Shown one piece after another: positions 1-64,000 of a stretch of DNA of 64,000 nucleotides (positions are counted from its first letter, which is position 1; every line of letters begins with the position of its first letter). Location of the stretch: the NCBI GenBank assembly GCA_002104945.1, contig MCFH01000006.1, positions 496,001 through 560,000 on the forward strand, given 5' to 3'. The notes under the pieces are model-generated. The model made no database searches and was not told where the DNA came from. It saw only the letters and a program-made list of their open reading frames with translations. This DNA is from Piromyces finnis finn (Eukaryota > Fungi > Neocallimastigomycota). The translations under genes were made by a program, and so were the position numbers.

Positions 1-24
1 AAATAAAATATTTGTTGATTTTGA

Positions 25-2343
25 ATTTTCATAAGTGATTTCACAATTCCAAGTGATCTTGAAATTGTAATTTCACTAGTATTCGTGACAACTCCTGCTA
101 ACTACTCTGCTGACTCCGAATCAACAATTAAAGATCCATACGATTTTAATTCTTATGTCCCAATGGTTAATGACAGTTCTACTAAGTTCGACCCTCCAGA
201 GTTCGATTCCGCCAACAGTACCAATTCAGAAATTTTTAATTATAACCCAATCACAAATATTTCACCTAACCCTTCAGATAATTTAAATGAATTTTCAGGT
301 ACTACATCAAAATTTTCTGGTGAAACATCAAAAATTTTATCCAATTCAAATAATGAAAATTTTAATTTAAATAATCAAAATTTTAATAACAAAATTTCAA
401 ATTCTGAAAATGATTATAATCTTGAAATTTCAAAAAACATTTCAAGAAATTTCTCGTCAAATAATGAGTTTAACACACCAAATGATAATTATAATGACAC
501 AGACACATCTAATGATATCAACGTTAATTATAATAATCAAATTTCTCCAACTCCAACAAATAATGATCTCGAAACTCATGATGAATTTCTTAATACAAAT
601 TATTTTCCTTCAAATAATTTTAATAATTCGACTCCTATCATAAAAAATAATAATTTTAATAATTTTTCAAATAATCCAACTAATTTTTACGACCAATTTT
701 CCACATTTAATACAGATACAAATCATAAAATTCCTAAAAGAACTACCAGTCCACCTATTAATCCAAATCTCAAAAGACTTAATTCTTATTCTTACCCTAA
801 AATTGATTCTATTTCTTCAATACATACATCAATTCCTATAACCTATCAAGATGCATTATCAAATGCTAATAGTGACAAATGGATTAATGCTATTAATGAT
901 GAACTTAACAATCTTTATAGAAATAAAACTATGACATTCGTTAAAAATCTTCCCAAAGGTAAAAATGTTGTTACCACCAAATGGATTTTCACTATTAAAA
1001 CAGATGAAAATAATAACATTACTAAATATAAAGCACGTATTGTAGCTAGAGGTTACACACAAAAATATGGCATTGATTTTGAATTTACATACTCTCCAAC
1101 TTTAAATTTTGATATTATTAAACTTCTTCTTGCTATTTCAGCCAAATTTAAATGGAACGTTTACCAATTGGACATCAAATCTGCCTACCTCCATGCAAAT
1201 CTAGATACTGAAATTTATACAACTATTCCCGAAGGTGATAAAAACTATGGTAAAGGATTTTGGAAACTGAATAAAGCTCTATACGGACTCAAACAAAGCG
1301 GAAGACAATGGAATGAATACATTTCTACTTTTCTTATTAATCATGGATTTTCTCAATGCACTTCAGACTATTGTATTTTCTTTAAAACTTTTGATAACCA
1401 AATTTCTTGCATTATTGGACTTTATGTCGATGATATGATTATTTGTGGAACAAATCTTGAACTTATAAGTATAATCTCACAAATTAAATCGAAATTTAAA
1501 ATTTCTAACTGTCAACCTATCCATTATTTATTAGGTATTAAAATTGAAAACAATAATTTTTCTTATTCTATTTCACAAAAACATGTTATTGAAAATATTT
1601 TAGACCAATATAATCTTAATAACTGCAGATCTCGAAAAACACCATGTACTGGTGATAATGATTCTGAAAACACTAAACGATTTGATACGACTATTTACAA
1701 AAGTTTAATTGGTTCTCTTATTTATATTGCTAGATGTACAAGACCAGATATTTCTTTTGCTGTTCACAAAGCTGCTCGAAAATCTGAACAACCTACTATT
1801 TCCGACTACAACAAAGTTATAAATATTATCAAGTATCTTAAAACTACTATAGACTACAAAATTACTTATGATGGTAATGGAAAAATTATTGCATTCACTG
1901 ATGCTGATTTTGGGGGAGATAAGACGGATGGAAAATCAACATCAGGATATATAATTCTTATGGAAAATAATCCAATATGTTGGTGCTCAAATAAACAACA
2001 AACTGTTGCTACTTCTACTGCTGAAGCCGAATATATCAGTACTACAGAATGCACTAAGAAAATTTTATACTTTAGAAATATCTTAGAAGAATTATTCAAA
2101 TTCAACGAACCTATAACTATTTATACTGACAACTTAGCAAGTAAAAGAGCAATTGAAAATGGTGAATTAAATTCCAAACTTAAACACATAAATATAAAAT
2201 TTCATTTCAATAGAGACAATATTAAAAATAACAAAATTAAATTAGAATATATCGACACAAACAATATGCTAGCAGACTTTTTAACAAAAAATATTAATGG
2301 ATCAAAAATGAAAAAGTTCACTGACACTATATTTAAAAAATAA
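25..2343 (+). mobile_element. Ty1/copia LTR retrotransposon, 3' part of pol (Asn-rich spacer, reverse transcriptase, RNase H); 5' part lies outside the window or is disrupted
   Basis: ORF 85-2343 (frame open from base 25) has copia RT motifs KWIFTIK..KYKARIVARGYTQ, QLDIKSAYL, LYGLKQSGRQW and YVDDM. These are followed by copia RNase H motifs FTDADFGGD, STAEAEY, YTDN, KHINIKFHF and ADFLTK. Confidence 0.95.
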
Positions 2344-2477
2344 CAAAATTTGCAAAAACTTATAATCAACTTTATTTTATTAATATCTTATATTTTATAT
2401 TTTACATTCTACTACTTAAATTTTTCAATTTCTTAATCTCTTCAAATTTTATTTTTATTTTTCATAAAAACAAATTT

Positions 2478-2485
2478 GAGGGGGG
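2478..2485 (+). other. Copia polypurine tract (GAGGGGGG), split by the gypsy insertion; the remainder GGGGGAA is at 8740-8746
   Basis: Purine run about 135 bp after the pol stop. Removing 2486-8744 restores TTTGAGGGGGGAA-TGTTAAACA, a typical copia PPT/3' LTR junction. Confidence 0.85.
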
Positions 2486-3088
2486 TGTAAAGTCGACACA
2501 GAAAGAATAGATTAGGATATCTATTCTATTACAATAACACTAAATTTAAAATAAAAATAAAAAATTGTTTTATTAAAAATATCTTTTATTATAATAGAAT
2601 TTTAATAATAACAATTACATCGATAAAATGATGAAAAATATCTTCTATTTATATTTTTCCTAAATACATTTATATTATATTATAACTATTTATTTCTTAT
2701 ATATTATTATTTAAAATCTACACTAAAATCTTAATTATTAATAAATATTTAAACTATAACTATTTTTAGTAAAATACAATTGGCAATTCAAATTAAGTAC
2801 TATTTAATTTGAATATGTGCCCATGTATTATTGATATATTAATCATTTATTATTTATCTATTTCTAAAAAAAACAATACTAAAACTAGGGATTTAAATTG
2901 AGAATATTAATTTACTTGTTAAACATTAAAAATAAATTAATAATTTATTTTGTTTTAAACTTTAATTATTAATAAATAAATTATGTCTCATTTTCTTTTT
3001 CTGAATATAATTTGTGTAACTTAAACAATAATACTTGTGGCTTAAGTTACATTAAAGATATCAAACAGAGGCGTTTGATATCTTTACA
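2486..3088 (-). repeat. Gypsy 3' LTR (603 bp)
   Basis: Plus strand reads TGTAAAGTCGAC...GATATCTTTACA and matches 8137-8739 with no difference seen by eye. Confidence 0.97.
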
Positions 3089-3100
3089 ATCTCTCTCTCT
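3089..3100 (-). other. Gypsy polypurine tract (AGAGAGAGAGAT on the minus strand)
   Basis: Purine tract abutting the 3' LTR in element orientation. Confidence 0.85.
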
Positions 3101-3124
3101 AAGTCGAGCTCCTGCGAGATTAAT

Positions 3125-6100
3125 TTATAAGGAATCTTTTCTCGAAGGAATTTCAATTACAAATGGTTGGTATCTGTGCTTGATTAGATTACCAACTTTA
3201 TTCTTTCTAATTTTCATGGAGGAGTCGTTCGACTTATATTTTGACTTTTTAGAGTTTCTTTCAAACTCTTGTATTAATTGTTTATCTGGAATCTGATCTT
3301 CAGAAATCCAAGTGGATTTGTCAAATCCTTTCCATGATAACTTATAAAATGTTTCACCATTAACAGATTTCATCTTTTCAATTTTCTCTGGAATTTTTTC
3401 AATTAAATCTGTGTTAAGGTGAATGTTCCTCTTCCTACGATTAGACCTGTCGTTAAACATGTTTTCAAAGTATGGTTCTAACAATGAAACATGAAAGACT
3501 GGATGACATCTCATTGTCTTTGGAAGTTTCAATTTGAAAGCGAGAGAACTAACTTTTTCAATTATCTCAAATGGACCAAGCATTTGAGGTGCTAATTTTC
3601 TCTTTAGGTTAGTTCCAGGAGAATCTTTCAATAACCATACCTTCTTTCCCACTTCGAACTCCGGGGGAATCATTCTCTTCATATCGGCATATTTCTTATA
3701 TGTTTCTTTTGCTTTTTCTAAGTTTTCTTTTAATAATTTAAAGTTTTCATTCATATCAATTACTCTTTGTTCAGCTCTACTAGGTCTATCATTAGCTGGA
3801 ATTTCTAAGCTGAACTTTGGATGAAAACCATAATTAGCAAGGAATGGGGATTGATTTATAGATTGTTGTAAAGTATTATTATATGCAAATTCAGCAAATG
3901 GGATAAGATCAACCCAGTTATTCTGCTTTTTATTTATAAAACAACGGAAATATTGTTCTAATATGCCGTTCACCCTCTCCGTTTGACCATCTGTCTGCGG
4001 ATGGTTGGCAGTTGATAATGAATGATTGATATTAAGAAGGTCACAAAGTCTTGACCAAAAGTCAGAAGTAAATTGCGAGCCTCTATCAGAAATGATGGAA
4101 TCAGGAAGACCATGCAAACGGAAGACATTAGCAATAAAAGCATCAGCAGCAATTGAAGCAGTAGGAAGACAACGTAAAGGAATGGCGTGAGCAAATTTAG
4201 TAAATCTATCGACAACAACCATGAGAGTTGTCATATCTCTGGACTTAGGAAGATCAACAATAAAATCAATAGAAATATCAGACCAGGGCCTACTGGGAGT
4301 GCCCAAGGGGGATAATAATCCATAAGGCTTATGTCTGGGGACTTTGGATTTGCAACAAGTCACGCAAGATTTGATAAAAGATTTAACGTCTGAATGAAAC
4401 CTTGGCCACCAAAAGTTTCTGGAAATCAGTTCAGTGGTTTTCTTAATACCGAAATGACCAGCAGCAACAGAATCATGATGAAGTTCCAAAACTCTTGTCC
4501 TAAGAGATTTAGGAACATAAATAAGATTATTATATAACAAAAATCCTTCATTATCAATAATAACTTTATCAATATTTTTAATAGGTGCATTACATGCAGA
4601 ACCATTCATTTTAAATTGGACAATAGAATTATACAAATCGTCATTTTTAAGTTCTAATAAAATAGAATCGATTAACGGTTTGTTATCGCTATGATGAAAC
4701 GAAATAGTAAGACAAGAAACATCAGAATTAATATTATTCTCTAAATGGTCACTTCTACGAGACAGGATATCAGGCTTACCGGATTTCTTTCCAGCTCTAT
4801 AAATGAGTTTAAAATCAAATCTGGATAAGAACAAATTCCATCTAATTTGTCTCTGAGATAACATTTCAGGTTTTCTAGGAAATGTTAAATTCTTGTGATC
4901 AGTATAAATTATGAACGGATGGCGTGCACCTTCTAAATAATGACGCCATTCTTCAAGAGCAACTACAATAGCAAAAAGTTCCTTGTCATATATAGGATAG
5001 TTTCTTTGACAACTCGTCAAACTTTTAGAAAGAAATGCAATAGGATGTAATTTGCCATCAAATTCTTGAGAGAGAATAGCACCGACAGCATAATTACTAG
5101 CATCAGTTTCTACAATAAATTGTTTATTACTATCCGCATGTTTCAGAATAGGAGCTGACGTGAACAGAGATTTTAATAAAATAAAAGCGTCCTGATCTTC
5201 TTTCACCCAGTTAAAAGCAACATTCTTTCTAGTGAGTTTGTGAAGAGGGTTTGCAATTTTAGCAAAGTCTTTAATAAAAATTCTGTAATAGTTGCATAAA
5301 CCAATAAAAGACTGAACCTCTTTAACATTCTTGGGAACCGGCCAATCGAGAATTGCTTTAACTTTATTTTCATCCATTTGCAATCCATCCTTTGAAATGA
5401 CATAACCAAGAAAAGTGGTTTTCTCAACATCAAACTCACATTTTTCTAATTTAACATAAAGATTATTTTCAAGTAGTTTCTTAAGTACCTTTTTAACATG
5501 CACATGATGTTCTTCGATATTATTAGAATAAATAAGAATATCATCAATATATGAGATAACAAAATCGTCTAAATAGTCACTAAGGACATCGTTAATGAAG
5601 TGTTGAAAAGTTGCAGGTGCATTCTTTAATCCAAAAGGCATAACCAGATATTCAAAATGTCCATATCTAGTACGAAAAGCCGTTTTGTATTCGTCACCTT
5701 CTTTAATACGAACAAGATTATAAGCGGATTTAAGGTCTAATTTAGTAAAAATCTTAGCATTTTTCACCCTATCCAAAAGGTCACTAATTAAAGGTAAAGG
5801 ATATGAATTACGAATGGTAATATCATTCAACTTTCTATAATCGATACAAAGTCTTAGGGAGCCATCCTTCTTTTTAACAAATAAAATTGGGGCACCAGCA
5901 GGAGACGATGATTTCCTAATAAAACCTTTATTTAAATTATCATCAATATATTTTTTAAGTTCCTCTCTTTCAACTTCAGTTAATGGATACAAAGGTCCAT
6001 AAAATAAAGTCGAATCATCTTTAAGTTTGATTTCACAATCATAAGGTCTATGAGGAGGTAACACTTCACAATTTTTTTCATTAAACACTTCACTAAATTC

Positions 6101-7714
6101 TAAATATTGGGTTGGTACGGCGACCAATTTATCTTTATTAATATCTTTTTCATTATCATTATTACTACATGATTCGTTATCATTATTACATATTTCATTA
6201 ATTTTTGTTACAATACATTTAACTTTTTTATTAAAACTAATATATTCATCATCGCTATCATCTTCATCATTGATAGTTCTAACAAGGCGGCCTTTAACAT
6301 ATTCTTTTTCTTCATTGTTTGGGACAGAGGGATCTACTTTCGGCTTTTTGGTCAAGCTTCGGTCGAGAACATCATGATCTAACTGATCATTCTTTGACTT
6401 CTTTCTTGGTTTTCTCTTTCTTTTGCCTTTATTACAATGTCTGGCACAATAACCAGAACTAAAAGCGATTTTCTTAGAGTCGTAGAAAGCATTTGGATTA
6501 TGCTTCTTTATCCACGGCAAACCAAGAATAACATTAACACCGGGGACTTGTAATCCATAAAGTTGAATTACTTCGAAGTGATTTTTGCAGCGGAGCATGC
6601 ACTTCTCAGTCCTTTCCCAAACACTAACAACTCCATCACTAACACCTGAAACACGGAATGGTTCCACTTTTTCCAAATTAATACCAAGTTCTTCAGCAAG
6701 ACTTGGATTAATGAAATTTAATTCAGAACCGGAATCAATTAAAACCTTAATTTTAACTTCCGAAACTTCATTGGTACTCAAGTAAAAGTCCACAAGGTTT
6801 AAATCACTTTTCACTCCCTTGACTCCAACTTTGTAAATTTTTGGATTAACAATTTTTGGAGTCCTTTCTTTAACAATTCTTAACACTTTTCTGGGCTTTA
6901 CTCTATTAGGACAATTAAATTTTAAATGTCCCGGTTGTTTACAAAGAAAACATAACCCTTTTTTCTTTTCTTCTTCAAAGTTATCTATGTTTTCATTGTA
7001 ATTTTTACTTGATCCTTGAATATTCACATACCTTTTTCGTTTATTCTCTCTACTAATTTTAAATACATCCACATCCATAGGATCATTAGCCCTTCTACCA
7101 TTAAAATAAAATTCACTTAAAGAATTCCTTTTCATCATATCTTCAACTAAAATAGTTGAAGAAATCAATTGTTCAATTGAAGTTGGGTTTGATTCAATGA
7201 AAGCCAACTTCTCCCTAAGTGGTGGTAATAAACCTTTCAGAAACATGTAGATTTTTGCGCTATCATTAAAGCTTGAATTTTGGCTAATACGTTGAAACTC
7301 GGTAATGTAATCTAATACCTGACCAAGTTTCCTTTGGCGAAGATTATCTAATTTTCCGTTAGCTACAACGGTATCGTATCTATAACTGCCAAAATTAGCC
7401 TTCAACCTATCTACAAATTCATCATAATGATTTAAAACCCCACTATTATTCTTCATCAACACTGAAGCCCATTCCAAAGGTTTACCAGAGAAGTATGATA
7501 TAACGAAGTCGACCTTGACTCGATCTGTATTATACAGTGTCGGTCGAGTACGAAATACCAACTCAACTCTGGTTAAAAATCCATCCAATTCTCTTTGTTT
7601 ACCAGAAAATATCGGTGGAGCATTAATAATGTTCCCCGAATTCCCAGAAACATCCACAGTCCTATCACCCATCTCTAAATTTAAACTTTCAAACTCACTA
7701 ATTAAGGCCTCCAA
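3125..7714 (-). CDS. Gypsy single-ORF gag-pol polyprotein (gag, CCHC knuckle, protease, RT, RNase H, integrase, chromodomain-like C-terminus); first ATG at 7672, frame open from a TTG at 7714
   Basis: CFLCKQPGHLKFNC; LIDSGSELNFI; LCIDYRKLN and YIDDILIYS; ETDASNYAVGAILSQ; HHDSVAAGHFG..CVTC, DFIVDLP, SDRGSQF, QTDGQTERVN; GPFEIIEKV..HPVFHVSLL; YKLSWKGF..TW. Confidence 0.97.
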   Translation of the reverse strand: MEALISEFESLNLEMGDRTVDVSGNSGNIINAPPIFSGKQRELDGFLTRVELVFRTRPTLYNTDRVKVDFVISYFSGKPLEWASVLMKNNSGVLNHYDEFVDRLKANFGSYRYDTVVANGKLDNLRQRKLGQVLDYITEFQRISQNSSFNDSAKIYMFLKGLLPPLREKLAFIESNPTSIEQLISSTILVEDMMKRNSLSEFYFNGRRANDPMDVDVFKISRENKRKRYVNIQGSSKNYNENIDNFEEEKKKGLCFLCKQPGHLKFNCPNRVKPRKVLRIVKERTPKIVNPKIYKVGVKGVKSDLNLVDFYLSTNEVSEVKIKVLIDSGSELNFINPSLAEELGINLEKVEPFRVSGVSDGVVSVWERTEKCMLRCKNHFEVIQLYGLQVPGVNVILGLPWIKKHNPNAFYDSKKIAFSSGYCARHCNKGKRKRKPRKKSKNDQLDHDVLDRSLTKKPKVDPSVPNNEEKEYVKGRLVRTINDEDDSDDEYISFNKKVKCIVTKINEICNNDNESCSNNDNEKDINKDKLVAVPTQYLEFSEVFNEKNCEVLPPHRPYDCEIKLKDDSTLFYGPLYPLTEVEREELKKYIDDNLNKGFIRKSSSPAGAPILFVKKKDGSLRLCIDYRKLNDITIRNSYPLPLISDLLDRVKNAKIFTKLDLKSAYNLVRIKEGDEYKTAFRTRYGHFEYLVMPFGLKNAPATFQHFINDVLSDYLDDFVISYIDDILIYSNNIEEHHVHVKKVLKKLLENNLYVKLEKCEFDVEKTTFLGYVISKDGLQMDENKVKAILDWPVPKNVKEVQSFIGLCNYYRIFIKDFAKIANPLHKLTRKNVAFNWVKEDQDAFILLKSLFTSAPILKHADSNKQFIVETDASNYAVGAILSQEFDGKLHPIAFLSKSLTSCQRNYPIYDKELFAIVVALEEWRHYLEGARHPFIIYTDHKNLTFPRKPEMLSQRQIRWNLFLSRFDFKLIYRAGKKSGKPDILSRRSDHLENNINSDVSCLTISFHHSDNKPLIDSILLELKNDDLYNSIVQFKMNGSACNAPIKNIDKVIIDNEGFLLYNNLIYVPKSLRTRVLELHHDSVAAGHFGIKKTTELISRNFWWPRFHSDVKSFIKSCVTCCKSKVPRHKPYGLLSPLGTPSRPWSDISIDFIVDLPKSRDMTTLMVVVDRFTKFAHAIPLRCLPTASIAADAFIANVFRLHGLPDSIISDRGSQFTSDFWSRLCDLLNINHSLSTANHPQTDGQTERVNGILEQYFRCFINKKQNNWVDLIPFAEFAYNNTLQQSINQSPFLANYGFHPKFSLEIPANDRPSRAEQRVIDMNENFKLLKENLEKAKETYKKYADMKRMIPPEFEVGKKVWLLKDSPGTNLKRKLAPQMLGPFEIIEKVSSLAFKLKLPKTMRCHPVFHVSLLEPYFENMFNDRSNRRKRNIHLNTDLIEKIPEKIEKMKSVNGETFYKLSWKGFDKSTWISEDQIPDKQLIQEFERNSKKSKYKSNDSSMKIRKNKVGNLIKHRYQPFVIEIPSRKDSL

Positions 7715-7774
7715 CGTAAACTATTAAATAAAATAAAAAATGTTTTCTTACTACTGTTTCAAGTAAGTAATCTT

Positions 7775-7818
<44 letters not shown>

Positions 7819-7963
7819 TAATACAATCTATTTAAATACAAAAGTTATTCAAACGCGTTCTGCAAAGCAGTGTCGAACAAGTTTTGTATCTATATATTGA
7901 TTCCTTCGGTAGAATTCCTTTAACAAGGGCAGCAACAGAGTTTAACCTATAATTGTTTCAGTA

Positions 7964-8086
7964 ATTCTTCTTCTATGGTAGCAACCAAGTTCTTCTATAA
8001 ATTCTTCTTCTGTGGTAGCAACCAAGTACTTCGGTAGATTCTTCTTCTATGGTAGCAACCAAGTTCTTCTATAAATTCTTCTTCTG
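7964..8086. repeat. 37-bp tandem repeat (3 full copies plus a partial) in the gypsy 5' leader
   Basis: Unit ATTCTTCTTCT(A/G)TGGTAGCAACCAAGT followed by 10 variable nt, starting at 7964, 8001 and 8038; partial copy at 8075. Confidence 0.9.
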
Positions 8087-8125
8087 ACAGTAGTAGATAT
8101 CCTAACGTACTCTTGAAGTAGTTAG

Positions 8126-8136
8126 GTAATTGTTAT
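8126..8136 (-). other. Putative self-priming primer-binding site (sense ATAACAATTAC)
   Basis: Directly adjacent to the 5' LTR, lacks the TGG start of a tRNA PBS, and is the exact 11-nt complement of LTR bases 8259-8269. Confidence 0.8.
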
Positions 8137-8739
8137 TGTAAAGTCGACACAGAAAGAATAGATTAGGATATCTATTCTATTACAATAACACTAAATTTAA
8201 AATAAAAATAAAAAATTGTTTTATTAAAAATATCTTTTATTATAATAGAATTTTAATAATAACAATTACATCGATAAAATGATGAAAAATATCTTCTATT
8301 TATATTTTTCCTAAATACATTTATATTATATTATAACTATTTATTTCTTATATATTATTATTTAAAATCTACACTAAAATCTTAATTATTAATAAATATT
8401 TAAACTATAACTATTTTTAGTAAAATACAATTGGCAATTCAAATTAAGTACTATTTAATTTGAATATGTGCCCATGTATTATTGATATATTAATCATTTA
8501 TTATTTATCTATTTCTAAAAAAAACAATACTAAAACTAGGGATTTAAATTGAGAATATTAATTTACTTGTTAAACATTAAAAATAAATTAATAATTTATT
8601 TTGTTTTAAACTTTAATTATTAATAAATAAATTATGTCTCATTTTCTTTTTCTGAATATAATTTGTGTAACTTAAACAATAATACTTGTGGCTTAAGTTA
8701 CATTAAAGATATCAAACAGAGGCGTTTGATATCTTTACA
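8137..8739 (-). repeat. Gypsy 5' LTR (603 bp)
   Basis: Direct repeat of 2486-3088 with TG...CA ends. Confidence 0.97.
8296..8304 (-). promoter_or_regulatory. Candidate TATA box (TATAAATAG) of the gypsy 5' LTR
   Basis: Lies 27-35 nt upstream of the start site (8269) predicted independently from PBS complementarity. TATA-like words are common in this DNA, so spacing is the main support. Confidence 0.55.
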
Positions 8740-8746
8740 GGGGGAA

Positions 8747-8992
8747 TGTTAAACATTAATAATTTAACTTAAATCTAGAAATATGTAGAATAGAATAGAA
8801 TTATGTATTACTAATATATTTAGTCATAGAATATTCTCATGATAAATAATACGCCACAATCCTTAGTATAAATAGAGAATAAATTTATGAACTATTTATG
8901 TACTTTGTAATTACCTTTTTATTAATAATATTAATAAATAAAGTTTATATTAAAAACAATATTATAAATTTTCTCAAAAACAATAAATAACA
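8747..8992 (+). repeat. Probable copia 3' LTR; right end uncertain (AACA ends at 8958, 8982 or 8992)
   Basis: Begins TGTTAAACA directly after the PPT remnant GGGGGAA and contains TATAAATAG and AATAAA. The partner LTR is outside the window. Confidence 0.6.
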
Positions 8993-9108
8993 AATATAAA
9001 CTGAAAAATAAAGAATATTCTAGTTGCATAATAGTTTAATGAACTCTACTAATTATACTTGTGAGTAATTTATTCCTATTTAATAAATTAAAGATATTCA
9101 CTATAGAG

Positions 9109-9141
<33 letters not shown>

Positions 9142-10401
9142 AGAAAAGAAACGGATATGATATATTCAAGAATTTTAAAATGACGATCATAAGAAATTAT
9201 AATAATTGTATTTTATCTTCCAATGGAAATCAGCGTCAAAGACTAGATTTTTTTCAGAACCATTGATTTGACTTACTAGCATTAACATTCTTGATTACTA
9301 TTTTGAACATGAATCATTGCTAGCCAATATCATAAGGCAATATTAAAAAAAAACTTTTAGACTAGGAAGAAAATACACTTCTTGTGCAATCTTAAAATTA
9401 AAAGTTCCTCAGTAGCCGTCAGAAATGAAGACCTTTTGTAAGTTTTTTTTTTTTTTTTTAATGGCATCAAATATTTTAAACTTTATTATTAATTTAATTA
9501 AAATTATAATACATGTAATAATACCTTTTGTAAGTGTCAGGTTTAATTTGACAATTGTAAAGTTCTTTCAATTTCCTTAAAAATTTTTCCTTCCAAGGTG
9601 GAATTTTAATATTTTTTTTACATAAAAGTTTATTAAATTCTTTTATAAGGTAAAGATTTTAAAAACAAACCCTCTTTCCTTTTATTTTTTTTTTTTTTTT
9701 AATTCACATTCCAATAACAAAACTGCCTTTACTTCTTATAATTTCTAGTTAAAATTTCATTTGATTCATAAACACAATATTATTAATAATAAACAATACC
9801 TTTACTTTTTTTTTAATTATTTTTTATTAATTTATACACAATTTTAAATGATTATTTTAACAATATATAATAAAAACAATTTTTCTTTATAATTAAAAAA
9901 ATTGGTTATTATAACTGTTGATTAGATAATAATTTAATAAATTTTATGAGGTTTGTATTATATTAAGTTCTTTTCCATTTTGGAATATATTAAAGTTATA
10001 AAATTTACTATGATAATTATAAATTCTAATAAACTTTAATATAACGTTACGTATGTGTTTAAATAAATTGTAATTTTGACTTGTTTCTAATATTTTTTTT
10101 TCATTTAACATTTGATTATTTCATTATTATATTATATCTTACTTTGATTTAATATTTTGAACATTTTTAAGGCTTTTTTTTTTTTTTTGAATGAAAAAAG
10201 GAAAATTTAATAAATTAATTCAACTCCTTATATTTTAATATAATATTTAAGCTTTAAATCTATAGATTCTATTATTAAAATTATTAAAAACACTAGAGAT
10301 AATTTAATCTAATAAATTGTTTCATAAATTTTCACTTTTATCTTTCAATCCTTTTCCACCTTTCATGTTTAATTAAAAAGTGGAAATAGATATTAATAAA
10401 T

Positions 10402-12153
10402 TTAGTTAGCTAAAGCGGCAATAACACCAGCACCAATACCAGAACCATCCTTACCAAGAGCAAGAGTAATGTTTTCGGCGAAGATACCTAAGAGTTCACG
10501 AAGAGCATCTTGGATTCTGTTACCGAAGTGTGGGTAGTGTTCGAAGACGGAACCATCAATAGCAACGGTACAACCATCGAGCTTCTTCATTTGAGTAACT
10601 AAACCGGCAATACAGCAAGCAGAAAGACGAGCAGCTCTGATACCGACAAGTTCAACAATACGACGAACAATACGACGGTCACGAGCAGTAGTGTTTGGAA
10701 CACCTAAGAGATCTTGAAGAACAATCTTAGTGTCAGATAAATCGGCAGAGTAATCTCTTTCAATTCTAGACATGAAAGCAGTTTCGAAACTGTTTTGCTT
10801 CTTTAATTCTTCACTTAAGTAACCGTTGAAGAGGCACTTCTTTTCAATAAGGTCAAGGAAGACGTTTCTGCAAATTTCACCAAGGTACATACCAGAAATC
10901 ATCTTTTCGTAGATGTGTTGACCTGGGTTTTGAGATTCAGCATCTAACTTGTTATCGTATTGAGTTAATGGAAGCATGGCCTTTTCTTCATCGTAAGCTC
11001 CCCATTCACAGTTGATGATCATTTCACCAGAAGCTGGAGTAGCACCCTTCCACTTCTTAATGTTTTCAATCTTTTCAACGTAAGCAGCGTTGGTACCAGT
11101 ACCAAGAATAACACCAACAAGAGTTTGTGGGTCATTGTAAGCGTGGGACATAAGAGTACCGACGGTATCGTTAACAAGAGCAGCAACCTTAACCTTTAAT
11201 CCCTTACGAACAAAGGCTTGGTTTAACATTTCAACGACATCCTTACCTTCAGTGTTACCACAGTTGAAACCCTTAGTCCAAACTAAAAGGTTACCAGCGT
11301 TAAGGGCGGTTTGGTTGACTGGGAAAGAGAAAGTGAAACCAAGTTCTAATTCCTTTTCAGATGGAACAACACCACTATCCTTAAGGAAGGATTCAACAGA
11401 GGAAGCAAGGAAATCGAAAAGAACAACACCATCGGCGTTCTTGCATTCTTCTGGAATAGTGAATTTCTTTTGTCTAAGACGAACGGAAGATTGACCTTCA
11501 AGGTAAACTTCACAAACACGGAAGTTGGTACCTATTTTCAAATATTATTAAATAATCAATAATTTTTTTAGTACCATCGTTTTATTTATACATTTTGCTT
11601 TTTGATTTATATTATTCTTTTTGTTTCCGTAATATCTTTTTATTTATTTCTTTTTCATTCATTAATATTTAAATTTTTTATTTTTTGTTTACAATTTTAC
11701 TATAATTCTTTTATTTTTTTTTTAATTTTATTTATTTACTTCAATTAAATTTTTTGTTGAAAATTAAAATATCCTTTTTTTTTAAATACTATATGTAAAC
11801 AATGCTTTTTTTTTTTTTTTTTTTTTGACTTTAATAAAATAAACGGTTTTCAATTATTTAATATATTTACCTCCTAAATCGAGAGCAAGGTAAGAACCAG
11901 TTTCCTTACCAGTTGGACGGTTGGTAACGAAAGATGGAAGCATAGCAACAGTAGCACCTTCGTGATCTAAACCCTTTTGAAGTTCACCAACAAAGTGCTT
12001 AACAATTTCCTTTAACTTAGTTGGACCGACAACGAAAAGATCTTCCATATCAGCAAGAATTTCATCTTCGCTAATGATGGTGTTGGTCTTAGCTTGACGA
12101 GTGTTCTTGAACATGCTAAGGAAGTTAGCAACTAATTCGTTAGTATCAGACAT
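10402..12153 (-). CDS. HXK: Hexokinase, 470 aa; exons 12153-11871 and 11531-10402
   Basis: The GT-AG join restores LALDLGG/TNFRV. Also LGFTFSFPV, WTKGF, NDTVGTL, ILGTGTNAAY, INCEWGAYD, EKMISGMYLGE and DGSGIGA. Strong codon bias. Confidence 0.97.
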
Positions 12154-15100
12154 GTTGGATTAACTTAAAAATGTTAATAATTAAATAATTAATTTTTTTA
12201 ATGAAAAAAAATTGGAAAACAAAAAAAAAAAATTTATAGTGAAAATATCACCATTTTTATGTTATTTTTTATTTCGAATATAATTTGTCGAATTCAATAT
12301 ATATGAGTCAATTCAAACTCTTAGATTTATTCAATGTCGAAATATAAAGTAATTCATTTATTATATATTACTATTATTTATTTAATATATTTATAATAAT
12401 ATATAGTATTTATATTTTAATATATTAAAAATAAATATATTGAATAAATTGATATTTTGAATTCATTATCAATTAATTATATTTAATTTTAAAACAAGTT
12501 TATTTAATAATTAATAAAAAAAAAACAAAAGTAAAAACTAAATTAATGAACACAATTTTTTAGAATTATTTATACTAATTATTCAATAATATAAATATAA
12601 ATACATATTAATAAGTAGTTATCATTATTAAATAAAAAAAAGCATAGTAAGAAGAAAACCAACGACAATTAAATAGAAGAAAAATTGTGATTTATTTTTA
12701 CTTTACACTTTTAAATAACTTAATAATTTTATATATTTTTATTATATTATTAAAGAAAATATTCATTTATTATATAATAAGATTTGTTATTAAAATTTAT
12801 ATTGAAAGTATTGTAAAATTTACTTTTAATATGTTTTATTATATATTAAATAATACACTATTCCATTAAAAAATTGTATTCACTTTTTAAAATCATTTTA
12901 TATATATTTAATTTGAATTTAAATTATAATATATTTATAATATTCAATATAAAAATGGAATAAGTTATATATATGAAATTATGTAATGAAATATACTTGT
13001 AATATATCTTTAATAATACTAAATTTATCTTTAAAAAAATATAAGCGAGGTTCTTTCATTAATAGTTTATAATGATAGAAATAAACAGTTTGTAGTTGAA
13101 ATAGAATAAAAAACAATTCATATAATTTTATTCAATAGATTTTATAAATTGTAGGAGGAAAAATGATAAAGTATTATCAATAAACCATAATACTTTGTGT
13201 AAATGTGAATTTTTGTTTATTTTTCTAAAAAAAAAAAAATATTATTACAGTTATTAATCAAACCCTTTCTATTCATTTGAAGCTATCAAATATAAATTGA
13301 TTAGGTTCAGTGCATAACATTTCTTTATCTTTAGAAAAACTCAGACTATAACATAAAATTAAAAATTAATGTTAATTTTATAAATATACCTTTGTCTTTT
13401 TTTTTTTTTTTTTTGTATACTCCTTTACAACATTTATTATTATCATCATTATTACTTTAATTTTTTATAATTATTTTCACTATATTATGAATGTATATTT
13501 ATGTCTCATTTTAATTTTCAGTTTTATTTAACAAAACTTTAACCTTTTTATTATATAACAAACCCAAAAGTATAAAAAAAAAATACAGCTACATGTATAA
13601 AATATAAAAGATATATAAACAATAAAAATACAAATGATATGAAAAACATGTATACCTTTATATTTTTCTTTTCATATTCTTTTTATGCTATTTTATTTTT
13701 GTCATTTTCTTTTATTATACATTGATTATAGATGAATATTTTTTTTATTAAATAATATGAAATAGTAAAAAAAAACATTTCATTTTGACAAATGAATCTT
13801 TAATGCTTTGAAAATCATAGTATTGTCAATGTAGGATCAAAAGTGAAATCCATCCATATTTTATCCTATTTCATGGTGAAAAGGATACACCCATAATTAA
13901 CCTTTTTTAATAAATAGTCAAGTAGTATGGTTTTTAATATTATTCAGAGTTAATTATGAAAAGAATAATAAAAAAATAGGAAAATAATTAAAGCCAATTT
14001 GTACTACCCTAACCTAATCATAATATTAATATTTTTATAATAAGATAGAACAAATAAATATATTATATATATTATTTCATATATAGAAATATTTAATAAT
14101 ATATTAATAGTACATTTCCAATATTAAAAGAATATATTTATTAGAATAAGTTGTTCCATTCAAGGTATAATTAAAAAATTTAAATTAATTTTTAATTTTG
14201 GTCTAAACTTTAATACTATTATATTTCATACATTAATAAACTAATTAATTGATTATCATCCATATATTATATATAAATGAAACAAAAAAAGTGTTTTTTA
14301 ATTTACTTAATATATTATTAATAAAGAAATAAAATATATTTTCAAATAAACTAATAATATACTATAAATGAAACTACATACTATTAACATAATATTCTAT
14401 TTATTTAAAAATGGAAATTTTATATTTTGATGATTAAAATAATAATATATTATTTTCCTACGAATGAATGAATGAATGAATTAGACCTATTATTTTTTAA
14501 TTTATATATTAGAAGGTGGTAGTAGTAGTAGTAATAGAAGCAGAAACATTAATTCATAGCTAAAACAAAAAAAAATAATTTTAAAAGGCTTTTACTTATG
14601 TATGAAATTTATATTATTTTCTACTAAAAGTCTTTGTGAAGAATAAATAGTTACATCGTATAATATATAAATGTTGATTTTTTTAAATAATAATATTAAA
14701 AATATATTAATATTTTTATAAATGTTCCAATTTTTTTAATTAATATTTATAATATTATAGTTGGGTTATTATATAGTTTATTGGATTAAGAAAAGAAGAA
14801 TTACAATTATTATTCCAATGTATTGAATTGATTGGATGCATTAATCATAACTTTACTACGATTGGTTTATTGTGTCATACAATACTTCAAATTTAATTTG
14901 TATTTAGAATAAATAAAGAGAAAGCTTTACTATTAAAAGTCATCATTTCAAAATGAAAGACTATCAAAAGCATGATAAAATAACTACTATATTATATTTA
15001 AATTACTAGTTGGATAAAAAATTTTTTTTTGCTTGAAATGATTATATTAGCTTGATGGAATAATTTTTTTTTTGTTGAAATTAGCTAACTATTTCATCAT

Positions 15101-17033
15101 AAATAATAGTATACCTACTTTTATATAGGTTAGATCATCCATAGATAATAGTCTTAACTACTTTTATATAGGTTAGATCTTCCTTATGAAGCAAGGTCCC
15201 ATTATTATATTACAAATTATGTATTAAAAGAATTGTTTGTATACATTTAAATTAATTAAATTATTAATATTTAACTTTATTTATTATTTAAATATATTTT
15301 AATAATTTCCTTTTTCATTCAAAATTAAATAAAATTAAATGATATTTTTTTTAAAGTTATTAATTTTTTCCTTTTTTGAATGATACCTTTTAATTTTTAG
15401 GTAGATAGAAAATAACTCATCAACAGTATTTAATTAAAAACAACCCATCTTTTTTATGAAGAAATGTGGATAACTTTTTAAAATTTTTATTTTACTATAC
15501 GTTTTTTATTTTGAAAAGTAAAATATAATATGATAGTAATTGAGGAAAGTTTGGCATTTTTAACTAATTATTTGACAAAAAAAAAGGTTAAAATTTTACT
15601 GTTATTTAAAATGGATCATAATGAAAATTAATTCTAGCCATTCTTAGTTAATATAAATAAATAAATTTAATAATTATTTATATAAAGATGATAATTTTAT
15701 TAATATATACATTTAAAGTATATTAATTAACTAACAACAATAGTTTATTAATTTTATGATTAATTTATACCTTGAGTTTTCGTTTTTATTTTTGTATAAT
15801 ATCTGTAAATTAACCTTGTCCCACTCAATTAATTATGTTGAAAATTCATTTTTACTAATAAAATATGGTTTATTTTAATATTATAATTAAATCATGTGAT
15901 AAGATGGATGAAAGATATAATAAAGAATTTGTTTTTTTTTTTTTTTGCTATTATAATTTGGGATTTGAACATTATCTTAAAGTAGTTACTATTTTATACT
16001 TTATAAAATAATTAATGATAAAAATGAAATATCAATATTAAGTTTATTATTGACCTTGGATTTTATCGATTTTTTTATGTATATGATTGTAAAATTAAAA
16101 AGATAATTTTATTTATAAGCTTCAACTTTTTTTTCTTAATAATTTTATACTTTTATACTATATTATAAAGTTTTTTTTAAGATTAAGAAATATAGTTTTA
16201 TGGTGAAAGAATAATGCTGATTTTTTTTTTATTTTTTTTCTATTTTTATTGTTAGTATATTTTCCTTTTAACTAAATAAAAAAAAAATTTTAGTTTCAAT
16301 GTTAAAATGTTGTATTGAAGGATTTATAATGTGATTTATAATGTGTATACTGTAGAACTAAAAAAGGTTTTAAAATAATAATAGCATAAAAGTAAAAGTT
16401 CTTATACTTTATCATTAAATAAAATAAAAAATTTATAAAAGTTTAAATGTTTATATAGTATGGTACTATTCTTTTTTTTTTTAAAAAATACATACAAAAT
16501 TTTATTTTTATTTTATAATACAAAAAATTAATTTATATAAATGAAATTAAAGTTTATTTATTTTTTCTTTTTTTATTTTTTGGGAACAGAAATTCATTTT
16601 CTTTAAATTAATTTGAAATTATATTTTTCTTTAAGAATAGAATAATAAAAATAAAGTCAAAATAGTAAAGCACCTTGTTTTTTTTCTTTTCTTTTTTTTT
16701 TTTTTTTAAAAAAAAAAAAAATGAAAAATTCAATTTATAGAGAATATAATTAATCTAAAATTTATAGAAAAATTAAACATTATGAAATAAACATTCTAAT
16801 TTTAAAAATTGCAATTATCTTTTATATAATAACAATAATAAACTATTTTTATTAAGAGTATAAAATATTAGAAACAGGTCATCATAATAGTTAAAAAAAA
16901 TTCAATATCTTTCCATTTAAAAAACAAAGAATTAAAATTTAATTTTCAAATATTAAACGTTACATAGTTTTTTTTTTTTAAAAAAAAAGTTCCCATTGAA
17001 ATATAAATTTGAAAACTATAAAATATAAATTCA

Positions 17034-18785
17034 ATGTTACCCATATTAAAAGAGGTCCATACTTTTACTTGGGTTTATGGTATTATATCATAAGAATATA
17101 ATATATTTTCAATATACCATCTTAAATAAATGAATGATACATTTTTATTAATAAAAAAAATAAAACTATATATATTTGTTAATAATTGTTACAATTATAA
17201 ATTAAAAAACTGAAATTAAAATAATTGACGATTGAATTATGACGAAATTATATTTTATATTATTATTTGTTGTTGATGATTTAATAATGGTATTTAATGA
17301 AATTTATTAAAAAGGACAACCTGAGAATGTGATAATTACAGGGAATTTTGATAATTGGGAAAAGAAAATTTATATGGATAAAGATCCATTAACAAATATA
17401 TTTATTTCAAGAATCCTACTTCCAATTGGACAAAAAATTATATATAAATTTGTAGTTGATGGAATTTGGCAAAATGATCCAATGCTTCCTGAAGAAATTG
17501 ATATGCAAGGGAATAAAAATAATGTTCTTGTTATAAAACCCAGTATAGACAATCAATGTATTGATGACTCTAAAATAAAATTTAAAAAAGAAATGAATAA
17601 TAATAAACTAAATATGATACCCAATAATACCAAAAAATCAAATGCAAAATTAAAATTTAATCAAGAAGCTAAACATACCCACTACGAATTTATTGAAAAT
17701 AAAATTGAAAATACTATAAATAATAAAATATATAAAGGTAAAATTATCTATATTTTATTATTAAAATAAAAAGTTTTTATATTAAATTTTTAATTAATTT
17801 ATTTAAAAAATATTTATATTATTGGCTCTGTATCATCATTTTTGTTAAAATAATAAATCAAAAATAAATATTATAAATATATTTAAATATGATAATATAA
17901 TAATTATTTAGTATTATTAATGGGTGATACTGGTGTAGGAAAAACATGTATATTATCACGTTATGCATATAATGAATTTTCTATTAAATCTAAATCAAAA
18001 TATGGTATTGATTTTGGTACAAAAGTTGTACAATTAAATAATAATAAAACAACTGTAAACACACATATATGGGATACCTCAAGATATTCAAAGTAAATAA
18101 ATTCAAAAATCAATAAAATTTATAGTATATATATAAATGAAATGATGACTTGTTTTTTTTTTTAACTTATTATTCATTATATTTAAAGACATATACCACT
18201 CTTTTTTTTAGAAGGATCAATATGTGTGATAGTAGTTTATGATATTACAAATAAAGATAGTTTTGATAATTCGAAAATTTGGATTCAAGATATAAAAAAT
18301 AAATTTGAACGTTTACATAATAAAGAAAATATAATGTCTATCATGCTAATAGGAAATAAAGTTGATCAAGAGAACGAAAGAGAAGTCAGTTATGAAAATG
18401 CTAAAAAGTTTGCTGGTAACCAATTATTATATTATTGTTTTAAATATTATTAATTAGGCATCATTTATCTATCTATTTATATATATTGTATATATTATTA
18501 ATATTATTAATAACATTAATATTTCATAATACTTCATATCTATTTTATTATAATTATTATATATATATATATTCTAAAAAAAAGATGATGAAAAAATAAT
18601 GTTTGAAGAAATATCAGCTTTAGGTGCTATTAATGTTGAAAATGCATTTCGTAATGCATTAGAAGGTATTTAATACTTTATAAAAAATTTAAATTTAAAA
18701 TTAAATTTTAGCTAAATACTTGTTTAACTAAATTATAAAAATTTATATAGATTTACATCAAAAGGTTTCAAAAAAAAAAAAATAA
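17034..18785 (+). CDS. CBM48/AMPK-beta-type glycogen-binding domain fused to a Rab-like small GTPase domain, about 330 aa; exons 17034-17079, 17315-17737, 17912-18092, 18189-18415, 18585-18665, 18751-18785
   Basis: All five GT-AG introns keep frame (993 nt total). CBM: HTFTWVYG/QPENVIITGNFDNW..YKFVVDGIWQNDP. GTPase: YK/VLLMGDTGVGKT, YGIDFGTK, IWDT, VVYDITNKDSF, GNKVD, EISAL..NVENAF. Confidence 0.85.
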
Positions 18786-19287
18786 ATAAACCAAATAAGC
18801 TAAATATAAATAAATAGATATAAAAAAAAATATCTTGTATTATTAATATCAACATACCACACTTTTTAAAAGAATTATATATATATATATATTCTATAAG
18901 AAATCTAGTTTTTTTTTATTTTATTTTTTTATTTTATTTTATTTTTTTTTTTGTAATTTATTTCTCAATAATTGATATCAATTTTTTATTTGTAATATAG
19001 CTTTAAATTTGTAAATATCTCTTATACTTTTATTAAATGTATATCATTATAAAATATCGATGCTAATTTTATACACAAATAAATAAAATAGGAACTATTA
19101 AATAAGATAACATATTTTATATTTATTATACATTTTAATTTTAATTTGTATTTTTTATTATATTTTGAAATTTTGAAATGTCTAATTTTAAAAGAAGAAA
19201 AAAGGTGAAGAAAAAAAAAAAAAAAAAAGAAAATAAAAAACAAATAAATAAATGAAATGAAAAAAAAAAAGAGAATAAAATTTCTAT

Positions 19288-19809
19288 TTATTTTTTAAAG
19301 ATTTTTAATATACGTAAGGCGTCTCTTAGGGTATAACTTTTATCCCCATTTGTTTCTTGATTTCTACGATGAATACCGATAATAGAATCGAAATATTCAG
19401 AATCTAATTCTTCTATATTCTTTAAAATATCTTTTTTGGTGATAATACCTCTTAATTTATCATGTCTTACTACAATAATACACCTTGATCCTAACTTTTT
19501 AAAAAGATCAATAATAAATTCGGCAGTAACATTTTCATCTACACTTATTGGTGTCTAATGATATTTTAATAAATACAATATCAAGGGTTAAAATTTAATC
19601 CTAGTTCAAAAATTTTTAAAATTATAAATTATAACAATAAAAAAAGATAAATAGATTTTATATCTTACAGCATCAAAGAATGGTCTAAAATCTACATTTC
19701 GAACTTCATTTGAATGCTCACGAGAACCTAAGCTATTAGAGGAACTACTAACATTTTTTAAATCACCAAATCTACATTTAGCATTATCATTTACTAATAA
19801 ATTACGTTC

Positions 19810-19841
<32 letters not shown>

Positions 19842-21037
19842 TAATATTTTAGAAATTTTGCTTTTTTGAATTTATGATAAATTATGAAATCAAAATTTAA
19901 TAGGTATTAAAAAAAAAAAAAAAAAAAAAAAGAACACTTACCTAAACCGGTTTTTAAATCTGATCGTGTAATATAACCTGTAACATATTCTTCTTTATCA
20001 ATAATTGGATAACCTTGATATTCGTTTTCATTCAAAATACGTTCTTTTATATATATAATTCAATAAAAAATAGGATTTGATTAATGAAATATTATATTAT
20101 TATTATATATCTATATAAGAAAACATACTAAGATAGCCGATAGTAGCATCTGTTGATTTAATAGTAATTAAATCATCCTTCAATGTCATAATATCCTTGG
20201 CTTTTTTTCCAATAAAATATTCTTCTTTTTGATCTAAATATGGATAGTTTCTTAATCTAATAATCATATGATCAGTAAACATAACCGTTAAGGATAAGCA
20301 TATAATATATGATATAATAATATATACATATAAATCTCGAAAATTATATTTATTTATTATTTATATAAAGGATATATTCCTCCTTTGCCAAAAGCATCTC
20401 CGACAAATTTTGCTGTCATCAAACTAATCATACATGGAACAATATAATTCAATGTACCGGTTAATTCAAACATAATAACAACAATTGAAACTATAATAAA
20501 ATAATAAAAAAAATTCATATTTAATTTGTTGATTGTATTAAAAAAGAAATAAAAATATTAAACCGTCATAACTACAACATATATATAATAATGAAACTTA
20601 CTTGTCATTCTAGTTACACCACCTAAAGTTGCCATGGCACCTAATAAAGCATACATACCAGAGGTAATACACATTTTATCTGGATGACAAGAATTAAATA
20701 ATGGGAATGATGGATAAGCTCTAAAAATAATTAAGATAATAGTAGAAAAAAAAAAAGATATTATTTATATATTTTATAAATTAAAATAATATTAAATATT
20801 AATAATAATGATGATAAATGTAATAAATCATTAATTAAATATAAATATACTTTAATTTTTTTTTTTTAAAAAAAACTCTACTTACTGTTGAATATGCTGT
20901 AAAATAATACCTAAAACTCTTCCAAAACATGCACCTATAGTCATTGATGGAATAAATACACCACCAGGAACCTAAATTAGTTATCATAATAAATAAATAA
21001 ATAAATAAATAAATATATAAATAAATAAATAAATATA

Positions 21038-21104
<67 letters not shown>

Positions 21105-24007
21105 ATAGTTGTATATATTTTCTTTTATTTAATAATAAATAGGTATGAATATATTTACAGAGACACCATAAGTTAAGATAGTAAAGAAAGCTTTACCAAT
21201 CATAGTAATTAAAAGAAGAATGACAATTCTTTTTGAACGTCTTTAATTGAATAATTAAAAATTTAGTATACATATCATACATACTATTTATCTTATTATA
21301 AATATATTTTGATGTTTTATTTATTTTTTTTTTTTTATACTTACTGACAAAGCCCATAATGATCTCCTTCTTCACATTCTTTAAATAAAACTTCTAATAA
21401 TTCTGATTCATCCATTCTTTTTTTTTTTTTTTTTTAACAAAAATTAATTAGTTTTAATTTATCTCAGAAACTTTAAATAATAATCATATTTACCTCATAT
21501 AAATAACAAAGTAACTAATAACAGAAGTAATAAATGCCATAAAGGTAGCTTCTGCAATTCTTACATATTTTAAGAATGTTGATCTTCTATAAGCTTGTGC
21601 TCTAATATTTAATCTAATAAATAATGAACCAAATATACCCTATATTATAATAATATATACATTTAAATTAAATATTAATATGATTTATTTTCATACTAGT
21701 TATTATTATAACCAAAAATTAGATACTCACTCCAAAAACACCAATAATTAAAAAGGATATTACTTCAAAAAAGTGCCAATCTCTATCATAGGTTGCTTGG
21801 AATAATACAGTTTTTCCTCTAAATGGATTCATAAACTTATTAAAAAATATATATTTTAATATCATCCTACTAAGGAAAATTATTTTATTTTTAATATATT
21901 CAAAATATATGAAATGGATTACTAACTTGTAAAACAAAAACAGCAACAAATGAACAAAAGAAACTTCGCCACATAGTTTTAACCGGGAAATATGAACTCA
22001 TTTCCTAATTTAATTTAGATTTAAAATATTTTTATAATAATTAATAAATGAAACGTTTAAATAATGATTATTAAAGATGGCTTTATAATTTACTTCAAGT
22101 GAAAATAAAACACCACCAATAGGTGCACCGAATGCAACAGAAATACCAGCAGCGCAAGCAGCTTTATTTAAAAAAAATTATTATTGAATATTGAATCATA
22201 AATATATGATATTTTTTTTTTTAAAAAAAAATAATTTTAATATAAATATTTTTGAATTCATAATAATAGTATTGCTGTTATTGTCACCGGCTGGTGTTAT
22301 TTCTATATAAAACTATTATATTTAATGTTATTTAAAAAATACCTGAATAGATTTCTCTTTTTCTTGCTTCATTTTTCTTATATCTTGAGAAATATTTTGT
22401 AAGAATATTACCAATACAACAAGCAATATGTACCATAGAACCTTCTTTACCGAGAATTAAACCCGAACCAAGTGCTAATGGCTTAAATATATATATAATA
22501 CATTAAAAATATAAATATTTATTTTTTCATTTTTCATACAATATTAAAACTTACCAATGAAATACATTTTACAATAAGAGTTTTTGCTCCAAGAAATTGT
22601 TTGATAATGAAACCACCAAGAATAGTTTTAATTTCAGCTACACCAGACATAGCTGAATACGGTGCTACATGTACAACTAAATACGATGAGGCTGCAGCAA
22701 ATAAAGCCTTTTATTCCAATATATATTAAATAGCAATACATTTTAAAATTATAAACATAATATATATAAAAATATATAAAAACGATAATTAATATTAAAC
22801 ATTACAGCAAAGAAAACATAAACTATCCAATTAAAAAATCCATGATCAGGATTATTAAAGAATACTTGGCTCCAATTCACCCATCTTGAACAGGAATGAT
22901 TAACTATGATATATATATAATAGTTAATATGTAATATTTTATTAAATTTTAACATAAAATAATAATTAATCAATCGCTTGGAAATCTTTTAATATAATTA
23001 ATAATTAAAAAAATGGCACTAAATATATAGATATATCCATATTATTAGAATACCTTTATCTTCCACTTTAAGACAACAAAATCTTCTATTTAAATACCAA
23101 TTCGATGGACAATAGCCTGTTTTAATATCACTTAACCATGCTGCTGAAATAGCAACAAATGCTGCAACAATACCAGCTAATATACCTATTTTAATATAAT
23201 TATATATACATATACATATTTATTTATAATTTATATTTTTCAATAATGTTATATAAAATAAATGGTGTTATTAGCTTTTTTTTTTTTAAGGTTTTTTATA
23301 ATTTTGAATTTTTACCAATAAATAATACAATAATCCAAGACTGTGAAGCATCTATAATGGATTTTATATATTGATTTAAACTGTTTCTATTTATTTGTTT
23401 TTTTTTCCCCGTTTTTTCACTCATGATATCTCTCAACCAATCTAGTGTTTAATTTTTTGTTAATTCATTGTGAAATTTAATGAATTGATAATATATAATA
23501 TATATAATAATTATTAAAATAAATTAATTTATATTCAAAATCTTAATTGAATAAAGATAGAGATAGAATATATACATATGTATTTATATATGTTTAATAT
23601 TAACCTATAGTTGAAAAATCATCATATTTAGCATGTTCTAATTCGAAATCATTATCTCCATTTACTTCGAAATTTTCCATTTCATTATTACTTTATATAA
23701 AAAGTTATTTTTAAATAATGATAGTTTATCAATTACTTCTGCTTATTTCCAATTGTATATTATTTAAACTTTCAAATTTTTAAAATTCAATTTAAATGAA
23801 ATTTTAAAATGAAATTTCTATAACAAATAATTACGTTTTATTATAAAGAGGAATTTCTTCGTCGTCATCAATATCAAAGTCATCGTCTTCTTGATTTTTT
23901 CCTTTATTTATACTTTCTCTATTATGTAAATTATTTCTATTGCTATTAGTTAATGGCAATAGCATAATATCGTCATTCCATGGTTGCTTTATATTGAAAT
24001 AATCCAT
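19288..24007 (-). CDS. ClC family Cl-/H+ antiporter (Gef1/ClC-3-like) with C-terminal CBS domains; multi-exon
   Basis: Exons encode [76 protein letters not shown] and GVTRMT, then the CBS motif [12 protein letters not shown] at 24007, TAA ending at 19288. Confidence 0.93.
20992..21105. repeat. (AAAT)n microsatellite in a ClC intron
   Basis: Visible tetranucleotide run with two ATAT interruptions. Confidence 0.9.
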
Positions 24008-25034
24008 TTTTGAAAATATATTTTATTGACTTTATGAAATAAAATTATAGTTTTTGTATGATGATATATAATAAAATTAATTGGAAAAAAAATATTTTAT
24101 ATATATTTAATTCGAAAATAATGATTGTATCAAAAAAGAATAATACTGTATTGCTTATAATAACTCAAAAAAAAAAAAAAAAAAGTGAATGTCTATTTAC
24201 AAAAATAATTGTAAAAAAAATTTTTATTCTGTTAATATTATAAAATAACTAAGTTTTTCTTTGTTTTTTATTTTAATATTTTAATATAATTTCATAATTA
24301 TATATATATATATATATATATTTTGACATAATTATTTATGGTATTTATGGTAGAATGTGATAAGTATAATTTTTTATTTCTATTTTTATTTTTAATTTTT
24401 ACAATTTCTTTTTCATTGAATAAAGCATTGTAATATAAATCTTTATTTTTTTTTATAAAAAAAAAAAATTAATATTTATTAAATCAAAATCTTAAATATA
24501 ATTAATTTTTTTTTAATTTTTTATTTTATTTCTCTATTAAAATTAAAAATTCAAAAAAAGATTTTTCCCTCTCTACTTCAACTATAAACTTAAAATATAG
24601 TCTATAAAATAAAATCAAAAATATTAAATGTTCAAAAAAACTTTTATTAATACTTATTTTATTTATTTTTTATTAATTATTATATTTATTTGTTATTTTA
24701 TTTTATTTTTTATTTTATTTTTTAATGATTATTATGGTATTTTGTTGGGATTATTTAATTAATTATACTGTTCATTTATTTTATATTTGTATATTTCTTT
24801 CTTTTTTTCATTCTTTTTTTTTTTTTTTTTTAATATATATATGCTATTTGACAATTATGTTTTTTATTATCTAAATATTTTAATTTTCTTCTTTTCTTTC
24901 TTTCTTTCTTTCTTTCTTTTTTTTTTCTTATTTATTTATATTTATTTATTATTATTATTACTTTTTACTATAACTATTATATATTATAACAATTTTGTTA
25001 AAGATTATATTTTTTTATAGAATTTTTTTTTTCT

Positions 25035-29597
<4,563 letters not shown>

Positions 29598-31003
29598 TTT
29601 TGTGTAAAATTGAAATAACAATATTATAAATTGATAGCTAAAATCAACACTATTTCTATTTTTTAAGATAGCTTATAATTAAATTTATATTATATAGTAA
29701 ATAACTATATTTTGTTTGGATAATTTGTTAAAGGTAATGAATGAATTTATTCAATGAAATATTTAAAAAAAAAATAGAAATTCCACTCTTATTGTTTATT
29801 AAATATTGATATTTTCCAATACTTGTATAACTAATATTATACTAATATTATTTCAAAAGAAAATTAAATAAAAAAAAGAAAGAAAGAAATTTATTATACA
29901 TAAATTACTTTTATTTTTTTTTCTTTAATAATAACAATTCTCTACCACTTTTTTAAAAATAATAAAATAATAATATTGATTTTTTTTTAGTTTATTATTT
30001 ACAGCTTAATTAAAAATTTTATTACAAATATTTAATATTCATTTTTTTTTTAAAATATTTTATATATAAATTTTATTTTGATTTAGAAAATTAATATTAA
30101 ATTTATTTTTGTACATGAGTTTTCAAAAGGTGGTACATTTATAGTAAATTTAGTATTTTTAATAATAAAAATATAAAAGAACGATTCTTCAACAACAACA
30201 TTAGATTATTATACTATATTATAATAATGAAAGAGTTTTTATTTATTTACTTCAATTAAATGTCAGTAATACATATTGTGTTGATGTACAAAACAAACAG
30301 ATATTCAAAATAAAAAAAAAGAAAATTAAACACCATAATAAAATAATTTTATCTTTTTACTAAAATACTATATAGTTTTTTATTTGTTTTTCTATTATTA
30401 TTTCAACCAACAATAACAAGATGGGTTAATAATAAATATACTATAAATGATATTATTATATAATTTGAAATATTGTTTCTTTTTTTATAATATTAAAATA
30501 AAGAAAGCTTAACAACATCTAAAAGGTTACAGGTTACAAATGTTTAATTAAAAATTTATTAATTTTTTTTAAATTTTAAGACTCTAAAATTGAAAAGAAA
30601 ATAATAATTAAATATTAACTTTTAACAAAAAAAAAAAAAAACTATTTTACTTTAAAAGTTATCATTTCACTTTTTAAAATAATTAATACACAGGTCTTTT
30701 CCTTTTAGGGATGCCTTGTTATATCTCTATATTAATCTTTTCTTTTAAAAAAGAAATACAATAATGAAAAAAAGAAATTTTAAATATATTTCAATTAATC
30801 ATCCAATCACATTTTATTTTTTATTTTCTAATTAAGAAAAGGATAATACCAATTTAATTGATTTATATATATATTTTAGTATATATTAATTAATTCCAAT
30901 AATATATGATGATGCTTTTTAGGTATAAATAAAGCTGTTCAAAAAATTAATTTTTGTTCTATACAAATAAAAATTGTATTAATTATTTAATTAATAAAAC
31001 AAA

Positions 31004-32557
31004 ATGTCTGCTCTTGAACAACTTAAGAAGTACACTACCGTTGTTGCCGATACTGGTGACTTTGAAGGTATATTCTTATTATCTAAATAACATCAAGAAG
31101 TGGAAATTTAAAAAAAAAAAAAAAAAAGAATAATACATTGAATACAATAATAAAAAAAATGTATTGTACTTTAAAGAATTATGAGATTTTCAATAAATTT
31201 ATTTTCTACAATTTATTAAAAACAAAAGCAAAAAGAAATAATATAATTAAATAGTGTTATTAAATAAAAATAAATAAAAAAAAAATAACAGGAAGAAAAC
31301 TTTAATTACTAAAGTTTAAAAAATAATTAATAGTTATATGCACATTTTAAATATATTAAATGATTTAATAATGATTATTAATTCTTTACGCTATAACCTA
31401 TAATAATATAATAACAGCTATTGCTCAATTCAAGCCACAAGATGCTACTACTAACCCATCTCTTATGCTTCAAGCTTCCCAAAAGGCTCAATACTCTTAC
31501 CTTATTGACAATGCCATTGAATACGCTAAGAACAAGTCTGAGTAAGTAATTAAAATCATATAAACCCAATTTATTTTTTTGTTAATAATTATAATTGATT
31601 AAAAAACTAAAATATTATTATATATAAAATAATAATAAAAATATAATAAAAATGATAACAATAAACAAATTTAACGATAATAATTAATGATTAATGATTA
31701 TGATTAATAATTACCAATAATACCAATAATGCTAATAATTAAATAGCAACCTCGAAGAACAAATTGCTTGGGCTGCCGATAAGCTTATTGTCAACTTTGG
31801 TGTTGAAATTTTAAAGATTATTCCAGGTCGTGTTTCTACTGAAGTTAACGCCAAGTTATCTTTCAACAAGGCTGCCACTATTGAAAAGGCCAAGAGATTA
31901 ATTGCTCTTTACGAAGAAGCCGGTATCAGTAAGGAACGTGTTTTAATTAAGATTGCTTCTACCTGGGAAGGTATTCAAGCTGCTCAAGAATTAGAAAGCA
32001 AGTACGGTATCCACTGTAACTTAACTCTTCTTTTCGGTTTCCCACAAGCTGTTGCCTGTGCTGAAGCTAAGGTTACTTTAATTTCACCATTCGTTGGTCG
32101 TATTCTTGACTGGTACAAGAAGACCACTGGTAAGACCTACGAATCAGTTGAAGACCCAGGTGTCCTCTCTGTTCAAAGAATCTACAACTACTACAAGAAG
32201 TACGATTACAACACCATTGTTATGGGTGCTTCCTTCCGTAACGCTGGTGAAATTGAACAACTTGTTGGTGTTGACTTCTTAACCATCTCTCCAGCTCTTC
32301 TTACCACTTTACAACAATCCACCAACACCTTAGAACCAAAATTAACTGTTGAAAAGGCTAAGGCTATGGATATTCCACGTGTTAGCTACATCAATGATGA
32401 AGTTGCTTTCCGTTGGGACATGAACCAAGACAGTATGGCCACTGAAAAGTTAAGTGAAGGTATTAAGAAGTTCGGTGAAGACCAAGTCAAGTTAGAAAAG
32501 ATGTTAGCTGACAGATTAACTTCCTTAGAAAAGAAGATGGAAAACTGCTCCCTCTAA
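31004..32557 (+). CDS. TAL1: Transaldolase; exons 31004-31067, 31418-about 31542, 31747-32557
   Basis: [74 protein letters not shown] and [10 protein letters not shown]. Strong codon bias. Confidence 0.97.
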
Positions 32558-33054
32558 ATTTAATTATTTTAAATAATTCAATGCTATGAAATTATAAAAA
32601 AAAATATTTTATATTCAAAAGTTAAAAAAAAAAAATACCAATGGTATAAAAGAATAATCATAAAGAATGAACAAAAAAAAAATATAAAGTACAACTACTA
32701 TAGAATAAAAGTGAAAAAGGAAAGTGTCCTTTTTAAAACGCTTTATTTTATAAATATTATTAAAAAAAAAGAAAAAAAAAAATCAAAGTTCTCATAAAAT
32801 AATATAATATTATTCAAGTATATTAAAAAAAAAAAAGCAACAACATTATGCAAATACAATAATAATAATAAAAAAGCATTTTTTCATGAAACTAAATTTA
32901 TAGTGTTTAATATTTTTTTTAAATAATTTTTCTTATAATTTTTAAAATAATATTATTTTATTATTTTATTTTTGTTATATGTGTATGTATTTTGGTATAT
33001 ATTATTTTTATAATTTATATTCATATATAATAATAATTTTTTCTTTTTGCATTG

Positions 33055-33095
<41 letters not shown>

Positions 33096-33149
33096 TATTT
33101 TGCTTCAATTCTACCAATTTTTTTTAATTCTCTAAAAAAAAAAAAAAAT

Positions 33150-33605
33150 CTATAATTCATTAATTGGACGTTGACCATTAGCAGCAGCTTCCTTTTCAAG
33201 TTCAATAGCTTCAATGGCACTGCTCTTGAAAACTTCTAAAATGTTTAATCTAGTTTTAAAATCATCATAGAATTGTTCTTCAATTTTAAGCTTTCCAAGA
33301 ATATTTTTAACACGATCATATTCTCTGAAAATAAAGTCTCTATCTTCTTCAGCCTTCTTAACCATTTTGTAGTAGAATTGAGAAGCGCTATATTTTAATG
33401 GTGTATATATATAATTATTATGTTATTTAATAAGTAAATTATTTATATTTATATATATTTATATATATAACTTTTTTTTATTTACCGATCCTTTTTATCC
33501 ATAGAGAATCTACGAACAAAGTTGGATAAATCAGATCTTTCAACAGGATGATCACTTAAAATGAATTTTCTAACTAATTTATCCATTTCAGTGTCTCTAC
33601 CAGCC

Positions 33606-33699
<94 letters not shown>

Positions 33700-35463
33700 G
33701 GAGATTTATTAAAATATTAAGATGACTATCCATTATTTAATGACACTTACTTTATTATCTAAACCACCACCTGGAACACGGTGAGTACCACACTTTTCAT
33801 TTAAGAATCTAACAAAAGCCTAAGTATATATATATATTAAATTTAATATAAATACAAAAAGTTATATTTCAATAAAATAAATTATAGTATTTTTAATTAA
33901 CTTGAACTTACAATTTCTTCACGACCTTCAGCGAATGATACTGGGTTTTCATTACGCTTGTTAGCTTCGAAGAAGTAAACAGTCTTTTTTTTTTTTTTTT
34001 TTTATACAATTAAATTGGTTATTACTAAATAAACTTTACAATTTTTATTAATATTTTTATTATATATGATTTAAATATACTTACTGGATAACCACCAATA
34101 CGATATCTTAATATTTAAATGAACATAAAAATAAAATTTTATAATTATTAAATATATATTAATATATATTTTTAAAATATAATAGAACCATATAATCAAT
34201 TAATATCATTTTTTTTCACAGATTTAATTACCTAGTGTTTAAACTATCGTTAGCAGTAGCATCAACTCTAGCAATAATGATATTCTTTTCTTTATGGAAA
34301 TCTTTAGCAACCTTTTCATAAGTTGGCTTTAACTTTTTACAGTGACCACACCATGGAGCATAGAATTCAACCTATTTGAATAATTTTAATTTGTTTTGTT
34401 TTTATATTAAAAAAAAAAAAGCATTTCATTAAATTAAAAAATTATAAGATTATTTATAAACATTGCTTAAAAATAAATATTGTAAATCTTATAATAAATT
34501 ATTACCATAACATGTTTACTTGGATCACCAACAATTTCATCAAAGTTGCTTTCATCAAGATCAACGACAAAACTTTGAATTGGTTTAATATTACCGATAA
34601 GTCCTGTATTTTCATCAACGAATTTAACAAGATCTTCTAAAGTCTTTTCCTTAGTGTATTCAATACCAGTCTTTGATCCTGGCATGTATAATTTGATAGT
34701 CTAATATATTGTATGATATTATATGCATTAGTTATCTAAAATAGTATAAATAGTATATAAATAATTATATTATTCATTCTAATATATATATTAACATACT
34801 GGGAAACCCTTAATTCCTTGACTTTTAACTACAGATTTGTATTTATCAGCATCAATTCTAGAAATATAAACTTTTTCTTTAACATGGTCATATGAATCAG
34901 CAAGAGCTTCATATGTTGGTTTTAAATCCTATTATATTTATGTTAATATATATTTTTGTTTTAATGTAATTATAAATATCATGCATAATAAAGTATGCAT
35001 TTTATTATTTAATTTTGTTTTGATTTTATAATATTAAAATAAGTATTTGCTAAAACTTACTTTACAGTGACTGCACCATGGTGCATAAAATTCAACTAAT
35101 AATGGAACATCACCACCAATTAACTATTATTCAATTTCATTGATTATAAAAGCAATCATATTATATAATTAATTATCATTATTATTAGTTCCTTTTTTTT
35201 TTTTTTTCTTGATAGTATATATTTAAATATCATTTAAATATTATATATTAAATTTATATATTATAGTAATATTTAAAAGGATTTTATATCATTTTGAAAT
35301 GTATCCTTTTTTAACTTTTTTTAATAATATTAGATTTTTTTTTTTTTTTTTTTTCTTTAATATTTACTTCGTTAAATTTGTCTTCGTCAAAATCAACAAT
35401 ACTAGCAGAAACAAGACATAAAAAGAATGTTAACAAACCGATAATCGCACTTTTATTAAACAT
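33150..35463 (-). CDS. Protein disulfide isomerase of the ERp38/TigA type (signal peptide, two thioredoxin domains, ERp29c-like C-terminal domain); multi-exon
   Basis: Signal peptide [20 protein letters not shown]; active sites [12 protein letters not shown] and [12 protein letters not shown]; GFP/GYP motifs; helical C-terminus with RLNILEVF, ending INEL. Confidence 0.92.
33617..33698. repeat. (ATT)n microsatellite in a PDI intron
   Basis: Visible trinucleotide run. Confidence 0.9.
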
Positions 35464-35639
35464 TTTTATATATATATTTAGATAGTATATCTATTAAAAC
35501 TTTAATATTAGTTTTTAAAACATAAAATATTTATATTAGTATTCATATCTTTATTGTATTAAAGTATTTAATGAATAATTTGAATACAAGTATAATTACT
35601 TTTTATAATATTTTATATATATATATTTTCCCCTTTTTT

Positions 35640-35679
<40 letters not shown>

Positions 35680-37377
35680 TGTAATACTACAATTAATAAA
35701 ATAATAATAATAATAAAAAAAAAAAGTGAAAAGTTACCTTTTTATAAAGTATTAAAAAATAGATCGAGGATTTATAAATAAATTAAAATTCATATATTAA
35801 AAAAAAATTATTATAAATTATTATATATTATACTTTTTTATTATTATTAGTAATTGAAGTTGCTCATCCTTTCTACCATAAATATAATAATTAAGATTTA
35901 TCATCCTCCATCCATAGATTAAAAAAAAATAATAATAATTTATGTTTTTTATTATTAATATGATTTTTAATTTAAATATATTAAATATTCATTTGAATAA
36001 CAATAAAAATATAATGACTTATTGTATTATATAAAATGCTTTAATATAGGTAAATCATTTTTTCAAAAAGGTAAAAAAGGAATAATAAGGCATACTAATA
36101 AAACAATATCATTATAATACTATTAATTAATAATTATACTATTTTTTTTAAAGTATTATATTCAGTGTAATTCATATTCAATGTAAAAAAAAAAAAAAAG
36201 TATATGGATTAAAATTACATTGTAAAGAATGAGATATAATTTTATATTGAAGAAAATACATTAATTAATGGAATTTAATTAAATAATATATTACTAATAT
36301 ATATTCATTGACTATTGAAATTGACAAAAATAATTTTATCATTATGATTAATTATCCAATAACCAGGTGACAAAACTGTTTTTTATTAGTGTTTTACCTC
36401 TTTTTACTATTAATACATTTAAAAAAATAAATGAATAATTAAATAAATTTAATTTTAAAAAAAAAACATTAATGTACAATTTTATTAATATTAATATACA
36501 TTGTAATACATGATATAGGATATCAAAATGTATAAGGAAAGAAAGAATGCGGATAAAGAACTTTAAAAGTATATTGATTTTTAATATTTATTTATCTAGA
36601 ATTGTACATTATAGAAAAATAGATTATAATTATTGTTCCAATGATAAAAATACTTTTATAATAACATAATTATACAATATAATACTTTATGCTTAATCAC
36701 CATTATAAATTATAGATACAATTCTAAGTAATATTAGAAAAAAGTATTTCATTTTTATTAGGATAAAGTTTTTAAAAGTTTTTTTTATTTTTATTTATTT
36801 AGGTTCATTTCCATATTAAATAGATTTATTTTAGTTGTTTTTGGCAAACTTTTTTTTTTCTTGTAGCTTCTATCGATGTTTTATGATTTAGCTTAATAAC
36901 ATTTTTGTTTGGTTACATTTTTATGTTTATGGATAAAACATTTATACCCTAACCTTTTATGAAATTTCTATTCTTTTCTATCTATTCTATTTAACTTTAA
37001 TTAAATTTAATATATGATATAAATTAAATTATCAACAACAAAATTTACTTTATATAAAAAATATTCATTTGGTTTTTTTTTTTTTTTTTTTTTCATTTTT
37101 TATTAAATAATAAATAATAGTATTCTGTAGAATAAACTCTAAAGGTAATTACTTTATGGCATTCTCCATGTTATTAATATTAAACTCTATTAAATTTAGT
37201 GGTTATTATTAAATAAAATATAAAAGGGTTTTAAAACTATATATTTTAATAGCAATAAACCAACTCATAAGCGTTGATTTTATTATACTTCTAAAATTGA
37301 AAGAATAAAAGAAAAAAATATTATATTTTATTCTTTCTTTTATTTTTAAAATAGAAATCAAAAATATACTAGAATTC

Positions 37378-37487
<110 letters not shown>

Positions 37488-37899
37488 TTAAACTCTATAA
37501 TAATTTTATTATTTATACTTTGAATATCAAAAGTTTAAATATAAATAATATATAACTAATTTTACTCTTTTTTTTTTTATCTATTTAATATAATTATTTT
37601 AAATTATTCATCAAATACAAAATTAAAATAAACAATAAAACAACGCTAACACTAAATAATCAAATTTAACCATATTTTCAATAATACTTTTGTTTTATTA
37701 AAATATAATAATTTCTCAATTGAAAATTTACATAAAACATAATTAATATAAATTTATTAAATAATAAAATAAATAAATAATAACAACAATAACAACAATA
37801 ATATTAATAATAAAAAACAATATTATTTATTAAAAATACATATAAAAACAATATAATTTATTTAATAATATTTATACAAAATAAAATAGAATTTTGAAA

Positions 37900-39196
37900 A
37901 TGTCTGAAGAATTAACTATTAACATTAAATTCTCAAATGAAAAAAAGTTATCAGTTACTTTAAATACTACTGATACCGTATTAGTTTTAAAGCAAAAAAT
38001 TACTGAACAATTAAAATCAACTGATACTCCTTTAGAACCAGACCAACAAATTTTAATTTATGCCGGTAGAATTTTAAAGAATGAAACCGAAACAATTGAA
38101 AGTATAAAAATCAAGAATGGTAATACCATTCATATGGTTAAGGCTAAGCCAAAGCAAAAGCCAGCTGAAACTACTGAAAGCGCTTCTGCAGCTACCGAAA
38201 GAGCTGCTGAAACTACTGCTACCAACACTCCAGCTCCAAATTCTACTACAACTACACCAGTTTCAGCTCAACCAGCTGCTCCACAACCATCTCCAATGTC
38301 TGCTGCTGCTGCTAATCCATTTGCACAATTAGGTCAAGCTGGTGGTAACCCATTTGCTCAACTTGGCTTTAACAGTGGTTTTGCCGCTGGTATGAACAAC
38401 CAAAATGCTGGTCAAAGTCCATTTGGTGGTAACTTACCTCCACTTGATCCAAATATGTTCAATGAAATGCTTAACAATCCAGCTGTATTAAATATGTTAT
38501 CTTCAATGTTCCAAAATCCACAAATGATGGATATGTTATTTAGCTCTTCTCCACAATTAGCTTCTTTCAACACTCCAGAATTCCGTAGTACTATGAACCA
38601 AATGATGAGTAATCCAGGTAAATATTTATCAGATAAAATCATTAGACATTATTGACTATTAGAATAAATTAATAAATAGATTTTTTTTGTTAAATAAAAT
38701 ATTTTATATTCAAAAAGAAACCTAAATTAATTATTACTTATTTTAATGATATTATTTTAACCATATATAAAAAATAGAAACTTTAAGAAGCATTCTTCAA
38801 TTAAGTAATATGTACGGTAACATGTTCGGTTCCAATGGTGCCGGTGCTGCTAACCCATTTGCTCAATTCCAAGCTCCAGCTACTACTCCAGCTTCTAACA
38901 CTGCTTCAACTCCAACTACTGGTACTACCCCAGCTGCTAATACTGCTCCACAAATGCCAGATATGTCTTCCTTACTTGGTATGTTAGGAGGTATGCCAGG
39001 TATGGGTGCCCCAGGTGCTACTGCTACTGCTAATGATACTGCTAACCAACAACCACCAGAAGTTAGATACAGTACTCAATTAGCTCAATTACAAGATATG
39101 GGTTTCTACGATTCTGCCCAAAACATTCGTGCTCTTACCATATCAGGTGGTCGTGTTGAAGCTGCTGTTGAATGGTTATTAAGTAACCCATTCTAA
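37900..39196 (+). CDS. DSK2: Ubiquilin/Dsk2 (UBL-STI1-UBA); exons 37900-38617 and 38778-39196
   Basis: UBL ..[18 protein letters not shown]; STI1-like [17 protein letters not shown]; [35 protein letters not shown]. Confidence 0.93.
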
Positions 39197-40149
39197 GTGT
39201 CTCTTTGAAAGGATCAATACCATTTTATAAAAAATTTAAAGAATGATAAAAAGATTTGTTGTCAGAATGTTTTTTTAATTATCTTTATTAATTTTATAAA
39301 ATTCCAAAATCAAATCAATTTTCTTTCTAAAGAAAAAAAGACAAAAAAAAAAAAAAAAAGATACAAATAACGTATGTTATCCATAATAGAAGAGAAGTAA
39401 AAATAAAATAAGATCAAAACAAAACAAAAACAAAACAAAAAAATACATAAACAAAAATATATAATAGGAATATGGATAAAAGAAATAATTATTTCCACCC
39501 ATTACAATAATAATTTATAGTAATTATATTATTTTTCTATATTTTCTATAAACATCTATTTATTATATATATATATTTTGTTTTGATATAATTCTATTTT
39601 TATTAAAATACAATTTATTTATATCAAATGTATTATTTTAATTCAATATTTATAACTAATAGATTTTATAATTAATAATAATCATCATCGTTATCATCAT
39701 CATACCATGGTTCATTATTAATATATATATATATTTTAATACATAAAACGAATAAGAATAAATAAATAAATAAATAATAATAAAAAAAAAGCAAATATCA
39801 ACATTCGTTAAAAACAAAAAGTAAAAAACAAAAATATAAATAATTAAAAAAAATAAAAATAAAAATAAAAAAAATTAAAACTTTTTTAATGTTAAAAATT
39901 TTTTTTTATTTTATTTTGTAAATTTTGTAATACTTTATAATTATAAAGTTTGAAAAAAGAAAAAAGGTATTTTTTTTTTAAAAAAAAAAAAAACTATCTA
40001 TTTATATTCATATAATAAATACAATCTATGAGAATAGGAATTTATTAAAAAAAAAAAAAAAAAAGAAGTGATAATAAATAAAATAGGGATAAAATAAATC
40101 ATATAATAATAACATGTATATATATATTTAAAAAAGTATAATGGTGTGG

Positions 40150-44119
<3,970 letters not shown>

Positions 44120-46027
44120 TTCTTGGGGCCAAGAGAAAATATTTATTTAACACAATAATTGTAATGATTAGTAATTTTATAATTTAATACTAAAAATTTA
44201 ACATTATTTATTTTAAAAATTTATATTTCAAATTTATGATATTTATATTATATTCAATGAATAAATCATTATTTAAAAAATAATATATAATATAAAACAG
44301 ATTTCGAAATTATATTCATATTTAATATATATTTATTTTAAATCATTATAGTAAAAAAACAATAATACAATACAATATATATTTACTATATTATCAATTT
44401 TATATATTGAAATCTCTCTCTTTTTTTTTTTTAAATTTTTGAAAATTATTTTCTGAAAAAAAATTTTGATTTAATCTTTTATTACTATAGTTAATTGTTA
44501 TAAATTGAAAAATAAAGATATAAAGGAAAATGATGAAAAAAAAAGCTTGAATAATTAAGATATTAATTATATATATTTATTACCTTTTTACTTTATATTT
44601 TTAATATTTTATTTTAGATAATTTATAAATTATTACTGTTATTATATTATTATATAAAAAAGAATTATAATAATAGATTTAGAATGAAATTTTAAATAAT
44701 GGTTTAATAATCAAGTGAATTCTATTTATTTATTACTACTATTACTACTACTATTACTGCTACTACTATTATTATTATTATTACTCTCTATTATATTATT
44801 TATTATAATTTTAATTACATTTCATTAATATTACAGAAAATATCAACTAATAAAAGCTTTTTAATATTTTTTTAATTTTTTTTTTTTTTTTTAATTTTTA
44901 TAGTTTATATCTTTTTAATAATAATTATTTGGTATAGGATTCAGCATTCAACAATAACAATTTATATATTTGTTGATTTATATATGTTATTTACATAAAT
45001 CTATGTATATTTTACATAAATCAAAATATGATTGATGATAAAAGGTTGATATGAATTAAACTCTAAATTACACAAATTTTTTATTATAAACATTATTATT
45101 TTTCTAAATATCAAATATCAAATTACCATCTAAACTTTCATGAATATTTTTATTATGGAAAATGTAAATGAACTAGAAGATGCTTTTTTTTAAACAACTT
45201 CATCATCCTGACATCAGATTAATTGATGAATTATAAAATAAAAAGACGTTATAATATCTATTTAATGAGAATCATTTTCAATAACTAATTGACCAATTAT
45301 GATATTGGGATTATATGTATCATACATTTACATTATATATATATATATATATTTTTTTTTTTTACATTTGGTGGAAATAATTAATTTTATATTATTAAAT
45401 ATAAGGAAAAGTAACAAGTCAAGTATTTATAAATTAAAATATTGAAATTTAAATATTTTTATAAAAATAATTCTTTATTATAATTATATTTTATTTTTTT
45501 ATATCTTTTAATAAAATAAAAAAAAGAATATTTATTTTATAATATATTACATTAATTGAGAAATATTACTATTTAAATAGTTTTATATATTTGACACATC
45601 AATCCAATGTTATTTTTCTTTTGAAATATATTAAAAATTTTATATTAGAAATAAGTGAAAAGATAAAATATACTTGAATTTTTATATATATTATGTTTTT
45701 TAAATTATTAATTTTCCTATTTCAACTTTTGATATTATTGATTTTATTATTATTTATTAATTATGGTGTATATTATATTTTAGGTAAAATTCAAAATAAT
45801 ACAATATTTGAAAGGTAGTTTCATTACCTGTTATAATAATGAGAATGATGCTTTAATAGTTATGATATAAAATATAATGATAATACTAAAAATAAAATAT
45901 GTTCTATACATTGTTTTTATTCATATTTTGTTAGTATTAATATATAAATGTTTGGAAGTTTTAATTTTTATGTTTTGTTCATGTTCTCTTATTATTTATG
46001 ATTATTCATTTATTTTTTTATATAAAA

Positions 46028-47244
46028 TTAAAATGTACTCCATGTCCAGTCATTTGGAACTGACATAAGTGTTGCTGGTGGTAAATCTATAAAAATTTTT
46101 ATTTATTATTTGTATTATTAATTAATATGTTTATGATAAAAAAAAAAGTTCATTATAATATAATATTTACCCGGTACAGGTGCGGGTTTATTTATTGAAA
46201 TATTTTCAGAACTAGGATTATAATAATCATTTGATTCTGTTTTATTTATATTAAATAGATTAAATATTAGAAATACTACAATTTTTTCTGCTTTTTTTTT
46301 TTTTTTCTTCTGTATTACATCATAATATTACCTCTCTGTATCCCAGGTGTAGTTTCTCTTCTTTTTTGCCTATATCTACCTTGATCAGAATTATTCATCA
46401 TCATTTTTAAATTATTTTTTCTTTCTTCATCACACTTTCTACATATTCTTGATTCTATACCTAATTATTATATAATCATTTTCAGAATTTAAAGTATTTC
46501 GTTTTTCAATATTCATTTATTATAGTTTTCAAATTTACCTTTTGGATTAAATCTACAATCCTGGTCTAATCTAGCTGTGTAACTGGTACAGTAATTACAG
46601 AAAATGTCACCACATCTTGTAATATTTTTTATTTTTATTTTTTTTTTACAAAAAGATAATTAATATATTTGATATTATTAATTCATTAATATAATAGTAT
46701 TGTATGGTTATTTAATTTTTAATTATGTATTAATACTAATATAAAAATATATTACTTTCTGCAATGGTGTCTACGATTGATTAAAGTAAATGCTTTACTG
46801 CATTCCGTACAACTCGATACTTCTGAATCAGGCTTTTAAATCCCATTATATTATTTATAATGAAATATATTATTAAAATGAAAAATTATAATTTCATTTT
46901 TATTCTTTAGTAACAAAATTCATTTAATAATTATATATAATTCTTGATAATTATTTTATACATTTTAAATTAAAAATATATTTATTATTCAATGTTTTTC
47001 AATTTAAAATGAACAAAATTTATACCTTCCAATGATTTTTAGAAGGTGGTCCTGTTACAAATGATGATGGTGTTGTTAAGAAATTAATTTCTCCCTGTTG
47101 AATATAATTATATTGTTGAGCTGAGTGAGAATTTTCATTTGTTTCGTAAGAAATTGAATTGGAAGAAGTAGAATCAGAACGGTATTCTGGACCAATACTT
47201 GGATGAGCTGGTCTCTTTTTTCTTAATTCTTCATAAATATTCAT
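46028..47244 (-). CDS. FYVE zinc-finger protein, Pib2-like, about 208 aa, 6 exons
   Basis: Spliced HWK/PDSEVSSCTEC..RRHHCRK/CGDIFC..C..RICRKC is a complete FYVE finger. The C-terminus SVPNDWTWSTF resembles the fungal Pib2 tail motif (from recall). Confidence 0.85.
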
Positions 47245-48621
47245 TTTAACTAATTATTACTAATATTTTAATAATTTAGAAATTTTAATAGAGTTAAAAC
47301 TTTTATTTTGATATTCATTAATATATTTTTTATAAATATATATATATATTATAGAATTTCTTATAAGAAAGATGTATATAAATTCCAAATACAACTAAAT
47401 AAAAAAAAAACTTTCATTGGTTTTTATTTCTTCATTTGAAATTTTATACTAAATTATTTAATAATTATAGAAATTATGAAATTTCTTTTAATAATAATAC
47501 ATTTTTTTTTTTCATGTATATTATTTTTATTAAATTAATTAAAAGGATGGCTGTTTAAAATACTCTATAGAAAGCATACAATTTCTTTCATTTTTATTTA
47601 CTTTATTTAATTATTACTTGATAAAAGCGTTTATAATAAAATTGGAAGTTATAAATTTACAATTAGGAACATACCAATTATTTTATTTTTATTAATTGAT
47701 ATTTATAATTTGTTATTTTTATTTACTTTATATCTTCTCTTATAATATTTTTAGTTATAATAAATATAATTGGTTAAATATCCTTTTACTTACAATTTAC
47801 AAAATTTATATAGTTTTCTTTTTTTTTTTTTTAAAAAAAAAGAATATTGAAGATATTAAATTTAATTATAGTTTTTATGTATTTTTATTTTAAAAATTAA
47901 TTAAAAAAAATAATTTAAATAAAGTTTAAATACAATACATTTTAATAAATATAATTTTTTGTACATTACATAAAATTTTAATTAATAAAAATTTAGGATT
48001 TATATTTCAAACTTTCAAAGAAAGTTGTATCGATAATTATAAAAGCAATAATAGCAATAATAATAACAATATACTGAATTACTGAATTATAAAAAAATAA
48101 AAAACATACAAAATGTTAGTTTCGATATATATATATTAAAATTAAATGAAAAAATATATTATTTTTTCTATAAATATATGGATTAAGAAAATATAAAAGT
48201 TTACCTAGAATTATTATTTACTTTAATTATATATTAATTAATATTAAAATATATTGTGTAACTTTTATTTTCTTAAATATATCCTTTACCATTAACAAAA
48301 TTGTAATTATATGATCATATAATAATTATAATAATGGAAAAAAAAAAAAATTAAGCATATCATTATTTAAACAATTATTAATATTATTAATGCCATAAAG
48401 ACTTTTATTATCTGTATTAATTCATTAATATTTAATTAAATTAAGTTTAAAAATAGGAACAATTACAAAATTATGTTATTTTTATTATATTTACACAAAT
48501 TCTTGTTAGAATTGTTTATATATATATACTTTTTTAAAAAAATTTTATTAAAATTTCTACAAAATAATATACTTCTAATACTATGATTAGATGAAACAAA
48601 AATTATAATTTTTCATCAGTT

Positions 48622-49213
48622 TCATTGTGGATTTAAATGGTATATTATTATTAATAGTATTCCTATTATAATATTCTTTTTAATAGACATGGCTTTTATT
48701 TCATATTTATTATTTAATTCCTTCAACCCTAGATTTATGTTTAATACTTTTGCAGACTTTATGAAATGATTTATTTTTGAATTTTTATGTTTGGTTGATT
48801 TATCTATTTTTTATGAAAATTTTATTTATTTTAATAATTATTATAATTATTATACTAATATATATATATATGAATCCTAATTATTTTTACTTTTTAATAT
48901 ATTTTTAAACCATCTAAAAGCTCCATATGAATTGTATAAGGTTGAATATACATTATTTCTATTCATTGATTCGAGTTTATGTAAATCCAATTTTCTATTT
49001 ACCATATTTTTAACACCATATTCATTACCTATTTTAATAAAAATTTAAAGTAGCTTAATACACAATATGATTTCATAATAAAAATTAAAATTTTGAATGG
49101 TTACAATTTTCATGGCATATATTATTGTTGGTGAATTGAACATTATTAAATCCATTGACATATACTACACTTAGGACTACTATAAAAAAGAATAATAATT
49201 TTTTTATTTCCAT
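48622..49213 (-). CDS. Predicted small secreted or GPI-anchored protein, 142 aa; exons 49213-49105, 49028-48891, 48803-48622
   Basis: Signal peptide MEIKKLLFFFIVVLSVVYVNG; two GT-AG introns of 76 and 87 nt that keep frame (429 nt total); hydrophobic C-terminal tail NIIIGILLIIIYHL. Confidence 0.6.
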
Positions 49214-50692
49214 TATTAACTATAATTATTATAAATAAGAAATATACTTTTTTTTATTTTTTATTCATTTTTTCTTGAAATTATTAAGTATATATATATA
49301 TAATTTAAAAAGCATTTATTTTATATAAATTATATAATCTGCTAATGATAGATGTAATTGTTTTAACAGTATTAATTATTAATGAAAAGGTCCCCCCTCC
49401 TCTATATTCTAAATTATACAAGATAAAATAGTTATTTTTAAACTGTAAATAGTAATAATACAAATAGTAATAGATTGTATTACAAATAATAATAATGTAG
49501 ATTATTAATTATTTAAACTGTAAATAGTAATAATACAAATAATAATAATGTAGATTATTAATTATTATAGTGCTAAATAGATATTTAAACACTAAATAAA
49601 TTATATCATATGAATTAATAAAATTTATTATTGGCTAATTTAAACTATATATATTACAAATTTCTAAAATTAGTCTAATTAAAATAAGATTAAATTTGAT
49701 TAATTATCATTAGTATCATTAATACTCCATATAACATATTATTTATTATTTATCTATGAAATGAAAAAAAAATATTGTATACAAATTAGTATGAAATAGC
49801 CAAAGATATTTTATTTATTATAGCTTATTAAAATATTTATTTTATTATAGTAATATTTATTATTCCTCTAAACCATTTGTAAATTGATTCATTTAGAAAA
49901 ACATAATAATATAATGTAAATGATCAACAACTTCACATACGAATGATATTATGGCTTATAAAATAAAATTTCAATTATATTCAATTTACATTCTATTAGT
50001 AAATAAACATATTGTGGCTTTTATTTTTATTCTCATAATAATAATAATTGTTTGCTCAAATATTTTTTTAGTATAAGCATCTATTTTTTTTTAATTAAAT
50101 AAAATACTTTTTTCTTTTGTATTAAAAGTATTTTTACATTTATTTTATTAATTTTACTATTAAAAGTGTTTTTACATGTGCTTTATTAAAATTATATCTA
50201 CCTACTACCATTATTTTTAATAAAATGAATATTTCTCTAACTATACTATATATAATATATAGTGGAGAATATTTCATTACATTTTGTAAGAAACTGTTAC
50301 ATTACTTTAGAATAATTGTAATAGAATTTTGTTATTAAATAGAATTTTAATATATATTTTTAATATATTGGTTAATAATTTTTTATATATTAAATCATAC
50401 TAACTATTGAATGGTAATAAACATATTTTAATAATACAGTTAATTTAATAATTTATTTTTATTAGTTATGCATATTTTTAAACATAACCTTATTTATTAT
50501 AAAATTATGTATGGTGTTATTAAAAACTTACCATTAATATATAAGAATTGAAATGAAATAATATATTACAATGTATTTTCATTTATATCAAAATCTCTTT
50601 GGTTTTTGTACAACAGTATATCCGAGGCATATTTTGTTTTACAAATATATAAAAATGCATATTACAAAATACAATTTATTCTATTGTTTTTA

Positions 50693-50820
<128 letters not shown>

Positions 50821-51002
50821 ACCTTTTTGAATATGTTTTTTTTAATTATAAAATTAACTTTGGGAATTCTTTTAATATTTGCATTATATTAAAAATTTTA
50901 GATTGCAATTTTAAATAATATTTTTTAATATTTGTTTCAATCATTAAATTTATTTTTTTTTTTGTTTTTCTTTTATTTTTTTACTTTTTTTTTTTAAATT
51001 TC

Positions 51003-51035
<33 letters not shown>

Positions 51036-51394
51036 TCAATTAAAAAAAAGTGTAAATTTACAAAATTTAAAAAAAAAGTAAAATTTATTAATAACAAAAA
51101 AAAACAAAGAAATATTTTTTTTCTTTATTTAATAAAATAAATTAAATAAAGAAAAAAAAAAAAAATTAAAAAAAAGGAAGGAAGCAATATTTAAACTTTT
51201 ATTGTTTATATATAACCTAAAATTTTGGTTTTACCAATATTTAATCAAAATCTTTATATATTGATTAATCAGTAAAAAAAAAAAAAAACAAGTTCCAGTA
51301 ATTTTTAATAATAATAATAATAATAAAAAATAATAAAAAATTAATTTTACATTATTATAGAAATTCATAATAAAGTATTAATAGTAAACATAAA

Positions 51395-53814
51395 ATGTTC
51401 AGAATATCAAAGATTGCATTATTAGCATTATCAGCATTATCAATAACAAATGCACAACTTAATCAAAATCCAAATGTTGCAGCTAATACTTGTACAACTA
51501 TAAGTTCAACAATATGTTCAGATTTTGCTGTAATTAATTCAAAGGTAGCACAAAGTCAATTTGATGCTTTAGTTCAAACTCAAATTAACCAAATAAAAGC
51601 TTCATTGAGTGGCCTTGGTACAGCTTGTGATATCGCATCAAATGCTAGATATATAAAAAGTGTTGCATGTGCATTCGTAATTAAGGACCAAGGTTGTGGT
51701 AGAAGTACTCCAATTTGTCCATCTGTTTGTACACAATTTACTAAATCTTTGAATGGTATTGCATGTATTCAACAAAATGGATTAACTCAAATTGGCAGTA
51801 GATGTTCAAGTGTTTCAGCCCAATTACAAAATTGTTTAGATTATTATGATATGGAATTGGATAGTTGTGGTATGTATATTTATTATATTTAATATAATTT
51901 ATTTTAATAGTTACTTGATAATTTTTTTTCTACTAGTAATAATAATTTTCTTTATAATTAAATATAATATAAAATATCAATCTATTTTTATAACCTTTTT
52001 CTTATTTTGTAATAAATCGTAATTACGAAAAATAAAATCTAAATAATTAAATATCGTATTAAATAATTAATTAATAATTAGGATTTGAAAACGCAGCTCA
52101 GAAAGCAAGTTTCTGTGCTACTAATAGTAACTTAAAGTGTTGTGGTGGTACAGGTACATTGAATACTGGAAATACTGGAAATACTTTAGGTAATACTCAA
52201 CCTGTACAACCTGCACAACCTTTAACTAATCAATCTCAAACAACATCATTAAATACTTCAAATACAAGTACCACCCCATCTGCTTCTTCAACAGAAACAA
52301 ATACAGAAAAAGAAACAAAAAAACAAAAAAAGGAAGGTGGAAGCTTTTTAACTAGTAAAGCTTTCTTAATAATAGCTGGTATTCTTGTTTTAATTATTGC
52401 TGTATTAGGTTACTTCTACTATGTCGGTAGTAAGGATGAGAAGGAAGAAAGAATGAGAAATTTAGAAAGTGCAAACAATAATACTACATATGGAAATAAC
52501 AATTATGGTCAAACTCAAACCGTTGAAATTAACAAGACCCAAAATTTAAATGTTAACAATGAATATGTCAACAATGAATATACCTATAACGCTAATTTAC
52601 CAAATAACGGAAATTCACAATATGGTGAAAATCAAGCTTATAATCAACCCTACGGTGAAAGCCAAGCATACAACCAATCCTACGGTGAAAACCAAGCATA
52701 CAACCAATCCTATGGTGCTAATCCATCTTATCCAGCATACGGTGAAAATCAACCATATGGTGCACAAATTTCTGCTGACCCATTCTCAGATAATAATAGA
52801 GTTGATGCAACTAATAATCCATATAATGTATCATATAATGATGTTCAAAACTCTGGCTATCAAAACCAAGACTTAGTTGCTTCAACATCAGAAACTAGAA
52901 ATGTTGAAAATGCAGAGAACCCATTTGATTCTCCAAAGTTAGATAATGCTGAAACTGATTATAACAGCCAAATTAATAAGAGTATGCAAGAACTTAGTAA
53001 AAACTTCTCAGCCGATGATATGCCAACTCCATCTGTTGTTAAGCTTACTTCAATTGAAAAACCCCAACAAAGTAACACCAATAGTGAAGAAGAACAAAAA
53101 AAGGAAGAAAACCCAGATGATATGTTAAAACCATCCATGGTTAGAATGACTAATATTGAAACACCAGTCCCATCTAATACCATACCAGCTGATAAAGATA
53201 TTAGTATTGGGGATGATGTTTTAAAACCATCTATGGTTAAATTAACTGAAATCGAAACTCCTCAAGAAACTAGCATTAACAATGAAGTACAAGAAGGAAA
53301 GGAAAACAATGAAGCTGATGAAGAACCAAAAAAGGCTGTTGTTAATATGATTGATCTCAAGTCACCAGCTTCTAATGAAGCATTAAATGCAGGTAATATT
53401 ACTCCATCTATTATGGTTACTTCTACTGATGGCAAGACTACAACTCCAGCTGATGGTGCTGAAGGTGCTTCACAACAAGAAGAAATAACAGAAGAATATT
53501 CTGAAATGCCAGAACCAAGACCATTCCGTGCTATCCATGCCTATGAACCACAAATTGATGATGAATTACGTTTAGTTGTTGATAATGAAATAGATGTATT
53601 ATATGAATATGATGATGGTTGGTGTTGGGCTATTAATAAGACTACTGGTGAACAAGGTGCTTGTCCATTATTATGTCTTGTTTCTGCAATGGAAGAAGCA
53701 ACTGGTGAACGTGAATGGGAAAAGGAAATGGATGTTATGAAGGTACCAGGAAGAAGAGAATCCATGCTTTCAACCTCATTTGACACTAGTCGTTTAAGTT
53801 TCCAAAAGAAGTAG
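51395..53814 (+). CDS. Single-pass receptor-like protein, 735 aa: signal peptide, 14-Cys ectodomain, S/T-rich stalk, TM helix, repetitive tail, C-terminal SH3; exons 51395-51869 and 52082-53814
   Basis: Signal peptide MFRISKIALLALSALSITNA; TM FLIIAGILVLIIAVLGYFYY; SH3 FRAIHAYEPQIDDELRL..DDGWCWA..GEQGACPLLCL; the phase-1 GT-AG join restores DSCG/FEN. Confidence 0.88.
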
Positions 53815-53946
53815 ATTACTAAAAGATAAAAACAATTTTATTGTTTTATGAAAAAAGTATTATATTTTTAATATTACTTAATTAAAAAATAGAAAAAATT
53901 ATAAATATAACTACATATAAAAAATAGAAACTCTTTTTTTTTAATA

Positions 53947-53977
<31 letters not shown>

Positions 53978-54521
53978 AACCAAACAGGATAAAAAAAAAA
54001 AAAAACATAAACCATATAACTAACCAATTTAATAATATAATATCAAGAATAAAGATTAATGTATTTTTATTTCTTTCCTTTTTTTTTTTTTTTTTCTCTT
54101 TTTATAAAAATATATTATGTATATTTTCAAAAAACATATACAAATAATATATATCAATATCTTTATTTATTTGTTTAACATTAATAAAATAAAATAAAAT
54201 AAAAAAAAAATAAATAAATAAAATAGTAATAGTAAAAAAAAAAAATAATAATAATAATAATTATTATAAGCATAAATAAAATATAAATAATTTTTATATA
54301 TCAAAAGTAACAAAATTTAAGAGTTTTTTTTTTTTTTTTTTTTTTTTTATTTAAAAAAATGTAATTGTTATGAATATTTTATTCCAGTTTTTACATATAT
54401 TAATATTAGAAAACGGCATTTCTTAGGTATTATCTATTTATGATTATTAAATTATTTAAGGAAAATATATATATATATATTTATATTATAATTTAGCTAT
54501 AAGCTATAGAACACACCCTCT

Positions 54522-56948
54522 TTAAATAATATCATAAGTCATTTGACTTTTAAGAGATTCATTATTTCCATAAACGTTAAAATCAGATAAAGCTTTAGTT
54601 TTCATTTTTGCAGATAATAAAGTATGTTCAATAACACCAATTCTTAGGTTCATTTGTTTAATTTCATTCTTTTTTTTTTTTTTAATTAATAAAAAAAAAA
54701 TATATAATTTATTATTATTTATACTATTACTACTACTATTATTATTATTATTTATATTTATAATATTTCTCCCATAACAAAATAGATATTACCTTTAAAC
54801 GAATATTAGATTGTTTTATTTCTGCTAATGGTTTTGAATCCGTCATACCATTTCCAAATTCGTCAATCATTAACTAATAAAAAAATTTTTTTTTTATTTT
54901 TTTTTAAATATAATATATTTTATTATTTTAAAAATAAAAAAAGTTTTTTTTTTTTTTCTTTTTTTTTTTATTTTTCCTTTTCTTAAATAATATTATTTAA
55001 AATCTATATCTTTATATATTTACTTTGACATTATCTAAATCTTCAGATATTTGAGATAATTGATTTGTTAAATCATTTACGTTAGCTGATGAATTCATAT
55101 ATTTTTGTTTTAATATTGATAATTGGTCTTGTATTTCTCTATTTTCTTCAATCTTTTAATATTTATATATTTCAACATTTTTTTATAATAATAGTTTTTT
55201 TTTTTTTAATTAATTAGTAAAAAAAAAAAATAATAAATTGATATTATTATTAATACAGTATTATCATTTTATTTTATTATTTTTTATTATTTTAAATAAA
55301 AATTTGTAGTTTAACTATTATTTAAAATATATATATATCATACTTGTGATTCAAATTGGGTATTTATATATGTTTCTCTACTTGAAATTTTTTCTAAAGT
55401 TTTTTCAATTTCTTTATGTAATCGTTCTAATTTTGATTTTGTATCTACTAATGATGATGTAATTTTCTATATATATATGTATTTATTAAAATCATCGTTT
55501 GCAAAAAAAAAAAAAAAAAAAGAGTTAATATAATTAATAATTAAAAAAAGTTTGAATTTCTAATTAACTAGTATGCATATATGAGTATAATTTAAATAAG
55601 TATTTACATTATTATGAATATTAATTTGATCTAAATGAACTCTCCAATCTTTATTATCATTTGTAATATGAATTTTTAGTAAGGGTGCAGCTCTTTCAAC
55701 TTCTAATTTCCATTGAGTTGGATCAACAGCTGGTTTTGTTGATATAACTGGTCTTTATATAATTTTTTTTTATAAAATTTAATACAATAATATTGATAAT
55801 TATTATCAGTGTTTTATTTTATTTTATATTTCTTATATTTCTTATTATTTTATTTAAGAAATAGATATTTACATTGAAGATTCTTCTTCTTGATATTGTG
55901 ATTGATTATTAAAGGATGATAAATTATCAATATATACATCTTCTTCATTTTCTACATCATCTGATATTACTTCTTCAATTGAATCTGTTGTAACTTCAGC
56001 ATCTTCATCAACTTCTGCTTCTTCTGGGTTACTTTTAAAAAATGAGATTAATATTATTAGAAAAACAAACAAACAAACATACATACATATATTAATATTC
56101 CTTTATTCCTTTATGAATAAAAAAAAAAAAATTTTTTTTATATTATTTAATAAAAAGGTATGGAAGTACAATACTCATTAGAAAGATGAACTGGTTTTTG
56201 ATATACAAATTTTTTTGATTCAAGTGCTTTATCAGCTAAATTTACTAATATATATATAATAGCTTCTCCGTATCCTTGTTTAATTTTATTTGGTCCATAA
56301 TCGAATGATATATTTTTTTCTTTAATTGCATTTACTATATTGATAGGTGTGGAAGAAATAAGAAATAATAATAATAATAGATATGAATAACGGTTTGAAC
56401 ATTTTCTACTTTATAAAAGAAAGTCTAAAAATCAAACTATTATAGTATGTTTTTAATTAAAAAAAAAATTACATATATTTGTAGATACAGCATTAGGGTC
56501 ATCAAATTGTCCAGGTCTTTCAAAATTAACATTCATTAATTTCATTAACCATGTAAATAAAGAAGTGAAATAATAAAATTGTTCATTTGGATTTGAATTT
56601 TGTTGAGTAAAATAATATGGTGTTAAAGGTTTTAAATTCCTATAAATTATAAATTATAATATATATATATTCATTGTTGATAAAAAAAATCAAATATTTT
56701 TTAATTTATCAGAGTTCACATTGAAGTCATAAATAGTAATGTTAGTTAGCATTATATAAATAAGAATAATAATTTATTTATTTATTTAAAGGCTACTATA
56801 TTACTGAAAGTTTATCATATTGAAAAATTGATGGTCATAATAATTACATTGGTTTACAAAAGTTGGTTTGATACTTTAAGAGTCTTAGTCTATCCAAGAC
56901 ATCTTCCATAACATAGTATTGATTATTTGCAATATTTGTATTGCTCAT
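54522..56948 (-). CDS. IFT57: Intraflagellar transport protein 57; multi-exon
   Basis: MEDVLDRLRLLKY, PLTPYYF..NPNEQFYYF, QFDDPNAV, KIKQGYGE, WKLEVERAAPLLK..DNKDWRVHL, MTDSKPL and MNLRIGVIEHTLL. Confidence 0.93.
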
Positions 56949-57615
56949 TTTTTTCCCCTTATATCTTAACTTTTTTTTTTTAATTATTTTATTTTATTTT
57001 TTTTTTCTAACTTCAAATCTTTCTATGGTCAAATTTTTGAATTATATATATATATTTTTACTTTTTCAATAATTAAAATTTAAGCTCCGTCTCTATCCGT
57101 CAATTTTTGTAAATAAAAAAAAAATTTTTTTTTTCTACTAATTATATTATTTGGTACACATTTTATTTTTTTGTGTAATTTTTAATAAAACTTTAACTTT
57201 TTTTTTTTATTGCTACGTAAAAGAAGAAACCTTTAAGAAATAAGATGAAGTAACAAAACAACAAAAAGCTTTACAAAATATATATATATATATTTTGTAA
57301 TATATCAATTTTAATTTAAGCTCAATTTTATTAGTTTATTTTTATTATAAATTTTAAATAAATACTATTAAAAAATAAAAAAAAAAAAAAAAAAAAAAAC
57401 TTGATGCTTATATTGTGTTATAAAAAAAGATAAAAGTATAAGAAAAAAAAAAAAAAATCTTGTCTTATAAATTAATTTTAAATATCTTGTATTTTTTTTT
57501 TTTTTCTTTTTTGAATTTTAAAATAAATTATATATATGTTTGTAATCTTGTTCTTTCCTTATTTTATAAATAATAACTAGTGTTTTAAAAAGTTTTCTTT
57601 TATTGTTATTATTAT

Positions 57616-59341
57616 TTAATCTTTGGAGTGAGAATGTGAATGTGAATGACGTAACATTCTTATTGATTTTCTTTGTGATTCATATAAATCATCCATAAGT
57701 CTTCTTGAAACTCTCTTAATATGCATAAAGTTACAAAAACCACCTCTTTGGCATTCACCTTTTTCGTTTTGACGACAACATGCTATTATTATTGTTATAA
57801 TTATATTTAAAATACAATTTTTTTTTAAAAAAAAAAAATATATACATATATATATATATATATGAGTAAAAAAAGAAAAAATTTAAAATTTGGAGCATTA
57901 TTAATTTATAAAAAATTACCTTCTCTAAAATCTGTTACTGGTGATAATTCAGCATAAAGTGGTTTACCTATAAATATAAAATTTATATCAATAATAATAG
58001 TTTTCATTTTAATTTAGAATTTTATAGTATTAAACTATTACTACTACTAATATAACAATTAGTTATTTTATTACGATATATTGATAAAAATTTACCTGCA
58101 TAGAATCTATTATTTAAATCTTCTACAGCCTTGAGGGCATCTTTTTCATATCTATAACGAATATATACATTTCCCACTAAATGATCCCCTACATTATCAC
58201 ATATTTTCATTTCTTCGATTTCACCATATTTTGCAACTTCAACAAAGAAATCTTCATAGAATAAATCAAAATGTTCTTGAAGTTCTTCTTCAGTCATTTT
58301 ACATTGTGGATCATGTGCTGGATTTTTATATATATTAGCTAATAAAACAGTTGGGGAATAAGTTGGTTTTACATGCTTTCTAGAACAACGTTCACCATGT
58401 CTACAAGCACCAATCTATTAATTTTATTATATTTAAGATACAATTGGTGTTAATTTTTTGATGAAATTTAAAATTCATTACATTTCAATTAATTTTCATA
58501 GATATAAATCAAAGATTATTCATTAAGTTTTTCTTAAATAAAAAAAAAAGTAATCAACTAATATAAATTATTTTTTATAATATAAATTGAAATTTCCAAT
58601 AGAAATACAAATACTACTTTTTGTTTAGATAAATTTATAATTTCGTGTGTGTGTGTTTTATAATTAAATAATTATCAAGGATTTCAATTTTAAAAAATTA
58701 TGCAAAAAAAGAAAGTGCTTAATTTGAATGTTAATAAATTTTCACTAATATTTAATTTCGCTTTTTTTCTTTTTTTTACAAATTTTTATTATTAATTGTT
58801 TTTGATAAATTATTATTATTAGTTGTTTGAGCATTGTTTATTTTTACTTTAACTTTTAATTTTGTTATTATTATCAATGATTTGATGGTTAATTTATATT
58901 AAATTTTGTAAATTTCTTTTAAATCTTAATATATCTTTTTCTTATACATGTATATATTTGTTTTCTTATTATCCATAATATACTACACTTGTTAACTATA
59001 CTGTATTTTATATTGTATAAACTTTTTTAAAAATAAAAATAAAAAAAAAAAAATCAACTAAATATTTAAACCATTTAACTTTTTTCTTAATTTAAAGTTG
59101 ACAATTTTATTAAAACATTAGTTTATATATATATATCATTATTATTTTTTACTTCATATTTAGGATAATATCTAAAATTAAATATAATGCACAATTTTTT
59201 TTATATATAATTTTAAAAAAATTACATTAAAATTAAGAAACACTTATTTATTTTTATTTGTTTAATCTTTACCTTGTAATAAAAACTACAGTTGACTTTA
59301 TCTTTTTCTGTTCCAAAAATACTTGCAAGATGTTCTGCCAT
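57616..59341 (-). CDS. U2AF1: U2 snRNP auxiliary factor small subunit (U2AF35)
   Basis: [37 protein letters not shown]; [25 protein letters not shown]; [26 protein letters not shown]. Confidence 0.97.
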
Positions 59342-59902
59342 ATTTATTATGTTTGATTATTTAATTATTTTAATTATCTGAGAATTAACTTATTGTATAT
59401 AAATAAGATATTTTCTTTAACGTCAAAATGTTTTCTTTTTTTTTTTTGCTTTTTAATAAAGTCAATGACCACTTTTATTTTTTCTTCTTTTTTATATTAT
59501 TTTTATTATTAAAAAATTCTAATATAAAACCAAAAAAATAAAAAAAAAAAATTTAATTTTTTTTACTAAATAGTTTTTTAATTATTAAATTAATTTTTTT
59601 TTTCTTTTTTTCTATTTTTTTTTTTTTTTAAAAAAAATAAAAGCATATAAAAAAAAAAAAATGAAAAAGAATTAAACTTTATAAAAGAAAGACAAATTTA
59701 AAATAGTATTAACAAAATATTAAATGAAAGAAATTCATTATTAATTTAAGAAATTTCATTAGATATTCTTAATTAATTATAAATTAAAATAGTACACTAT
59801 AAGTACTTTATGAATGAATTATAATATATAATATATATGTGTATAACATCCAAAAACATTTTTTTTTTTTTAAAAAAAAAGAATAATAGCAATATAACAG
59901 AG

Positions 59903-60251
59903 ATGGAAGCTAGTTTAATTATTTTTTTTATATTCATAATATTTGTAAGTTATTTAACAATGTTAATTTTACAAAGCTAAAGAAAAAGCAATTTCATATA
60001 AAAGAGAATTTCTATATGATTGCAATACAACCTATTAATAATTTTATTCCTTTTTATCAATTCTAATTCTAATATAAAATGGTTAGGTGCTTATATCAGC
60101 ATGCATATGGATTGTCTTATGCAATACTTGTTGTGGTAATATGTTATTAGAAAGTTTATCAGAAAAAATACCATGTTTGAAATGTTTTGTAAGAGAAAAT
60201 CGTGATTTCTATTCATTTGAAGAGGTTGCTTTATCAGCACAAGAAGTATAG
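59903..60251 (+). CDS. Predicted 68-aa single-pass, Cys-rich membrane microprotein; exons 59903-59944 and 60087-60251
   Basis: Donor GTAAGT, branch-like CTAAT and acceptor TTAG give a phase-0 join. Product: MEASLIIFFIFIIFVLISACIWIVLCNTCCGNMLLESLSEKIPCLKCFVRENRDFYSFEEVALSAQEV. Exon 2 is GC-richer than its flanks. Confidence 0.65.
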
Positions 60252-61292
60252 CAAGTAGGAATAATTAATTAAGGAATGTTATATATTTATTTATTAAAAA
60301 ATAATAATGGAGAAAACAAAAAAAAAAAAAGTGAAGAAATTTGTATTATATTTTTAAAAATATTATATATTATTATAAAATAATAACCTGAAATAAATTT
60401 CAGAATTTTATTGTCATTATTATTATTTAAACTATACTATCAACATAGAAATATATATTTTAATACTATAACATTATTTTTATTATTGTTTATTACTTTT
60501 ATAGGCAATATTAAAAATAAATTGTAATATATATAATATAAATTGTAATTACAAAAAACATAAATAAAATTAATTTTTTTTAAAAAAAAAAATGTAATTT
60601 CCATCTAAAAAGTTTTTTATTATTTCATTTTTTTTTTCATTTTTCTATTTAAACGATTTAATCTTAATTCATCTCGATACTTTTTTATGTTTAAGGCTTA
60701 TAAGGTTTATTATAAGTATTAAAGACAAAAAGAATTGAAATGAATTTTAAAAAAGAAATTTATGAAATGCATTTTAAAACCATTAAATAAAAAAAAATAT
60801 ATATTTTTTTATAAACTTTAAAAATTTTAAAAAATAGATTGGATTTATTAATAATTAAATAATAATATATATAATTATATATATATATAAATTATATTTT
60901 TATTTATTATTGAATTTTTTCTTAAAAAAAAAAAAAGTTCGGTTATTCAAAGGAAAAGATTTATGAAATTTTAAAAATTAAAGAAAGAAAAAATAATATA
61001 TATATATATATTAAAACTATGTGAATAATATTTATATAAAGTAAAAACAAAAACAGAAATATTTTATATACCATTAAACAAAATATATTTTTTTACCCAA
61101 AAACATAAAATAAAAAAAAAAATAAATAATATAAAAAATACCATTAGTTTTTTTTTTTTTTTTTTAATATATATATATAATTATATAATTACAATCAATA
61201 AAATTCTGGATAGAAAGGAAGATTGATTTCATACTTTAGAAATATTTATGATATCTATGAACTTTTTTTTTTAAAAACATATATATATAACA

Positions 61293-62329
61293 ATGGCCAA
61301 TAGACAACCTGTATGGGATATTTCACAAGTTGAAAAAGCTCAAGCATCAAAAAATTTTAATATTAATAATACAAATCAGAAACCCACAAGTTCTTCAAAA
61401 TTACATAATTTAAGAAATGGTCAAATAAATGTTCAAACGTATTATGGTAAATTTTAATTTCATAAAAATACTTTTTATTTGATTTTATATAAAGAATTTG
61501 CTGTAATTTCATTCAATTTCATTATTTTATATATTTTTTAACCATTGTAAAACTATAATGATTTTTATTTATTTATTATTAGATATATATATTTTTGAAG
61601 AAAGATTAAAACAAAATCTTTTACAAATTAAAAAAATACAGAGAAATTATAAAAGTAAGCATTTCATTGTAAGGGTTGAATTTTATACATTATTAAATAA
61701 TTAATTTTATAATTTTATATTATTTCATTTTATAAAACAATATAAATAGTCATAACGTTTGTGTGGGCAACATTTTTTAGTTATTTTTTATGGTGTTTTA
61801 TAGCCTATAGAAATTCAACAGTTATAATAAGTCAGGAAACTGGAGAAATTCAAGTAAATATTAAATTTAATTAAAAAAAAAAATTCATAAATTTTAATTG
61901 TTTCAGATTTAAAATAATAATAACAAATTTATAAAAATTGGTAAACAAATTCCAATTTATAGGGTTATAAAAGAAATAAAATAAATACTATATGTTTATT
62001 AATAATATCTTCTATCGGTTTATATTATCTATTAACTGGAAAAATTCAAAGAAAATTAAATGGACCTGCAAGGTAATACAAATTTGAATTTAATTAATTA
62101 CTTTATAGATTTTTAATTGACATTTTTTTTTTTTTTTTTCAATAGATTTACCCAACAATGTAATAAAACACTGAAACCATTTAATTTACAATTTCATGGA
62201 GATCATAAATATAGATTAAGTTTTTATCGTAGAATACCAAGGCGATTCGTAGAAGGATATATTTTATTTGTTACTGAATTAAAAAAACGCAGTAAATTAA
62301 AAAAGGAAATGCAAAATAAAAAAGAATAA
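61293..62329 (+). CDS. SPO7: Spo7/CNEP1R1-like regulatory subunit of the Nem1-Spo7 phosphatase; multi-exon
   Basis: Spliced DIYIFEERLKQNL..RNYK, two hydrophobic segments, and FTQQCNKTLKPFNL fit the Spo7/TMEM188 layout. Confidence 0.75.
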
Positions 62330-62807
62330 TAATAATTATTTAAAAAATAAATAAATAAAAATGTATAAATAAATGAAATTATAATACTATTAAAATAAAA
62401 ATAAACCATTCTATTTAAAAAAAAAATACTTTTAACAATTCATGTTTAAAAAAAAAAGAAATTTCAATTATTTTTTTTTTCCACCTTTTTTCCCTCTTGT
62501 AATTTTTTTTCATTTTTTCATTTTTTTTTTTTTTTTTTTTTGAAAAAAAAAATAAAAAATACAAATTTTAAATAATAATAAAATTTTAATAATTAAATAA
62601 AATTTTAATTTATTTTTTGAGAAAAATTTTCTACCTTCTTAATTTGTGGTCTGAGATTGAAAAAAGAAAAAAAAAATTTTTTTTTAATCATTTGTCTTTT
62701 AAAAAGCAGCATTTTCTTATTATTTTTAGAATAGAAAAAGGTTTTAAACATTTTAAATTAAAAAGTATTTTTTTATATCGTTATTTTAATATTTAAATAC
62801 TAACAAA

Positions 62808-63958
62808 ATGGTAGGAAAAATTATATTAAATAATAATGAAAATTCATCCACATTATATGTAACAACAATAATAATACTATAATATATATCTATTTACTTA
62901 AATAGTCAAAGGGTTTATCAATTAAGGAAGCATTAAAACTTTGGGTAAATATATCATAATTTTTTGAATTACTTCAATTATGTTATCAAACTAAAATTGA
63001 TCATTAATAATATATTACAGGAAGAAAAAAATGGAACACCAGCTTCAGAAGCCACAGTTATTAAATTATTAATGCAACAACCATTTATTACAAAGATGGA
63101 TGCAACTCTTCAAACTTTACAAGCTTGCGAGTAATATTAGAAAAAATATAATAAATTTAGAAAGTTTTTTTTCCTAATAAAATTAATGATTATATTTTTC
63201 TTTTATTCTTTTTTTTTTTTTTTTTTTTTGACATTAAAAAAATATATATTGAAATATAACAATATAAATAAAAAAAAATGAAAATTTGAACATCCTACCA
63301 ATAACTAAAATATGATGGATATATAAATAATAATATATTAGACATTTATCATTATCTACAAATAATATTGAAAAAATAAGTAATTTAAATGGATTAAAAT
63401 TAAGAGTATTATCTCTTGGAAGAAATAATATTAAAAAGATTGAAGGTTTAGATGCAGTATCAGAAACTCTTGAAGAACTTTGGATATCATATAATCTCAT
63501 TGAAAAGTTTAATGGTATAGAATGTTGTAAAAAGTTAAAGGTATTATATGCAAGTAATAACAAAGTTAAAGCTTGGGAAGGAATTACATGTTTGGTAATA
63601 TATTTAAATTATCAATATATATAAAAAATAAAATAAAAAAAAAAAAAATACATAAATTTTACTGAAAGATATAAGAAATAATTTTCAATCATATTATTTT
63701 ATTGTAATAAAATAATTATTTATATTAATATATAAATTTTTTTTAATAACAACAATTCTAATAAAAATCAAATTACAAATACTTCAGAGTAGTCTTCCTG
63801 CTCTTGAAGATGTATTATTATCTGGTAATCCATTGGAAGAAAAATGTACTGCGGAAGGTACATGGAGAGATGAATTTACCAAAAAATATACTCAAGTTAA
63901 AAAATTAGATGGTAAACAAATTATCAGAGAAGAAGAAGAAGGAGAAGAAGAAAGTTAA
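62808..63958 (+). CDS. DNAL1: Axonemal dynein light chain 1 (LC1, leucine-rich repeat); first coding exon is the ATG alone
   Basis: [65 protein letters not shown] and VKKLDG. Confidence 0.95.
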
Positions 63959-64000
63959 AAAAGAAATTTAACTTACAAACTTTTTTTATTTGAATTCAAG

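Follow-up and report, generated by a model that had tools for sequence, protein, structure and literature searches.

A CBM48 module joined to a Rab-like G domain in a six-exon gene of Piromyces finnis and its orthologues in other Neocallimastigomycota

Two properties define Rab GTPases: reversible membrane attachment by prenyl groups at the C-terminus, and switching between GTP and GDP. The effectors of Rab11 contact its switch and interswitch surface. In the large Rabs CRACR2A/EFCAB4B, Rab44 and Rab45, which retain the switch residues and the prenylation site, the Rab domain follows an N-terminal region of EF-hands and coiled coils. IFT27, RabL2/3, RGK and Rnd proteins keep the G-domain fold and have lost the lipid anchor and/or catalytic and switch residues; we know of no carbohydrate-binding module in any of them. 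On the side of glucan binding, the beta subunit of AMPK carries a CBM48 whose sugar contacts we take to be W100, K126, W133, L146 and N150 (rat beta-1 numbering), and CBMs of this type make protein contacts as well. Stbd1, Atg45 (CBM20) and plant PTST/FLO6 (CBM48) are non-enzymatic adaptors, in which a glucan-binding module brings an interaction module to the granule; FLO6 and CBM48 come up in papers on rice.

The window analysed here is the whole stretch of 64,000 nucleotides from Piromyces finnis finn (contig MCFH01000006.1, positions 496,001 to 560,000, forward strand), with which it agrees exactly over the 4 kb compared. A spliced gene model on its + strand encodes a 330-aa protein at 17034-18785 in six exons, all GT..AG-bounded, with a spliced CDS of 993 nt that starts at ATG 17034 and stops at TAA 18783-18785. 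The earlier note, made from the letters of the window, had read six in-frame exons between the same start and stop and had joined a CBM48 to a Rab-like GTPase through donor 17738 and acceptor 17911, in phase 1, to give NNKIYK-V-LLMGDTGVGKT across the exon 2/exon 3 join; the spliced model bears out both the frame and the join, and the in-frame fusion is further confirmed by the Pfam domains, eight orthologue clusters and colinear intron-free contigs. The architecture, namely one six-exon gene for a cytosolic protein made of an AMPK-beta-type CBM48, a flexible linker and a Rab11/Ypt31-like G domain, is in our assessment nearly certain. The features are as follows.

17034..17079, + strand: exon 1, the ATG and the first CBM48 strand, MLPILKEVHTFTWVY, followed by base 1 of codon Gly16
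17080..17314, + strand: intron 1, GT..AG, phase 1
17315..17737, + strand: exon 2, the remaining CBM48 (to about aa 91), the N/K-rich linker and IYK of GTPase strand beta1
17738..17911, + strand: intron 2, GT..AG, phase 1, separating the CBM/linker exon from the first GTPase exon
17912..18092, + strand: exon 3, the remaining beta1, P-loop GDTGVGKT, switch I SKSKYGIDF, and WDTSRYS where WDTAGQE is expected
18093..18188, + strand: intron 3, GT..AG, phase 2, present in the N. lanati map
18189..18415, + strand: exon 4, the remainder of a shortened switch II, VVYDIT, a 6-aa insertion before G4, and G4 GNKVD
18416..18584, + strand: intron 4, GT..AG, phase 1, present in the N. lanati map
18585..18665, + strand: exon 5, G5 EISAL and helix alpha5
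18666..18750, + strand: intron 5, GT..AG, phase 1, including an alternative acceptor AG at 18710-18711
18751..18785, + strand: exon 6, the basic tail DLHQKVSKKKK and TAA, without cysteine

Exon 1 is kept across all full-length orthologues, and in-frame stops lie shortly 5' of ATG 17034, both in the window and in orthologue transcript contigs. The position of intron 1 is matched in N. lanati, as judged from a transcript-type contig against the genome, and a genomic read-through ORF (P0001) enters exon 2 at the same point as the window gene. Intron 2 is in phase 1 because exon 2 ends on base 1 of codon 157, and it splits strand beta1 of the GTPase. The suggestion that the CBM exon supplies this strand holds in part: exon 2 contributes its first 3-4 residues only (I/L-Y/F-K and one base of the Val codon), and the remainder comes from exon 3. 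Intron 2 has a counterpart in a second genus, where P0001 reads ...NNNLFK and then intron sequence, and another in N. lanati, whose transcript-type contig (L013) maps onto its own genome in six blocks, each 100% identical, with an intron at the CBM/GTPase point. The gene is flanked by a hexokinase gene upstream and by genes for a CLC channel and COG2 downstream, neighbours that offer no functional clue; the CLC and COG2 synteny is shared by Piromyces and Neocallimastix, and the hexokinase neighbour is absent in N. lanati.

The N-terminal module is a CBM48 of the AMPK beta type. Exon 2 matches the Pfam profile AMPK1_CBM (PF16561) with 57 bits against a cut-off of 26.8, a full-length orthologue (P0002) matches it at residues 10-93 with 60 bits, and a beta-sandwich is predicted. 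In comparisons with solved structures, the window CBM matches the AMPK beta-2 CBM at E 1.3e-8, and rat and human beta-1/beta-2 CBMs are matched at E 1e-8 to 1e-6. Specifically, the W, K, W and N sugar contacts have aligned counterparts in the tryptophan of GNFDNW, the lysine of YKF, the tryptophan of DGIW and the asparagine pair of GNKNN, all of them invariant family-wide. Four of the five contact positions are kept, the equivalent of L146 being Gln in the fusion protein. Residues 36-87 are nearly invariant within the family. We infer that the CBM48 would bind glycogen or a similar alpha-glucan. Besides the Leu to Gln change, the module differs from the AMPK beta CBM by a Thr to Asn change in the loop preceding NN, and the protein differs from AMPK beta in having no N-terminal Gly for myristoylation and in joining the CBM to a GTPase instead of a kinase scaffold. 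An AMPK beta subunit is excluded as the identity of the protein: AMPKBI, the alpha/gamma-binding domain of AMPK beta, has no Pfam match in P0002 or in the public P. finnis model (P0157) at E 0.001, and a G domain makes up the C-terminal half.

The predicted structure comprises the beta-sandwich at residues 6-88 (seven strands, pLDDT about 67-87), the linker at 93-150 (pLDDT <50) and the G domain at 153-330; its pTM is 0.55, and the model is unreliable on contacts between the domains. The linker, of about 60 aa, is poorly conserved and N/K-rich, and it carries an invariant MIPN and a helix, YEFIENKIEN.INN. By fold, the nearest solved structures are RabA1a, Rab8 and Rab11 (TM by target 0.86-0.88). 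Clusters of large Rabs are among the nearest ESM Atlas shapes, and the fusion resembles CRACR2A/EFCAB4B, Rab44 and Rab45 in having a Rab domain as the C-terminal part of a longer protein, except that a CBM stands in place of their EF-hands and coiled coils. An IFT27 cluster is found among the feature-based ESM Atlas neighbours, with a score of only 0.69; the fusion shares with IFT27, RabL2/3, RGK and Rnd a retained fold and the loss of anchor or catalytic residues, but its sequence kinship with them is limited to the Ras superfamily.

Exon by exon, the Ras profile scores 45.8 bits for exon 3 (Roc, 50.2 bits) and 57 bits for exon 4, and the match of exon 5 is weak (E 0.076). Over the complete domain, Ras (PF00071) is found in P0002 at residues 155-321 with 130.7 bits, spanning profile positions 1-161/162, and in P0157 with 132 bits. 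By sequence, the solved structures that match best are all Rabs, led by Plasmodium falciparum Rab11 (131.6 bits) and followed by Ypt31 (121 bits), Ypt32 (119 bits) and Rab8A (118 bits). Descent of the G domain from Rab11 is a possible lead from these similarity scores, which separate Rab11 from Rab8 by a small margin. Like Rab11, Ypt31/32 and RabA, the fusion has the P-loop, NKxD, SAL, NEF..SKS..G.DF, VVYDIT and an alpha5 ending in ..YQKVS. The RabF motifs, presumably IGVDF, KLQIWDTAGQE, RFRSIT, YYRGA and LVYDIT, are fitted by YGIDF and VVYDIT and partly fitted by NTHIWDTSRYS, KHIPLF and FLEGS.

The nucleotide motifs of the G domain are retained (G1 GDTGVGKT, G4 GNKVD, G5 EISAL), and GKT, NK.D and EISAL are invariant among 14 family members. 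The G domain therefore probably still binds guanine nucleotide. Unlike in Rab11, Ypt31/32 and RabA, both switches are altered. In particular, SKSTIGVEF of Rab11 switch I aligns with SKSKYGIDF, placing Lys at the G2 Thr position, while WDTAGQERY of switch II aligns with WDTSRYSKH and a 2-aa gap, replacing the Gly and the catalytic Gln; these G2 and G3 replacements are invariant, or K/R, throughout the family, and 6 residues are inserted ahead of G4 relative to Rab11. With Lys/Arg where switch I has its Thr, DTSRY substituting for DTAGQ, and 2 residues fewer in switch II, the G domain has probably lost the canonical cycle of GTP hydrolysis and loaded-spring release. At the level of sequence, it thus has the features of a nucleotide-binding pseudoGTPase, with intact pocket motifs and lost catalytic and switch residues. 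The fusion further departs from Rab11, Ypt31/32 and RabA in its added N-terminal CBM48 and linker and in its C-terminus: cysteines are present at positions 97, 169 and 229 only, and the tail, ...HQKVSKKKK, has no Cys for prenylation. A C-terminal Cys is absent from every full-length orthologue, and the tails of the orthologues are comparably basic.

The fusion is a conserved family. Eight orthologue clusters carry both domains with the identical junction, and such orthologues are found in Neocallimastix, Pecoramyces and further relatives (at least three named genera). P0002 is encoded by an unbroken ORF of 996 nt on 14 Logan contigs (1.35-1.7 kb), of which the ten listed come from ten different runs, and JGI contigs likewise encode the N. 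lanati fusion protein without interruption. A metagenome scan added only four more family contigs, with intron-free ones among them, and two intron-free contigs of other species (L017 and L018) are colinear with the spliced window CDS over positions 1-991. In related species, the fusion is expressed as a single mRNA. For P. finnis, use of the 17737/17912 junction rests on the public gene model, the k-mer share given below and the orthologues; the exact transcript ORF of P. finnis is not among the database matches. Both domains are under strong purifying selection, with dN/dS of 0.03-0.07 for the CBM and 0.12-0.19 for the GTPase at synonymous divergences of 0.4-0.9; strong purifying selection is confined to the two domains, the linker having a dN/dS of 0.36-0.63.

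The search for AMPK1_CBM combined with Ras that the earlier note had proposed, run as sequence and ESM Atlas searches, found the architecture only within this family of Neocallimastigomycota. Sequence, metagenome and ESM Atlas searches found no fusion outside the phylum, and the ESM Atlas contained no CBM+Ras cluster detectable by features or by shape. Word-indexed searches, run with the complete protein and separately with its CBM and GTPase parts, returned the family itself, ordinary Rabs (at most 41% identity) and one P. finnis CBM-only protein, and no stand-alone relative of either half. An exhaustive search with the CBM exon placed only its two top representatives, P0001 and P0002, in the family; ten other CBM matches that were scanned with Pfam, of which nine have one CBM, at the N-terminus, contained no G domain. 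As to whether a CBM48-Rab protein had been described, we found no publication of one in the literature searched, although the protein is already in databases, with entries for P. finnis, N. lanati, N. 'constans' and Pecoramyces whose automatically assigned names include 'ras-domain-containing protein'.

Taken together, the sequences suggest a family that has lost the prenyl anchor and the canonical switch residues, has gained a predicted glycogen-binding module, and is held under strong selection across the phylum. In the function that we propose as most likely, CBM48 would take over targeting from the C-terminal prenyl anchor that all family members lack, and a constitutive, nucleotide-bound, Rab-type interaction surface would be displayed on glycogen particles. 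The resulting adaptor could couple granules to partners of the Rab-effector type, such as motors, tethers and autophagy or turnover factors, with glycogen positioning or partitioning as a possible outcome. The partners need not be Rab11 effectors, because the effector-binding switch and interswitch surface is altered. For this chain as a whole, from glycogen tether to adaptor, we put the chances a little short of even. It would parallel Stbd1, Atg45 and PTST/FLO6, to which homology is limited to the CBM and whose partner modules are coiled coils, a LIR motif or a membrane anchor instead of a G domain. Glycogen-bound glucose has been measured in biomass of N. lanati (PMC8561657). The earlier note had also suggested a possible link from carbon storage to trafficking by glycogen tethering, a link that fits the kept sugar contacts and the missing lipid anchor; its alternative of a link from guanine-nucleotide status, taken as a sensing role, is made less likely, at least in the canonical sense, by the replaced switch I Thr and switch II Gly/Gln.

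If the CBM targets the protein as predicted, a Rab fold would have been recruited to label a polysaccharide particle and not a membrane, which would offer a new answer to how glycogen granules are positioned, partitioned and turned over, and a clean natural case in which a small GTPase has swapped its targeting device. A more specific version, in which a Rab11-derived G domain is locked in one state and the CBM replaces the membrane anchor, would make the protein a Rab-type identity tag on a membrane-less granule; we consider this version unlikely. If it were true, Rab-effector machinery would handle granules like organelles, for example in loading glycogen into zoospores.

The G domain might instead be a working, non-canonical switch, in which the Lys/Arg and the Arg of DTSRY contact the phosphates and the nucleotide state regulates glycogen enzymes on the granule. 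The intact and invariant G1, G4 and G5 and the low dN/dS of the GTPase (0.12-0.19) speak for such a switch, and the G2 and G3 replacements, invariant or conservative (K/R, SRY), are unlike random decay. The basic residues conserved where Thr and Gly/Gln are expected could serve non-canonical catalysis or switching instead of none. However, the equivalents of Thr35 and Gly60 and the catalytic Gln are missing, switch II is 2 residues shorter, and RGK proteins and Rnd, with similar changes, are poor hydrolysers or non-hydrolysers. To our knowledge, there is no GAP or GEF partner. We therefore judge a working switch improbable, at roughly one chance for every four against.

In another reading, the CBM48 would have a regulatory role through contacts with other proteins or within the molecule, as when the CBM of AMPK beta docks on the kinase lobe, and the site of action would lie elsewhere in the cell. 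The Leu to Gln change at one sugar-contact position would be compatible with such a role, and the dN/dS of 0.03-0.07 with near-invariance of residues 36-87 exceeds what sugar binding alone would need. Against it, both sugar-contacting Trp are retained and invariant, as are the Lys and Asn contacts, a disordered linker of 60 aa fits a tether better than a docked domain, and other targeting signals are absent, there being neither Gly2 nor a C-terminal Cys. A regulatory CBM seems to us about as doubtful as a working switch, and glycogen tethering by the CBM48 is the reading that we retain.

That the fusion is a functionless, lineage-specific accident, whether from neutral shuffling of domains or as a Rab11 paralogue in decay, is very unlikely. 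The G domain has neither the canonical catalytic and switch residues nor a lipid anchor, and the family is seen in one phylum only, as an accident would predict; but both domains have stayed under strong purifying selection over the synonymous divergences given above, the gene persists in three or more named genera with CLC/COG2 synteny kept between Piromyces and Neocallimastix, and transcript-type contigs come from many runs. Still weaker, and close to refuted, is the possibility that a CBM protein and a small GTPase are encoded by two separate genes and fused by a gene-modelling artefact, a reading prompted by the prokaryote-style ORF list, which does hold the separate CBM ORF (17329-17769) and Rab-fragment ORF (18226-18453) that the earlier note had reported, and compatible with the share of sampled 31-mers present in three 'RNA?' runs of one organism (0.47, 0.46 and 0.36; run class guessed; 0.472 expected from exons alone), which cannot separate one transcript from two, but opposed by many independent transcript-type contigs from several relatives with the ORF unbroken across both domains, by the six-block N. 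lanati map with its intron at the same place, by the lack of half of beta1 in any GTPase translated from the first Met in exon 3, and by the failure to find stand-alone relatives of either half.

The public P. finnis model P0157, of 290 aa, already spans the CBM/GTPase junction and differs from the six-exon model at both ends only. At its 3' end, it uses the acceptor AG at 18710-18711, reads AKYLFN and stops at 18729-18731; the acceptor at 18751 is backed by orthologue transcript contigs, and the six-exon model corrects the public one at both ends.

The region around the gene has a G+C content of 16–18%, and its ORF list contains a CBM-like piece at 17329–17769 and a Rab-like piece at 18226–18453. 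The earlier note had joined these two ORFs through six in-frame exons and a phase-1 CBM–GTPase junction, all of which are confirmed by the spliced ORF and by Pfam. The joined exons comprise 993 nt in one frame, from ATG 17034 to TAA 18783–18785, and encode 330 aa, with GT..AG borders in all five introns:

17034–17079, + strand, exon 1, with the ATG at 17034
17315–17737, + strand, exon 2, ending after base 1 of codon 157, with the AMPK1_CBM match
17912–18092, + strand, exon 3, with a Pfam Ras match
18189–18415, + strand, exon 4, with a Pfam Ras match
18585–18665, + strand, exon 5, with a weak Pfam Ras match
18751–18785, + strand, exon 6, with the TAA at 18783–18785

The AMPK1_CBM match in exon 2 scores 57 bits against a Pfam cut-off of 26.8. 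Codon 157 contributes only its first base to exon 2, which puts intron 2 (17738–17911) in phase 1, and the spliced junction reads ...NNKIYK-V-LLMGDTGVGKT. In the predicted structure of P0002, a full-length orthologue (331 aa) with the same layout as the window protein, strand β1 of the G domain spans residues 153–160, so exon 2 encodes the first three to four of these residues and exon 3 the remaining ones. The proposal that the GTPase needs the CBM exon for β1 thus holds; judged from this model, translation begun at the first Met within exon 3 would yield a GTPase with only half of this strand.

The CBM–GTPase junction is already present in the public P. finnis protein model of the gene, P0157 (290 aa, 'ras-domain-containing protein', window 17374–18731), whose locus, MCFH01000006.1 of GCA_002104945.1, is identical to the window across the 4 kb compared. 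P0157 matches the six-exon model apart from both ends. Specifically, it begins at Met36, so that the first two CBM48 strands are missing, and this truncated start lowers its Pfam CBM match to 30.9 bits, while its 3′ end uses the acceptor AG 18710–18711, giving a tail AKYLFN and a stop at 18729–18731. All full-length orthologues begin MLP..KEVHTFTWVYGQPENV and finish ..EDL[YFH]QKV....; the Pecoramyces model P0155 ends early at ..VLE. Furthermore, intron-free contigs from three other species align to positions 1–991 of the spliced six-exon CDS. Taken together, the orthologue ends and this alignment make the first and last exons of the six-exon model the better ones, and comparison with the orthologue transcript contigs supports ATG 17034 and the exon from 18751.

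The G domain is closest in sequence to Rab11, Ypt31/32 and RabA1a, with Rab8 close behind (131.6 to 117 bits), and the same Rab group is closest by fold (TM by target 0.86–0.88). The AlphaFold model of P0002 (mean pLDDT 72.6, pTM 0.55) contains a β-sandwich (residues 6–88), a linker (93–150, pLDDT <50) and a G domain (153–330) predicted with confidence everywhere but in switch I. The family conserves intact G1 (GDTGVGKT), G4 (GNKVD) and G5 (EISAL) motifs. In contrast to Rab11, the family carries Lys at the switch I Thr position (Arg in one orthologue), DTSRY in place of DTAGQ, a switch II shorter by two residues, six residues inserted before G4, and a basic tail, with Cys in no full-length orthologue. 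Two features that define Rabs, namely the canonical switch residues and a prenylation motif, are missing from the protein, which is best called Rab-like, putatively derived from the Rab11/Rab8 neighbourhood. The nucleotide pocket is kept, as a non-canonical yet working switch would require; the canonical switch and catalytic residues are gone, and we regard such a switch as unlikely. We favour a G domain that would hold guanine nucleotide without canonical cycling.

The CBM matches the AMPK β-1 and β-2 CBM structures with E values of 1e-8 to 1e-6. The Trp of GNFDNW, the Lys of YKF, the Trp of DGIW and the Asn pair of GNKNN are kept in the AMPK β CBM alignment, and we take these residues to contact sugar, as in the rat β-1 CBM–cyclodextrin structure. 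The Leu before Gly in the AMPK β CBM is Gln in the fused CBM, a change compatible with a module that serves protein contacts and not glycogen; with the other positions retained, this reading is doubtful. An AMPK β subunit is ruled out, since Pfam finds no AMPKBI domain in the fusion protein, which also has no Gly2.

Our analysis reveals one protein in which a flexible tether joins two folded modules and which has no lipidation signal. The CBM would bind glycogen, a polymer present in these fungi (glycogen-bound glucose has been measured in N. lanati biomass; PMC8561657), and could thereby stand in for the prenyl anchor as a targeting device, while the G domain would permanently offer a Rab-type surface on the granule for partners to dock on. 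Rab11-type effectors, e.g. myosin V, are a lead as docking partners, although the changes in this G domain fall on the very surface that such effectors use. The family would work as a Rab-like protein whose targeting relies on something other than a lipid. Non-prenylated Rab-likes and nucleotide-binding pseudoGTPases exist, as do the CBM-tethered adaptors of glycogen or starch Stbd1, Atg45 and PTST/FLO6, and the shape neighbours include CRACR2A, Rab44 and Rab45, which are Rabs with N-terminal domains; none of these joins a CBM to a G domain.

Both modules are under selection. When the coding sequences of P. finnis, N. lanati and P0002 are compared in pairs by the Nei–Gojobori method, synonymous divergence is 0.4–1.1 and dN/dS is 0.03–0.07 for the CBM, 0.12–0.19 for the G domain and 0.36–0.63 for the linker. 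Among 14 family members, CBM residues 36–87 are almost invariant, and two elements of the fast-evolving linker are invariant: MIPN (aa 116–119, window 17614–17625) and a predicted helix, YEFIENKIEN.INN, adjoining β1 (aa 139–153, 17683–17727; family pattern Y.FIE..IEN.INN). They may constitute a docking element. The neighbours of the gene are:

10402–12114, − strand, hexokinase, upstream
19288–24007, − strand, CLC chloride channel with CBS domains, downstream
25208 onward, − strand, COG2, downstream

The CLC channel and COG2 are common to the Piromyces and Neocallimastix loci; at the N. lanati locus their order is kept and the hexokinase is absent. A fusion without function could accommodate the lost switch and catalytic residues; with both modules constrained it is very improbable, and this is a functional gene family rather than a decaying fusion.

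Fourteen Logan contigs of 1.35–1.7 kb, from at least ten runs, encode P0002 without interruption in a 996-nt ORF. Their 5′ leaders reach ~490 nt, and an in-frame stop precedes the ATG by four codons. The N. lanati protein is likewise an uninterrupted ORF on JGI contigs. One of these contigs, L013, falls into six blocks on the N. lanati genome, each 100% identical, with five introns at corresponding places; this is direct evidence for splicing between the CBM and GTPase exons in this species. A metagenome scan yielded four further intron-free family contigs. For P. finnis, the share of sampled 31-mers of 17034–18785 is 0.47, 0.46 and 0.36 in three runs, all from one organism, whose 'RNA?' class is a guess; the share expected with only the six exons present is 0.472. 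The gene is thus probably transcribed and spliced in P. finnis, although the 31-mer share reads the same for one transcript as for two. Two separate genes, which these P. finnis shares would allow, are hardly credible beside the spliced N. lanati transcript.

With the exon-2 peptide as query, an exhaustive HMMER search gave just two close representatives, P0002 and P0001; the latter, from a second genus, is a genomic read-through ORF entering intron sequence right after ...NNNLFK, which places an intron at the same position in another genome. A search with P0002 returned eight clusters with both PF16561 and PF00071, from sources including Piromyces finnis, Neocallimastix lanati, N. 'constans' and Pecoramyces ruminantium. 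No CBM+Ras protein outside the family was found among the top 150 CBM relatives (ten non-family matches Pfam-scanned), in word-indexed sequence searches, or in the ESM Atlas and metagenome scan, searches of limited reach. The suggestion that a CBM48–Rab protein is undescribed stands for the literature, where our searches found no paper mentioning a fusion of a CBM with a Ras-type domain, and falls for the databases, which already list the sequences publicly with automatically assigned names. The fusion of CBM48 with a Rab-like domain is genuine and conserved; the function proposed for it is putative.

After the family, the nearest CBM relatives (P0003–P0017) carry 3 to 13 AMPK-type CBM48 copies in tandem, and a four-copy form of ~480 aa is frequent among them. 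P0224, a P. finnis protein of 279 aa encoded on another contig, has an N-terminal AMPK1_CBM 46% identical to the fused CBM and no AMPKBI domain detected by Pfam; the fused CBM may derive from it, or it may be a divergent AMPK β subunit.
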